NCBI GenBank assembly: GCA_002269645.1
Contig: NIVC01000024.1
Location: 620,001-684,000 of the forward strand
Reading direction: 5' to 3'
DNA from: Macrostomum lignano
Taxonomy: Eukaryota
Length of the DNA: 64,000 nucleotides
Below, one piece after another: positions 1 through 64,000 of this stretch. Under the pieces are notes generated by a model that was not told the DNA's origin, made no database searches, and saw only the letters and a list, made by a program, of their open reading frames with translations. Position 1 is the stretch's first letter. The number at the start of each line of letters is the position of its first letter. The translations under genes and the position numbers were made by a program.

Positions 1-39
1 CACTATGCCCTAATCTTTCTTCGCTCATCTGGCCTTTGA

Positions 40-1960
<1,921 letters not shown>

Positions 1961-3976
1961 CGATGCAGTGGTGCAGGAGTGGCCATGCAGGATGTCAACT
2001 CCTACAATTGTGGTCCGCGCAGCTTCATGCCAATTGCCATTAAGGACAACTAGAAGTTACAAAAAAAATAAAAAACAACGGTAACTTCTAGTGGTCCTTG
2101 CTTCCTGCTGGCTCAGGGCGAGTTGTGCAGGAGAGCTGCCTCATTGTTGGGAATACATAAATAAACTAAAATTAGCTCATAAAATTAATGTGGTCCCTAA
2201 TTATCCCCTTGCTTATTCTCCCCTATTCCAAGTCCAAATTTTGTCGGTTTTTGCCAAACCCAGCTTTCTGGTATCACTGTGAGCAGAATGATGTATCATT
2301 TGTGTACATAAGCGGCTCGGGCTCCATTTTTATGAGCTTATAAGTGTGGTTGACAGGCCCTAATGTATTTACAAGTCATTTACGTTTATATGATATAAAT
2401 TGTATTATATAAATCGAGAATAGCTAGATCACGCAAACTATTAGTACATATATCTGAATCTTATTGGTGATTGATTTGATAGGTGAGAGCATCGATCGGT
2501 GATGATTACTGAGGGCGATGTACATGCAACGCAGTACAAAGTACCAAGAGTCGTCACCAAAAACTCATAACAGTAAGAGTATATACAGTTAGAATAAAAA
2601 ATCAAAAATAAGTTTGCAGCTCTCACATTTCTTGCGAATTCACGTTGAAATTTTTGTTATAACGTTTATTAACAAAATTTTGCATTAACTTTCAATTAAA
2701 TTTGACTTTGTAACAAAGTTTCCTATTTCAAGATTATTTCTGAATTTTTTACAATGTCCATTCGGCATTCACCATAATAGACCATTTGACGAGCCAATGG
2801 ACTTCAAGTGAGAGCGTGAGTGCAATATTACACGAAGTCATTGACTTTAACTCGAAGTACGAGTACATAACATAGCACTTAAAACAACAAATAATAGCTA
2901 AAGCCTATAGTCATTTTGCTTTAGCTTTATCTTCCCTGAAGGCTGAGTTAACCACTCAATAGTTATAGTTGTGGGCATAAACCACACGAGCGCTAATGAA
3001 TGATACTCCCGAAAGTCTCCTTTTTTAATTTTGACGCTTCTACAATTCGTTTTTTTCAATCTCGCTAGTTATTCTTGGCAATAAAAATATTCTAATGACA
3101 GAATTATTACTATGAATGATTGTTATTATTATGATACTTAATCTATAATGGAATTTAGTTGCCTTACAGAATTATAGCTAATGGTTAACCTAATTTATGT
3201 CCTGTTTTAAAAAGGGGCCTATTTTGTGTGTCTTGGCCTAAGTTAATAGGCTTGTTATTTTCCACTTGTTTGATATTTTATGTATAATATTTTCTCTGTG
3301 CATATTTTATAGAATTCTTCTATTTGAAAAATTTTGCAGCCTTATGCTATACCTGGTTTTATTAATTTACCAAAAAGCTACTCTTAGTAAAATAAAAGTT
3401 GCATAAGTAAACTAAATTATAAAATGTATTATTTATATTTTCTATTGACTTTGATGCTTAACAGTATATGACATAGAATAGAAAAGATTGGGATCTCTAG
3501 CTCATATTTAATATATATTTATAGGTTCAAATTAATTTCCATGTAATTAATCCTACTTTAAGTTTTAAATTTAAACTTAAGCATATAAAATATGTCCCTT
3601 TTAAGAAGATTGCAATGGTATAAACTTTTAACATGTCTTATTAGCAAGTAATATTAAAATCAGGTATGAAAAAACTATGCAATTAAAGTATAAATTAGGC
3701 TTAAAAGATAGACCACTAATCTATAATATTATATTACACTTTTAGATAACATTAATCTATGAAGCCAATAGTCAAGTTTTGGGACTTAGTCTGTTTTGTT
3801 AGGAATTCTAGGCCCTATTAAGATGTTTAGCTAATAGACTTTAAAAAATTTTAACTGAGTATTTCGATAAGCTAAAAGTGGCAATTATTAGTTGATAATA
3901 GGGCTTAAAATCCATTAAATTGAAAGATTTCACTGCAAGTTTGTCAAATTGATAATATAAAATTTATGCCGCTAAG

Positions 3977-4729
3977 ATGGAATCAAGGGCAAAGGAGTTC
4001 TGGAAACCAGAATGGAAAATAAAGGATGAATTCACGCAAAGAACGAATGAAAAAATTGACCAAAATGAGACAATGAACTCAACTGACACAGTGATTCTTG
4101 AAGGTCGCGAGTTCGCCGTTCATCCCGGCGTTTTCTCGCCATCAATTTTCATCGGGTCGAAATTTTTGTGCAACAAGCTGTGCGAGTTCCTGCCGGACTC
4201 TGGCACCTTTCTTGAAATCGGCAGCGGCTGCGGTTGCGTGGCAGTTCTGGTGGCTCAGAATCGGCCTCGGCTTCGCATATTTGCCGTCGACATCAGTCAG
4301 AGTGCGTTGGAGAACACGCTGGAGAATCTGAAGCGTCACCGACTCACTGACAGGGTGAAGGTCACCCAGAGTGACGTCATGGACGCCTTCGTTGACGCGG
4401 GAGAAGTCGAGAAGTTTGACTGCGTCTTCTGGAACTATCCGTTTCATCACACAGACAAGTCGATCGGTCAGCTGACAATGACCGAACGCGCCATTCGCGA
4501 TCCGAACTACGCCTGCCTGCACAAACTGTTTGATCAGGCCAGCCAACTAGTGTCGCCTGGCGGGAAAGTCCTGATCGGATTTTCTATTAAAATGGGCATT
4601 GTCGAGGCTCTGGTAGCCATAGCTAGGCATTACGGTTGGCAAACGCAAGAGAAAGCAAACGGGCTTGACTTTGAAGGAGAGAAGACTTCGATGGCCATCT
4701 TTGAGTGCGTTCGGTTCAATGACGCTTGA
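3977..4729 (+). CDS. Class I SAM-dependent methyltransferase (MTS/PrmC-HemK-like), intronless, 250 aa
   Basis: Clean ATG-to-TGA ORF. Motif I FLEIGSGCG, acidic motif VDISQSAL, SDVMDAF, motif IV FDCVFWNYPF (NPPY-like), and LVSPGGKVLIGF. Confidence 0.9.
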   Translation: MESRAKEFWKPEWKIKDEFTQRTNEKIDQNETMNSTDTVILEGREFAVHPGVFSPSIFIGSKFLCNKLCEFLPDSGTFLEIGSGCGCVAVLVAQNRPRLRIFAVDISQSALENTLENLKRHRLTDRVKVTQSDVMDAFVDAGEVEKFDCVFWNYPFHHTDKSIGQLTMTERAIRDPNYACLHKLFDQASQLVSPGGKVLIGFSIKMGIVEALVAIARHYGWQTQEKANGLDFEGEKTSMAIFECVRFNDA

Positions 4730-5271
4730 TGACTAACGAATGGAGAATTCACTAGTGACGAGACAGTGAGCATAAACTGGCCCTATCTATTAGCAATAGT
4801 ATAGTTATAGTAGTATTTTACAGCCAAGTATATTTTTTAAACTTTTTTATTTGACAGACAGTGAGGAAAAGCACTTCAACTCAATGTTGTCAAGAGTTGC
4901 CAATGTCTTGTCATTTTTTATCATCTTTACACCTTCAAAGCTACCGGTTGCTTTTGGTGCTGTAAAGGATACAGTAATACAGGTTTGAGTTTGTTTTGAG
5001 CACTGGTCACGCTCATAGAAAATCTTGAGTCCATGGAAACCCATGTTAATTAACTTCTAAGAGTTAAATTTCTTTATAAGAGTCTTCTATGAAAATGAAT
5101 CCAATTATGACAAGTCTTAGTCAACTTTGCTGTCAAAATCTATACAAGATTTTCCTTATATAAATTTTTTTTTTATTTTGACACATTGTCAACTATTTTC
5201 GATGCACACGTACAGCAACGGGACTAAAATTTTACGTAATTACAACCTACATAGCAATACAGAGTCTTGAT

Positions 5272-5346
5272 GTTCTCCACCTGAGCGTCGGTGAACAACA
5301 GCAGGTAGCAGTCTCTCAGCTTGCTATTGTACAGCACGTACCTGCT
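5272..5346 (-). pseudogene. Fragment of a paralog of the C-type lectin/PAN gene (3' portion), inverted
   Basis: The reverse complement reads YVLYNSKLRDCYLLLFTDAQVE versus HVLYNSKLRACRLLLFTDAQVE at ~7378-7443. The flanks do not continue the homology. Confidence 0.75.
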
Positions 5347-6102
5347 GTAACGCAGTGCGTTTTTGCTAAAATCGATCACACATACCGACAGACCATTTTT
5401 AGTATATTGGACTAGCAATCAGCGTCCATCGTTGAGGAGACAAGATTTAATGGAATAATTGTTTTAATCTTTGAGTCTTTGCATCTGCAGCAATTCATCT
5501 AAAATACAACAGAGTATACTGTTTCGGATGCTAAATTAAAGAAGTGATCATCTTCACTTGCCCCGGATCAAATGCAGTCGTTGATTTTGTGATTAAAAAA
5601 TTATTTCCATCCCTAATCTTCGCAGTTTAGCTATTTTTTTAGGAAATTGGCCTCCAAAAACTTACACGATCTTAAAAGTTTTTTGTCCTGTTATACTACA
5701 GTAAAATAACCATCAGCCAGGAGGTTGTTGTCACCAAACCATCCAGATATTGTCTAAACTGACTGATACAGACAGAATTGCATGCTTATTTAGCAACTGA
5801 AAGCTAGTAGCGACTCTCGTCAAACCCAGTCAACGGAAGAAGGTGGACGGGCAAGCGAGTCAACAGATCCGGTTTTCGATTCCGCGCTTGCATAGACTCC
5901 AAAACCAACATGAGCTGATATAGCGGACTGGCTGAAAGGCGGGAAAACCTACATGTATTTAAGGTGGAAAGGAAGTCAGGCGGCGCGAAGTATAGTCAAC
6001 AGTCACCCAGCAAAGCTGACAAATCATTTTTGGAAGCAAGCAAAGCATGTTTCCTGCGAGTTCACTCATTTCCGGAAAAAATTACTAGCATTAGAATTCG
6101 GT

Positions 6103-6185
6103 ATGAGGCTGCAGCAGTCCCTGGACCTGCTGTCGTGTCCCCGCACCGTTTCACACCCCTGCAGGCTGGTCTGTGCCTGTTCACA
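6103..6185 (+). pseudogene. Frameshifted fragment resembling the 5' part of the C-type lectin gene
   Basis: ctgcagcagtccctggacctgctgtcgtgtccccgcaccgtttcacacccctgcaggctgg aligns with ctgcagtcgcagggcctgccgtgtcccgcaccgttcaccatgcaggctgg at ~6808-6858, with indels. Confidence 0.6.
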
Positions 6186-6562
6186 CCGTTGTTTGCGGGT
6201 GGTTCGGTTGAATCACTTCTTTAAATCGATTTTTTTTGCTCCGTCGACAACCTTTAATCCATAAATTGATCCCATTAGCTCGTAAATAATGCTTTTATAG
6301 GTTTTATTATTTCACAGGTAGACATGCATGCAGAGACAGAGGCTTTTCTTGTTTACAGAGGTTGCTTGAGCGTCTGCAGCGTCTCCCAGTCTCAAATGCT
6401 CGCAACCACATTAATGTGCAAACTTGAACAGCCTCAGCTTCTGGGTACTGCACTGCTTGGAGTGTAAGTTAAGTTAGAGCCAAGCTTTGATTAGTCAGGC
6501 GGGACAGACAGATTCCGATTCGAGAGAGAAGCCTCAATGCTACTAGATGGACTTGAGCGTTA

Positions 6563-6606
6563 AGCCAATGATGGGAGCAGTCAGAGGTACAAGATCGGCT
6601 ATTTAA
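6563..6606 (+). promoter_or_regulatory. Possible CCAAT and TATA-like core promoter of the lectin gene
   Basis: agccaatga at ~6563 and tatttaag at ~6600, about 160 nt upstream of the ATG. Motif match only. Confidence 0.3.
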
Positions 6607-6763
6607 GATACGCCTGACGCTGGCTGAATGCGTCTTAATTCATTGTAGAGACGCCACAGTTTTGCACCTTGAGCATTGGTAACGTTTGCCCCGGGAGTGG
6701 AACTATTTTCTAATTAGGAAAACAGCAGAAGAGCACCCAATCTATAATTTGTGAGCGTCAATA

Positions 6764-7492
6764 ATGCAGCCATTGCTGCTGCTGCTGCTCCTACTGAGAT
6801 GCCAGCTGCTGCAGTCGCAGGGCCTGCCGTGTCCCGCACCGTTCACCATGCAGGCTGGACGGTGTTTTTTTGTGAGCACAGCTCACAACAACAGCTGGTG
6901 CTCAGCCAATCGGCAGTGCGCATCGATCGGAGGCGAGCTCGTCAACTCGCACAGCTCCATCCAGAAGTTTCGAAAAGGGAGAATCCGCGATGCCAACTGT
7001 AGCTGCGACCTGTGGGTCGGGCTGAGTGACCTGGCTGATGAGAGAAACCGGAACAGAGCCGGCTGGCAGAGGGTCAACCGACACGGCATCTTCCCGGAGG
7101 ACGGCAGCCTGTTTAGGAACAATGAGCCGAATGGCGGAGTTATCGCCAACTGCCTCCGACTGCACAACGGCAGTTACTTGGCTGACAAAAGTTGCAAATC
7201 GAACTTCGGGTTCGCCTGCGAGCTCACGGCCGGTGCCCGACCACCGACTGCCGGCGTCTGGACGCCTACCGCCTTCAATCGCCAGAGCTTCAACTCCGAG
7301 TACTGCTTCACCGATGTGCTGAATGTGAGCAGCTCTTTTGAATGCGTTGCAGCCGCTATGATTGACGGCAGCTGCAGACACGTGCTGTACAACAGCAAGC
7401 TGAGAGCCTGCCGCCTGCTGCTGTTCACCGACGCTCAGGTGGAGGCGGAGATCGAGACGAGCGCCGACTGGGTCAAACTGCAACTGGTCTAA
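6764..7492 (+). CDS. Secreted C-type lectin domain protein with C-terminal PAN/apple-like domain, intronless, 242 aa
   Basis: Leu-rich signal peptide. CTLD with CPAPF..GRCF, W..A...C, LWVGLSD, EPN motif, CL and C..NFGFACE. A second Cys-containing module follows (ECVAAA...CRHVLYNSKLRACRL). Confidence 0.9.
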   Translation: MQPLLLLLLLLRCQLLQSQGLPCPAPFTMQAGRCFFVSTAHNNSWCSANRQCASIGGELVNSHSSIQKFRKGRIRDANCSCDLWVGLSDLADERNRNRAGWQRVNRHGIFPEDGSLFRNNEPNGGVIANCLRLHNGSYLADKSCKSNFGFACELTAGARPPTAGVWTPTAFNRQSFNSEYCFTDVLNVSSSFECVAAAMIDGSCRHVLYNSKLRACRLLLFTDAQVEAEIETSADWVKLQLV

Positions 7493-8053
7493 CATTACTG
7501 CTTGGATTTTCCTTTTGAAAAAATATTTAAGATCTTATCGATTCGCAAATCGACTTACAAAAAGACACGAATAAAACGGCGTTTGCACGAAACGGATGTG
7601 CAACTAGAGAACAAGGACGATCGGAAATTTTCGGCAAAGTTTCAGCTCTTCCTGTCTCTCTATTGTACTTTTCTAGCGAGGAATTATTCTATGGCAAAAC
7701 TCCATCCAGCTCTGTTTAGAAAACGCAACTGTACATGTCATACAAGTTAAGTCAACGTATAAAATTCAGATAGGTAGAGGTGACGTGTATGCAAAAAAGT
7801 AGGACAGCAAATTAAATAACGCACAGCGACACACTATCACTGCTTTGCTCTAAACTGTTGAAAATATCAACGGCGAACCAACAGCGCTGATTACGAGCAC
7901 AGATACCACGAAAGATTAGTAGTGAGCTCGAACTAAGCTGAGACTCGGACTTATAAGGTTTTTCGTAGCCTTTAATTCGAGCTTTCAAGTGAGAAGTGTT
8001 TTCAAACTGCAATCACAGTACATGGTGAACAGCTGCAGGTGCACAATAATCGC

Positions 8054-11000
8054 ATGGCTCTGGAACGTACCAGCAACAGCTTCCACTGGGCAGACTACGT
8101 CATCCTAGTCTTGTCGTTGCTCATTTCGTGCTCAGTGGGGATCTACTTTGCCTTGTCGGGTGGCAAGCAGAAGACAACAGCCGAGTATCTCATGGGAGAT
8201 CGCAGCATGAGACTGGTGCCAGTGTCTGTGTCTCTGGTGGCCAGCTTCCTGTCCGCCATCCTCATCCTGGGCCATCCGGCCGAGATCTACCTGAACGGCA
8301 TTGGGTTTCACTTTCACCTGATCGGCGCAACCATTGCGTACCTGACGACAGCGTTTCTGTTCGTTGGACTGTTCTATCAGCTGCGAATAACCAGCGCCTT
8401 CGAGGTAACTGGAGGCATTTTTTGATAAAGCTGTTTGTAGTTATTTCGTGCGGGTCTGCGACTGTCGCAATTTGATTGCCAGTGACAATTTGACTGTCAG
8501 TGACAATTGACTGTCAGTTGACAATTCACTGTCAGGTGACAATTCACTGTCAGGTGACAATTCACTGTCAGTGACAATTGACTGTCAGTAACAATTGACT
8601 GTCAGTGACAATTGACTGTCAGTGACAATTGACTGTCAGTGACAATTGACTTTCAGGTGACAATTGACTGTCAGTGACAATTGACTGTCAGGTGACAATT
8701 GACTGTCAGTGACAATTGAGGTGACAATTGCCTGTCAGTGACAATTGACTGTCAGTGACAATTGACTGTCAGGGGAAAATTTGACTGTCAGTGACAATTG
8801 ACGGTATCCTACGCCTTTTCGTATGTCACGGATTTCTGCTACAGACACTATCGCACTGCTCAAACCAAACCCATCTCAAACACTCAAACCAGTATCTGGA
8901 GCAGAGATTCCAATCTAAGCTGGTGCGCTGCATCGGGACCCTCCTGAATTTGGTCATCATGGTAAGTCATAGCGAGTTGGTACAATTAATAAAATCGAAT
9001 TTGCTGTACTAACTGATTAAAACAAGATGCATTTCAGATCATGTACGCCGGGAGTGCCATATTTGCACCATGCACAGCCACTGAGAGAGGTAACAAAATT
9101 ATTCGGCACCTATTTTATGAATCTATATTAGAGGAATTAAAAACAAAACATGCAAGGACTACTCAAGTAGCATATACAGGATGCAACACTCGATATCTGT
9201 GGTAAATGTTTTGAAGGCAACTTTTCGCCGAAAATACACTACGGAGATAGGAAATATCACGATTTTCAACACTAAAACAGTGATTGGGTCTCTTAACAGT
9301 GTCAGAGAAAGTTCTAATCACACTATTCTGTGCCTCACATGCTGCTCTAATGACGCATTAATCGATTTTTCATGTTAAATTGGTCTCGTCATTATTTTTA
9401 AAGTTTTCTCAAATGAAGCTTTATGAATATCGATAGAGCTATAAGAAAGGCACAACATATCAAAAGATGAACACTGGATCTGCCTCCTATCCAAAGCAAT
9501 AACAATTTTTATGCTGAAAAAATTAAAACCTCCTATCTCTGTAGTGTATTTATAGATTTCGAGTGTTGCGTCCTTTTACTTAAGTTGTCCTTGTACATGT
9601 GAAAGTCAACAGTCAAGGATGGTAGAGAAGTTGGATGGAGAAGAATGAAGGGAGAAAAGCTCACGGATAGGAAGAGTGCACGGATGGGGAAGGAATGGAA
9701 AAGTGGACAGTGTGTTCAGAATACAGGGGAGCAAGAGCATCTCCCAGCGGCCCATTCTCCACTGCAACCACTTGCAGTCACGGACAGCGCAGTCCGTCGC
9801 GAGTACGTGATAGCCGCCTGCGGCATAATCGGCACTTTTTACACTCTGCTCGGCGGCATGAAGGCGGTGGTGTGGGTTGACGCCATTCAAGCTGGCATCA
9901 TGCTGGCTGGCACTGTGGCGGTTGCTGTCAAGGTGATCAACTACCTGAGTCTCCACGGTCTTTTAGTATTGTGACATGAGCAGAGTTGGAAATGAAGATT
10001 TGAGCTTGTGAATATTGGAGCTTGTGAAGATTGGGCTTGCGAAGATTGTAACCTGTGAAGATTGAGGCTTGTGAAGATTGAGGCTTGTGAATATTGGAGC
10101 TTGTGAAGATTGAGGCTTGTGAATATTGGAGCTTGTGAAGATTGGAGCTTGTGAAGATTGGAGCTTGTGAAGATTGGAGCTTGTGAAGATTGGGGCTTGT
10201 GAAGATTGGAGCTTGTGAAGATTGGGGCTTGTGAAGATTGGAGCTTGTGAAGATTGGGGCTTGTGAAGATTGGAGCTTGTGAAGATTGGAGCTTGTGAAG
10301 ATTGGGCTTGTGAAGATTGGGGCTTGTGAAGATTAGAGCTTGGGAAGATTGTAGGTTGTGAAGATTGGAGCTTGTGAAGATCGGAGCTTGTGAAGATTGT
10401 AAGTTGTGAAGATTGGACCTGTGAAGATTGGGCTTGTGAAGATTGAAGCTTGTGAAGATTGAAGCTTGTGAAGATTGAAGCTTGTGAAGATTGGAGCTTG
10501 TGAAGATAGGAGCTTGTGAAGATTGGGGCCTCTGAAGTCTCGTGCTTGTAAAGTTTAGAAATTCACCAGCAGATGTCCCGAGCATTCTCTTTACAGTTTT
10601 CTTTCATATCCCTCAGGCCGTGGTTGATTCAGGCGGGTTTGGCCAAATGTGGCAGCTGAACATGGACTACGGCAGGCTGCAGTTGCCACCGCTGACTGCG
10701 GACCCGAGGGAGCGCCACTCGCTGTGGGGCATGATCTTCGGCCAGGCGATGTACTGGCTGATTCAGGTGGCCGTTAGTCAGCCGTCTGTGCAGCGGTACT
10801 GCTCACTGCCAAGTCTCCGAGCTGCTAAGTTGTGAGAACTGATGAGCTCTTTGAGCTTCTTGTCGGTGTCTAAGGCTTGTAGCCCAGTGGTAAGAGCGTC
10901 GGGTTCACGACTGGAAGGTCGGGGGTTCGATTCTCAACCTACTCGGAACAACTTGTGTCTTTAAGCTTAACTCTGCATTGCTTCAGTTCACCCAGCTGTA

Positions 11001-11160
11001 AAATGGGTGCCAGCATTAGCTGGGGTAATTGAGGCTGTGTGTGGCGACCCCCCCCCCAGTCCTTGGACTGAACAGCCGTACGCAGCCTTCAGATGCGCCG
11101 CGCAATAGCTGCGGCTGAGATGTCGGTTGCACATCTGGCACATTGGGACAGGCGTAATCA

Positions 11161-11191
<31 letters not shown>

Positions 11192-14014
11192 TTTTATTGT
11201 TTCTAGGAATATTTGAAGGCTTGAGATTCAAGGTTAATGGGATAAAAGAAACAGCCTGTTTATCGGTTTTCTGTGTGGCTGTTTCATTCCTTTAACTACA
11301 TGGCTGTCTGTCGAAAGAACAATTTCATATTGAGTTTATAGTCAACAAGTACCTGCGCTTTAAAAAATCAATAAGAGCAAGGCTCGCTTGTATTGAAAAT
11401 CATCACATTATGTAGATAAACTAAATAATCAAAAACATGCTTCTTAAAACAACCCAGCTCCCTTAATAAACGCGCGAACTCCTAAGTAGACTGTCAATAA
11501 ACACACCTTCTTGATTAGTACACCTTAATGATTACAACAAAATCTAAACACGCCTGAATATAAACACAAATAAATAAATACACACGTAAATTTAAACACA
11601 ACAAAATATAAACACATTTGAATATAAACACAACAAAATATAAACACATTTGAATATAAACACAATTTAAACGCACCTAAAAGGCACAACTCCGTGATAA
11701 ACAACCCCAGCAACGCCATCCCGCAGGAGCGTGGTGTTCGGCCTCGTCGGCCACTGGATCATGGTCAGCGTGTGCACCCTGGTGGGGCTGGCGATCTTCG
11801 GCCGCTACGCCTCCGTGGCCTGCGACATTCACGCGGCAGGCTGGGCGGACACCAACCAGATCGTCACCTACTACGTGATGGAGCGCATGAGCGTACCCGG
11901 ATTTCCGGGTTTGTTCACGGCCGCTCTGCTGGCTGCCGCTCTGTCGTCAGTGTCCTCGTCGCTGAGCTCCGTGTCCACCATCGCCTGGACCGACCTGCTG
12001 CGGCCGTACGCGTGCAAGAAGGTGACCGACGGTGCACCTTGGCAACCGATCTGCTATATTGTTTATAAAGTTATCCTATATATTGTTTAAAACCTCCCCT
12101 GCCAGCACCAAACCTAAACGAAAGCCTACACCAATATCTACTAAACCTACACCAGAACCTACTAGACCTACACCAGAACCTACTAGACCTACACCAGAAC
12201 CTACTAGACCTACACCAGAACCTACTAGACCTACACCAGAACCTACTAGACCTACACCAGAACCTACTAGACCTACACCAGAACCTACTAGACCTACACC
12301 AGAACCTACTAGACCTACACCAGAACCTACTAGACCTACACCAGAACCTACTAGACCTACACCAAAACCTTCCAGCTGCCAGAATCCCGGGCTACACTGG
12401 TTGCCAAGTCGCTGGTAGCCGCAGCCGGTCTCCTCAGCACGGCGGTGGCGTACATCGTGGCCCAGTTAGGCGGCACCATCATCCAGGCGGTGACCACATT
12501 CCTAGGCGCGGCGGCGGGCCCCAGCGTCGGCTTGTTCCTTCTTGGCTGCCTGTTCCCTTGCGCCAACTGGCTCGGGGCCGCGGTGGGCCCCCTGGTGGGC
12601 CTGGCCTGCTCCATGTGGATCGGCATCGGGGCCTACAGTATCAGCAGGGAGAATGTGAGACTGCCCGCCAATATCACCGGCTGCCAGTTGGAACAGCAGT
12701 TCTCTACTACCGATACTACTGCTGCTAGTAGTATCATGACGAGCAGCCTGGACTGGGGCAGCACAGAGGGAGGATTGACTGAGAAGTCTTCAAGCGGGTG
12801 AGCCTGTAGATGCCAACCTGCAGACGGAGAAGCTGTGTGAGTGTGAGCTGGGGAAGTGTGAGCTGTGTGAAGGGTGTGAACTGTGTGAAAGGAGTGTGAG
12901 CTGTGTGAACGGAGTTGTCGGGGGAGGGTGTGGTGAGTCAGGGAGAGTGTGGGGTCCAGGAGGGTTTGAAGAGTCGGGGAGGGTGTGGTGAGTCAGGGAG
13001 AGTGTGGGGAGTCCAGGAGGGTTTGGGGAGTCGGGGAGGGCGTGGGAGTTTGGGAGGGTGTGGGGAGGCAGGGGGTGGTTAGTCGTGGAGTGTGTTGGGA
13101 GGCAGGGAGTGTTTGGTGGAAGTCCGTGAGGGCTTGGGGAGTCCGGGAGGGTGTGGGGAGAGAGAGTGCGGGGAGGCGGGGAGGGTGTGGAGAGGTGGGG
13201 AGGTTATGGGGAGTTGGTGAGGGTGTGAGGAGTTAGGGAGGATATGGGGATGCAGGGGGGTGGGGAGTCGGGGAGGGTGTGGGGAGGCAGGGGGTGGGGA
13301 GTCGGGGAGGGTATGGTGAGGCAGGGGATGGGGAGTCGGGGAGGGTGTGGGGTATCGGAGAGGGTGTGGGGAGGCAGGGGGGTGGTTAGTCGGAGAGGGC
13401 GTGGGGAGGCAGGGGGTGGTTAGTCGGAGAGGGCGTGGGGAGGCAGGGGGTGGGGAGTCGGGGAGGGTGTAGGGAGGCAGGGGGTGGTTAGTCGGAGAGG
13501 GTGTGGGAATGTTAAAATGGAATCAGTGGGAAACGCCAGAACAAATCACAAACGCACCAAATTCACCCAGGTTTCTTCAAGAGTACATCTACACAATCAG
13601 CTACGTGTGGACCCCAGTCGTGGGTGTTCTGGTCACAGTGTCTGTTGGACTTGTCTGCAGCTGCTTGAGTAAGTGCTGCAGATACTACTCATACTTAGTA
13701 GCAGGCATCTTCATCCCAATCCAGCCTCATTTCCTGTCTCTGCCGTCATTAAAGCCCGGCGCAGCTCGTGGCTGAAGTGCGGCATCGAGCCGATAAAAGT
13801 ACAACGCCGACATCTGCTGGCCGGCGTGGCTCGCCTGTACGAGGCGGCGGGCTGCGGAGGCTGCTTGGCGAAGGATGAGGCGGCGGGGGTGGGCAATCAG
13901 GAGGCTGAGGATGGCAACCTGGAGAAAAGAAGGAGCAAGTCTGCGGTGGGAGCTCGGGTTCATGTAAGCAGCTGGTTGCGGTTGATGTTATTGATGTTAT
14001 ATGATCATCGCTGA
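8054..14014 (+). CDS. Sodium:solute symporter, SLC5A8/A12/A6-like (SMCT/SMVT group), multi-exon
   Basis: GT-AG exons join in frame: 8054-8404, 8893-8961, 9038-9089, 9778-9932, 10617-10831, 11727-~12021, ~12376-12797, 13571-13668, ~13725-14014. Boundaries of exons 6/7 and the last exon are uncertain. SSS motifs: [94 protein letters not shown]. Confidence 0.9.
8481..8802. repeat. ~17-bp near-palindromic minisatellite (gtgacaattgactgtca) in SLC5 intron 1
   Basis: Tandem units are directly visible. Confidence 0.95.
9994..10530. repeat. ~16-bp minisatellite (gaagattggagcttgt) in an SLC5 intron
   Basis: Tandem units are directly visible. Confidence 0.95.
10875..11190 (+). mobile_element. tRNA-derived SINE (family A) with CORE-like central domain and (ATT)n tail
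   Basis: Box A tagcccagtggtaagagc, box B ggttcgattc, central cagttcacccagctgtaaaatggg, and an (ATT)n tail. A second copy lies inverted at 53244-53557. Confidence 0.85.
12130..12365. repeat. 21-bp near-perfect minisatellite (cctacaccagaacctactaga) in an SLC5 intron
   Basis: About 11 units that end just before the acceptor. Confidence 0.95.
12835..13505. repeat. G-rich degenerate tandem repeat (ggggagtcggggagggtgtggggaggca) in an SLC5 intron
   Basis: Recurrent G-runs are directly visible. Confidence 0.9.
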
Positions 14015-14448
14015 ACCCCTCCCTGAAGTTTGGCTTCAATTTCCGAACCCCCCCCCCTGAAGTTTTGTTTCAGAATCCGAACCCCCTCCCTGAAGTTGTG
14101 TTTCAGTTAAACCTTCCCTGGCGTCTACAAGAATTTTCCAATCAGTCTCTGATGAGGATACACTTTCACAAGCCAGCACTGCGATGCCTCTCAATCAATT
14201 TTTCCATTTCATTTGCAGCCGCTCAAACAGCCGTCGAGAATGCGTCGAAAATCGACCGACGGAATTGAAGCAGTCGGGACTGGCGACTCATTGCAGCTCA
14301 GGAATATTTGACAGACAATCATGAGATCTATTTTATTTTATAACTCTGAATCCATTGTTTCCAACAAACTTAAAATTGAGTATTTGAAAGAGCAATATAT
14401 GACTGTGATAATACATCTTCATTTGCCTCTTGTTGTCGAAGTTGAGGC

Positions 14449-14466
14449 ACAGACAGACAGACAGAC

Positions 14467-14539
<73 letters not shown>

Positions 14540-14553
14540 GGCAGGCAGGCAGA
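14449..14553. repeat. (CAGA)n microsatellite
   Basis: Directly visible. Confidence 0.97.
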
Positions 14554-14951
14554 GAGAGAACAAAATGAACAATTGCAAACATATTTTCGTCCAATTACGG
14601 GCTGGACAGTTCCAGCTATTTCCAATAAAATATTTTGCATTGCTAAGAATCAACAATAACTTGGGTGTCTATTTAAAAATTAAACTCATTGTCGACAGAA
14701 AGTGAAGCAAAAGATTGATATCTGGTATAGATGGCTGCATGATAGCTGTATAGATAGTTGCAGAGATAGCTGTATAGATGCCAATCAGGGGTCCAAAATC
14801 AGGATGTCACTTTGAAAGTCAAAATGCCGGATGCTATGGCGTATCTGATAAAAGAAACCCTGGCTGTATATGGTAGCCCCACCAATAGCTGACCACCTTC
14901 CAAAAACTTTAGAAATATTTTCTAGGTCAACTTTCAAAGTTTGAAACTGCC

Positions 14952-15380
14952 GCAGGCACTCATTTTGGCGCCGCAGACACTCATTTTGGCGCCGCAGGCA
15001 CTCATTTTGGCGCCGCAGACACTCATTTTGGCGCCGCAGACACTCATTTTTAGCGCCACAGGCACTCATTTTAGCGCCGCAGACACTCATTTTTGCGCCG
15101 CAGGCACTCATTTTGGCGCCACAGGCACTCATTTTGGCGCCACAGGCACTCATTTTGGCGCCACAGGCACTCATTTTGGTGCCACAGGCACTCATTTTGG
15201 TGCCACAGGCACTCATTTTGGCGCCACAGGCACTCATTTTGGCGCCACAGGCACTCATTTTGGCGCCACAGGCACTCATTTCGGTGCCGCAGACACTCAT
15301 TTTGGTGCCGCAGACACTCATTTCGGTGCCGCAGACACTCATTTCGGTGCCGCAGACACTCATTTCGGTGCCGCAGACAC
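14952..15380. repeat. 21-bp minisatellite (ggcactcattttggcgccaca)
   Basis: About 20 units just downstream of the glycine-rich gene stop codon. Confidence 0.95.
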
Positions 15381-15457
15381 TCTCTCAGCGCAGTAGGCGC
15401 AAAAAGTCGCAGATAGAATCGCTTTGAATGTCCAATCAAAAGTGACAGCTCAGCTTC

Positions 15458-18400
15458 TCAGCACATAGTATGCAGCAGCTCAATCTTCACTGACCCGTGA
15501 TTCTTGCCGGATTTGGAGTTGCCGCCTGTGACGCCAACGCAGCCGCTGCCGCCGCAGTAGGAGCCGCCGCCGCCTCCGGCAATGCCTTCGGCCAGACCGG
15601 CTCCGCCGCCGCTGTAGCCGCCGCCGCCGCCGCTGGCTCCGTTGTGGCCGCCACCTCCGCCGCCGCCGAAGCCGCCCTTGTAGACGTGTTCGGACCCAGC
15701 CTCACCGCCCACCCAGCCGTTCGCCAGGCCGCTTCCAGGCTCTCCATCGTAGCTTGAGTTCCGGGTCATTTTGGGCCTTCCAAGCCAGCCTGCTCCCGAG
15801 CCTCCGTGACGCTCACCAGTTGGCGCCGCATCCGTCTTCGTGAACCCCGGCTGGCCGTTCGAGCCGCCGAAGCCTTTGTTGGGAGAGTCTGGCACGGAGT
15901 CCGTTCCGCTGGTGCCACCCTGGCCGTCCGCGCCTGCAGTTTGCAGTTTGCCTTTCAGATTTGACGCCGATTCTCCTACAGTCCCTCAGATTCTGCGCCG
16001 ATTCTCCTACAGTCCCTCAGATTTGACGCCGATTCTCCTACAGTCCCTCAGATTTGGCGCCGATTCTCCTACAGTCCCTCAGATTTGGCGCCGATTCTCC
16101 TACAGTCCCTCAGATTTGACGCCGATTCTCCTACAGTCCCTAAGATTCGGCGCCGATTCTCCTACAGTCCCTCAGATTTGGCGCCGATTCTCCTACAGTC
16201 CCTCAGATTCAACGCCGATTCTCCTACAGTCCCTCAGATTCGGCGCCGATTCTCCTACAGTCCCTCAGATTTGGCGCTGATTCTCCTACAGTCCCTCAGA
16301 TTTGGCGCCGATTCTCCTACAGTCCCTCAGATTCGGCGCCGATTCTCCTACAGTCCCTCAGATTCTGCGCCGATTCTCCTACAGTCCCTCAGATTCGGCG
16401 CCGATTCTCCTACAGTCCCTCAGATTTGGCGCCGATTCTCCTACAGTCCCTAAGATTTGGCGCCGATTCTCCTACAGTCCCTCAGATTTGGCGCCGATTC
16501 TCCTACAGTCCCTCAGATTTGGCGCCGATTCTCCTACAGTCCCTCAGATTTGGCGCCGATTCTCCTACAGTCCCTCAGATTTGGCGCCGATTCTCCTACA
16601 GTCCCTCAGATTCGGCGCTGATTCTCCTACAGTCCCTCAGATTCGGCACCGATTCTCCTACAGTCCCTCAGATTCGGCGCCGATTCTCCTACAGTCCCTC
16701 AGATTTGGCGCCGATTCTCCTACAGTCCCTCAGATTTGACGCCGATTCTCCTACAGTCCCTCAGATTTGGCGCTGATTCTCCTACAGTCCCTAAGATTCG
16801 GCGCCGATTCTCCTACAGTCCCTCAGATTTGGCGCCGATTCTCCTACAGTCCCTCAGATTTGGCGCCGATTCTCCTACAGTCCCTCAGATTTGGCGCCGA
16901 TTCTCCTACAGTCCCTCAGATTTGGCGCCGATTCTCCTACAGTCCCTCAGATTTGGCGCCGATTCTCCTACAGTCCCTCAGATTTGGCGCCGATTCTCCT
17001 ACAGTCCCTCAGATTTGGCGCCGATTCTCCTACAGTCCCTCAGATTTGGCGCCGATTCTCCTACAGTCCCTCAGATTTGACGCCGATTCTCCTACAGTCC
17101 CTCAGATTTGGCGCCGATTCTCCTACAGTCCCTCAGATTTGGCGCCGATTCTCCTACAGTCCCTCAGATTCGCAGACTTGGATCACCTTTAGAGCCTTTG
17201 TTGCTGGCGCCGCCGCCACCTCCGGCAGCCAGCAGCAGGGTCTCCTCGGGCTTCGTGTACACGAAGCTGCCTCCGCCGCCGCCAGCATTGCGTCTGTAAA
17301 CAAAAGACAATAATCCACAATCGCTGCCTCTCTGCCCCGCAACAACGGACAGAACCGTGCCCGCTGTCAGGCTGAAGTTGCCGCTCATTTTGGCGCCGTT
17401 GCCTCCTCTAGTGAAGCTTACAGAACCGCCGTCAGCGCCCAGAGCTTCGATCCGGTAGCAGGCGGTGAACGGCAGCTGCACCGATTGAACCGAACCGTTG
17501 CGGCCATCGTGCGAGGCTTTGAGCAGGAAAAGAAGAGAGAAAGGGCCTGTCAACTTGAGCTCATACGAGGGGCACTGCAAAAGTACTTAGCTACATCTAA
17601 ACAGAAGCAGCTATGAAGCTGAAATTTTCACAGCTTCTCAAAGTATTCTCCACCAGCCTGGATGCAGCGCCTCATCCTCTCAAACCAGGTGACAAAGCAG
17701 TGGTACCACTCGGAAGTTGACTCCCCTTCCACCATCTTGTCGAATGCATCGCAGCCTCCTCTGCAGTCAAAAATCGCCGGCCAAGCAGCGAGTCCTTGAC
17801 TTTAGGGAAGAGAAAAAGTCACACGGTGCCAGATCAGGCGAGTATGGCGGGTGACTGGTCAGCTGCAGTCCCTGAGTCTGCAGCAACTGCCGTGTTGCCT
17901 GAGCCGTGTGAGCGCTCGGGCTGTCCTGATGCAGCGTCAGGCCTCGGACACCTGACTTCGGACGCGTCCTGCTCAGGGTGTGGATGACCTATGGCAAGCA
18001 GACGCCGGTATACCAGGCCGCAGTCACCGTGCGCTGGACCATTTGCTTGCCGGTGCTCCCGCCTCGCACGACCTTCGTTGGCGGCACCTCGTCTGGAAAC
18101 GCCCGCACCTGCGACTGGCACTTGCGCTCTGGCTCGTAGCAGTACACCCAAGTCTCGTCGCATGTCACGATGTCGGCGACCGCCTTCAACGCTCCATCGC
18201 TGTATTTCTGTAACCTATGTACACAAATGAAGCATCATCCTGCTCATAGTGACACCAGGAAGCTGGGTTTGGCACCTTTTGTCACATCACTTTTTGCCAA
18301 TCCCGGGATCCCGACGAATTGGATTGAAAAAGTTTCTAACCTTTGTTGCTGCAATTTTGGTTTACGAAGCCATCTAATCTGATTTTAAAGGGCTTTCAAT

Positions 18401-20435
18401 AATAAAAGTAAAACAGAACAAAATATTTTGCAAACAAGAAACTGACTGTGAGCCCTGAATTCGAGTGTGATGCACGGGCTGGCGTAATAGACGTGCTTTT
18501 TTATATGCCAGTATCAGCTCAAGAAAATCACACCTGATCGTGATGTGACCTGGGGAATGATAGCTTACAGAGCTATGGCCCGGGCCCAGAGGTGTAGAAG
18601 GGGATCAGACCTCAGACCTACCAATGAATTGGTAGCTTGGGTTGTGGTGCGATAGCAAGGTCCCACTGTTCTAATCCCAACTACGGCCCAGGAGTTTTAA
18701 AGGTAGGGACTGCTTAAAGTACATGTAGTTCTGCCACCACCCCTATGCTGGGCATCAGAAGGGTGTTCTGACAGTGCTGAGAATGAGGTCTTTCACATAG
18801 GGGGGGGGGGGGTTTCTGATCTGCGCAAGGTCGAGACCGCCTGATTTATTCAAGCAAAATATACAAAATCAGGGCAACAGCATCGGGAAAAGGCTGAGCC
18901 ATAGCCAGAATCAGACCACCAGATTCCCCCCTCCAAAAAACTCACCAGAAAAAGTCTTCTCAAATGGCGGTACCAGGGCGGCCAGCCGCATCTCCAAGTC
19001 GGCAACTTTCCACAGCCAATCGGACGGCCCAGCTTCGATGTGTCGCCGGACGCGACTCGCGTTCGAATTCGGCGGCAGTTGGGTGAATTCGACTATACAA
19101 ATCATTCGGCAGAGTTTGGAGCCTTTGGCCACGCTGGCTACTGAGCAGCCTCTCTGCATGCAGGCGGTGGCGCACTCGATCTCAGACCTGACGCCGGTCA
19201 CATTCAGCTCGAAGCTGCTCGTCACATTGTCGATGAAAACCGAGTCGGTTCTGACCAGCTCGTCCTGGTTCACGTTGGAGCCGATGCTGGAGGCTGGAAT
19301 GGCCACCCGTTCGAGTACTTCATTTCGGAGCTATAGATCACTGTTATCTAGCGTCACCAATGACCATTTAGCGTCACTAATTACCATTTAGCGTCACTAA
19401 TGACCATTCAGCGTCATCAATGACCATTTAGCGTCACTAATGACCATTCAGCGTCACTGATGACCATTTAGCGTCACTGATGACCATTCAGCGTCACCAA
19501 TGACCATTTAGCATCACTAATGACCATTTAGCATTACTGATGACCATTTAGCGTCACTGATGACCATTTAGCGTCACTAATGATCATTTAGCGTCACTGA
19601 TGACCATTTAGCGTCACTGATGACCATTTAGCGTCACTAATGATCATTCAGCGTCACAAATGACCATTCAGTGTCCCTGATAACAATTTAGCGTCGCTAA
19701 TGACAATTCAGTGTCACTGATAATAATTTAGCGTCACTAATAAACATTCAGCGTCACCAATAACTATTCAGCGTCACTGATGACCAATCAGGGTCACTGA
19801 TGACTTTTTATCGCCCCCAATGACCATTCAGCGTCACCATGACCATTCAGCGTCACCAATGACCATTCAGCGTCACCATGACCATTCAGCGTCACTAATG
19901 ACCATTCAGCGTCACTAATGACCATTTAGCGTCGCTGATGACCATTCAGCGTCACCAATGATTCAGCGTCATCAATGACCATTTAGCGTCACTAATGACC
20001 ATTCAGCGTCACCAATGACCATTTAGCGTCACTAATGACCATTTAGCGTCACTAATGACCATTTAGTGTCACCAATGATTCAGCGCGTCATCAATGACCA
20101 TTCAGCGTCATCTATGACCATTAAGCGTCATCAATGACCATTCAGCGTCATCAATGACCATTCAGCGTCATCTATGACCATTAAGCGTCATCAATGACCA
20201 TTCAGCGTCATCTATGACCATTCAGCGTCATCTACGACTATTAAGCGTCATCAATGACCATTCAGCGTCATCTATGACCATTAAGCGTCATCAATGACCA
20301 TTTGTCTCCATCAATCCGGTTTCACAGATGGAATCTGGGTCTTGCCCCTCAGCCTAGCAGCTGCCTGCCTGCCAACTTACCCAGTGAACAGCTGCACAGG
20401 AGCAGCAGCAATCCAGTGTGTACGATTGGAATCAT
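15458..20435 (-). CDS. Secreted protein: signal peptide + PAN/apple-like domain + ALK/LTK-type glycine-rich domain (PF12810-like); no TM or kinase seen
   Basis: Exons 20435-20381 (MIPIVHTGLLLLLCSCSL|gtaagt), ~19330/19317-18946 (ECATACMQRGC PAN-like; acceptor uncertain), 17516-17187 (VQSVQLPFTACYRIEALGADGG...GGNGAKMSGNFSLTAGTVLSVVAGQRG...LLLAAGGGGG) and 15933-15458 (GGFGGGGGG...GGGGGYSGG...AGGGGGSY...NHGSVKIELL). Junctions 2/3 and 3/4 are phase-compatible. Confidence 0.8.
15955..17172. repeat. 31-bp minisatellite (gattctcctacagtccctcagatttggcgcc) filling the last intron of the glycine-rich gene
   Basis: About 39 units, leaving only ~15-20 nt of unique sequence at each splice site. Confidence 0.97.
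17564..18200 (-). mobile_element. Mariner (DD34D) transposon remnant: 3' TIR plus catalytic domain, 5'-truncated
   Basis: IVTCDETWVYCYEPE (first D), LHQDSPSAH and HPPYSPDLAPCDFFLFPKVK, with 34 residues between the second and third D. The end TA|cgaggggcactgcaaaagtac at 17564 is mariner-like. Confidence 0.9.
19345..20300. repeat. 20-bp minisatellite (aatgaccatttagcgtcact) filling intron 1 of the glycine-rich gene
   Basis: Tandem units are directly visible. Confidence 0.95.
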
Positions 20436-20989
20436 TGAAAATTATTTTTTCAAATATTAAATTTAATTTAAGAAAATTTTCCTTAACAGCCCTGCTGGCG
20501 CACCAGTCAATCAAGTTTTCCGCTTTTTATGCAACATTTTCAGCCCTCGCACTGCATCCGTTCCCCTAGTCCACTCAAATCCAGTGTTGCAGCTGTACTC
20601 TGCACTGGCTGAAACTCCTAGAAAGTTTAGTTGCTATGGTAGCTAATTGAATTGCAAAATTGTGTCATCTCCAACGCGCCAAATTAAATTATGAGTACAA
20701 ACACAAGCAGACGAATGTTTGGCATCCTTTTAAAGTAAGCTGTTAATCTTGTTGGATATTTAACCTACGCAAACGATAATGGCCCTCTCAGAATAATTTC
20801 CATATTTGACTTTGAGCCTGTCCGTCAGGCACTCAGCGCTAGCCTAGCTTTCTGTGAGAGCAAATACTGAAGCATTAGATAGGATGCTCCAAAGTTGCTA
20901 ACGCCAGGAATGAGTGACTATTGAGCAAACAGCCAACAGACACACAAACAGAGAGACATACAGACAGAAAGACGCACTGAGACAAACAA

Positions 20990-21007
20990 TCAGACAGTCA
21001 GTCAGTC

Positions 21008-21048
<41 letters not shown>

Positions 21049-21177
21049 GTCAGTCAGACAGACAGACAGACAGACAGACAGGCAGAAAGACAGACAGACA
21101 GACACACAGACACACAGACACACAGACAGACAGAAAGACAGACACACGGACAGACAGAAAGACAGACAGACAGACAC

Positions 21178-21208
<31 letters not shown>

Positions 21209-21245
21209 CACAGACAGACAGACAGACAGACAGGCAGACAGAAAT

Positions 21246-21280
<35 letters not shown>

Positions 21281-21295
21281 CACAGACAGACAGAC

Positions 21296-21330
<35 letters not shown>

Positions 21331-21331
21331 C

Positions 21332-21422
<91 letters not shown>

Positions 21423-21439
21423 GGCAGGCAGACAGAAAT

Positions 21440-21470
<31 letters not shown>

Positions 21471-21485
21471 CACAGACAGACAGAC

Positions 21486-21532
<47 letters not shown>

Positions 21533-21535
21533 GGC

Positions 21536-21600
<65 letters not shown>
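20990..21600. repeat. Long (CAGA)n microsatellite
   Basis: Directly visible. Confidence 0.97.
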
Positions 21601-22029
21601 GCTACTAAAAAGGACTAATCAACACCGCTAACAGAATGATTAAACTTTGCATTCGTCAAGCTTCAATGCGCAGCATAAGCAGTGCACCATAAAGGCTGCG
21701 GGCTCAACAGTACAGTATATTTTACACAGCAGAGGCGTGGACTCTGAGCATGCCAAAGAGCAGAACAAACAATACCAATTAATGAGCAAAAGACAAACAA
21801 GCCAAATGCCTAGAAATTCATCCAGCACACAAAATATGAACTACTTGAACTTCTCGCACTTCAAGTTATTCGACATTTTTTTCTTAAAGACTGACTTTTA
21901 AACAAACATAGTTAAATTGATTAGCAAAACTTGTATTTATATATAGGCAGCTTCTTCAATGTAGACAAAATTATGAACTATGGAGCTAGAAAGGTGACCA
22001 GCAGGACTTTTCGACATTGGTGGGTTGTG

Positions 22030-22825
22030 AAATTTGTGGCCTGTGAAGTTTGGGTTGTGAAGTTTGTGAGTTGTGAAGTTAGTGGGTTGTGAAGTCGGTG
22101 AGTTGTGAAGTTTGTGAGTTGTGAAGTTTGTGAGTTGTGAAGTTAGTGGGTTGTGAAGTCGGTGAGTTGTGAAGTTTGTGAGTTGTGAAGTTTGTGAGTT
22201 GTGAAGTTTGTGAGTTGTGAAGTTAGTGGGTTGTGAAGTCGGTGAGTTGTGAAGTTTGTGAGTTGTGAAGTTTGTGAGTTGTGAAGTTTGTGGGTTGTGA
22301 AGTTTTTAGGTTGTGAAGTTAGTGGATTGTGAAGTTTGTGAGTTGTGAAGTTTGTGAATTGTGAAGTCGCTGGGCTGTGAAGTTAGTGGGTTGTGAAGTT
22401 TGTGAGTTGTGAAGTTTGTGAGTTGTGAAGTTTGGGTTGTGAAGTTTGTGAGTTGTGAAGTTTGTGAATTGTGAAGTCGGTGGGCTGTGAAGTTTGTGGG
22501 TTGTGAAGTTTGTGGGTTGTGAATTTTGTGGGTTGTGAAGTTTGTGAGTTTTGAAGTTTGTGAGTTGTGAAGTTTGTGGGTTGTGAAGTTTGTGAGCTGT
22601 GAAGTTTGTGGCTTGTGAAGTTTGTGAATTGTGAAATTAGTGGGTTGTGAAGTCGGTGGGCTGTGAAGTTAGTGGGTTGGGAAGTTTGTAGGTTGTGAAG
22701 TTTGTTAGTTGTGAAGTTTGTTAGTTGTGAAGTCGGTGGGTTGTGAAGTTTTTGGGTTGTGAAGTTTGTGAGTTGTGAAGTTTGTGAGTTGTGAAGTCGG
22801 TGGGTTGTGAAGTTTGTGGGTTGTT
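22030..22825. repeat. 16-bp minisatellite (gttgtgaagtttgtga)
   Basis: Tandem units that share the ttgtgaag core with the 9994-10530 array. Confidence 0.95.
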
Positions 22826-22925
22826 AAATTCGAGGCCCACTAGTGTAAAGACTCGACAAGATGCTGATTTGAACTTAAAATCCTTCTCGAAAGCATCGTT
22901 GAATATCTCGACGACTCCGCCGAAG

Positions 22926-25518
22926 TCAGGCCTGCTCTCTTGCAGCGCTTAGCTTCGCCATCAGCCGGGCATCCCGCTCGCTCCGTTCGGTCAATCGGTA
23001 CCGCCGCATCTCCTCGTAGGTCAGGCCGCAGTACATCTGGATGCCGTACACCACTGTCCCGACCACGGCGCCAAGGAAGCCACCCAGAAAGGCACCGCCC
23101 AGCATCGGCTGGAGGCCGTGGGCACCGCGAACGCAGGCGCCGGCTGCGATGCCCGACGGCAAGAAGTCCAGCGGCGAGGAGCGGCCGCGCACGGCCGAGA
23201 TGCACTGGGCGCCGCCGAGGAACAGCGGAGCAAAAATCAAAGAGCTGGCGGAGCGCTTCAGGCCCAGGCGGAGGGCGCGCATTGTGATGTAGTCCATCTT
23301 GCGGCGGGACGCCTGCGGTTTGAGGGGCGATTCTCTGGGGTTTGAGGGGCGATTCTTTATGAGGGTTGAGGGGCGATTCTCTGGGGTTTGAGGGGCGATT
23401 CTCTGGGGTTTGAGGGGCGATTCTTCATGAGGGTTGAGGGGCGATTCTCTGGGGTTTGAGGGGCAATTCTCTGGGGTTTGAGGGGCGATTCTCTGGGGTT
23501 TGAGGGGCGATTCTCCATGAGGTTTGAGGGGCGATTCTCTGGGGTTTGAGGGGCGATTCTCCATGAGGTTTGATGGGCGATTCTCTATAAGGTTTGAGGG
23601 GCGATTCTCCATGAGGTTTGAGGGGCGATTCTCCATGAGGTTTGAGGGGCGATTCTCCATGAGGTTTGAGGGGCAATTCTCTGGGGTTTGAGGGGCGATT
23701 CTCTGGGGTTTGAGGGGCGATTCTCCATGAGGTTTGAGGGGCGATTCTCTATGAGGTTTGAGGGGCGATTCTCTATGAGGTTTGAGGGGCGATTCTCCAT
23801 GAGGTTTGAGGGGCGATTCTCCATGAGGTTTTAGGGGCAATTCTCTGGGGTTTGAGGGGCAATTCTCTGGGGTTTGAGGGGCGATTCTCTATGAGGTTTG
23901 AGGGGCGATTCTCCACGAGGTTTGAGGGGCGATTCTCTGGGGCTTGAGGGGCGATTCTCTGGGGTTTGAGGGGCGATTCTCTGAGGTTTGAGGGGCGATT
24001 CTCTGAGGTTTGAAGGGCGATTCTCTGAGGTTTGAGGGGCGATTCTCTGAGGTTTGAAGGGCGATTCTCTGAGGTTTGAAGGGCGATTCTCTGGGGTTTG
24101 AGGGCGATTCTCTGAGGTTTGAGGGGCGATTCTCTGAGGTTTGAAGGGCGATTCTTTATGAGGGTTGAGGGGCGATTCTCTGGGGTTTGTGGGGCGATTC
24201 TCCACGAGGTTTGAGGGGCGATTCTTTATGAGGGTTGAGGGGCGATTCTCTGGGGTTTGTGGGGCGATTCTCCACGAGGTTTGAGGGGCGATTCTCTGAG
24301 GTTTGAAGGGCGATTCTTTATGAGGGTTGAGGGGCGATTCTCTGGGGTTTGTGGGGCGATTCTCCACGAGGTTTGAGGGGCGATTCTCCATGAGGTTAGA
24401 GGGGCGATTCTCTAGGGTTTGAGGGGCGATTCTCTGGGGTTTGAGGGGCGATTCTCTATGAGGTTTGAGGGGCGATTCTCCACGAGGTTTGAGGGGCGAT
24501 TCTCTGGGGCTTGAGGGGCGATTCTCTGGGGTTTGAGGGGCGATTCTCTGAGGTTTGAGGGGCGATTCTCTGAGGTTTGAAGGGCGATTCTCTGAGGTTT
24601 GAGGGGCGATTCTCTGAGGTTTGAAGGGCGATTCTCTGAGGTTTGAAGGGCGATTCTCTGGGGTTTGAGGGGCGATTCTCTGAGGTTTAAGGGGCGATTC
24701 TCTGAGGTTTGAAGGGCGATTCTTTATGAGGGTTGAGGGGCGATTCTCTGGGGTTTGTGGGGCGATTCTCCACGAGGTTTGAGGGGCGATTCTTTATGAG
24801 GGTTGAGGGGCGATTCTCTGGGGTTTGTGGGGCGATTCTCCACGAGGTTTGAGGGGCGATTCTCTGAGGTTTGAAGGGCGATTCTTTATGAGGGTTGAGG
24901 GGCGATTCTCTGGGGTTTGTGGGGCGATTCTCCACGAGGTTTGAGGGGCGATTCTCCATGAGGTTAGAGGGGCGATTCTCTAGGGTTTGAGGGGCGATTC
25001 TCCAAGGTTTGAGCATATTTGGATAATATTCACAAAAATATAATCCCCACCTGCTGCTTGGAGGCGAACACAGTCAGCTTATTTCTCTCCTCAAAGCTGA
25101 CCCCAGCCAGCCGCCTCTCCTGCACAGTGTAGCGAACATTCAAATACGTAAACGTTGCCATAGAAACCAGCATGACGCTGGCTAGCTCATAGGAAGGCTC
25201 ATTATCTTCGTTAAGCGCGTAGAGATCCTTAAGCCTGTCTAACGGGCCTTCGCTAGCCATGATCTGGTCCACCTGGCTGTCAGTCACCAGGGTGCTGCGG
25301 GCCACGGTCTCAGCGGAGGGTGAGCCCAGCGACCTCAGGTAGGCGTCCCGGTGCCGAAGCTCCAGCTCCATGGCGCCCAGATCGTCTGCCAGTAGGGACT
25401 CGTCAAGACCATCGACTGGCGCTGGAGGGAGGCTGTGCGGCGGCGATGAAGCTCGGCAGTGGATCGGCGAGGCGGCTGCTCGAAAGCCGCAAAGTCTGAC
25501 CAGGTCGGAGAGGCTCAT
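22926..25518 (-). CDS. TIMMDC1: Complex I assembly factor TIMMDC1 (Tim17/Tim23 family), 2 exons
   Basis: Exon 1 is 25518-25051 (…SEGPLDRLKDLYALNEDNEPSYEL…, cag|gtgggg). Exon 2 is 23312-22926 (ccgcag|ASRRKMDYITMRALRLG…GAFLGGFLGAVVG…YCGLTYEE). The junction is phase 0, and the sequence matches recalled TIMMDC1 features (GWDRL.ELF; GG..G..LG..VG…YSGET.QE). Confidence 0.8.
23315..25010. repeat. 19-21-bp minisatellite (gaggggcgattctctggggttt) forming essentially the whole TIMMDC1 intron
   Basis: The array runs directly into the acceptor AG. Confidence 0.97.
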
Positions 25519-25649
25519 TGGGAGCTCGATGTGGAATGTCACAAAATTGGTTTGTAAGGCTGCAAAAGTGAATGCAGGATTTGATTCTAAACGGATTTTC
25601 ATTTTGCTTTGGAAGCAGTAGGTTATAATCCAAAGCTTTCATTCTGGCT

Positions 25650-26978
25650 TGAGTGAGTGCATTCAAAATCTCACCCTAGATTGAGTCAGTGGATTCAAAA
25701 TCTCACCCTGGATTGAGTGAGTGCATTCAAAATCTCACCCTAGATTGAGTGAGTGCATTCAAAATCTCACCCTAGATTGAGTCAGTGGATTCAAAATCTC
25801 ACCCTGGATTGAGTGAGTGCATTCAAAATCTCACCCTGGATTGAGTGAGTGGATTCAAAATCTCACCCTAGATTGAGTCAGTGGATTCAAAATCTCACCC
25901 TGGATTGAGTGAGTGCATTCAAAGTCTCACCCTGTATTGAGTGAGTGCATTTAAAATCTCACCCTAGATTGAGTCAGTGGATTCAAAATCTCACCCTGGA
26001 TTGAGTGAGTGGATTCAAAATCTCACCCTAGATTGAGTCAGTGCATTCAAAATCTCACCCTAGATTGAGTCAGTGGATTCAAAATCTCACCCTGGATTGA
26101 GTGAGTGCATTCAAAATCTCACCCTGGATTGAGTGAGTGGATTCAAAATCTCACCCTAGATTGAGTCAGTGCATTCAAAATCTCACCCTAGATTGAGTCA
26201 GTGGATTCAAAATCTCACCCTGGATTGAGTGAGTGGATTCAAAATCTCACCCTGGATTGAGTCCGTGCATTCAAAATCTCACCCTAGATTGAGTCAGTGG
26301 ATTCAAAATCTCACCCTAAATTGAGTCAGGGCATTCAAAATCTCACCCTAAATTGAGTCAGTGGATTCAAAATCTCACCCTAAATTGAGTCAGTGGATTC
26401 AAAATCTCACCCTAAATTGAGTCAGTGGATTCAAAATCTCACCCTAAATTGAGTCAGTGGATTCAAAATCTCACCCTAAAGTGAGTTAGTGGATTCAAAA
26501 TCTCACCCTAAATTGAGTCAGTGGATTCAAAATCTCACCCTAAATTGAGTCAGTGGATTAAAATCTCACCCTAAATTGAGTGAGTGGATTCAAAATCTCA
26601 CCCTAAATTGAGTCAGTGGATTCAAAATCTCACCCTAAATTGAGTCAGTGGATTCAAAATCTCACCCTAAATTGAGTCAGTGGATTCAAAATCTCACCCT
26701 AAATTGAGTCAGTGGATTCAAAATCTCACCCTAAATTGAGTCAGTGGATTCAAAATCTCACCCTAAATTGAGTCAGTGGATTCAAAATCTCACCCTAGAT
26801 TGAGTCAGTGGATTCAAAATCTCACCCTAAATTGAGTCAGTGGATTCAAAATCTCACCCTAAATTGAGTCAGTGGATTCAAAATCTCACCCTAGATTGAG
26901 TCAGTGGGTTCAAAATCTCACCCTAGATTTTGAGTCAGTGGATTCAAAATCTCACCCTAAATTGAGTCAGTGGATTCA
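25650..26978. repeat. 32-bp minisatellite (gattcaaaatctcaccctaaattgagtcagtg) between MEK5 and TIMMDC1
   Basis: About 41 units with a gradient of variants along the array. Confidence 0.97.
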
Positions 26979-27174
26979 GTAAGCTTTGTTCAACGAGCAT
27001 AAAGATGTACAGAATTATTACATGAAAAGTAGAATATGGTGCACATAATTATATTTATATTTCTCTAGCTACAGATAACTATAGCCGGTGTAGAATAAAA
27101 ACAAAGTAAGCAGCACCTCAAAAAGATATTAATAAACTAAAAAATTAACAAGTTAGCAGATAATTTAACTGCAG

Positions 27175-30100
27175 TTAACGCCGCCTAATTCTAATCAAAG
27201 CCGAGGCGAGCCAAGCTTTAAAGTGCTCCGTCAGCTCTGCAGCTGCGGAGCCGGACAAGTTGGCGAACTTCGCGTAGAACGGGCAGCTCTTTATGGTCAG
27301 CTTGGACGGCCGGTGCTTCGCTTTGCGTTGCAAGCTGTGAAAATAAGCAGTTGAAAATGGGTTTTTAGGAGATTAAATACCTAGATTATCTAATCTAGTG
27401 TCTAGTCTAGATGATCTAATCTAGTGTCTAGTCTAGATTATCTAATCTAGTGTCTAGTCTAGATGATCTAATCTAGTGTCTAGTCTAGATGATCTAATCT
27501 AGTGTCTAGTCTATATGATCTAATCTAGTGTCTAGATGATCTAAGCTACTGTCTAGATGATCTAATCTATTGTCTAGTCTAGATGATCTTATCTAGTGTC
27601 TAGATGATCTAATCTAGTGTCTAGTCTAGATGATCTTATCTAGTGTCTAGATGATCTAAGCTACTGTCTAGATGATCTAATCTAGTGTCTAGTCTAGATG
27701 ATCTTATCTAGTGTCTAGATGATCTAAGCTACTGTCTAGATGATCTAATCTAGGGTCCACAAGATCTAATCTAGTGTCTAAATGATCTAATCTAGTGTCT
27801 AGATGATCTAATCTAGGGTCCACAAGATCTAATCTAGTGTCTATACGATCTAATCTAGTGTCTATATGATCTAATCTAGTGTCTATATGATCTAATCTAG
27901 TGTCTATATGATCTAATCTAGTGTCTATATGATCTAATCTAGTGTCTATATGATCTAATCTAGTGTCTATATGATCTAATCTAGTGTCTATATGATCTAA
28001 TCTAGTGTCTATATGATCTAATCTAGTGTCTATATGATCTAATCTAGTGTCTATATGATCTAATCTAGTGTCTAGATGATCTAATCTAGTGTCTAGATGA
28101 TCTAATCTAGGGTCCACAAGATCTAATCTAGTGTCTAGATGATCTAATCTAGTGTCTATATGATCTCATCTAGGGTCCACAAGATCTAATCTAGTGTCTA
28201 GATGATCTAATCTAGTGTCTAGATGATCTAATCTAGGGTCCACAAGATCTAATCTAGTGTCTAGATGATCTAATCTAGTGTCTATATGATCTCATCTAGG
28301 GTCCAAAAGATCTAATCAAACATTCAGAAGATCTAATTGATCTGTCCAAATTGCGTCTGAACACACATGGAGACCCAACAAACTAAACCAAAGCCCCAAA
28401 GCTCACCAAGCAGTGTACATGGCGTGGAACTCAGCGGACAATGCCTCAGCAATATCCGCTCGCATCCGCGGCACCCGAGCTTCGCGGATGTCCGCCAGCA
28501 TCTGGCCGAGCAGCGCGCCGCGACCGCCGAAGGGCCGCTGACCGCAGGCCAGCTCGTACAGCGCCACACCGAGGCCCCACACGTCAGCCCTGTGCCCGTA
28601 GCGCTTGGCTCGAACACGCTCCGGCGACATGTACTCGTAGCTGCCGCAGAACGAGCTGGCCAGACAGGTGGACACATTGGCGGCAGCGTCTTGACCGGCT
28701 GGCGCCGCCTCCTTGGCCAGGCCGAGGTCGCAGATTTTCACGCGGCCTGAGCGGCAGGCCAAGATGTTGGCCAGCTTCACGTCCCGGTGTACAATGCACC
28801 GCTGCCACAGGTAGGCCAGGCCGTTAACCACTGACACGGTGACGAAGCCTGACGATTGCAAGCTTGTGCTAGATAGACAGACAGACATTCACAGACACAG
28901 GCAGGCACAGACAGACAGGCAGACACAGACAGACAGGCACAGACAGACAGACACAGACAAGCAGGCACAGACAGGCAGGCACAGACAGGCAGGCAGACAC
29001 AGGCACCACAACAGAGCTCTGACTAACCGAGAACTGGATCGTCGGCGATCCCCAGCTTATCCAGCGAACCGGCGTCCATCACCTCCGTGCAGATGAACAG
29101 CCGGCCCCGCGACTGCTCAAAGAATGAGCACAGGTAGCTGATGATATTGTCGTGCCTGCAGTCGGCCAGCAGCTTCAGCTCCAGCATCAGCCGTTCGATC
29201 TCCGCCTCGTCTAAGCGGCCAGCATTGCCGCCCAAGTTGCCGAGGGCGCACAGGTCGATGGACTTCAGAGCGACCGGCTTGTTGGTCACCCTGAGTGGCC
29301 GGGGGGGGGGGCTTAAGGACTGCTGATACTGTCTGCATTTTTGCTCTCCCATCTCCCACTCTCCCATCTCTCAGTCTCCAAATCTCCCTCTCCCATTCTT
29401 TCACTCTCCCATCTCCCACTTTCCCATCTCCCACTCTCCCATCTCCCACTTTCCCATCTCCCACTCTCCCATCTCCCACTTTCCCATCTCCCAGATCCCA
29501 TCTCCCACTCTCCCATCTCCCACTCACCCATCTCCCACTCTTCCATCTCCCACTCTTCCATCTCCCACCTCCCACTCTCCCACTTTCCCATCTCCCATCT
29601 CTCAGTCTCCAAAACTCCCTCTCCCATTCTTTCACTCTCCCATCTCCCACTTTCCCATCTCCCACTCTCCCATCTCCCACTTTCCCATCTCCCACTCTCC
29701 CATCTCCCACTTTCCCATCTCCCAGATCCCATCTCCCACTCTCCCATCTCCCACTCTCCCATCTCCCACTCTTCCATCTCCCACCTCCCACTCTCCCACT
29801 TTCCCATCTCCCATCTCTCAGTCTCCAAAACTCCCTCTCCCATTCTTTCACTCTCCCATCTCCCACTTTCCTATATCCCATCTCCCACTTTCCTATATCC
29901 CACTCTCCCATCTCCCACTCTCCCATCTCCAACTTTCCCATCCCCCACTTTCCCATCTCCCAGATCCCATCTCTCATCTCTCAGTCTCCAAATCTCCCTC
30001 TCCCATTCTTTCACTCTACCATCTCCCACTTTCCTATATCCCATCTCCCACTTCCCATCTCCCAGATCCCATCTCCCACTCTCCCATCTCCCATCTCCCA

Positions 30101-33100
30101 GTCTCCAAAACTCCCTCTCCCATTCTTTCACTTTCCCATCTCCCACTTTCCTATATCCCACTCTCCCATCTCCCACTCTCCCATCTCCCACTTTCCCATC
30201 TCCCATCTCCCACTCTCCCATCTCCCACTCTCCCATCTCCCACTCTCCCATCTCCCACTCTCCCACTTTCCCATTTCCTAGTCTCCCATTTACCATCTCC
30301 CATCTCCCACCGCTCACTTGCACATAGCCATGTACACGGTGCCAAACTGACCAAAGCCAAGGCAATTTCTTTCCTGACCAAAGTCAAAGTCATCCAAGCA
30401 CCATTGTCTAGCGGCCAGCGCTTCCTCAGACTGGCCGGGTTCAGCCGCAGCTGCAGAACAGGCTGCTGCCGCTGCGGCTGGCTGACTTGGCATCTGCACG
30501 GAGCCAGCGCTGCCTCCTGCTGGACTGTAAAATTGAAACTGGCAGCAGCAGGGAGACGACAAGCTGCGAATGCTGGCGTAGGTGGACTCGCTTCGAATGG
30601 CTGTTTGCATGCCCGAACTGCTGCAGGGTGGCATGCGGATGGATTATTGGGGCGATTATTGGGGCAATTATTGTGGCCATTATTGAGGGGATTACTGTGG
30701 CGATTACTGTAGCAAATATTGGGGCGATTATTGAGGCGATTATTTGGGCGATTTAATGGGACGATTATTTGGGCGATTATTGGGGCGATTATTGGACCGG
30801 TTTTTTGGGCGATTATTGGGACGATTTTTGAGGCGATTATTTGGACGATTATTTGGGCGATTGTTGGGGCGATTATTGGACCGGTTTTTTGGGCGATTAT
30901 TGGGACGATTTTTGAGGCGATTATTTGGGCGATTATTTGGGCGATTATTAGGGCGATTGTTGGGGCGATTATTGGACCGATTTTTGGGACGATTATTTGG
31001 GCGATTATTGCGGCGACTATTGTGGTGATCCAAGGCAATTATTAGGGCGATCCAAAGTGATTATTGACACGATTTTTGGTCTCCAGCTCTGTCACTAGAC
31101 CTATGTCACCTCGTCATTCATTTAAGTCAAGCCTGCAACTTGCAATGGCTGCATTTATCAAGTATGCCGGTGCCGGTGAAAAAAAAATTTCAGGCCTCAT
31201 TACATAGCGTGGGGTAGCCTCAGGCCATGAAAGTTAAACAGTGAGCTGCATAGAGATGGCCTGCCCGATGAAAACAGTACCTAGGCCAAGAAGCGCCAGG
31301 TTGCGTTGCAGGTAACAACAGGTAAAATAGGAAAGAAGTGACTCAAGACGACTCTTAAACGACGGGATCTCAAGGTACCAGTCGTCAAAAGTCGTGAAAG
31401 AGTCGCCTAGAAACGTCAATTTGAGGCCTTTTATTGTCTGCGACTCTGAAACGCTAACACAGCGACTCTTGGACGACTCTTTAGCGATTTTTTAACGATT
31501 CTGTAACTCATTTGATGCGCTCGTGACTCAACAGTCGCTATCATCATTTTAAGCTGAGAAAGAGAGCTTAATGATAGGCTGATGAGCTGATGTGCTTTTA
31601 TCAGTTTTAATTGTTTATTACAAAGAGCATCGAGTCCTATAATTTGCCAGATAAGTATTTGGCATGCAAATGCTTGAAGTGTTTCAATCGAAACCACATC
31701 GCCCCATCCTGTATACTAATTAGGCAATTCTCAGTGTGCTTACACAGAATTCTCGGAGCACAACTGGCACTGCCCATTGGACATTGTGGTGAGCAGTTCG
31801 GGAGCTAAGTTGGCACCGGCAACAGCGCAGGTCTGGCCAAGCCTAGTCAGTATGTCAGCACAAGCGGAGGCCAGCTCATCGAATTGCAGAGCTCTGGGCG
31901 CTAGCAGGGCGACCCCGCCGCACAGCCAGACAGTCACGTGATGCGGGAGACGGCCCCAGCGTTGCCGAGTCTGCGGCTGCTGATGCTGCTGCGTTTGGTG
32001 CAGCTTAACGAAACTTTGTAGTGTGGGAGAAGTCATTACATAGTTTAGTTAATAAAGCTTTATTCTGTAAGCTTGGTAGAAATCATAACTGCACCTGTGC
32101 ATCAGTCAGTCATAAATCATAACTGCACCTGTCTATCAGTTAGTCATAAATCATAACTGCACCTGTGCATCAGTGAGTCATAAATCATAATTTCACCTGT
32201 CTATCAGTTAGTCATAAATCATAACTGCACCTGTCTATCAGTCAGTCATAAATCATAACTGCACCTGTGCATCAGCTACTCATAAATCATAACTGCACCT
32301 GTGCATCAGTTAGTCATAAATCATAACTGCACCTGTGCATCAGTTAGTCATAAATCATAACTGCACCTGTGCATCAGTGAGTCATAAATCATAATTTCAC
32401 CTGTCTATCAGTCAGTCATAAATCCCAACTGCACCTGTCTATCAGACAGTCATAAATCATAACTGCACCTGTCTATCAGTTAGTCATAAATCATAACTGC
32501 ACCTGTCTATCAGACAGTCATAAATCATAACTGCACCTGTCTATCAGTTAGTCATAAATCATAACTGCACCTGTCTATCAGACAGTCATAAATCATAACT
32601 GCACCTGTGAATCAGTTAGTCATAAATCATAACTGCACCTGTCTATCAGACAGTCATAAATCATAACTGCACCTGTGCATCAGTCAGTCATAAATCATAA
32701 CTGCACCTGTCTATCAGTTAGTCATAAATCATAACTGCACCTGTGCATCAGTCAGTCATAAATCATAACTGCACCTGTCTATCAGACAGTCATAAATCAT
32801 AACTGCACCTGTGCATCAGTCAGTCATAAATCATAACTGCACCTGTCTATCAGACAGTCATAAATCATAACTGCACCTGTCTATCAGTCAGTCATAAAGC
32901 ATAAATCAGGTGTGCTTGACTTATTTTATAGAAGGATTAGTGAAAAAAATTCACACTTACCTATGCCAATAGTAGACCTGCCTTAAATCTTCATCAGTTT
33001 TAACTGTCATTAAGTGACCTTCCTTGTCAATTAGTATCAAACTTGGATTATTAGGTGGCAATGTAAAACCTATTACTGAACTCAATAAATCAGCCAATTG

Positions 33101-33238
33101 CAGCAGGCCGAAACTGTGAGGAATAAGTGCAATTGAGCTGTTGCAAGATGCTGAATAGAACTGAATTGACAGATGGTTTGGCACTGATATATTGAATTGT
33201 AGTTTGTTCTCATCCAGAATTGTGAAGCTAAATGTCAT
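27175..33238 (-). CDS. MAP2K5: Dual-specificity MAP kinase kinase, MEK5/MAP2K5-like (N-terminal PB1 + STE7 kinase), 6 exons
   Basis: Phase-compatible GT-AG exons: 33238-32961 (PB1-like LIDKEGHLMTVKTDEDL), 32013-31744, 30620-30318 (LGFGQFGTVY), 29290-29028 (VALK; CTEVMDAGSLD), 28848-28407 (GLAYLW..IVHRDVKLANIL; KICDLG; YMSPER; DVWGLG) and 27334-27175 (CLQRKAKHRPS…CPFY). PB1 plus GL.YLW point to MEK5. Confidence 0.8.
27380..28315. repeat. ~21-bp minisatellite (gatctaatctagtgtctagat) in the last MEK5 intron
   Basis: Directly visible, rich in ctag/gatc palindromes. Confidence 0.95.
28870..29000. repeat. Degenerate (CAGA)n microsatellite in a MEK5 intron
   Basis: Directly visible. Confidence 0.9.
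29345..30308. repeat. C-rich 15-bp-based higher-order repeat (cccatctcccactct) in a MEK5 intron
   Basis: 15-bp units nested in longer reiterated blocks. Confidence 0.95.
30643..31050. repeat. 12-bp minisatellite (gggcgattattt) in a MEK5 intron
   Basis: Directly visible. Confidence 0.93.
31267..31540. repeat. Dispersed GACTC-rich repeat, internally deleted copy (inverted relative to 39990-40450)
   Basis: aagagtcgcctagaa..gtcaatttgaggccttttattgtctgcgactctgaaacg and flanking blocks match the reverse complement of ~40235-40450, then jump to ~39990-40090. Confidence 0.8.
32083..32900. repeat. 34-bp minisatellite (cataaatcataactgcacctgtctatcagttagt) in MEK5 intron 1
   Basis: About 24 units. Confidence 0.97.
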
Positions 33239-36200
33239 GCCTAAAATGGGATTAATAGGGTATAGTTATATATAAAACAACAGAGCAAACAATAGGATAA
33301 AATTTAGACTACTATAGAAAGTAAATCATATGGTTTATTTGTATAAGTTAAAAAATTTAAACATTTATTTATATGCTTTGCAATATGTAATATAGTTGAT
33401 TATATTTCTATGCAAACTTTTTTCTTTATATGGCATTTTAGCTTTAAGAATGTCCTATAAGCCTAGCTAAAACTATGAAAATAAAGCTTTTGCTTTTGAT
33501 TTTTGTGTAGATTTTGTATAGAAATTCCATACTAGTGTGCCAAGGGCTTTTTCAAGTGGATATTAGTATATATTATTAACAATAAATGCAAGAACTAGAG
33601 GGTATTTAAAAAATAATTATAAAACAATGATAAAGCATAATTTTTAATAACTTTTAAAAACAAAAATAAAAACTTAATAATAGAAAATCAATCCTCCACA
33701 CATTTAGTACCAAAGTAGGCCCTAACTTTTCACCGAAATTAATGTTTTTTAAAATGACTATTACCAAACTGACTAACACTAAAGTACCTGGTTCCTACTA
33801 TAAAGACTTAGACTTTAATGAAAACTAAATATGGCTAGGTTCTAGTCTTATTAATACTAATACTAAACCTATGCATTATAAAGCCCTATTAGAGTATAGG
33901 TTCAGATCCTGCAAATAAGTGACACAGGTCCATAGTTAGGAAGATGGCCTTTTTGATAGAAAATTTCAGAGCAAAAAGGGTTGAATGTGTGCTACACCAG
34001 TGCATTCTGGTGCAACAATAGAAAATTAAAGAATCTAACATAGTAAAGGGCAAGGCAAAAAATTTTTGCTAACAAAAATAGTTCCAATTCATGGTGCAAT
34101 CACAAATAAACTTATTCCCTGGTATATTAGGCCCTGGCATACTATAGATAAGCACTATAGGCATAGGTTTATTTATATGCAGTATGCTTAGATACTACAG
34201 ATGTTTATTACAAAATCGTAGCACCACAATAGCTTTTGCACAAGGTGCAGTAGATAGCTGACTTTAACTTTTAAAATATATAACACTAAGACAACAAATA
34301 TTAAAATATTATATTATAATAAAATAAATGATTAATATATCTAAATGGAAATACAAATGGCAAAATCCAAAAATTGGGGGCAAGTTTTTTGAAAACTTGT
34401 TTTTTAGCAATTTGAAAGCAATAAAGGTATAAAATAAATTTATTTGAGTTTTTTAAAGTTATAAACATCTATAAAGCACAAATTATTCATATATAGTCTT
34501 GTTTTTAATAAATTGATTTGTTAAAATGGTAAATTTAATTATGACTCAAATGACTCTAATAAAAATGATAGAAAAGCTCTAATAATGTATGTATTAACTT
34601 TAAGTATCTTATAATATTACATTCTATAATGCTACAACATATTTACCATTCTTTTTAAGGGGTTTATTTGTTTATCATTTTCATTACTATTGACAACAGA
34701 TATTTTGTAGAGTTTGTTTGCAATAAATACTATACTCAACGTAAGTTTATTATTTAAGCATATGAGTTCCCATAAGGATTGGAAAATTTTCTACTGAAAC
34801 AATTTGGAAAATTCTTTTTTCTTATATACACGCCACAATAATATATATTTTAGTATAATTTCATTGTTTTTTGTTGCTGAATAAGCATACAGTAAGCATC
34901 TAATTTGGAAGCTGGGTAACACATTAGAATTCCCATAAGGATCAGAAATTAGCATTTTACTCAGCTTCTACTAAAGCAATTTGGAAAAAAATTTCCTGGA
35001 TACACACCACAATGATACATGTTTAAGTATAATTTTATTCTTTTTTTGTCACCTCACCTCATAAGCCTACAGAAAGCATTTTATTTGGATGCTAGGTTCA
35101 CATTTTATGGTACCATTTCTTACCCCAAAATTAGTCTTAATATAGGCATATTACATACACTAATATATGCAAGTTAATATTTAAATGAAAGAAAACAGCT
35201 TAAAGATTATTTTGCAACAAGAAATTAGCAGTAAATTTACTTTTAAAGAAAGATGTTTGCTAGCAAACTTTGCACTTTAAATTAGTATGAATTTTTGCAA
35301 GTTTATGTAGTTCTTGAAAAACTTAGAAATCCTTAATCTTTTTGAAAAAAGTAAAACATGGAATACTTTCTGTTTTGTAAGTAGTGGAAAAATTAGCCTT
35401 CTCTAAGGTCTGCAATTCTTAAGATTAATTATTTATTAATGAAAAAAGTGAAACAAAAAATTGCAAATCTGTTAACTTGGAATTTCAAAAAGTTTTTTTG
35501 CGGTTTTTTACTTATTTTTTCAACAATATAAAGCATGAAAACAATAGTTTTTTTACAGAACTATTTTTAAGACTTATCTGTCTTTCAAAAAGCTTTTTAG
35601 ATACATTACCCTCTATCAAATGTCTGCAGATTAGTTTTACCATGTTATCCCATATTTCTGGATTTTGCTGTATGATAGTCTCTACAACAACTCCAAGAAG
35701 TTCTATGAAGACTTTTTGGAGTCTTGGTGTTGCTTTTAGGGTTGTTTGTGCCTATGTATACCCGCCACAAGCCAAAAAGCACATTTTGAAATCTCAATTT
35801 TTATTTATTATGTGGCATGGCATTAAATATATGCCAAAATGAAAAAAATGAATCAAAATTTTATGCAAATTTAAACCAAGTTTCTTATTACTTACAGCCA
35901 ATATGATATGTCAGTAGAATATTATGCCAACTATATGCCAGCTTTAAATTGCAACCCACATTGTCAGATATGATCTCTAGTCTATTCAATAGAAATAGAC
36001 TCTAGGCCTATTGTAGATATACCATAGGGCGTAATAGATAAATTATAGAAACAAATAATACATAAATCAAAGCTTACCGTGATATTGAGTTCTAGATTAA
36101 TGTAATTTAAGGTAACACAGGGAACTGTTAAATGATTTGAAAAAAAGATTAAATTCTGCTAAATGAGAATGATTGCTAAAACTGCAACAGCAACCTATAT

Positions 36201-38141
36201 TTATTTAAAGGATGAAACGTGATAAAATGTCTAGTTATATTTGCTTGCAAAGATGCAAAAAAATTAAACCAAGACATTTCAAGACAATTTATTTTATAAT
36301 ACAGTATCAGTATCAGTATTTAAGTTTCGGTTTTTCAGTTTCGTTTTGTGCAACGAGTGACGCAATTCGCAAAGTTAATGTGTTTCATGGAAAGTTGGCC
36401 TTTCAAAATGCCCCTAAAAGTTGGCGTTGTAAACTTTAAACATAACGACAGTCGTTAGTTTGTACTAACAAGATACGGGAAGTCCAACCTAACTGAATAG
36501 GTTTTGCTAGCTAACCTAAAAATAATAGCTTTTATGCAGTCGACTGTTTTGAATACTTTTTTTGCAATTTAAAGGTGGGTTGAAAGTAAATTACTGGTTG
36601 CTATATATAAATTTATCCCTTTTATGCATGATATGCGCTAATTCTAAAAGGCATCACATGCCCATCAGAGGGAATGTACATATCCATGTCAAATGTACAT
36701 GTAAATATAACGGATTTAGAAAATATTCTAGAAGTTGTATAAAATGGAGCTGATCTTATTAACATTAAACCTACAGTAACTTTAACATCGAAAGTCAAAA
36801 AAAATTCTTGTGCGCGTAACTGTTCGCAGACTTCTTTTTATAAACCGACCGTTATTAGCTTTGCGACCATGAAGATGTTAAAGGCGGTCATTTTCTTTTG
36901 TTTTAAACGTTTCGTTATATATATATATATTTAGAAATAGAAGATATATAGAGATACTATAGATATAAGCTGGAAAAAGCAAGCTGTTTAGGTAACTAAT
37001 AACAAAACGATTAGTCCATAAAAATTAAGGAGATTTTATAACAATCGGACATTTGAGTCCTTTTAAACTGGAAAGCTGAAAACTTTGTTGGTCTGAAAAT
37101 CAACTAATTATCGAAAAATCTGCTGATAACATTTGAGACCAACAACTACTTTGACCTACTTTATATGAAGTAAACACGCTTAAAATGATTGCGAAAACGC
37201 ATATTTACTATATAGATTCTAGCATGGAAGCCTAAGAAACATTTTAATAAGTGTTGAACCAAAGCAGTAACCTAGTAAAATATTTAAACTTGTTTTAAAA
37301 TGGACTGATAAAACGTGTGTTTATTTTATTGCACTTGGGACATCAATATTGCACATCAACTGAACGTTCATAGCGTTATTGACTAGAAACAACGATTTGA
37401 ACTCATATAGATTACCACACTTTTAAGACCTACTTGAAGTAGCATTGGATTAGAAAGAGTATAATGACAGAAAAAGCGAACAAGCAAAACATAAAGCAAT
37501 TAGCATGTAGTAATGGGTCGACCGGCAATAATAATTAAGGATGACAAAAGAAACACAGGTTAAGCGAATAAATAGGTACGAAGCTTGTTAAAGATATTAA
37601 ATATTTTAGAAATTAATGGACACAAACAGTAGAGAAACAAAAACTATATAAACGTGACCAATAGTTAAAATAAGCTGTGACAATAAATTCCGCGTTTTAT
37701 TCATTTTTACGCCATTGGGATTAGCAGAGTAAATAACAACAATCAGAATAATTAAGTTTTAATAACATTATACTGCGTGTTCGTAAGACTACTAGTAGTA
37801 GTTGCATACACTGCACTGTCATTGTGGTCTTCTTAAATTAAATCTGATTCAAATTCGCGCCAAAACGGGACTTAGTTTAACAAAATGCTTTCAAACGCCT
37901 AATAAGGCAGGCAAGATAAGTGAGCACGTTCAAGATTTAACAAATGCTTATAAAGGCGTTCTTATGGCACGAATTTAAATTGGATTTAACATTTTATTGA
38001 ACGAACGAAACTGGGCATGTTCATAATTGCAAAAAACAGTTGAACAAGTTGAGAGTGCAGTGCCGGCCTTCTACTAAAAGACGTTCTTGTTCAGAGTTCT
38101 CCATTTTCAAACTACCACCAACGCAGTTTAGTTAAGGCGGG

Positions 38142-38558
38142 TTAAGCCGTATTAAGCTTCCTATAGACACGGGTGCAGACCACGTCACCAGCCTTGATTG
38201 TGCACACCATCTCGTTGTCGCCATCACCCTGCAGCTTGCGTTCAATAACGGTCTCTGGCTCGCTGGCCTGCTTGTGCACCAGCTCGCCACCCTCGGTCAG
38301 CGTAATCGTGCTCCGCACCTTCCTACCATCAATGGTGGTCTCTTCAAACTCTTTGTCCAACTCAAACGTGATCTCAGAGTTCTTAAACGTAGAGATGGTC
38401 TTCATCGTGCAGGTGCCGTCCTCGTTGCGCAAAAACTGCACATCCGGCTTGACCGTGTTGCCAACTTTGCGCAATACAAAGCCAACTCCGATTGCTTTCA
38501 TGTAGGCGTCGAAATTCTCTGACGACTCCAAGCGCCAGGTGCCGATGAACTTCTCCAT
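38142..38558 (-). CDS. FABP: Fatty acid-binding protein (FABP/iLBP family), coding region intronless, 138 aa
   Basis: F.GTWRLESSENFDAYMKAIGVG..LRK.G, STFKNSEITFEL..EFEETTIDGRKV.S, VCTRVY. Confidence 0.95.
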   Translation of the reverse strand: MEKFIGTWRLESSENFDAYMKAIGVGFVLRKVGNTVKPDVQFLRNEDGTCTMKTISTFKNSEITFELDKEFEETTIDGRKVRSTITLTEGGELVHKQASEPETVIERKLQGDGDNEMVCTIKAGDVVCTRVYRKLNTA

Positions 38559-38754
38559 TGATTAAGACTTGATGGTTTATTTCTTTAATTGATTATAATT
38601 GTGGCGTGACAACTATCAGGTCAACAAGTTAGTTAAACTGTAATAAAATGTTTTTAAAAAAGGTTTTGTTAAAAAAAGTTAACTGCGGGTGCTGCTTAGT
38701 TAAATTCCAGCCCGTCTTGACGTATAGCGAATGGTCGGGGGACACTTTGCCTGT

Positions 38755-38764
38755 CAATATTTAT
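38755..38764 (-). promoter_or_regulatory. TATA box candidate for FABP
   Basis: The minus strand reads gtataaatattg about 200 nt upstream of the ATG. Confidence 0.4.
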
Positions 38765-39989
38765 ACACGCTTCTCATTGTACGGTTCAGCGCAAGCTACT
38801 TGGCTATCCAATGGAGGTTGGATATAGATACTATCATTGCAAGCCTCACTGTGAACAGAGACACAGAATGAAGAAAATCATATACAATTGACAAAATGCT
38901 GACTAAGTTAGGTACGGATCAATGATAAATAAATTAGTCAAGTGTCATCACTCAGTGTAAACTTTATTAAGCATAGATACACAAAAATTAGTGCCTAAGA
39001 CCTAAACAAAGCTTAATTAATTCAGATTTAAAGCTATTAATGTCTAATTCAATGAACTGAACAGAACTGATTATTAATAACTTTGAAGTCAAAACTTGAA
39101 GTCCTACAAGACCCAACAGGGAATCCTTGTTGACTATAGGCAACATGGCTAGGCCTATACACCCCTTCCCTAATTCAACGTGGATTATCTTCACAAGATC
39201 GAGATTTTAGTTGGCTAGTGTAACGTTTTGTGTTCTTAGGTCGTCATCCCGATCCATCCATACATCTACACTGTTATTTTAGCAGCCAAAATTAAAAAAA
39301 ATAATTAAAACCAATACACTTAGCAACATGTGAGGGGGCCGATACAATTTCGGGGTTTACATAATGTATTTCAATAATTTGGCAGTGCAGTCAAAGATAC
39401 AGACTAGAGTCATAGGGTTTTTATAGTCCCAAAAAATACCGGTACCTTGCTAATATCTGCTAAATAGCTATGGTGGCATATATTGTGAAATTGCACTGGC
39501 TGACAACCAAGTGTGCACAAACACAGTCATTGCATTTCACATTTCTGATTTATAATCAGTCTTTATAACTAGTACAGCGCTAAAACTAGCTAACATCAAT
39601 TAAAACTGGAATATGGGATTTCAAACATGTTATCCGATCCGATAATTGGCGTCCCAAAAAGCATTTAACTCCTAGATGGAAAACATTTACAGACTAACAC
39701 AGGGTAGCAAATCATAGGCTATTTGTTATATGACAGGTATCTTGCTAAAAAATCGAGTGCTTCTTCTTCTGCTTCTGACGTGACTGGAATCATACGAAAA
39801 TCCCTGAGGTTTTAGGATTTTTCTTCTGCTGATTTCCAGGGCAGAATCATCCCGATCGAGTGCTTTTTGTTGAAAACGTTACCATGACAAGAATCGCTAA
39901 AGAGTCATCTCATCGCAAACAACTCACTATAGTGACTCCAACGACTCTGGGGCGACTCTTACTTTTTAACGACTCAAACGACTTCAATG

Positions 39990-40450
39990 CGACGGAGGCG
40001 ACTGATGAGTCACGAGAGCCCATCACGGGAGTTGCAGAATCTAAAAAAGTCGCGGAAAAGAGTCGTCCAAGACTCGTTGTGTTAGCGCTTAACTTCCTAC
40101 TGAGTCAAGTAGTCTAAACAGAGTTGTTATAAATGCGAAATGAGGTTCTAATTCATCAAGTGACGCAGATGCCCTCTAGACGCAACTCAGTGATTCTGCA
40201 GCGACTCTGGCATGTCTCAATACGACTCTACGGCCCCAGAGTCGTTTCAGAGTCGCAGACAATAAAAGGCCTCAAATTGACTCTTCTAGGCGACTCTTTG
40301 ATGACATTTTTTGCGCCTTGTACTCGTACCGTGACATTTCGGCTTTTTACAGTTGTCTCGAGTCCATTTCTTTCCTATTTAACCTGCGTTACCTGCAGCG
40401 ACTATAAAACAACTCTGAGGCGACTTGGTCTAGTAGGTACGGTTTTCATC
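39990..40450. repeat. Dispersed GACTC-rich repeat, longer copy (probable non-autonomous TE)
   Basis: Homologous in inverted orientation to 31267-31540. Confidence 0.75.
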
Positions 40451-40876
40451 TAGCTTCCTTAGTGCCGTTTCCCAGTAAAGAATCATCACAAATAGCTACG
40501 ACTGCTTTTTTAGTTCATTTTCTGCTAGCATCGCGGATCCTAGCCCGAGTCACGCAAAGAAGCAGCCGAATTTTTTAGCGGGCAAGCAACAAAAAAATGC
40601 TTACGCTAAAAAAATGGTCCAGTGGAGGGAGTGAAATCAAGAAGAAAGGTTGCTACGTACAATCAAATAGCTAACATTGACTTCGATAAAGTACACAGAT
40701 TTAAAAACACACAAGTTTTCACCCCGAAACCAGTAGTCAAATTATCCTCAGTTGACAAAATTCACTTTGTCATCTCAACTTTGTCGTCACAAAGCCCCAG
40801 CTTAGGCTGGTGAGGAGACAGTGGCAGAGTTACGAGAAAACTGGTTTCGGGTAGAATTCTTTTAACCTGGTTGCTG

Positions 40877-41177
40877 CATGGATGAATAATATAACTGGAT
40901 CGCCAGAAGCTCGGTTTTTTTGGTCCCAGCCATTGACAAGCACCAGCATCACAAGAAGCTCAGAATGCCGTACTTTCACCCTGCATATATTGCGAGCATG
41001 TGCTTGGACATAAAATAGAATACTTATAAACAAAGGTTTGCAGCTTCTGCAGCGGCTATTTGTCTATGTGTGAAAGTACAGCATTCTGAGCTTCTTGTGA
41101 ATGTGATGCTGGTGCTTGTCTATGGCTAGGACCAAAAAATCGAGCTTCTGGCGATCCAGTTATATTATTCATCCATG
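40877..41177. mobile_element. hAT-like MITE/foldback element with ~105-bp terminal inverted repeats
   Basis: The left arm 40877-40980 (catggatgaataatataactggatcgccagaagctc…gtactttcac) is the reverse complement of 41070-41177. Flanking 8-mers ggttgctg / ggtggctg (7 of 8 identical) fit an 8-bp TSD. Confidence 0.85.
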
Positions 41178-41604
41178 GGTGGCTGAGTGTACACAAGTAG
41201 TACATCTTGCACAGAAGTTATATCTATTTATCAATGTCTATCAACTCTTAGATCTATGGATACTCGTAAGTTAACTATTTAAACGAAAGATACTAAGAAA
41301 ATTAAGGCAATTAAGGAAACGTTATTCTTAAAGCTAAATGTAACATCAATTTGAAGTTAGCTAACAAATATGAAAGTACTATATGTACTAACAAATTGTC
41401 TGACTTATCAAAACAAGCAAATTAATTAAAAACGGTATAAAAACTGCCCGTTTGCTCAGACAATTAGACATACATCAGTAAAGCAAAAATTCACACTGCA
41501 ACTCAGAAAAAATTTAATTTAAACTAAAACCTATATGATAATTGAGATTTTGAATTTTTAAGGAAACAATGAAAAAACCACTTAGAGAGAGCAGAGGCAC
41601 AAAT

Positions 41605-41730
41605 ATATCTGACAGTCACAGATATAAATGGCTGACAGCCTGACAATTTACTTTAGATATCTGACAGTCAGGCTTAGATGTGTCTGAGAGTCAGGCTTAG
41701 ATGTGTCTGACAGTCAGGATTAGATGTGGC
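41605..41730. repeat. Short degenerate repeat (ctgacagtcaggcttagatgtgt)
   Basis: 4-5 units downstream of G6PC. Confidence 0.75.
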
Positions 41731-41802
41731 ACTAAGAGTCTCACTATAGGCCAAGGCAAGCAGAAACTCTAATAAATGATCGCCAGGCATTCAACAAACG
41801 AT

Positions 41803-42933
41803 CTAGCGCTCCTTCTTAGCAGCGGACTGTTTGCTGGGAGGTTTGGCAGCCGCCGTGGCGGTACCGTGTCTGGCAGCGTGCGGCCTGACGGCGTGGTGAC
41901 TGCCGCGGCCTGCGTTAGCCAGCCGACGCGAGTCCAGCTTGGCCGCCAGCACCGGCAGCACGATGGTGACAATCAGCGGCATCAGGGCGTACTTGAATGC
42001 GGCAAACAGATAAGTCTGTAGATCGGAGAAGCCTGGCTTCGGCTGGAATCGCTTCTCCAACAATACGCAGGCGCACATTGACAAGAATCCTGCGAAGCAC
42101 TTAGTCACGGTTCTACTAGGAGCCGGAACAGGCAGCAGGCTGGCCAGGAAGCTTGAGAAAGCGGCGCCAAGGATGGCACCAATATCGCGGTGGATGCTGA
42201 ATAGCGGCGTAGTGTCAATGCTAATCCACTCCGAGCTGGCGCAGTGCCGTTCGGCCAGCCGGATGGACCAGTCGGGATCGAGGCCCAGCTGCCGCAGGCA
42301 GTGACTAACACCCAGGGAGCTGCTGAACATTAGGAAGGCCAACAATAGCAGAGCAAACGGGCGAAGTATCTGGCTACCCATTTTCACGGCCACAATTGAC
42401 AGCAGACAGCCAGTGATCACTCCGCCAACAGCCTGATGCGGAAAGTGAGTTGCTAAGAAACAGCGCGACACGCCAAGGGCGGTGATGCCAGCAAAGTAGG
42501 CGTATCTGACAGCCAGCCTGGACTTGGTTGGCAAGCTCTGGCTGGCGTACAGCACAGGGATGTACCAGGAGGCCGCTGCCACCATGCAGTGACCGGACGG
42601 AGACCCTGGGCCAGTCTCGCAGGTCTGAGGAAACTGGGCCAGGGTTAGATTCACTTGGCGCAGCCGCTCGCCAACCCACCAATAGGGCCGCTCTCCGTGC
42701 AGAGCCCATTTTAACAAACCATTGAGCCACTCGGAGAAAGCGGCCGACCACAATACCGTGAGGCCCAGGTGCGAGTTCAACGCGTAGCACAATGGGAAAG
42801 CAATTATAAATGCGCTGACGGGATGCCCAAAGTCCGATAGCAGCATTAGAGGCTGGGCCAGCGGCATCAGGCCGGTCTGTAGGCCCGAGACGGCTCGAGC
42901 GCCGGACAGATGAAGCGAATCGAATACAGACTC
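41803..42933 (-). CDS. G6PC3: Glucose-6-phosphatase catalytic subunit (G6PC3-like, PAP2 family); single coding exon lacking a genomic ATG
   Basis: PAP2 motifs: WLNGLLKWALHGERPYWWV, QFPQTCETGPGSPSGHCM, SRCFLATHFPHQ, IDTTPLFS. The frame opens at acceptor tacttaaccttgcag|GAG, with an in-frame TAA at 42963-42961. Confidence 0.9.
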   Translation of the reverse strand, partial: ESVFDSLHLSGARAVSGLQTGLMPLAQPLMLLSDFGHPVSAFIIAFPLCYALNSHLGLTVLWSAAFSEWLNGLLKWALHGERPYWWVGERLRQVNLTLAQFPQTCETGPGSPSGHCMVAAASWYIPVLYASQSLPTKSRLAVRYAYFAGITALGVSRCFLATHFPHQAVGGVITGCLLSIVAVKMGSQILRPFALLLLAFLMFSSSLGVSHCLRQLGLDPDWSIRLAERHCASSEWISIDTTPLFSIHRDIGAILGAAFSSFLASLLPVPAPSRTVTKCFAGFLSMCACVLLEKRFQPKPGFSDLQTYLFAAFKYALMPLIVTIVLPVLAAKLDSRRLANAGRGSHHAVRPHAARHGTATAAAKPPSKQSAAKKER

Positions 42934-43129
42934 CTGCAAGGTTAAGTATTCGGCTTGGTTTTAGCGAATCTTTTTCCTAATTAGGGCAGTTGGTACTGCC
43001 GGCAAACAGTAATGAGCACTCTCCTGACCCCTGAACAGACACTTCTGTTTCTCCGGCAAGCGGGCCACATGCAAAGCCTCTCTATCCGGCCCTCGGGTCC
43101 TTTGAAACTCACAATAGCAAGCTTTTCTC

Positions 43130-43330
43130 ACCTATCTTCTTATCTCTCCTTTCCTATCCCTTCTCCTCTCTCATCTCCTTTCCTCTCCCTTCTCCTCTCT
43201 TTTCCCTCCTCTTTCCTTTCTCCTCCCTTTTCCTCTATCTTCTTCCTCCTTTCCCTCTCTCTTTTCTTATCCCTTCTCATATCCTTTCTCCTATTTCTCT
43301 TCTCTATTCTCTCTCCTCTCTCCCTTCCTC
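43130..43330. repeat. CT-rich low-complexity tract between FUOM and G6PC
   Basis: Polypyrimidine on the + strand. Confidence 0.8.
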
Positions 43331-43877
43331 TGGCCCACAGTCATGCGCCAGGTTCTCAATCTGGCCCTTGAGGTAGAAAGTTTGCCAACCCTGATCTAGA
43401 TGGTCTTTCCTATAGGTAGATACCTTGGCCTTAACTCATTCTATTTAATGTGGTAAAGCTACAATTTTAACAATTCTATGATCAATGCATGGCTGAGCTT
43501 CCCTGTGGTAGCTTTGTTGGAAACTAAAAATCAAATGGCGCCTATTCAAATGCAGAAATTCTTAGAAATTTAAAACCAAAGTCAAACCGATTTAATATAC
43601 AATGCTCAATCATATAGAATGTTACCAGTTTAATTTGTATAAAAATATTTAATAATATTGGTGAAAAATAGGTACAGTAAAAGCACTAATTATCTAGCTT
43701 AGAGTGTAAATTTGCCGATAGAAAAGTACAACAAAAAATGAAAAAACTAGAACCTGTAGAAAATATTATTATTCTCGATTTGTGCACATGTTAAGTTTAG
43801 AAACTCCAACTGAGCATTTTAACAATTATTGCAATGTAGTAGAAGTTTACAATAGCTAAACAGACTTAGATTAAATT

Positions 43878-45565
43878 TCAAATAGCAACGCCTTTGGTGA
43901 TAATGATATTAGCATACTGGGCCAGCTCCCCCGTATGGACAACACAGTAGGCCCTCTCCGCTGCTCTGTAAAACTGTTCGCGAGGCAATAGTTGCACCCG
44001 ACTTTTGCCGCTGCTGCTGGTCAATAAGTTAAAGTGCGGGTGCACTTTTGCATAGTCCGACCAGATTGGCGGGTTGGAACTGAATTTGTCAGCGTCTGAT
44101 GGCTCAACCTGCCAATTCAAATATGATGCTTAATGCCCCCACATACTGCTCACCACACCCGTTCTAAATGTAGTTCCCACCCTCTCCGACTCCCCAGCCC
44201 TGTCTCCCCACCCCTCTGTCTCCCCATCCCTCTCCATCTCCCCACCCCTCTCCAGCTCCCTACCCCTCTCCAGCTCCCTACCCCTCTCCAGCTCCCCACC
44301 CCTCTCCAGCTCCCCACCCCTCTCCATCTCCCCACCCCTCTCCGTCTCCCCACCCCTCTCCATCTCCCCACCCCTCTCCATCTCCCCACCCCTCTCCATT
44401 TTCTCACCCCTCTCCATTTTCTCACCCCTCTCCGTCTTTTCACCCCTCTCCGTCTTCTCACCCCTCTCCGTCTTCTCACCCCTCTCCGTCTTCTCACCCC
44501 TCTCCATCTCCCCACCCCTCTCCATCTCCCCACCCCTCTCCATTTTCTCACCCCTCTCCGTCTTCTCACCCCTCTCCGTCTTCTCACCCCTCTCCGTCTT
44601 CTCACCCCTCTCCATCTCCCCACCCCTCTCCATCTCCCCACCCCTCTCCATTTTCTCACCCCTCTCCGTCTTCTCACCCCTCTCCGTCTTCTCACCCCTC
44701 TCCGTTTTCTCACCCCTCTCCATCTCCCCACCCCTCTCCATCTCCCCATCCCTCTCCGTCTTCCCATCCCTCTCCGTCTCCCCATCCCTCTCCGTCTCCT
44801 CACCCCTCTCCATTTTCTCACCCCTCTCCGTCTTCTCACCCCTCTCCGTCTTCTCACCCCTCTCCGTTTTCTCACCCCTCTCCATCTCCCCACCCCTCTC
44901 CATCTCCCCATCCCTCTCCGTCTTCCCATCCCTCTCCGTCTCCCCATCCGTCTCCGTCTCCTCACCCCTCTCCATTTTCTCACCCCTCTCCGTCTTCTCA
45001 CCCCTCTCCGTCTTCTCACCCCTCTCCATCTTCTCACCCCTCTCCGTCTTCTCACCCCTCTCCATCTTCTCACCCCTCTCCGTCTTCTCACCCCTCTCCG
45101 TCTTCTCACCCCTCTCCGTCTTCTCACCCCTCTCCGTCTTCTCAGACCTCTCCATCTTCTCACCCCTCTCCGTCTTCTCACCCCTCTCCGTCTTCTCACC
45201 CCTCTCCGTCTTCTCACCCCTCTCCGTCTTCTCACCCCTCTCCGTCTTTCCACCTTCTGCGTCTCCCCGCGCATACTGTGCCAGTCTCCCTCAGGCTCAA
45301 CATAACCACCAAGCAAGCAACGAACCTGCATGAGTGCAATGGGACTCTCAATATAGGTATCAATAGGCAGCACAGACATGATGGCTTCCAATAGTTGAGG
45401 CATTTCGACACCGTCATAGCGAATGACAGAACAGCTGGCCTTCCGGGCAATGCTGTGGCTAGGAAAATGGGCATCAGCCAGTACCAGAGTGTCGCCATGG
45501 CCCATCTCTGCTAGGCACTTGAGCAGTTCAGGCGACAACAGACTGGGTATGCCTAACAGAGGCAT
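43878..45565 (-). CDS. FUOM: Fucose mutarotase (RbsD/FucU family), 2 exons
   Basis: Exon 1 is 45565-45326 (L.GIPSLLSPELLKCLAEMGHGDTLVLADAHFP…LLEAIMSVLPIDTY, cag|gttcgt). Exon 2 is 44108-43878 (PPIWSDY…REQFYRAAERAYCVVHTGELAQYANIIITKGV). The junction is phase 0. Confidence 0.93.
44175..45255. repeat. 18-bp minisatellite (ctcacccctctccgtctt) in the FUOM intron
   Basis: About 60 units. Confidence 0.97.
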
Positions 45566-47344
45566 TTGAGCTGGAAGATGCAGTAAAAGAACACTCTAAA
45601 GAATAAGCAGTGACCCCAAGTGTTTGGCACAAGGGGTTGTGCTATTTTTCACTTCTAGCATAATTTTTCTGACAAGTTCCATGACTAATAAACATGCATA
45701 TTGCACACATTAGACACATGTCAGGAGTTGCCGTCAATGCATTTGCAGTGGAAACAAGGGTCTTTTCACCGTGAAATAATCCTGTTTGGACAACTCTTTA
45801 TACTATTAAAATTTATCTGCTAGCTATTGCCACACTACACATTGCAAGACTGCAAGTTCACATGAGCAAGTAATAGACAACAGACTTGGTTTTGAGATTC
45901 AACAAAGTTGATATGTAAAAATTTCAATCATTAGCTAAACATTTTACACTATATAATACTGTATAAACAAAGCTTTGAAGCTCATTGCATCAAAGAAGCA
46001 ACCAAGTCATTAATGGTAGGTACAACCAAGCAATGAAAAATGCCTTATTATCTACTTAGTATTATACTATGTCTATTTTTTGGGTAGGCATTATTGCAAC
46101 TTACCTTAGCTAGGCCCACACTTTTGAAGGTTATTACATTTGTAGTATACTAGAAATCTCTATTCTAAAATTTTTGGCATACCAATGTATAGTTTAACTA
46201 TCTTGGCATACCACTTTAGGCTCAAGTAAATTTTTTGCACACCAACTTATGCTTACCAAAACTTTCAAACTTTGGTGAAAAAAAATTACACATTGCAATA
46301 AATTATCTTTTTTTAAAGTATAGGCCTATATGCTAGGTCCCTAAGAATTACCTGTAGACCATAGTCAAAAAGATGGCACAGTGTGCGCCAAAAAGATTTT
46401 TTTGGGACAATCTGTATACCATCTATGTGCCATTTGTGTGCCATCTATGCGCCATGTCTATGCCCTTATTTTATGTTTTTATATAATTTATGCAATTTAT
46501 ATAATTCATGTATTTTATATAAATTACATATTTTATAACAAATTTACAAAATTCTTAGAATTCATGCAGACTCAATATGCTACACCAGTTTTATGCTAAT
46601 AAAGATTCTATTCTGATTCCTTATACACCAAAGTTGTGCACAATACTGCATATGTCAGGGACCTTATATGCCGCATGCGCCACATGCGCTAGGGACCTCA
46701 GTGTGCACCATGATTGTGCGCTGCAAGTGCCAAGGACCTTAGTGTATGCCATGATTGTGCACTGAGTATGCCAAGGACCCCTTGTATATACCAGAATTTT
46801 CCATGGCAAAGGCCACCTTCTTGACTATGGCCTGTAGACAAATTGTTTGCAAGAGATTTGCTTACTAAGCTTTTCTTATTGAGATTTGCCTGCAATATAT
46901 TTTGCCTATGAAAAAATTGCCTATAGAGATTTTCTTGCAATGCAATTTTCCTGCAAGTGAATTAATTGCCTGCCAAGTTGTTTCTCACTGAGGTTTGTCT
47001 ATGATGCTTTTTGCTATAGTGCATTTTGTAGCTAGATTTGGTTTATATTTCCCTCCCCCTTTTTAAAATATGTATTTGATATATAGTTATTATCAAAATG
47101 TTTTGATTGGATAAATCTTTTTATTAAGACTTACTATACTATAACTAAGCATTAAGGAGGCAATACAAACAAAAAATATAGCATGGAAATCTACTGAACA
47201 TTAAAGAGCCATCATGTCAAACATAAAAGAGACACCATGTCAAACAAAATACACAATTTCAAACGTAAAAGTAAGCGTCATGCCAATTTTAAAGGAGCCA
47301 CTATAGAGCTAAGGAAATTGTAGCACTAGCTACTTATTGTATGG

Positions 47345-47420
47345 TGGATGCTTACTATTTGGGGATGCTTGCAATCTGGGGGATGCTTGCTATCTGGGGG
47401 ATGCTTGCTGTCTTGGGATG
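47345..47420. repeat. Short ~20-bp tandem repeat (tctgggggatgcttgcta)
   Basis: 3-4 units. Confidence 0.7.
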
Positions 47421-50400
47421 ATTTCTTTTTGCATTACACTTTATTTGAGCAGTTTGTCTGTCATCTTTGTGAAGGCTTTATTTGGCTGTCTTTTTGTTAC
47501 TTATAGAGAACAGAGATTCTATCCAGATGTCCCCCAACGGGGGGCGAAGATTGCTAGTCTATAGCTAAAGCCATGCACAATACATAATTTATGTCATAAG
47601 AAGCAATTGCCAATGATAAATTGGTATAAAATTATGACCCACACCCATCTTCTCACACTTTTGTTCCAGATAGAAAAGCATTTGTTCAACTTTATCCCCA
47701 CTAATAGTTTAATAGCAAAAGATTTTAAAACATCTATAGGCCTAGGCCTATACATCTATTTGGCACCATCTGCAGTGAAGCATGGTGACAAATATAGAAT
47801 ATGCTAATCGCTAGGCCTAGTGGGACAGTCAGTCAGTGGGACTCGTGACGCCAGTTCCCTTTTAAACTCATGACTCACCCCTTTCAAAAGGGTGAACTTA
47901 CTCAGGCCTATAATAAAATAAATTAGTGCTACGTGCTACATGTAACTGTTTACATGGTTCAGATTGCTGTTGGTTTTGCCGTTTTGGCGACAGATTTCAG
48001 ATAACCTTTGGCAATAACTGATGTAATTGTAAGTTTCGCTATTTCGGCAACATTATTATATATGAGGTGGGGGCGGAGAAAAGTAATGGGAAAACGGCGG
48101 CAGGCAGCGGTATAGTCTGTCTGTACCTACCCGCTTAAAAAATTGAAGCCGATTTCTGGTTAAATTCCTAGTTAAACTGTGAATATTAAAGGTTTATCTA
48201 GGAATGAGCTCAGATTATTAAGAGCGCGCGTCCAAGTTAAACTGACGTTTGAATTCATTGCACTTTAACAAAGCACGGTCAAAAAAATAAAAACAACGAC
48301 TGTTAAACTAAGCTAACTGTAAAAAAGTTGTATTTAAAATATTAGGCTGAACTTCATTACACACATAAACGAAACGCAGCATGAAAAGTAATAGATTTGA
48401 ATGTTATCGCGCACTCCGACACATTTTTTATTTTATTAGTTTACACCGATCGAGGTGGGGCGATTTAATATTTTGAACTGCCGCCTGCGTTAAGTTCGCA
48501 ATTTAAAGCCAGGAAATCGGGCAGTCGAATCTCGTTATTTCTACCGGGTTACTCCGCGTCTGCCGGGGTCCAATTCCCGAGGGGGGGGGGGGGTAGTTGA
48601 AGTCGTAGTCGAGCGGTCATTACTTTGGCGCGGTCGTTCAGGCTTGTTGTGTATTGCAGAAGGCATGCTATGCGTAGGGATAGTTCGGAAACAGGGTTTC
48701 TAGAAACTTCCTCAGCGCGGACAATTGTTTACGCATTGTTCCAGAAGTTTCCTCTCCCGGTCTTTCTAGAACTTTCCTTCCCCGCGTGCATAAATATACG
48801 AGCCGCCCTCCTATTGGCTAACCCCTCTTTTGGTGCCACTGAGCGCCCGGATAATTATCTATCTTGTTTCTGCGTTCGTTAATTCAACAACAGAACAAGG
48901 CTCATACACCGTATTCAATGTATGTCCATTAGCTTTAAAGCTTACCATGAGTGGCATACGAGCTGCCTTCACCGTAATTAACGTATTACGGACCGTTAGA
49001 TTCTCAGAACTTGCCTAGAGTTGATCTAGAACTGGTTATTTTATGCCGTGCGGGCCAAATATTCAAGATAACGTTAGGCTAGCTTATATTGATCAAAGAA
49101 TAAATATGGGTTATTCAGATTCGTCGTTTATTAACTGGATGAAGTTTCAGTTGTTGAGCTAGCCGATTACACGGGATGGATTCGGGGGCCGCGGTGTGGA
49201 GAGGCGAACTTACAGCCTGTAGTTGGGGTCTAGTTAAGAATATCAGTTAGTTGTGTCAAACTTACACAGAACATTAATTAGAGGGGGGACACCGATCGTT
49301 CCACGAGTGAGGCACGCGATTGGGGCAACGAGTGTTATGTTGGTTCCGGGTGTGGTAAGAAAAAAACAGAGATTACGGCAAAAATAATAGAAACCAGAGG
49401 AGGGGACATCAGATGGGCCAGACAAAGGAAGGGGAGAGACACCAAAAGTGGGCCAAGGCGCGGGGGCCAACCGGGGGGACGAAGGTGATGACAACACAAC
49501 GGTCAGCGCCTGGGCACACCGTAGCAAAATGTTCCGGAATGAGTCACACAAGGAATATTACGTCAAGAGTTAATTTACAACACAGTGGTAGCCCTTACTA
49601 CCATGCACGTATATGGGGCTATACTCGTAGTTAGGGCTCCTGAGATTTGCTTTTGGCGCGTTTGTCACGTTGTCGTCGTTATATTGAGAACTTTAGACCG
49701 TACGTTTAAACAAACTTCTTCTCAGCAGATTGCATGGGGACCTTCATCTGGCCAGTTACTTGAGCAGGTTCCTTGGCTATTCTTAAGCTAGTAGAAGGGT
49801 AGCTAATTTAGCAGTAGCGGAGCGGTCCAGGTGATCAAATGCCAAAACAATTAGAAATGTAAATAGATTTTCTGTCAGTGTAGATCGATACATGTATCGT
49901 GCGTGTTGAATACCAATTCAACGAGTTCTTGTGTGAAATTACCTTGTTGGGTATACTGGAGAGTGGAGTACTAGTTCAGTCACTCTCTAATTTAGCAAAG
50001 CAAGAGTTTGTTGCTACTAGCTATATAGGTAGTTTAAAAACGAACCTAAAGTTGTTTCAAAAAATTTTTTAATACATTATGTACGTACAATTGACTATTA
50101 ATCCACTGCAAAAAAAACATTATAGGCTGTAGAACGCAGATGAAATGAAATGAGCGAAAAATAGATGCGCGGATTACCCCCAAATTTATAAATGCCCAAT
50201 CCGCCCTTTATGCAAAATGCTTAATTTATGCATTGCAGATTGGCTTTGTCTGTACGTCTACACACATCGGCTCGCCTAGTTAAAATACTACAAGTTAACC
50301 TACATAAAGTGCATTTCTCGCTTCTTTCCCAGTTTCATCCTTTTCCCGAGGAACAACAACTTCTATGGTACTGGTAATTTATCGGTTGTAGGAGGACTGA

Positions 50401-50483
50401 GAACCATTTCTCAGTCCCCAAACGAGGCCTGAGAAATAGTTCTCAGTCCTGCTATAGTTGTATGTAACAAATGTACGCTCGTA

Positions 50484-50849
50484 GGGGGGCCGTAGCCCAG
50501 CGGTAGTGCAGCTGCTCTGGTGTGCCAGCGACCCAGGCTCGATTCCAAGTGCAGTCACATTAATTTGGGGCTGAATTGGAATCTCGGCTTGGCTCTGCTC
50601 GTGCAATTAACGGCCTTGAGAGCCAACCCCCCAAGGCGCAGTGAAGTGTACATGCCTAACGATAATATAAAGTTAGGGCCGCTGTACACTCCTGTGTGAG
50701 TGTGTGACTGCGTACGTATCCGCGCGCTTGTGTGCCTGCTCAGGGGAGTCGGCGGAATGGGCAGTAATGCCTCTCGCCGGTTGTGTGCCTATGTGCCGGT
50801 TGTGCGCTTAAAGTGCGCCAGGGTGCACACAACCCCCCTGCCTCTAAAA
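50484..50849 (+). mobile_element. tRNA-derived SINE (family B), full length with 15-bp TSD
   Basis: Box A gtagcccagcggtag, box B ggctcgattcc, and a short A tail. Perfect direct repeat aaatgtacgctcgta at 50469-50483 and 50850-50864. Confidence 0.85.
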
Positions 50850-51099
50850 AAATGTACGCTCGTAAACGAAAAAAACCAACAACAGGAAGTTCAACATAGT
50901 AAGAAATAGAAGCGTCTTGTAAGCACTCACTCAAAAACGATTTCGTTATAGTCTACATAGTAGTCTATTGATTTGTACAATCTGACCCCCACGCCTAACA
51001 GGCAATATTGACTTACCTACTAAAGCGAGCCCCACATCTTTAAAAAAGACGGCCCATAGCATCGCCCGCTTTTAAGAATTCCGCCGGAAAGAGGAGAGC

Positions 51100-51257
51100 G
51101 TCAGCCGGTGTGCGTCAGCCAGTGTGCGTCAGCCGGTGTGCGTCAGCCGGTGTGCGTCAGCCGGTGTGCGTCAGCCGGTGTGCGTCAGCCGGTGTGCGTC
51201 AGCCGGTGTGCGTCAGCCGGTGTGCGTCAGTTGGTGTGCGTCAGCCGGTGTGCGTCA
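51100..51257. repeat. 14-bp minisatellite (gcgtcagccggtgt)
   Basis: About 11 units abutting a Gypsy remnant. Confidence 0.95.
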
Positions 51258-51259
51258 GA

Positions 51260-52330
51260 GCCCGAGCACATCTTAAGGCTACGAGCTCTGCTGAAGCGAC
51301 TGACGGCCAACAAGGACAAATGACAGCTGGGTATCTTCGGCTTCGTCTTTTCGGCTGACGGCATGCAACCATCCGAGACCCAGACTGAGGCTTTCAGCGA
51401 GCTAACGGCGAACAAGAAGGAGCTGAAGGCCTTACTGGGATTGGACAACTACCTGACGCGGTTCGTTCCCAACTTTGTTGCCTCTTAGGCCTCTGCTCAA
51501 GAGCGACGCCAGGTTCGAGTGGACAGCTGAATGCGAGCGAGCGTTTCAGTTTCAGGTTTTGAATGCGGAAATCTGCAATCCGCCATTATTGGCGCACTTC
51601 GACTCGAGCGCGGACACAATCGTCACCAGATACGCCAGCGCCAAGTCCCTCGGTGTACAGCTTACTCAGATCCAAGACGGCGTTGAACGGCCGATGAATA
51701 GCAGGCGGTAGCGATCGACGTGCTGATGCTACTGCCACCAGACCGAGGAAACAGCTACCTGTTCGTGATGCAGAACCAGTAATCCAAGTTCCTGACCATC
51801 ATATCAATCTCAGAACAGACCGTCAAGACCGGAGCTTTGTTGGTCATTCACTTGAATCAGGGCGCGAACTTTGAGAGCGAGCTGTTCCAGGAGACGCTGA
51901 TCGAACGCTAAACATCAGAAAGACTCGCACCACACTCTACCATCCACAAGGAAACGGCCTGGTGGAGTGCGGCAACAAGTCGCAGCTGCAGCTGCTGAGG
52001 CTGTTCACTGAGACCGAGTCCAGCTGGGAAGAGCAGCTGCCGCTGGAGCAGCAGCTGGCCCTGAGTTCGTCGTAGAAAAAACATGGTGTCCACTGGGCAG
52101 CAACAGAGGGCGGCGCATGACAAGAAAGCGTCGGACGTACCGCAGTTTCCGCCGGGTTCCGAGGTGCTGCTCAGCATTGAGATGCGACGCTCGAAGCTGG
52201 CGCCCTATAGGGAGCCGTGGGTCGGACAGTGCTCGAGCAGCGAGGCCACTCGGTGCGCATCCACTACAGCTTCAGCAGAAGACTCGCTCGTATCAAATGT
52301 TGCTAAAGCATCGAGTCGCGTTTAATGTAT
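51260..52330 (+). mobile_element. Collapsed Ty3/Gypsy pol remnant (RT end, RNase H linker, integrase)
   Basis: EHILRLRALLKRL; ELKALLGLDNYLTRFVPN; FEWTAECERAF…PPLLAHFD…ASAKSLGVQLTQ.QDGVERP; DQGANFESELFQE; tctaccatccacaaggaaacggcctggtggag (YHPQGNGLVE). Many frameshifts and deletions. Confidence 0.85.
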
Positions 52331-52405
52331 GACTGTACATCTCGCTCTCTATGTAAATTGACGGCAAAAAATATATAGATCACTGCTCCGAGAGGCCTTC
52401 GCGTT

Positions 52406-52780
52406 TTGATCTGTTTTTATCACCCAAGCACTTCGAGTTGCACATCACCATCACAGCTTCTAAAGCACGTGGTACGGGTGCGAAGGATGATCTGGATGAC
52501 TCGCTTGGAAACCGAATCGAAAGCCTTCGGGAAGTCTATGAAGAAGCAGATGACAGACGACAGACGCAGAGGCGGTCCTCTTCTAAGATGCTGTGTGCAG
52601 TGCGCAGGTGCAGGATCTGGGTCACTGTGCCTCTGCCCGGCAGAAAGCCGGGCTGCTCGCGACGAAGAAACAAATCCAGCACGGTCTGCAGCAGCGTCAG
52701 CAGTATACAGATCAGCAGCGTAGGACATCAGTACAATCCTGCGATGCTCCTCGATCCAAAAATCTTCCAGCCACATTTAC
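52406..52780 (-). mobile_element. Non-LTR retrotransposon RT fragment (RTE/CR1-like)
   Basis: FFIDFPKAFDSVS RT motif in a short broken frame. Confidence 0.65.
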
Positions 52781-53243
52781 GCTCGTAGCTCGTAGCAGAT
52801 AGACATCACAAGAGGCTAGAGGCGCAATATTTTTAATGCCAATTTTTTTAATTTGATTGAATGGAACAGCCGAGTAAACTGTCATTTTGCTAGCTTTCAA
52901 GCAATCTGAGACGAGATGGCTATATGTACATGTTTGTGGTCAAAACCATATTGTCTATGGCAGAGTGAGACTCTTTTCATTCAAAGACAGAGAGCTCCCT
53001 GTATGGTTCAAACAGTGGATGAAGGCAACGCAATATCCATGGCTTCTAGAATCTTAAGAATGAATAAAAAGACAGGTTATACTCGTAGAACAAGTATAGT
53101 GAGACTGGCCACATGCATACACTGCCTCAGGCTGGCTCAGGCAAGGTGGACGCTGAGACGCAACAGCCAATCGGCCATATTGTGGAGTAAAATCAGTACG
53201 TCATTCTCAAGGATGTGCAAGGAAGCCTGACAGAGCTGCATCA

Positions 53244-53557
53244 TAATTATTAAATAATAAAAATTGATTATACCTGCTCCAATGGGCAGATGTGCAACCG
53301 ACAGCTCAGCCGCAGCTATTGTGCGGCGCATCTGAAGGCTGCGTACGGCACGGCTGTTCAGTCCAAGGACTGGGGGTCGCGGTCGCCACACACACCCTCA
53401 CCTCAGCTAATGTTGGCACCCATTTTACAGCTGGGTCAACTGAACCAATACAAAGTTAAGTGTCTTGCTTAAGGACACAAGTTGTTCCAAGTTGGTCGAG
53501 AATCGAACCCCCGACCTTTCAGTCGCGAGTCCGACGCTCTAACCACTAGGCTACAAC
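53244..53557 (-). mobile_element. tRNA-derived SINE family A, second copy
   Basis: The reverse complement is colinear with 10875-11190 (tRNA head, cccagctgtaaaatggg core, gtccttggactgaacagccgt…gcagccttcagatgcgccgc tail region). Confidence 0.85.
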
Positions 53558-53799
53558 TCCCCCCCCTCAAAGCCGGTCATCTCTGAGCACAGACGTTGAG
53601 CTCCATGCGAATTACGCTTCGAACTACGAGCTATAATTACATTTTGGATCAGGCTGCTAAACCCTACAGAGTTTTGCATGTGACACTTTGCTTGCTTATG
53701 TCTAGGGTGAAAATTTAAGTTGGATTCTTCTCAATCGACCTCGTGACCAAAGAAGTGGTATTACATGTACATGTAGCATACATCTTGGTTGAGTGTTTA

Positions 53800-56700
53800 T
53801 AGAACTCACACACGTCTTTTGGCAGTTTGGCTAAATCTCTGTTTATCTGTGTGCTTTATAAAAATGGCGGTCCCAGGTGCAATTCTGCAACTGCTATTGG
53901 AGACACGATGTCAGTTAATTTTCCATTTTGCAAGCTTTTGTACTCAACAGCACCTGCCTATCTTCTGGCTTTGTTTGAAAGCAAACACTCGCAGGCACTG
54001 GTGCAGGGGCGCAACCAGGTGCGAGGGAAGCAGCTGCATCTGAAAAAATGATAGGGATCAAATCAAGCGCATTTTCGCCAACATACAGGCCGCCGCCTCT
54101 GCCCCTTCCCTTTGCGCTTTAGGCCTTCAACCCCCCTGCAGTAAGAACTTCAAAGACGTCAAAAGTCACGTCGTCACAGTAGAACTACCAATGAGGGGGG
54201 TGGTAATTTCCCCTGACATTTGTTTTGCTGCGCCAAAACGGAGCAACGCAGGCACACGAAATTCGAGAACTCGGGCAGATTTTTTGTTGAGCACCTTCTC
54301 AAACAAGAATCAAGTCGCCAGCCTTCCGGACCATCGAGATGTTCAACGATTCTGCTAGGTCGGATTTTTCCCATTAGCGCCTGGGTATTCAGTACACCCC
54401 TGTGCGCCAATCAGCACTGCGCCTCAGCACTGCCTTGCCAAGCCTCCAAATTTCGTCAGCACGTCGACCACATGTGTCTGCATCAGCTCTGACTTTGTTG
54501 GTCACTAGCCTTCACCCAGGTGGAGCTTCTGGACCCTCAACAGGTGGCAGCAGGTGACTATGGACGGGCAGAAGAATGGCTTAGTATTGTTACTGTTATT
54601 TTTAAACTTCACGAGCGCCTGATTAAATATGCTTTTTTCTCTAGCATGTCTGTTTTTTTCTGGGAAACTCGAAGTTTCGAATTTTAGATACTGAGAAGGC
54701 TAATGAACTTAAAGTAGTGCTATAGTGGCTTTTAGCATAGTGGATTTCTGCATGTTTGCGTTTATCATGTGTGATTTTTTAAACTTATTTCCCCATAAGG
54801 ATCTGATTCCGAATGGGTCACCGTACTGTGAGAGCTACTCGTACATGAAGTCATGGATTTTTAAATCCTAACTGCGTGTAAAATACTGACCTATTTTCTC
54901 ACTCAACATCTCCAAGAAAAATCCCGTAGCATCGCTCGCTTCCAGGAATTCCAAATTCCGAAAGCGCAAGAACAGAGGAGAGCGGAAGCCGCCTCATCTG
55001 CCGCCTCTGAGGACCCGGCATCCGACAAAGAGGCGGACTCCACGCGTCAGCCGGATGCGTCGGTGCCGCAAAAGCTTCTGGCGCGGCTGGCTCTTTCCGC
55101 GGCAAGACCTCTGCTCGTGAGAAAACACGCACGGCTGCGGAGGGATCCAAAGCGGGGGCGCTGGCCAAACACTAAGCCGATGCCTGAAGACGAGCGTCGA
55201 GGACCAGGCCTTCCACATCCAGCCCGACGACACACTGAAACCGTGCATGGATTCCGGTTCGCTGCGGAGACTGGCGGAGACGGTTTCACGGCTATCCTCG
55301 GTCTGTTGGATAGATGGATGCTCCGCTTTCCGGACATGTCCCTTATCTTCGAATCTTCATTTTCGAATTCGACATCACCTGTCCACCGCCCCGGAGAATT
55401 TTAAGCACAAACAGGAAAAAGAGGCTCTTTTGCGTCACGACCCCGGACCCCGTCTGGGGGAAAGCCGCGAAAGCTGCAGCAACAGGTGGACGTAGGAAGG
55501 GCCCCAAAACACTACCCGATACTGGCCGGCTCGCTGAGAACCCCAGGTAATCGCTGGACATCATGCTCACCAGCTCTTTCCCACGTGCAGCACCGCAGCT
55601 AGGCCCACCGGATCATTCTCCGGGCGGACAGATCCTGGCTTTGACCAACATACCTAGAGAGAAGACGGCTCGCGCCGCGAGATCCTTCTCTCCTTTCAAG
55701 CCTAATCCTAACCCGAGCCTAACAGCGACAGCCAGATGTACCTAATTGTTTGTTAGAGAAAATAGGTCAATTAACGTGCTAGTCTTTACTAGAATAACAC
55801 GACTTCTTGTACCCTTTTTCGTATGACATCGGACCATGCTCAACAGGAAGAGCCATGCCAGGGAAGCCTCTATGGTCGCTACCTATGGGGCTTCCCTGGC
55901 CATGCTTCACTGCTAGGGCTGTTTGTTGGCAGCTAAGGCTGTTAGTCTATGGTCTATGGTTAATCTGGCTGAAAATCCTCACGGCCGTGGACAACTTTTC
56001 GGAGGGTTTCCGGCTGTGCCATACCTAAGATTATGTGTAAGATATGCTATAGTTTTGAGGTCAGTATGAGTTTAAATCTGGAGAGCCAAGGGACTAAGTG
56101 GAATGCCGACCCGACTCAACACTGGCATACCTATTTTAAACCACTTTCATTTTCCGGAAGCTATCTGAAATTGAAGTTGCAGTGGAACTCTCGGAATCCA
56201 TTTCAACTTCATTTTACTGGACGCAAAAAGCCGGGGGGTGTGGGCAGGAGCCTCACATTTATCCAGAGACAATTAAGTATTTAATTGACAAGATGGAAAA
56301 GACAAGAGACCACAGACATAAAAGAGATTCATTTTGTTCAGTCTCTGTCTCCCTCTTCTTCAATTCAACTCGGCTTTAACCCGTGACTGATCTTCAAGCA
56401 AAGTCTAAGCAATTGACAAAGAAAAATGGAAGAAATTCGCATTTTAAAAACCCACTAGTTGACTTCATTGGGGACTTTGCTGGAGACTTATGATCCTAAT
56501 TGACGTTCGGCAGAAGATGTGGAAGACATTTTTTTAGAAGGACTAGATCAGCGTGACCCGAATGTTGAGCAAAAACTTTGAGAAATCTGCTGCAACTTCA
56601 ATTTTAAAGACTGCAATCTAACCATCAATAACTAACAATATCGACAACAAGCTAAGGAGTACACATGCTGACTATATTCTCCCGTGAATGTTTTCAATTT

Positions 56701-57230
56701 CTGTTTGGTTGTACTACTGTTGTTGTCGATAGTCGGTTCTGTTCTGCTTTATACGTATGTATACGTCTTAGTTAACTTGGCTATAGCTGAGCTTTTTTAA
56801 ACGCCTACACGTCTTTTGATAGTTAGCCGTGGTTAAATCTGTGTGCTGTATAAAATTGCCGGTCCCATGTGCGCCTCTGCAGCTGCTAATTTTCATTTTT
56901 CATGATTTATACGCAACGGCAGCTAGATCTATCTATCTTACAATGGCAGGCACCAGGGGCTTCAAAGACATCAAGTCCCTTGCTAGAACCAGGCCTACAT
57001 GTAGATGTGGTTAACCATTTGAAATCTTTTTGCGCACCTGATTCAGGACAATTTTCTCTGGCAAAATTACAACGAATTTTAGATGCAAGAAAAAGGAATA
57101 GATTAAAAAAATCTACATGCATGTGTTTATCATGTGTGGTTTTTTAGAACTTTTCAACTGCCAGGATTCCGGACGGGTCACGGTACTGTGAGAGCTTGCA
57201 TTGAGTCGACCACAGGGATTTGTACATCCC
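53800..57230. repeat. Diverged ~3-kb-period duplication (blocks 53800-53900/54745-54880 vs 56800-56890/57115-57230)
   Basis: Shared blocks in the same order and orientation: cacgtcttttg…tctgtgtgct.tataaaa.tg.cggtccca.gtgc…ctgca.ctgcta and gtttatcatgtgtg.tttttt…gattccg.a.gggtcac.gtactgtgagagct. Confidence 0.6.
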
Positions 57231-57769
57231 CGACCACCATGGCTAACAGCTCAATGCGTCAGTGTCGATAAACTTTTGTAGCTTTGCACTCCTTACACAC
57301 AGTTTGGTGAAACGACAATTTATATGGGTTTTTCCCATATTAATCGTTTCCTTCTGCCAACAGTTCAGGAAGACAACGAACAATGGACCTCGATGGTAAC
57401 TTTCTCTGTGTGATCTCTAGAGTCACATTCTCAAACTTCAGGCGAGGATCTTTCCTCTTCAATCAGTATATTTTATAAGCTAGCACACTGTATGCGAGCA
57501 ACGAGGAATAGGAGCAGTAGGGAGAGAGAGTGGGATTTCGAGGCCCAATAGGCAGTGTCGGTCAGAGGTTGTGCATGCATCACGCGAGGGTCGCATGGCT
57601 GGGCTTCTTGCTCGCCGATCATCAGGACTATTTTTAGGCATGCAGATCTTGTGCATCTGGGGAGTTGCTGCCAAGGCTGGATGCTTGTTCACGCATCACG
57701 CGCGTGTCGGCTGATTTCTCACATCCTCTTGCTAACGGTGCCTTCGTTTCACTTCATTGGCCCTCCTGA

Positions 57770-57922
57770 CACACAGTTTGGCCCTCCTGACACACAGTTT
57801 GGCCCTCCTGACACACAGTTTGGCCCTCCTGACACACAGTTTGGCCCTCCTGACACACAGTTTGGCCCTCCTGACACACAGTTTGGCCCTCCTGACACAC
57901 AGTTTGGCCCTCCTGACACACA
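57770..57922. repeat. 21-bp perfect minisatellite (ggccctcctgacacacagttt)
   Basis: About 7 units. Confidence 0.97.
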
Positions 57923-58823
57923 TTTTGGCTTTGACTTTGATACCACTGACGCACACGTTCAATCTGACTACCTCTCAGGTTTCTAATTTCTGTATTTCTG
58001 CATTGAGCCCCAGCTTTACCCCCAGAGCACGCTTTTGGTCGGAACAGTGAACAGCCGCAATCTCAAGTAAAGGGGGAGCTGCGAAGCTGGACCTCGACCT
58101 AAGCTGTAAAATCACCCTACTGCAGAAAGTGTGCACAGTCAGCGTGTATCAAGGCTTGAACCTTCCCGTGAGGACCTGGGCGCCCTCTCTAAGGCACATC
58201 ATCGGACCAACGAGGCCGTGGGGGGGAGTTGGAGCGCTGTTTGGACCGAGGCTGCAGCAGAGCTGTCCCTGCATCTCTCTGTCCCCCCTGCATAATTCGA
58301 GTCGATGTCCCGCTTCGCTAAAGTGTCTTCTGTCACCTGCACTGTTGAGGCTCAAGTTTTCTTCGAGCAGCTCTCGGTTCAGGTGGAGGCACCAGTGCAG
58401 CGTGGTACTGTGGTTGGCCTCGGAGACCGACCACAGTGCCACGCTGCTCGACCTTAACGAGCTTCTGCGGATGGGCATATTAGGCCATAAGATCATAATC
58501 AGAATCATAAAAGGCATCATCAAAGAATCAGCAAAGAATCATCATCCATGGATTTTTTCAGTCACTCAAATCTGGTCCAGCCCTTCAGTCTGGCTCCGGG
58601 CAGGGCGCCGCCGTCTCCTACGTTCCATCTGATGCAGCTGCTTCAGCTCCTACAGACGTGCAACCAGTCATCCAAGCAAGCAGCAGCTCAGTCAGTGTTC
58701 GGAGACTCTAATGCGCCGACTCCGGCTACTGCCGACAAGGGAGTGCAGACTGGCTGAGCTGTGCTTGTACTTCGCTTCTTTTGATAACTACGAGCGTAGA
58801 AGCTTCTATCACGTACGAGGGTA

Positions 58824-59188
58824 GCATCGCTACCTCCAGGGAAAAATCCGAAGCGAGGAATGCCCATTCGGCCTCTCCGTTGTTCAGAATGCGGAGCACT
58901 TCAGCTGTGATTGCCCCGCTTTTACTCGGGTCAGGCTCGCCTACTTCGACCCAAACCCGGACCTTACCGACGTTTTCAAGCCCGAGAATTTCTGCCAGCT
59001 CCTCCGCTACCTAAGGGCTATCGGGTAAGCGACCATCCACATCCTGGACTCTCTGGCTGCCGACACCGGCACCACCGCGCGAGCTCCCTGCGCGAAACAG
59101 CAGCACTGGCTGTCCGTGGTCGCCAGGGGTTAGCGGAATGAGCGTCGACGCCTCCCGGCAGTTATCCGGATGCCCGGAACCCCCTGCA
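58824..59188 (+). mobile_element. 5'-truncated 3' end of the same LOA/R1-like LINE family as 40-1960
   Basis: Colinear with the reverse complement of ~53-388 (NAEHFSCDCPAFTRVRLAYF..NPDLTDVFKPENFCQLLRYLRAIG*, plus 3' UTR). Candidate TSD acgtacgag at 58811-58819 and 59200-59208. Confidence 0.85.
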
Positions 59189-59799
59189 TCTGAGACAAGA
59201 CGTACGAGCTACATTTTTTAATTAAAGTTTTAAGCACTTTTGAAATATTGTGGCGCCGCTGGTTGCGTTAGTTTTTGATGAGCTGAGCTCAATGGGGTCA
59301 TACTATAAAGCTGTCGTAGCGTAAGTTCGATCGTACGTCGGAACTTTTACACTGCGGAGATAGGAGCTAAGATCGATCTTATCTTACGATGGCTTTATAG
59401 AACGGGCCCTATAAGTGTAATGTACAAGTACTGTACTCATAGTGAGAGGGCCTGCTTGTCGTGCCCGCGTGAGCTCATGTGTACGAGTGTACAGCTTCTT
59501 GTATCTGAACGAGATCTCGTTTTGGCACGGCACCTTTTCTCTCGCTTACGAGTTACAATACAGCTTGTAAATTTATACAATGCTCGACTGAATAACAAGT
59601 CGTGAATCGCAGCGTAACCAAATTGTCTCTGATTTCTCACGACACGACAAACATGTTTCAAACATTTGACAACAGAAAATAACAATGACTGTAATAAATA
59701 CATGCATGCGAGCTTGTATTTGCTGTGGCACTTATGTCTACATGTAGAGAATATGGCTATTCGTAAGATTGGCAACACTGAAACGCTGGATTACTTTCC

Positions 59800-60290
59800 T
59801 GAGAAGGCAAGACATGGCGTCGGCTCGCAACCTGTGAGGACTGCAAGCGGAGGCGGCAAAACGCGCGCGGCCAGAATGAAACGCTGAATCAGACAGCTCG
59901 ATCAGTTAGTTTTCGTCAACTACCACACCATCACCAGTATCGCACCAACACAAGAAAGCTTTGGTGGCTGTCTGTCTGCAGCGCCAGAAGGCTGCTGTTG
60001 ACGACGCCATTCAAGCCTATCTGCCGATGGGCCTCGTGCTAGAAGGCGCAGGTCCTGGTCTGCCATCAATGCTTTGACGGGGCAGAAGCCGCGCATCCCG
60101 TTGAACTTGGCAGACGATTCTGCGGACGAGCGCAGGAATGAGCTGTGTGAGTTTTTTTCGCCATCGTGAACTCGCCGCCACTCTTAACGCTGCAGACGGA
60201 GACGCCGTTTCCGGAGGAGGAGAGTCTCGCCTAACAGTCGTCGTGGACGAGGTGTCCATTGTAAAATTCGTATCCACTGTGTGGCCAGTG
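59800..60290 (+). mobile_element. Possible RTE/CR1-like non-LTR remnant (endonuclease start and pre-RT linker)
   Basis: Broken frames GSQPVRTASGGGK…MKR and RRSWSAINALTGQKP…ADERRNELCEFF…NSPP resemble APE start and linker regions. No catalytic motif is intact. Confidence 0.4.
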
Positions 60291-60778
60291 GGGTCGCCAG
60301 AGTGATGAACGTCGCACCCAACAAATGGACCACGACCCGTATCGTCCCTTTTTTAAGAAGCCGGGCACCACAAGGCTTGAAGTCCTGCGCTAGGAAGTCG
60401 TTCGACTGGATGCTGTAATCGCGGTTGCAGCCCGTGCTGGATTCGAACCAGCGACCTGAGCAGATCGAGTTCCAGTCCCATTGCGGCACACTGGCGCAGA
60501 TCCTGGCGACACGGAAGCTGCTGTGTCAACACTGAGCGGCCAATCCGACTTCTTCAAGACATCCTCAAGCCGTCTCTCCTCATTCGTTCGATGTTTTCGA
60601 TTAGTCTCCCATCGTCCCTCAAGAGACGCCACCCAATTAACGCAGAGCGCCATGTCTATAAATTCGCACCAGATTGAGCAGCAGGATTATTCAGTGATTG
60701 CTTGGCAAAATCGTTGTTACCTTCGGAACCATATCATATTGGCTCAATTTGTGAAAGCAGACCAACTATTGCCCATCT

Positions 60779-61450
60779 ATGTCACCTTTTGTTCTTCTAG
60801 TTCTGCTGCTGCTGCTTCCCTCGATGCTCTGCCTCGGCGTCGAGGACGAGAAGCATCAGGAGCAGCACGGCAGTGAGAATCAGCTCAGAGAGGCGTCAGG
60901 AGGCGACGGGGAGCTGAGCGTCCTGATCAGCTTTAGCGGCAATTCGTTCTTTAACCTGATCAAGACTCTGAGCAGCTACCTGTCTGCGACGTTCAAGGTC
61001 GTCGGCGCCTCCATCTCTATCCGGGTGAGTCACTTCGGCAAGTCGATAGCGACGGCCCCGACCGGCTCCGACAAGACGACGCCCGCACCGAACCCGACTC
61101 CATCGCTTCACCCAACCGAGAAACCCGAAAAGCCGCTAGACAAGATCAAAGCGGAAGACGTGAAGGCAGCCAAAGCCAGGGACGCCGAGTTCAAGAAGAA
61201 GATGGAGCGCTGGATAAATGGCCCGGTGATTTGCAAGCCACCGTGTTTTAACGGCGGCAACTGCACCAGGTTTCTGGTGTCCCGTGAAAATACGTGCAGG
61301 TAGCAAAATTTTCATAGTTTCTTGGATTCTGATTCTGCTGGATGATTTTAAAGCTTAAAAAGTAGTTATTAAACTCTTTGATTTTTCAGATGCCCAAACG
61401 GATACAAGGGCCTGCGATGCGAAGTCCTTGACATTAAGCGACATCCCTGA
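60779..61450 (+). CDS. Secreted protein with a single C-terminal EGF domain, 2 exons
   Basis: Signal peptide MSPFVLLVLLLLLPSMLCLG. Exon 1 is 60779-61299 (ag|gtagca) and exon 2 is 61390-61450 (ttttcag|). Splicing completes CKPPCFNGGNCTRFLVSRENTCRCPNGYKGLRCEV, with six EGF cysteines. Confidence 0.88.
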
Positions 61451-61859
61451 CGTTGAAGTGAAACGACGTCCTTGGCGCTGACGTTAAACGTCGATGCGAA
61501 GTCCTTGGCATCGTATAAACGTTAAACTCAGCTGACCATCAAACTTCAATCAATTCTCAATTTTTTAACAAAAATGTAACTTTTAAAGTAGACGAACGAA
61601 CATCCCTATGAATAAACAGTTTGTTTCTTCCTCTCAAAGTGTTAAACAACATTCAATCTAAGATAAACTAAGAACAAAAATTAACCCAATCTATCAACGC
61701 AGCATTCCAAAAGCATAAATACGTGTTTTTCTACGGTGTTTTTCATTTTTCAAGATAATTTTGACCAGTTGAAAAACTGTGTCCTCAAAGAAACGAAAAG
61801 AAAGGAGCTCTAAGCAGCACATTAAATGTCAACATCTCCGTTTTAGAAAGTCATCTGCA

Positions 61860-63420
61860 TGTACCTACCGACAGATGAGGACAGGAGCGTCCCCCTAGAC
61901 ACCAAATTATTGGCCCCCTAAGGGATTCCTCCTGCAATACAAAATTCTAAGTAAATGTACGCCACTGCGGGTGCTGTACAGGTTCTTGTAGTAAATGTAG
62001 TACATCAAGCCCTCTTTGACTACGCGGTTCAGGCGCCCCACACCAGAGTTGCCTTGAGGGTGGTAGAACGAAGTCTGACGATGATTGATGCCTTGAAAAC
62101 GACAAAACAGCGCCTTGAGGCTCTTGATGATAGTAGCTAACGTCGCTGAAGAGAGACAGATCAGTTCAGGCCACTTTGAATGCAGGTCGTGCACACCGAG
62201 GATGAAGTAGCAGGTAGTTCTGTGGTGCACCCTGGTGCAGCTCTCCAAGCAACTCGATCTGCAACTCTGTCCACGGTTCCTTCGGTCACTTAGTCGGGCT
62301 CAGCACAGTCCAATGTGACTTAAAGCTCTTTGCGCTAATGATGCACGCAGAGCAGCCGCTGACGAACCTCTCGATGTCGCTGTCCATTTTGGACCACCAC
62401 GCTGTGTCTCAGCAGTGGTGCTTGGTCCTGCTAATTCCCTTAATTGTGACCTTGATGCGGTAAGTCGAGCACTCGCTGACGCAGTTCTGGTATGACGGCG
62501 CGAGTTCCGATGGCCAAGCACCTGCCGTTGCTCGAGACAGTCAGATCGTTTCTGACAATCCACTTGGGCATCCGGTGCTCATCGAGTTTTTCTTTGTCCG
62601 GCCAACCGGCAACTTTGAACTCTGTGACTTTTGCCAGGAGCTCGTCCTTTGAGGTTGCCTCAGCCAGTTCGTCCTCGGTAACCACAATGAACGCCTTAAT
62701 CAGTATCACTCTCTGGACTTCCAGATCGTCCATTGTATCGCCTTCCGTGACGATCCGCAGTCCCAGCTGATCCGTGAGGTCACATCCAAGAATTTCAGAT
62801 CCGGTCTTGACCACACTGATGTTAAAGTAAGGCACTACCTTGTCCTTGAGCTGCACTAAGGTCAGGATGTCACCAAGCACGATGATCAGCTTCCGCAACG
62901 ATGTCTGCAGAGTCACGTTGGGCAGAAGTTCGTACGTCTTGGTATGATGGAGACTTGCGAACCGGAGACAACAAGCAGCAGACTTTGCAGTGCTTGATTT
63001 CTGTCGCGGCTGTCAACACAGTGCAGATCGAGCACTCATTCGGAAGCTGTCGTACCCAGTTGTCGCTCCTGCAGACTCTGGCGAAGTGCTCGCGCTTGCC
63101 TCCGCTTTGCTGTTCTTGGCCTTGCTAATCTGCTGGACTCCAAATGAGCTGCTTGGGTCTGCTTGGCCACTCTAGCTCCGACTCTATAAGCAGCCACTCT
63201 CAGATGTGGTTGCTGCAAGAGCACTTTCTCGACAAGCAAAGTCGCGACAAGTCGCTGAGCTCTCTGTCGGAATCTGTGCCTCTCAACTCTTCGTTGATCT
63301 TGGGTCCGAAGTGCGTGTCGAGGAGTTTCAGCGTTTCCTTCCTTCTGATTGCAGCTGGGGAATCGAATGGAACCTTCCATGGGTTTCATTCAATCGGCGG
63401 TGCAACCATCGGCTGGCAGA
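61860..63420 (-). mobile_element. Collapsed Ty3/Gypsy (Mag-like) element: gag, partial pol, integrase
   Basis: gag-like TLKLLDTHFGPKIN and knuckle remnant GKREHFARVCRS. Integrase Zn finger (VLDLPHQGH…GISRTK…WWSKMDSDIERFVSGCSAC) and core (DLHSKWPE…TSFYHPQGNSGVGRLNRVVKEG). The RT core is absent. Confidence 0.85.
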
Positions 63421-63829
63421 AACGATGTTGACACTCATTCTGTTGGCTGCATCTCTGCTTGCCTGTTCAGTCCATGAAAAACAATCCAAACCTCAAATGA
63501 AGTTGGAGTTACTTCTATATTTAATCGTGAACGCATGTACATGTACATATCTAGAATCAGTGAGAGCATGTACATGTAGCATTTCTTTAACCCAATCACT
63601 AACTAGCAGCTAGTGAGTACGCTAATTTTACAACAGTTCTGTCAACATGTTCTGCTTGGTTCTGTTTGGGTGCTGTCAAGTTCCCATTTTTGATGAGGAC
63701 AAACTTTCAGCGCTGGTTTTTAGGTAGAAGTAACTCTTCTTCGAAGTGTGCCATATTTATTACTAAAAGCAGTAGTATACTGTATAGCATCGTATGATAT
63801 TATTTTTGGGAGGCAGAGCAGCGTACCGG

Positions 63830-64000
63830 TAAAACCACCCGCTGGGTGTTTACCCACTGGATGTTCACCCGCTGGATGTTTACCCACTGGATGTTCACCC
63901 GCCTGATGCTTCCCTGCCTGATGCTTCCCCACCTGATGATTCCCCACCTGATGCTTTCCTGCCTGATGCTTCCCCACCTGATGATTCCCCACCTGATGCT
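63830..64000. repeat. 15-bp minisatellite (cctgatgcttcccca), running off the window end
   Basis: Directly visible. Confidence 0.93.

What the first reader, a model, noticed from the sequence alone, without database searches (positions are those of the whole stretch)
3977..4729. Intronless methyltransferase that looks bacterial: candidate horizontal gene transfer
Seen: an intact, intronless, GC-richer ORF in very AT-rich flanks. Motif IV is FWNYPF rather than the NPPY of animal HEMK1/N6AMT1. From memory, the run 'PGVFSP…FLEIGSG…DIS..ALEN…N..RH…V.V..SD…FD..FWN..F…DP.Y…GG..LIGFS' resembles actinobacterial and other bacterial PrmC-like methyltransferases, several of them found in secondary-metabolite loci. 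I have not searched this. Inference: a bacterial gene domesticated in an animal, possibly methylating small molecules or peptides.
Basis: partly seen in the sequence, partly recalled or inferred. Interest (0 to 1): 0.7.

Follow-up and report, generated by a model that had tools for sequence, protein, structure and literature searches.

The report
Foreign-type methyltransferase gene in a flatworm
The flatworm Macrostomum lignano carries an intact, intronless and apparently working methyltransferase gene from an uncharacterised, mostly bacterial and plasmid-borne family, so it very probably arrived by horizontal transfer, but its closest relatives sit in a few other microscopic eukaryotes and no bacterial donor can be named.

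Summary
Window 3977-4729 (+) is an intact 250-aa single-exon ORF (GC 0.51) in AT-rich flanks, with motif IV reading FWNYPF.

It is a real Macrostomum lignano gene, not a contaminant. Two collinear versions of the locus, 0.7-3.3% divergent, both place it between animal genes. The GenBank gene model is RNA-seq-derived, and the two copies differ by 4 synonymous and 1 conservative change.

The protein belongs to an uncharacterised subfamily of the MTS/HemK-like class I methyltransferases, with the signature FD-x-IFWN-x-PF. No solved structure or curated family model exists for it. It is not PrmC, N6AMT1 or RsmC.

The family is overwhelmingly prokaryotic (CPR, DPANN, Chlamydiae, Bdellovibrionales, Actinobacteria) and often sits on conjugative plasmids. 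The few eukaryotic members are scattered and intronless, including bdelloid rotifers.

The worm gene's nearest relatives are three other eukaryote-borne genes. Likelihood placement gives zero weight to any prokaryotic branch, and rooting is unresolved. Foreign origin is well supported; a direct transfer from an actinobacterium is not.

The likely function is N-methylation of an amide or amine nitrogen, probably on a small molecule. That is inferred, not shown.

The parts
3977..4729 (+). Complete single-exon CDS (250 aa plus stop) of the methyltransferase. It corresponds to GenBank BOX15_Mlig010635g1, which differs by one residue (K236R).
   Evidence: AlphaFold2 model pLDDT 91.9
4124..4141 (+). 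PGVFSP (residues 50-55), the conserved N-terminal motif. V52, F53 and P55 are invariant or nearly so in the family; the motif is also seen in RsmC/RlmG-type enzymes.
   Evidence: RsmC alignment
4211..4234 (+). Motif I, LEIGSGCG (residues 79-86), the glycine-rich SAM-binding loop. G82, G84 and G86 are invariant.
4283..4297 (+). Motif II, AVDIS (residues 103-107). D105 is the acidic residue at the end of strand 2 that binds the SAM ribose in class I methyltransferases.
   Evidence: D105 nearly invariant; role inferred from established class I MTase knowledge
4367..4378 (+). Motif III, QSDV (residues 131-134). S132 and D133 are conserved.
4415..4444 (+). Motif IV and family signature, FDCVFWNYPF (residues 147-156). 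N153 and P155 are invariant and W152 is nearly invariant. It is the counterpart of (N/D)PP(Y/F/W) in amino/amide N-methyltransferases.
   Evidence: pattern FDxI[FY]W[NA]xP[FW]
4484..4510 (+). Family-specific ERAIRDPNY (residues 170-178). D175, P176 and Y178 are conserved.
4559..4585 (+). GGKVLIGFS (residues 195-203), a conserved strand. G196 and S203 are nearly invariant.
6764..7492 (+). Host context: C-type-lectin-domain ORF 2 kb downstream on the same strand.
   Evidence: Pfam Lectin_C 6.3e-5; collinear in the second version of the locus
8039..12801 (+). Host context: multi-exon sodium:solute symporter (SLC5-type) gene, with exon-like ORFs at 8039-8425, 9645-9974, 11731-12090 and 12445-12801.
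   Evidence: Pfam SSF hits; an SSF gene model spans the locus in GenBank

Best explanation
The ORF is a genuine, transcribed and selectively constrained nuclear gene of Macrostomum lignano. It encodes a SAM-dependent methyltransferase of an uncharacterised subfamily of the MTS/HemK-like class I superfamily, with the signature P-x-VF-x-P ... LE-x-G-x-G-x-G ... FD-x-IFWN-x-PF ... ERA-x-x-DP-x-Y ... GFS.

The subfamily is essentially prokaryotic and mobile, so the worm gene is ultimately of foreign (horizontal) origin. It belongs to a small clade of intronless genes carried by unrelated microscopic eukaryotes. The immediate donor could therefore be a bacterium related to the donors of those genes, or another eukaryote; it cannot be named.

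Mechanism (inferred): the Rossmann-fold core binds SAM through motifs I-III. The N-x-P-F motif IV presents a substrate -NH2 (amide, carbamoyl or amine nitrogen) for methyl transfer, as in PrmC, N6AMT1, RsmC and the carbamoyl N-methyltransferase Asc-Orf2. The substrate is more likely a small molecule or peptide than RNA or DNA.
For: Integration and reality:
- The gene lies on a 744-kb contig of GCA_002269645.1.
- The window and that contig are two collinear versions of the locus, 0.7-3.3% divergent. Both have the order retroelement remnant, methyltransferase, lectin, SSF gene, with no N runs.
- GenBank gene models for this assembly are purely RNA-seq derived (PMC5730564).
- The two copies differ by 4 synonymous and 1 conservative change, dN/dS about 0.07. 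The chance of one or fewer replacements among 5 random changes is about 0.01.
- GC3 is 0.60 against 0.71-0.87 in host exons, and RSCU correlates at r = 0.59.

Family:
- 5630 cluster representatives at E < 1e-3 and 524 at E < 1e-10, sharing FD-x-IFWN-x-PF.
- 234 loci in GTDB genomes across CPR, DPANN, Chlamydiae, Bdellovibrionales, Gammaproteobacteria and Actinobacteria.
- All other organism-named hits in the two name-bearing homolog searches are prokaryotic; cluster look-ups added only Rotaria and one EukProt entry.
- 56 plasmids carry relatives, 49 of them conjugative.
- P0005 (37% identity) lies inside an F-type conjugative element.

Eukaryotic members are few, intronless and split into separate clusters: Rotaria, a 2.46-Mb eukaryotic contig, a protist that reads through stop codons, and EukProt.

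Worm clade:
- Reciprocal best hits with P0002 and P0003.
- ML clade {Mlig, P0037, P0002, P0003} has local support 0.93.
- Placement likelihood weight is 1.00 within that clade.

Function:
- Confident model, pLDDT 91.9.
- Best fold match is the carbamoyl N-methyltransferase Asc-Orf2 (9l4q), then PrmC and N6AMT1.
- Family members are fused to a carbamoyltransferase, GTP cyclohydrolase II, an SGL/regucalcin-like lactonase and a YdcZ exporter.
- The family is acidic, median pI 5.4.
- Actinobacterial copies sit beside biosynthetic-type genes.
Against: - No named bacterial clade contains the worm gene. The best confirmed prokaryotic match is only 36% identical.
- Monophyly of all eukaryotic members cannot be rejected: the critical branch has delta lnL 0.8 and support 0.50.
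- PrmC and RsmC outgroup fragments attach, diffusely, to the worm clade's own long branches (likelihood weight 0.24 or less). Taken at face value, that would make the clade basal rather than nested.
- My ML program is home-made (BLOSUM62-derived rates, NNI only, local supports).
- The source organisms of P0002 and P0003 are unidentified.
- Transcription is inferred from how the annotation was built, not from reads I saw.
- The substrate inference is indirect. Prokaryotic gene neighbourhoods are not conserved, many members live in CPR and DPANN genomes that have little secondary metabolism, and the PGVFSP and N-x-PFH motifs also resemble rRNA m2G methyltransferases.
Confidence: 0.68

Rival explanations
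1. Direct, fairly recent transfer from a bacterium into the Macrostomum lineage, followed by domestication.
For: The family is prokaryote-dominated and plasmid-borne. In the unrooted ML tree, Actinobacteria lie on the same side of a 0.83-0.94 split as the eukaryotic clusters. The gene is intronless.
Against: The closest sequences are eukaryote-borne, not bacterial. Actinobacterial members are only 31-37% identical. The gene's composition already resembles the host's, which argues against a recent event. The worm protein scores 232 bits against a 7-sequence eukaryotic profile and 193 against the 80-genome prokaryotic profile, while every prokaryotic control prefers the prokaryotic profile by 77-136 bits.
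Confidence: 0.12
2. An ancient eukaryotic (or metazoan) gene inherited vertically and lost in almost all lineages. On this reading the prokaryote-like appearance only reflects poor eukaryotic sampling.
For: The nearest relatives are eukaryotic. Eukaryote monophyly is not rejectable. PrmC and RsmC outgroups attach near the worm clade.
Against: Among annotated animals only bdelloid rotifers have members, and theirs fall in a different cluster that is no closer to the worm gene (32-35%) than bacteria are. The eukaryotic clusters are as far from each other as from prokaryotes. All eukaryotic copies examined are single-ORF genes, in hosts that otherwise have introns. The family is abundant, diverse and mobile in prokaryotes. 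Outgroup placements are diffuse and mutually inconsistent, as expected from long-branch attraction.
Confidence: 0.1
3. Assembly contaminant or chimera: bacterial DNA mis-joined to worm DNA.
For: The ORF has a compact, intronless, bacterial look and a sharp GC step at its borders.
Against: Two independently diverged versions of the locus carry the gene in the same animal context. There are no gaps. No bacterial neighbour genes are present; the flanks are an AT-rich spacer, lectin, SSF and a retroelement remnant. The gene model is RNA-seq based. Codon bias leans toward the host's. The closest relatives are eukaryotic.
Confidence: 0.02
4. Functional rival: the enzyme acts on the translation apparatus like its distant relatives, methylating protein glutamine-N5 (PrmC/N6AMT1-like) or rRNA guanine-N2 (RsmC/RlmG-like), rather than a small molecule.
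For: The best NCBIfam hits are PrmC and PrmB. PGVFSP and N-x-PFH resemble RsmC's PGVFS and NPPFH. PrmC and N6AMT1 are among the top fold matches. The family is common in reduced CPR and DPANN genomes.
Against: All scores are far below family cutoffs: 69.7 against 199.1 for PrmC, 42 against 295 for RsmC. The protein lacks PrmC's N-terminal substrate domain and RsmC's duplicated domain, with only two short N-terminal helices. The family is acidic and patchy, plasmid-borne and accessory in distribution. Its fusions are with small-molecule enzymes and an exporter. The worm presumably keeps its own HEMK/N6AMT1 orthologs (not tested).
Confidence: 0.2

Closest known systems
PrmC/HemK release-factor N5-glutamine methyltransferase (TIGR03534; PDB 2b3t, 1nv8)
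   Same: Class I Rossmann fold, the same order of motifs I-IV, an N-x-P-aromatic motif IV that binds an amide NH2, and a PrmC-like 'xRPxxxhxAVD' stretch after motif I. It is a top-3 fold match.
   Different: It scores 69.7 bits against a cutoff of 199.1. Motif IV is W-N-Y-P-F rather than NPPY. It has no approximately 70-residue N-terminal helical substrate domain. The family-specific ERA..DP.Y and GFS motifs are absent from PrmC.
Carbamoyl N-methyltransferase Asc-Orf2 (PDB 9l4q), an actinobacterial natural-product tailoring enzyme
   Same: It is the best structural match (Foldseek E 3.6e-13, TM 0.61-0.75) and is also a small single-domain 'methyltransferase small domain' protein. Carbamoyl-N methylation is chemically analogous to glutamine-amide methylation, and one family member is fused to a carbamoyltransferase.
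   Different: Sequence identity is only 16-17%. The query scores E 0.39 against it and the family profile scores 52 bits, so it is not the same subfamily.
Animal N6AMT1/HEMK2 (KMT9)-TRMT112 and HEMK1
   Same: They belong to the same superfamily and have an N-methyltransferase motif IV. TM-score normalised to the target is about 0.75.
   Different: E 0.11 (15 bits) against N6AMT1, and TIGR00537 gives 29.6 bits against a cutoff of 87. They are clearly not orthologous. A TRMT112 partner requirement is unknown.
RsmC/RlmG rRNA m2G methyltransferases (PDB 2pjd, 4dcm)
   Same: RsmC (2pjd) is the best single-sequence PDB hit (3e-6). They share the PGVFS motif and N-P-P-F-H, compared with N-Y-P-F-H here.
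   Different: 42 bits against a cutoff of 295. There is no duplicated N-terminal domain, and the protein is acidic.
Foreign (HGT-derived) intronless genes of bdelloid rotifers
   Same: Rotaria sordida and Rotaria sp. Silwood1 carry intronless members of this same family on rotifer contigs. This is the same kind of event in another microscopic animal.
   Different: The rotifer copies form a separate cluster (32-35% identity to the worm gene) and are not its closest relatives.

Membership tests
Pfam MTS (PF05175) / class I SAM methyltransferase | Profile score above the gathering cutoff, with the glycine-rich motif I and acidic motif II present | tested here: met
   68 bits against a cutoff of 23; LEIGSGCG and D105 are present; the model shows a Rossmann-like alternating strand/helix fold, pLDDT 91.9
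Uncharacterised 'FWN-x-PF' MTS subfamily (no curated model) | Signature P-x-VF-x-P, FD-x-IFWN-x-PF, ERA..DP.Y and G..L..GFS over about 220 aa, with a high score to profiles built without the query | tested here: met
   All invariant columns are present. The query scores 232 bits against a eukaryote-only profile and 193 bits against an 80-genome prokaryote profile, neither of which includes it.
PrmC/HemK (TIGR03534) | Score at or above the equivalog cutoff of 199.1 | tested here: not met
   69.7 bits
PrmC/HemK (TIGR03534) | NPPY catalytic tetrapeptide | tested here: not met
   The sequence reads N153-Y154-P155-F156. N, P and an aromatic residue are kept but the tetrapeptide differs.
PrmC/HemK (TIGR03534) | N-terminal helical substrate-recognition domain | tested here: not met
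   Only two helices (residues 2-8 and 17-31) precede the core.
N6AMT1/HEMK2/MTQ2 (TIGR00537) | Score at or above the cutoff of 87; orthology to the animal proteins | tested here: not met
   29.6 bits; E 0.11 against human N6AMT1 chains
RsmC/RlmG rRNA m2G methyltransferases | Score at or above the cutoff (295 / 468); two-domain architecture | tested here: not met
   42 and 22.8 bits; single domain
MADS defence system Mad2 (PADLOC PDLC04134) | Full-length match to the 492-position profile | tested here: not met
   66.5 bits over profile positions 272-395 only, which is the generic methyltransferase core
Horizontally acquired gene in an animal | Physical integration among host genes | tested here: met
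   Two diverged collinear versions of the locus with lectin, SSF and retroelement-remnant flanks, on a 744-kb contig with no gaps
Horizontally acquired gene in an animal | Absence from related animals, with a family centred in another domain of life | tested here: met
   An exhaustive HMMER search of 1.84 billion representatives, plus name look-ups, found M. lignano and bdelloid rotifers as the only animals identified among the hits whose source could be determined. Most of the top 150 hits are unlabelled metagenome or run-assembly sequences. All other named hits are prokaryotic except one EukProt protist transcript.
Horizontally acquired gene in an animal | Phylogenetic nesting inside a donor clade | tested here: inconclusive
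   ML tree and placement put it in a eukaryote-borne clade (0.93; likelihood weight 1.0). The sister relationships have support of 0.67 or less, and rooting is inconsistent.
Horizontally acquired gene in an animal | Expression and selective constraint in the host | tested here: inconclusive
   The gene model comes from an RNA-seq-only annotation. There are 4 synonymous changes to 1 replacement between copies. I did not inspect reads, and the sample of substitutions is small.

The most novel reading that the evidence does not exclude
The FWN-x-PF methyltransferases are a mobile, plasmid- and symbiont-borne accessory family that microscopic eukaryotes have captured repeatedly and independently: a flatworm, bdelloid rotifers, a protist with reassigned stop codons, and others. 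In some hosts the gene has been welded to a regucalcin-like lactonase or a DMT exporter. The same selective benefit would drive each capture, for example N-methylation that neutralises or produces an amide- or carbamoyl-bearing small molecule met in microbial mats. On this reading the worm gene is one instance of convergent acquisition of a chemical-defence or detoxification enzyme of a still unknown type.
Probability: 0.2. Interest if true: 0.6.

Novelty: new member of a known kind. Interest (0 to 1): 0.42.

Why it matters
Well-documented, expressed genes of prokaryotic ancestry are still rare in flatworms, and M. lignano is a transgenic, RNAi-amenable model, so the function of such a gene can be tested directly. 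The case also shows why alien-index reasoning needs care. The family is prokaryotic, yet the nearest relatives are other eukaryotes, so donor and direction cannot be read from top hits alone. Finally, it flags a large family (thousands of clusters, common in CPR, DPANN and on conjugative plasmids) that has no structure, no curated model and no known substrate.

Tried and rejected
- The word-index homolog search with the single protein found only itself. The exhaustive HMMER search was needed.
- The NJ tree with Kimura distances gave no useful support. No phylogeny software is installed, so I wrote an ML/NNI/placement program.
- Outgroup rooting with PrmC, RsmC and MJ0882 fragments was inconsistent, and I do not rely on it.
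- The metagenome scan with a worm-clade profile found nothing closer than 33%.
- The viral-contig scan found no relatives, so there is no evidence for a viral vector.
- The conserved-neighbourhood scan of 144 flanking genes in 80 prokaryotic loci showed no recurrent partner.
- No terminal or inverted repeats or mobile-element structure surround the worm gene.
- Literature searches for the sample accessions, the gene ID, Asc-Orf2 and Macrostomum HGT found nothing specific. SRR22100204 is not from the M. cliftonense/M. hystrix project.
- The bacterial promoter/terminator scan around the gene was uninformative.
- The PADLOC mad2 hit matches only the generic core.
- Megablast of the P0005 conjugative element against PLSDB found no match.
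Full report
**1. Observation**

Window 3977-4729 (+) is an uninterrupted ATG-to-stop ORF of 250 aa.
- GC is 0.51-0.52 inside the ORF, 0.23-0.27 in the kilobase upstream and 0.33-0.38 downstream.
- The contrast in composition is not itself a foreign signature. Neighbouring host exons have GC 0.54-0.65 in a window whose median is 0.47.
- Lack of introns is unusual for this genome, which averages 4.9 introns per gene (PMC5730564).

**2. Source and physical context**

- A near-identical protein (one residue different) is GenBank 'hypothetical protein BOX15_Mlig010635g1, partial [Macrostomum lignano]'. It lies on the 744-kb contig NIVC01000260.1 of GCA_002269645.1.
- The neighbours are animal genes: a C-type-lectin ORF (6764-7492) and a multi-exon sodium:solute symporter (from 8039). 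Upstream is what looks by eye like a non-LTR retroelement remnant; Pfam gave no hit for it.
- The window is not the same sequence as the GenBank contig. The two are collinear over at least 13 kb but differ by 0.7-3.3% plus many indels and repeat-number changes. The published assembly contains 180 Mb of duplicated blocks at 95% identity or more, which fits.
- Two independently diverged versions of the locus therefore both carry the gene in the same animal context, with no N runs. This effectively excludes contamination or a chimeric join.
- No repeats or mobile-element structure flank the gene.

**3. Is it used?**

- GenBank models for this assembly were built only from RNA-seq: StringTie/TACO, a mapped de novo transcriptome, TBONE and TransDecoder. 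The existence of Mlig010635.g1 therefore implies transcription. I did not see reads.
- Between the two versions the CDS has four third-position synonymous changes and one conservative replacement (K236R). That gives dN/dS of about 0.07, and the chance of one or fewer replacements among five random changes is about 0.01.
- The adjacent lectin gene, by contrast, has 24 differences, most of them amino-acid changes.
- GC3 (0.60) and codon usage (RSCU r = 0.59) lean toward host usage.

**4. Protein family**

- Pfam gives MTS (PF05175, 1e-18).
- NCBIfam's best hits are PrmC (69.7 bits, cutoff 199.1), PrmB, HemK-family, TrmN and RsmC, all far below their cutoffs.
- PDB sequence hits are weak: RsmC 3e-6 and N6AMT1 0.11.
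- The exhaustive HMMER search found 5630 cluster representatives at E < 1e-3, 524 at E < 1e-10 and 9 at E < 1e-30.
- Most share the signature FD-x-IFWN-x-PF along with P-x-VF-x-P, motif I, ERA..DP.Y and GFS.
- A profile of the family hits no PDB entry above superfamily level: MJ0882 69 bits, HemK 65, an apramycin N-methyltransferase 64.5, Asc-Orf2 52, GenN 52.
- This is therefore a distinct, uncharacterised subfamily. FWNYPF is a family trait, not a peculiarity of the worm gene.

**5. Who has it**

- A pattern scan of 185,579 GTDB species genomes gave 234 confirmed loci. They fall in Patescibacteria/CPR, DPANN archaea, Chlamydiae, Bdellovibrionales, Gammaproteobacteria, Myxococcales, Longimicrobium, Streptomyces, Amycolatopsis, Lentzea and Pseudonocardiaceae. 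The best match is 36% identical, from a Pseudobdellovibrionaceae MAG.
- All other organism-named hits in two further homolog searches are prokaryotic.
- tblastn against PLSDB found relatives on 56 plasmids, 49 of them conjugative: diatom-associated Pseudosulfitobacter, rhizobia and Streptomyces.
- P0005, one of the closest bacterial relatives (37%), lies inside an F-type conjugative element.
- No viral relatives were found.

Eukaryotic members exist but are few:
- Rotaria sordida and Rotaria sp. Silwood1, on rotifer contigs next to a neprilysin-type peptidase gene.
- P0004 and P0022, from a 2.46-Mb eukaryotic contig with TMEM144, NPHP3-type TPR and Arp2/3 p21 neighbours.
- P0037, from a 62-kb contig whose USP5 and EF-hand genes read through in-frame TAG/TAA codons, so its host is a protist with reassigned stop codons.
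- P0079, a EukProt transcript fused to a YdcZ exporter.
- P0002, a transcript-like contig fusing the methyltransferase to a domain most similar to animal regucalcin (171 bits against mouse and human proteins).
- P0003, a GC-rich lone ORF with more than 500 nt of ORF-free, lower-GC flank on each side.

Every eukaryotic copy examined is a single ORF.

**6. Phylogenetic position**

- All-vs-all BLASTP shows at least three separate eukaryotic clusters:
  - Cluster A: M. lignano, P0002 and P0003, which are reciprocal best hits.
  - Cluster B: Rotaria with P0004, P0022, P0028 and P0092.
  - Cluster C: P0079 with P0282.
  - Each cluster is about as far from the others as from prokaryotes.
- The worm protein scores 232 bits against a profile of seven other eukaryotic members and 193 bits against the profile of 80 prokaryotic genomes. 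All twelve prokaryotic controls prefer the prokaryotic profile by 77-136 bits.
- No tree software was installed, so I wrote an ML program: BLOSUM62-derived reversible rates, 4 gamma categories, NNI search and RELL local supports.
- For 53 taxa and 227 columns (lnL -20264.9), the tree gives:
  - {M. lignano, P0037, P0002, P0003} with support 0.93.
  - That clade joined to {P0079, P0282, P0009} with support 0.67.
  - Actinobacteria joining next with support 0.50 and delta lnL 0.8.
  - A split with support 0.83-0.94 that separates Actinobacteria plus all eukaryotic clusters (and P0005 at the 0.94 level) from the CPR, DPANN, Chlamydiae and Bdellovibrionales bulk.
- When the worm sequence is removed and re-placed, it attaches only within its eukaryote-borne clade (likelihood weights 0.83, 0.14, 0.03) and never on a prokaryotic branch.
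- Rooting with PrmC, RsmC and MJ0882 fragments is diffuse and contradictory. PrmC and RsmC go to the long cluster A branches, which probably reflects long-branch attraction, and MJ0882 goes to the CPR group.
- An alien-index style comparison gives ln(8.2e-28) - ln(2.3e-33) = about 13. This compares the best identified non-self animal hit (Rotaria P0023, itself a likely foreign gene) with the best confirmed prokaryotic hit (P0007). The value is positive but below the usual thresholds.
- Conclusion: foreign ancestry at the family level is well supported, but the donor, the direction and the number of transfers are unresolved.

**7. Mechanism**

- The AlphaFold2 model is confident (pLDDT 91.9, pTM 0.91) and shows a single Rossmann-type domain preceded by two short helices.
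- The best Foldseek hit is the carbamoyl N-methyltransferase Asc-Orf2 (9l4q, E 3.6e-13), followed by PrmC-RF1, N6AMT1/KMT9, TrmM, RsmC and RlmG.
- It is established for these enzymes that the (N/D)-P-P-(Y/F/W) motif hydrogen-bonds a substrate -NH2. The invariant N153 and P155 and the aromatic F156 fit that role here. This step is inferred.
- Evidence favouring a small-molecule or peptide substrate:
  - Family fusions to a NodU/TobZ-type carbamoyltransferase, GTP cyclohydrolase II, an SGL lactonase, a DMT exporter and an NB-ARC/TPR NTPase.
  - An acidic family, median pI 5.4, with the worm protein at 5.7.
  - An accessory, plasmid-borne distribution.
  - Ketosynthase, AMP-binding, Trp-dioxygenase, FAD-oxidoreductase and ABC-exporter neighbours in Actinobacteria.
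- Evidence against: gene context is not conserved overall, many hosts are CPR and DPANN, and the motifs resemble those of RsmC.
- I put small-molecule or peptide N-methylation at roughly 0.5-0.6 and a translation-apparatus substrate at about 0.2.

**8. Verdict**

The gene is of foreign type, integrated and apparently functional. It is not demonstrably from Actinobacteria, and it is part of a small eukaryote-borne clade.
- Novelty: a new member of a known kind, namely an HGT-type gene in an animal and an uncharacterised branch of a known superfamily.
- Interest is moderate.

Noticed in passing
window 5224-5418 (-), esp. 5275-5345: An inverted, 90%-identical copy of the 3' end of the lectin ORF (7374-7444) lies just downstream of the methyltransferase gene. 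The minus-strand ORF reads '...VLYNSKLRDCYLLLFTDAQVE', so this is a fragment or diverged paralog of the C-type lectin gene.
   Followed up: partly
window 6764-7492 (+): The C-type-lectin gene differs at 24 nucleotides between the two versions of the locus, giving about 17 of 242 amino acids changed. That is far more replacement than in the methyltransferase gene 2 kb away, so the lectin is fast-evolving or under diversifying selection.
   Followed up: partly
window 8472-8802, 9993-10537, 12125-12370, 12921-13507: Tandem arrays sit within the symporter gene region: 17-nt x19, 16-nt x34, 21-nt x12 (which translates as PTPEPTR repeats) and a G-rich 19/34-nt array. Their copy numbers differ between the window and the GenBank version of the locus, and the 16-nt array causes the GC-skew spike at about 10.0-10.5 kb.
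   Followed up: partly
window 357-1998 (-): This is a GC-rich (0.55-0.65) block of overlapping minus-strand ORFs. By eye they resemble the RT C-terminus and RNase H part of a non-LTR retrotransposon, but Pfam gave no hit at E 0.01.
   Followed up: partly
L001 (GenBank NIVC01000260.1:438782-459540) vs window 1-13111: The window is a second, 0.7-3.3% divergent, collinear version of the GenBank locus: a homeolog, haplotype or other assembly. In GenBank, an SSF gene model with a 652-aa product spans the whole 20.7-kb locus on the same strand, so the methyltransferase and lectin genes may lie inside that model's range, either nested or as part of a polycistronic transcriptional unit.
   Followed up: partly
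L094 (JGI 3300075940, Ga0633762_000759), e.g. 9991 and 3964-4128: The contig that carries P0037, the likeliest sister of the worm gene, has in-frame TAG/TAA codons inside clearly conserved USP5 (UCH/UBA) and EF-hand coding sequence. Its host is therefore a eukaryote with reassigned stop codons, possibly a ciliate.
   Followed up: partly
L082 (Logan SRR22100204 contig, 140-1774): The worm gene's best hit (42-43% identity) is a 544-aa fusion of this methyltransferase with an SMP-30/regucalcin-like domain that is closest to the mouse and human proteins. The EukProt member P0079 is fused to a YdcZ-type DMT exporter instead.
   Followed up: partly
L100 / L101 (ENA metagenome contigs carrying P0005): A close bacterial relative sits in an F-type conjugative element with TraL/E/K/B/C, TraD, a MobA-TraI relaxase, ParA, a ParDE/YafQ-type toxin-antitoxin pair, DsbB and a Vut_1 transporter. 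Megablast found no match in PLSDB, so the element is not among described plasmids.
   Followed up: partly
P0045 (1075 aa, metagenomic): One family member has the methyltransferase as the N-terminal domain of an NB-ARC/NACHT plus TPR STAND NTPase. That architecture is typical of conflict or immunity proteins, where the N-terminal domain is the effector.
   Followed up: no

What the first reader, a model, noticed from the sequence alone, without database searches (positions are those of the whole stretch)
42900..42965. Glucose-6-phosphatase gene has no start codon; a spliced-leader AUG would complete it exactly
Seen: the conserved G6PC N-terminus (ESVFDSLHLSGARAVSGLQ, comparable to MDFLHRNG..IQHLQ / MESTLGAG) starts immediately after a strong acceptor with a branch-like element (tacttaaccttgcag|GAG). 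An in-frame TAA lies 28 nt upstream and there is no in-frame ATG. I found no ATG|GT micro-exon in the ~940 nt up to the FUOM stop. The first genomic ATG is 22 codons in and would delete conserved sequence. Established: platyhelminth spliced leaders end in AUG, and that AUG can serve as the initiator Met. Inference: SL trans-splicing yields M-E-S-V-F…, so translation of this gene depends on trans-splicing.
Basis: partly seen in the sequence, partly recalled or inferred. Interest (0 to 1): 0.78.

Follow-up and report, generated by a model that had tools for sequence, protein, structure and literature searches.

The report
Flatworm G6Pase gene borrows spliced-leader AUG
This intact Macrostomum lignano glucose-6-phosphatase gene has no start codon of its own and most likely gets its AUG from the trans-spliced leader RNA, a mechanism already documented in flatworms, so it is a clean example rather than a new kind of thing.

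Summary
On the minus strand, a single-exon G6PC/PAP2 ORF (42933..41803) starts right after ttgCAG|GAG. An in-frame TAA sits at 42963-42961 and the first ATG is codon 23 (42867).

The window is Macrostomum lignano Mlig_3_7 (NIVC01000024.1). This species' 35-nt spliced leader ends in ATG, and its trans-acceptor motif YTNCAG matches TTGCAG. In 23 of 45 homologues the initiator Met aligns with window F4. An invariant Gln (Q19) lies upstream of M23, so the start must fall in the 13 ATG-free in-frame codons from just after the TAA through F4.

GenBank labels all three genomic copies 5'-partial. The two copies whose names are visible share a transcriptional-unit name with the upstream fucose mutarotase gene. 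That points to a polycistron cut using experimental evidence. No plausible cis exon exists.

One correction: the two other copies read ttgCTG|GAG, yet the CDS is under purifying selection (dN/dS 0.08). A second in-frame AG 3 nt downstream (GAG|TCT) is shared by all copies, so the product may be M-SVFD rather than M-ESVFD.

I could not retrieve any SL-junction read. SL-AUG initiation is established (Cheng et al. 2006), so this is a new member of a known kind with modest interest.

The parts
41803..42933 (-). Single-exon glucose-6-phosphatase (G6PC-like, PAP2) ORF. It has 376 sense codons from GAG (E1) plus the TAG stop, no genomic ATG before codon 23, and ends in KKER (a KKxx-type ER-retrieval motif).
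   Evidence: ORF list and sequence. Pfam PAP2 E = 6e-17. 99% identical to M. lignano PAA49631 and 38% to Owenia G6Pase, with hundreds of G6PC hits. The catalytic K/R-P, PSGH and SR..H columns are invariant. dN/dS is 0.083 against the paralogous copies.
42934..42939 (-). TTGCAG, the proposed SL trans-splice acceptor (junction 42934|42933). It matches the M. lignano trans-acceptor motif [T/C]TNCAG and is in frame with the ORF. It reads TTGCTG in the two other genomic copies.
   Evidence: Motif from PMC8629364. It is one of only three YTNCAG sites between the FUOM stop and codon 23.
42931..42933 (-). GAG, the second AG of a tandem CAG-GAG acceptor (alternative junction 42931|42930). It is also in frame and present in all three copies. 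The window's GenBank CDS starts at the next base (TCT, S2).
42961..42963 (-). In-frame TAA that closes the reading frame 9 codons upstream of E1.
   Evidence: the translation of 41806-42963 contains one stop.
42865..42867 (-). First genomic in-frame ATG (M23, MPLAQ). Starting here would delete the conserved N-terminal motif, including invariant Q19.
42877..42882 (-). CTACAG, a third in-frame YTNCAG acceptor (junction 42877|42876), conserved in all copies. An SL-AUG fusion here would give M-TGLMPLAQ and also delete the conserved motif.
42934..43877 (-). 944-nt FUOM-G6PC spacer, the putative outron or operon intercistronic region. It contains ATTAAA signals at 43653, 43634, 43596 and 43449, and a GA-rich simple repeat at 43143-43331. 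It has no usable in-phase ATG exon.
43878..45565 (-). Upstream L-fucose mutarotase (FUOM/FucU) gene with two exons (45565-45326 and 44108-43878). It has the same orientation as G6PC and, in the two other copies, the same published transcriptional-unit name.
45571..45576 (-). TTCCAG acceptor 5 nt upstream of FUOM's own ATG. It is a likely SL site for the first gene of the unit. An SL AUG here would be out of frame.
   Evidence: The FUOM GenBank models start 9 nt after the ATG in two copies.

Best explanation
The gene is an intact, selected glucose-6-phosphatase of Macrostomum lignano. It has lost the ancestral genomic start codon: the family's initiator Met column is now Phe4.

It is transcribed downstream of the fucose mutarotase gene, probably as part of one precursor RNA. 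The 35-nt spliced leader, which ends in AUG, is trans-spliced onto an in-frame acceptor just upstream of the conserved N-terminus. The SL AUG then serves as the initiator.

In the window copy the acceptor is a tandem CAG|GAG pair.
- Junction 42934|42933 gives M-E-S-V-F-D-S-L-H.
- Junction 42931|42930 gives M-S-V-F-D-S-L-H.
Both junctions are in frame. Which one is used is not settled.

Shown here:
- the sequence anatomy and the homology;
- purifying selection on the CDS;
- the AUG-ending SL and the acceptor motif (from the literature);
- the 5'-partial, transcriptional-unit-derived annotation.

Inferred:
- that trans-splicing occurs at this site;
- that the SL AUG is the codon used.
For: 1. 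No genomic start is available. TAA lies at 42963-42961 and there is no ATG until codon 23.
2. The start must lie in that gap. In 23 of 45 homologues the initiator Met aligns with F4, Bulinus even begins MFDSLHL, and invariant Q19 lies upstream of M23. A profile of the N-terminal motif alone picks this ORF as the best hit in the whole window.
3. The host SL ends in ATG, and the trans-acceptor motif YTNCAG equals TTGCAG (PMC8629364). About 0.03 in-frame motif sites are expected by chance in the permitted interval (one search counts).
4. GenBank models of all three copies are 5'-partial. They start 0-18 nt downstream of the shared GAG|TCT junction and never extend upstream of the acceptor. A TransDecoder 5'-partial ORF requires the transcript model to begin downstream of the TAA.
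5. FUOM and G6PC share transcriptional-unit prefixes with consecutive gene numbers: Mlig020263 g5/g6 and g7/g8/g9. Such units were cut into genes only where SL-read or poly(A) evidence existed (PMC5730564). A poly(A)-only cut would have left the TAA in the model and produced a complete MPLAQ ORF.
6. The 944-nt same-strand spacer is under the 1-kb operon threshold used for this species.
7. No cis alternative exists. There are 5 in-phase ATG..|GT combinations, none with GTRAG, and the only sizeable one (ATG 43070) lies in a block absent from the other copies.
8. The gene is functional. dN/dS is 0.083 with 20 synonymous and 5 non-synonymous differences, and the catalytic motifs are invariant.
9. 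SL-AUG initiation is experimentally established in flatworms (Cheng et al. 2006, as cited in PMC12582326 and PMC9851317). Wiberg et al. call the Macrostomum SL's final ATG a translation start codon (PMC10468722).
Against: - No SL-junction read, cDNA or peptide was seen. Exact look-ups of M-ESVF..., M-SVF... and MPLAQ... products found no transcript-derived gene call. A second homology search with the N-terminal 70 residues returned nothing.
- The CAG acceptor is CTG in the other two copies, which have identical CDSs and, jointly with the window copy, show purifying selection. So CAG|GAG cannot be the universal junction. The shared alternative is a GAG acceptor, normally the weakest kind.
- The annotated 5' ends scatter over 18 nt and are not identical between copies. 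They are therefore not precise SL coordinates. FUOM models are clipped 9 nt into a genuine CDS in two copies.
- The SL AUG has U at -3, a weak Kozak context. Leaky scanning to M23 is possible.
- The polypyrimidine tract is poor, and the branch-like element is only about 8 nt from the AG.
Confidence: 0.8

Rival explanations
1. Translation starts at the first genomic ATG (M23, MPLAQ). This could follow leaky scanning past a weak-context SL AUG, or SL addition at the downstream in-frame acceptor ctaCAG|ACC (42877). The protein would lack the N-terminal 19-22 residues.
For: - M23 is in frame, and no out-of-frame ATG lies between 42933 and 42867.
- CTACAG is a perfect YTNCAG match conserved in all copies.
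- The SL AUG has U at -3 (SL sequence).
Against: - It would delete the family's N-terminal motif, including invariant Q19.
- All three annotated transcript models begin upstream of Q19.
- A minor truncated isoform is not excluded.
Confidence: 0.07
2. Near-cognate initiation on an mRNA that keeps the upstream sequence. The candidates are UUG (42939-42937, A at -3) in the window copy, or CUG (the CAG-to-CTG codon) in the other two copies.
For: - TTG is in frame in all copies. The paralogues carry TTG CTG GAG, and CUG is the best near-cognate codon.
- This would explain why loss of the CAG acceptor is tolerated.
Against: - It requires a transcript that starts between the TAA region and the codon, or a long 5' leader. 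The spacer contains 9 ATGs.
- The annotated models do not extend upstream of the acceptor.
- Near-cognate starts are inefficient.
- An AUG-ending SL is available in this host.
Confidence: 0.04
3. A cis-spliced upstream exon supplies the ATG. It could be a small exon in the spacer, or FUOM exon 1. The FUOM exon 1 donor (ALMQ|gttcgt) is phase 0 and would join in frame to the G6PC acceptor, making a FUOM(1-80)-G6PC chimera.
For: - The FUOM exon 1 donor is phase 0 and the G6PC acceptor is phase 0.
- Flatworm acceptors are often shared between cis- and trans-splicing (PMC12582326).
- ATG 43070 ... GGG|GTCAGG is an in-phase candidate.
Against: - None of the spacer candidates has the GTRAG donor motif. 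The ATG 43070 block is missing in the other two copies.
- The RNA-seq-based GenBank models have no such junction and are flagged 5'-partial.
- Homologues place the protein's extreme N-terminus at this point, and none carries a FucU half-domain.
Confidence: 0.04
4. Assembly error. The true genomic sequence is TTGCATGGAG, with an ordinary genomic ATG. A 1-nt deletion in the long-read assembly would have produced TTGCAGGAG here and TTGCTGGAG in the other copies.
For: Both observed variants are one deletion away from TTGCATGGAG, which would read ATG GAG TCT in frame.
Against: - It needs two different deletions at adjacent, non-homopolymer positions in independent contigs, and the same one in both L001 and L002.
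- A single A/T substitution between homeologues is far more parsimonious.
Confidence: 0.02
5. The locus is a decaying pseudogene or retrocopy that lost its start codon and is not translated.
For: It is a single-exon gene, in a genome averaging about 5 introns per gene, and it has no ATG.
Against: - dN/dS is 0.083 over 25 substitutions. The ORF is intact in three copies and the catalytic residues are invariant.
- It is included in an expression-based annotation.
- There is no SL remnant upstream. The best local alignment score to the SL is 7, and 24% of YTNCAG sites in the window score as high.
Confidence: 0.02

Closest known systems
SL-AUG-initiated mRNAs of flatworms (Cheng, Cohen, Ndegwa & Davis 2006, J Biol Chem 281:733; called 'slORFs' in PMC9851317)
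   Same: - The SL ends in AUG.
- The acceptor lies in frame directly before a conserved N-terminus.
- There is no usable genomic AUG.
- The initiator Met is supplied in trans.
   Different: [quoted passage not shown] I found no gene-level report for Macrostomum lignano.
- Here the junction is a tandem CAG-GAG acceptor.
- The CAG is polymorphic between homeologous copies.
- Use of the SL AUG is inferred, not shown.
M. lignano SL trans-splicing and operons (Wudarski et al. 2017, PMC5730564; Ustyantsev & Berezikov 2021, PMC8629364)
   Same: - Adjacent genes on the same strand, under 1 kb apart.
- The downstream gene starts at a YTNCAG acceptor.
- Both genes are derived from one published transcriptional unit.
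- It is a conserved housekeeping-type gene, the class reported as enriched among trans-spliced genes.
   Different: - Those papers do not discuss the SL AUG as an initiator.
- The 944-nt spacer is far longer than the ~100-nt mode. It is inflated by a ~190-nt simple repeat.
Metazoan glucose-6-phosphatase catalytic subunits (G6PC1/2/3; PAP2 superfamily)
   Same: - 31-37% identity over about 90% of the length.
- The phosphatase signature residues are invariant.
- The N-terminal M-D-x-L-H..LQ motif is conserved (apart from its Met).
- A C-terminal di-lysine motif (KKER) is present.
   Different: - The family's initiator Met is Phe here.
- The gene is intronless.
- The C-terminal tail is longer and Ala/Arg/Lys-rich.
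NAGNAG tandem acceptors
   Same: Two AGs lie 3 nt apart, so either choice keeps the frame and changes the product by one residue (E).
   Different: NAGNAG acceptors are described for cis-splicing. Here the partner would be the SL. In two of three copies only the weak GAG remains.

Membership tests
Glucose-6-phosphatase catalytic subunit (PAP2 superfamily) | PAP2 domain detected above the curated threshold | tested here: met
   PF01569, 62 bits against a cutoff of 27.2, residues 58-185.
Glucose-6-phosphatase catalytic subunit (PAP2 superfamily) | Phosphatase signature K..RP / PSGH / SR.....H with the catalytic Arg and His residues | tested here: met
   K84, R91, P92, P121-S122-G123-H124, R166 and H172 are invariant across 46 sequences. 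S165 and H175 are at least 90% conserved. Numbering is that of the alignment's first sequence, which carries 9 extra residues upstream of E1.
Glucose-6-phosphatase catalytic subunit (PAP2 superfamily) | Closest relatives outside the species are named G6PC proteins, aligned over nearly full length | tested here: met
   The hits listed after the M. lignano cluster are G6PC, G6PC2 or G6PC3 wherever a source names them, at 31-43% identity and up to 92% coverage.
Glucose-6-phosphatase catalytic subunit (PAP2 superfamily) | Glucose-6-phosphate hydrolase activity and nine-helix ER membrane topology | not testable with these tools
The C-terminal KKER is consistent with ER retrieval (sequence).
SL-AUG-initiated flatworm mRNA (Cheng et al. 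2006) | The host has an SL whose 3' end is AUG | tested here: met
   The host was identified as M. lignano. The SL CGGTCTCTTACTGCGAAGACTCAATTTATTGCATG is given in PMC8629364, and the point is also made in PMC10468722.
SL-AUG-initiated flatworm mRNA (Cheng et al. 2006) | The mRNA is trans-spliced at the proposed acceptor | tested here: inconclusive
   - Indirect support: the YTNCAG match; 5'-partial models that begin 0-18 nt downstream of the shared GAG|TCT junction; a transcriptional-unit name shared with FUOM.
- No junction read was retrievable.
- The CAG is absent in two copies.
SL-AUG-initiated flatworm mRNA (Cheng et al. 2006) | The SL AUG is in frame with the conserved ORF, with no intervening stop | tested here: met
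   Both tandem junctions (42934|42933 and 42931|42930) fall on codon boundaries of the ORF.
SL-AUG-initiated flatworm mRNA (Cheng et al. 2006) | No genomic AUG can encode the conserved N-terminus | tested here: met
   - There is a TAA 9 codons upstream, and the first ATG is codon 23, after invariant Q19.
- No consensus cis exon exists.
SL-AUG-initiated flatworm mRNA (Cheng et al. 2006) | Translation actually initiates at the SL AUG | not testable with these tools
   This needs ribosome profiling, N-terminal proteomics or a reporter assay.
M. lignano operon (criteria of Ustyantsev & Berezikov 2021) | Adjacent genes in the same orientation, with a repeat-adjusted intergenic distance under 1 kb | tested here: met
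   The spacer is 944 nt on the same strand, including about 190 nt of simple repeat.
M. lignano operon (criteria of Ustyantsev & Berezikov 2021) | The downstream gene is SL trans-spliced, or both genes lie in one precursor transcript | tested here: inconclusive
   - Shared transcriptional-unit prefix with consecutive gene numbers in two copies: g5/g6 and g7/g8/g9.
- The SL track itself was not seen.

The most novel reading that the evidence does not exclude
After the recent genome duplication in M. lignano, the homeologous G6Pase copies, all of which lack a genomic start codon, have diverged in how the start is supplied. One copy (the window) uses a strong CAG trans-acceptor. The other two have lost it (CTG) yet remain under selection. 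They would depend on a rare GAG trans-acceptor 3 nt downstream, or on CUG near-cognate initiation.

That would be a natural case of ongoing turnover of the trans-splice junction or start site in a gene that is obligately dependent on the SL AUG. It would also give a handle on how ancestral start codons are lost once an AUG-ending SL is available.
Probability: 0.25. Interest if true: 0.45.

Novelty: new member of a known kind. Interest (0 to 1): 0.3.

Why it matters
Annotation. GenBank lists all three M. lignano G6Pase proteins as 'partial'. They are probably complete once the SL-encoded Met is added. The same is likely true of many other '5'-partial' models in this genome.

Biology. This is a clean, conserved-enzyme example in a free-living model flatworm of a gene whose translation would be obligately coupled to trans-splicing. 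M. lignano is transgenic-tractable, so it could serve as a test case for SL-AUG initiation outside parasites.

Limits. It does not reveal a new mechanism.

Tried and rejected
- **Direct transcript evidence.** Exact-product look-ups for MPLAQ..., M-SVFDSL... and M-ESVFDSL... found nothing. The 90% cluster of the protein holds only three GenBank genome-derived members. A second homology search with the N-terminal 70 residues returned 'no candidate' even though known proteins contain that stretch. This looks like a limitation of the word index.
- **Published gene tables.** 'Mlig020263' appears in no searchable paper. It is not in the held supplements of PMC5816591. PMC8629364 has no held supplements.
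- **Retrocopy idea.** I asked whether the intronless gene is a retro-copied SL-mRNA with a decayed SL upstream, because TTGCAG resembles the SL end TTGCATG. The best local alignment of the SL to the 50 nt upstream scores 7. That is matched or exceeded by 24% of YTNCAG sites and 46% of TTGCAG sites in the window. Rejected.
- **SL RNA gene in the window.** No exact SL tail was found and there are no Rfam hits.
- **Upstream cis exon.** I enumerated the candidates and found no consensus donor in phase.
- **Pseudogene.** Rejected by dN/dS of 0.083.
- **Branch-point claim.** TACTTAAC lies only about 8 nt from the AG and differs in the paralogues. I did not use it as evidence.
- **Cross-species orthologues.** M. 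cliftonense, M. hystrix and other Macrostomum species are not represented in the protein collection. Nothing falls between 99% and 43% identity, so conservation of the arrangement could not be tested.
Full report
**What is there**

The feature lies on the minus strand. The sequence reads ...gattcgcTAAaaccaagccgaatacttaaccttgcag|GAG TCT GTA TTC GAT TCG CTT CAT CTG TCC GGC GCT CGA GCC GTC TCG GGC CTA CAG ACC GGC CTG ATG CCG...

- The acceptor G is at 42934 and the first exon base at 42933.
- The in-frame TAA is at 42963-42961.
- The first in-frame ATG is codon 23 (42867-42865).
- The frame stays open for 376 codons to TAG at 41805-41803.
- The 'TTG' start in the ORF list is an artefact of the bacterial start-codon rule.

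**What the gene is and whose it is**

- The product has a PAP2 domain.
- It is 99% identical to Macrostomum lignano PAA49631, 'BOX15_Mlig020263g8, partial'. Otherwise it is 31-43% identical to metazoan glucose-6-phosphatases.
- The window is Mlig_3_7 contig NIVC01000024.1, with record coordinate = window + 620,000.
- The phosphatase signature residues are invariant in a 46-sequence alignment.
- The protein ends in KKER, a di-lysine ER-retrieval-type motif.

Two further genomic copies exist, on NIVC01003824.1 (L001) and NIVC01000260.1 (L002). Both have the same gene order: fucose mutarotase, then G6Pase, then FABP/lipocalin.

Their CDSs are identical to each other. They differ from the window copy by 20 synonymous and 5 non-synonymous changes (dN/dS 0.083, dS 0.072). 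The gene is therefore under purifying selection and is not a pseudogene.

**Is the N-terminus really missing a start?**

- In the alignment, the family's N-terminal motif M-D/E-x-L/V-H-x-x-G-V-x-x-I-x-x-L-Q lines up with F4-D5-S6-L7-H8-L9-S10-G11-A12...L18-Q19.
- The initiator Met falls in the F4 column in 23 of 45 homologues.
- Most of the rest have an internal Met in that column, behind a short predicted extension.
- Bulinus begins MFDSLHLWGV.
- Q19 is invariant.
- A profile built from these 19 columns alone, searched against every six-frame segment of the window, returns this ORF as its best hit (E = 0.03, next best 0.82).

The ancestral start codon has therefore been replaced (Met to Phe). 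Starting at M23 would remove conserved sequence. The only room for a start is the 13 in-frame codons from just after the TAA through F4, and none of them is an ATG.

**Does the host offer the proposed solution?**

Yes.

- M. lignano has a single 35-nt SL, CGGTCTCTTACTGCGAAGACTCAATTTATTGCATG.
- Its top trans-acceptor motif is [T/C]TNCAG.
- About 30% of its genes are trans-spliced.
- Operons are defined by repeat-adjusted spacers under 1 kb (PMC8629364).

TTGCAG|GAG fits the motif and is in frame. The motif occurs 326 times in the 128 kb of both strands. About 0.03 in-frame sites are therefore expected in the 13 permitted positions. Only three YTNCAG sites exist between the FUOM stop and codon 23.

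That a flatworm SL AUG can act as the initiator is established (Cheng et al. 2006).

- PMC12582326 notes that all reported flatworm SLs carry a 3'-terminal ATG.
- PMC9851317 summarises that the SL AUG is in frame in 28% of trans-spliced S. mansoni transcripts and that more than 40 cDNAs require it.
- Wiberg et al. describe the final ATG of the Macrostomum SL as a translation start codon (PMC10468722).

**Indirect experimental evidence from the published annotation**

GenBank flags the G6Pase of the two named copies as 'partial'. The window's own model likewise starts without a Met.

- The window's CDS starts at S2 (42930).
- L001's starts at S6.
- L002's starts at L7.

A 5'-partial ORF requires the transcript model to begin downstream of the in-frame TAA. 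All three models therefore begin 0-18 nt downstream of the shared GAG|TCT junction (3-21 nt downstream of CAG|GAG), and none extends upstream.

The upstream FUOM and the G6Pase also carry the same name prefix with consecutive numbers:

- L002: Mlig020263g5 and g6.
- L001: g7 and g8, with the FABP as g9.

In that annotation the prefix identifies a cluster of 'transcriptional units' assembled from RNA-seq. Units were cut into genes by the TBONE pipeline only where SL-containing reads or poly(A) reads gave a boundary (PMC5730564).

Two unrelated genes can share a prefix only if they lay on one assembled precursor. A cut made only at FUOM's poly(A) site would have left the TAA in the model and produced a complete MPLAQ ORF, not a 5'-partial one. 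The simplest reading is that SL reads mark a trans-splice site here.

The boundaries are fuzzy. FUOM models in the window and L002 start 9 nt inside a genuine ATG-initiated CDS. That is 12-14 nt past a good ttccag| acceptor. The annotated coordinates therefore cannot fix the junction to the base.

**The correction: the CAG is not shared**

Aligning the three loci shows that the window's aatacttaaccttgCAGgag reads aataattaaccttgCTGgag in both other copies. The CDS has stayed under purifying selection overall, so CAG|GAG cannot be the junction for every copy.

Three nucleotides downstream, GAG|TCT (42931|42930) is present in all three copies and is also in frame. It coincides exactly with the start of the window's GenBank CDS.

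- In the window, the pair forms a CAG-GAG tandem acceptor. General splice-site preference favours the upstream CAG.
- In the paralogues, only the weak GAG remains.
- Alternatively, the substitution could be very recent. Or the new CTG could serve as a near-cognate start.

Either tandem junction gives an SL-AUG fusion in frame, M-E-S-V-F-D or M-S-V-F-D. I therefore support the mechanism but not the specific peptide.

**Alternatives examined**

- *Cis exon.* The 944-nt spacer has 9 ATGs and 5 in-phase ATG...|GT combinations. None has the species' GTRAG donor motif. The only substantial one (ATG 43070) sits in a block that is replaced in the other copies.
- *FUOM fusion.* FUOM exon 1 ends in phase 0, so a FUOM(1-80)-G6Pase fusion is formally in frame. 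No model shows it. Homologues end their N-terminus exactly here.
- *Retrocopy with an SL remnant.* Not supported.
- *Assembly error.* A true sequence of TTGCATGGAG would need two different adjacent deletions in independent contigs. This is unlikely.
- *Direct evidence.* I could not obtain any. No transcript-derived protein for this gene exists in the searchable collections. No paper text or held supplement mentions the locus.

**Verdict**

My confidence is about 0.8 for 'SL supplies the AUG at one of the two tandem acceptors'. Within that, I put roughly 0.5 on CAG|GAG and 0.3 on GAG|TCT in the window copy.
- The mechanism is textbook for flatworms and has been noted for Macrostomum. This is a new member of a known kind.
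- Its practical value is to the annotation: 'partial' proteins that are in fact complete. It is also a tidy test case in a transgenic-tractable species.
- The paralogue difference at the acceptor is the only mildly unexpected element.

Noticed in passing
window 45556-45576 (minus strand): FUOM has a ttccag| acceptor 5 nt before its own ATG. An SL joined there would read ATG CTC AAA TGC CTC TGT TAG. That is an out-of-frame 6-codon uORF overlapping the true start, so the same SL AUG that would rescue G6Pase would be a liability for its neighbour.
   Followed up: partly
window 45556-45565; L002 4073-4082: The GenBank FUOM models in the window (PAA93594, Mlig021926g1) and in L002 (PAA86896) are flagged 'partial' and start at LGIPSLL, 9 nt after a perfectly good genomic ATG. 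The L001 copy is complete. This suggests the pipeline's SL-derived 5' ends overshoot by about 12-14 nt and create false 'partial' calls.
   Followed up: partly
window 38142-38558 and 38633-38638 (minus strand): The downstream FABP/lipocalin gene (138 aa, with its own ATG) is named Mlig020263g9 in one copy. That is the same transcriptional unit as FUOM and G6Pase, which hints at a three-gene precursor despite a ~3.2-kb spacer. It has a ttattacag| acceptor 80 nt upstream of its ATG. An SL AUG there would open a 3-codon uORF (ATG TTT AAC TAA).
   Followed up: partly
window 44209-45248: The FUOM intron is almost entirely an 18-nt tandem repeat (about 58 copies, 92% matches). It produces very long spurious ORFs on both strands and differs in length and sequence between the three genomic copies.
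   Followed up: partly
window 41660-41728; L001/L002 equivalents: A 23-nt tandem repeat (TCTGACAGTCAGGCTTAGATGTG, 3 copies) lies about 75-145 nt downstream of the G6Pase stop. It is expanded to many more copies in L001 and L002. No AATAAA lies between the stop and the repeat. The nearest ATTAAA is at 41518.
   Followed up: no
window 43045-43190 vs L001/L002: A block of about 145 nt in the FUOM-G6Pase spacer, just after the GA-rich simple repeat at 43143-43331, is unalignable or replaced between the window copy and the other two copies. The flanks are 95-96% identical. This block contains the only sizeable in-phase ATG exon candidate.
   Followed up: partly
window 41803-42933: The G6Pase gene is intronless in all three copies, whereas the genome averages about 5 introns per gene (PMC5730564). 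No poly(A) or SL remnant was found that would mark it as a retrocopy.
   Followed up: partly
tool behaviour: A homology search with the first 70 residues of the ORF returned 'no candidate shares three 5-residue words'. Yet proteins found contain that exact stretch. The word index evidently does not cover all words, so a negative result from short queries is not informative.
   Followed up: no
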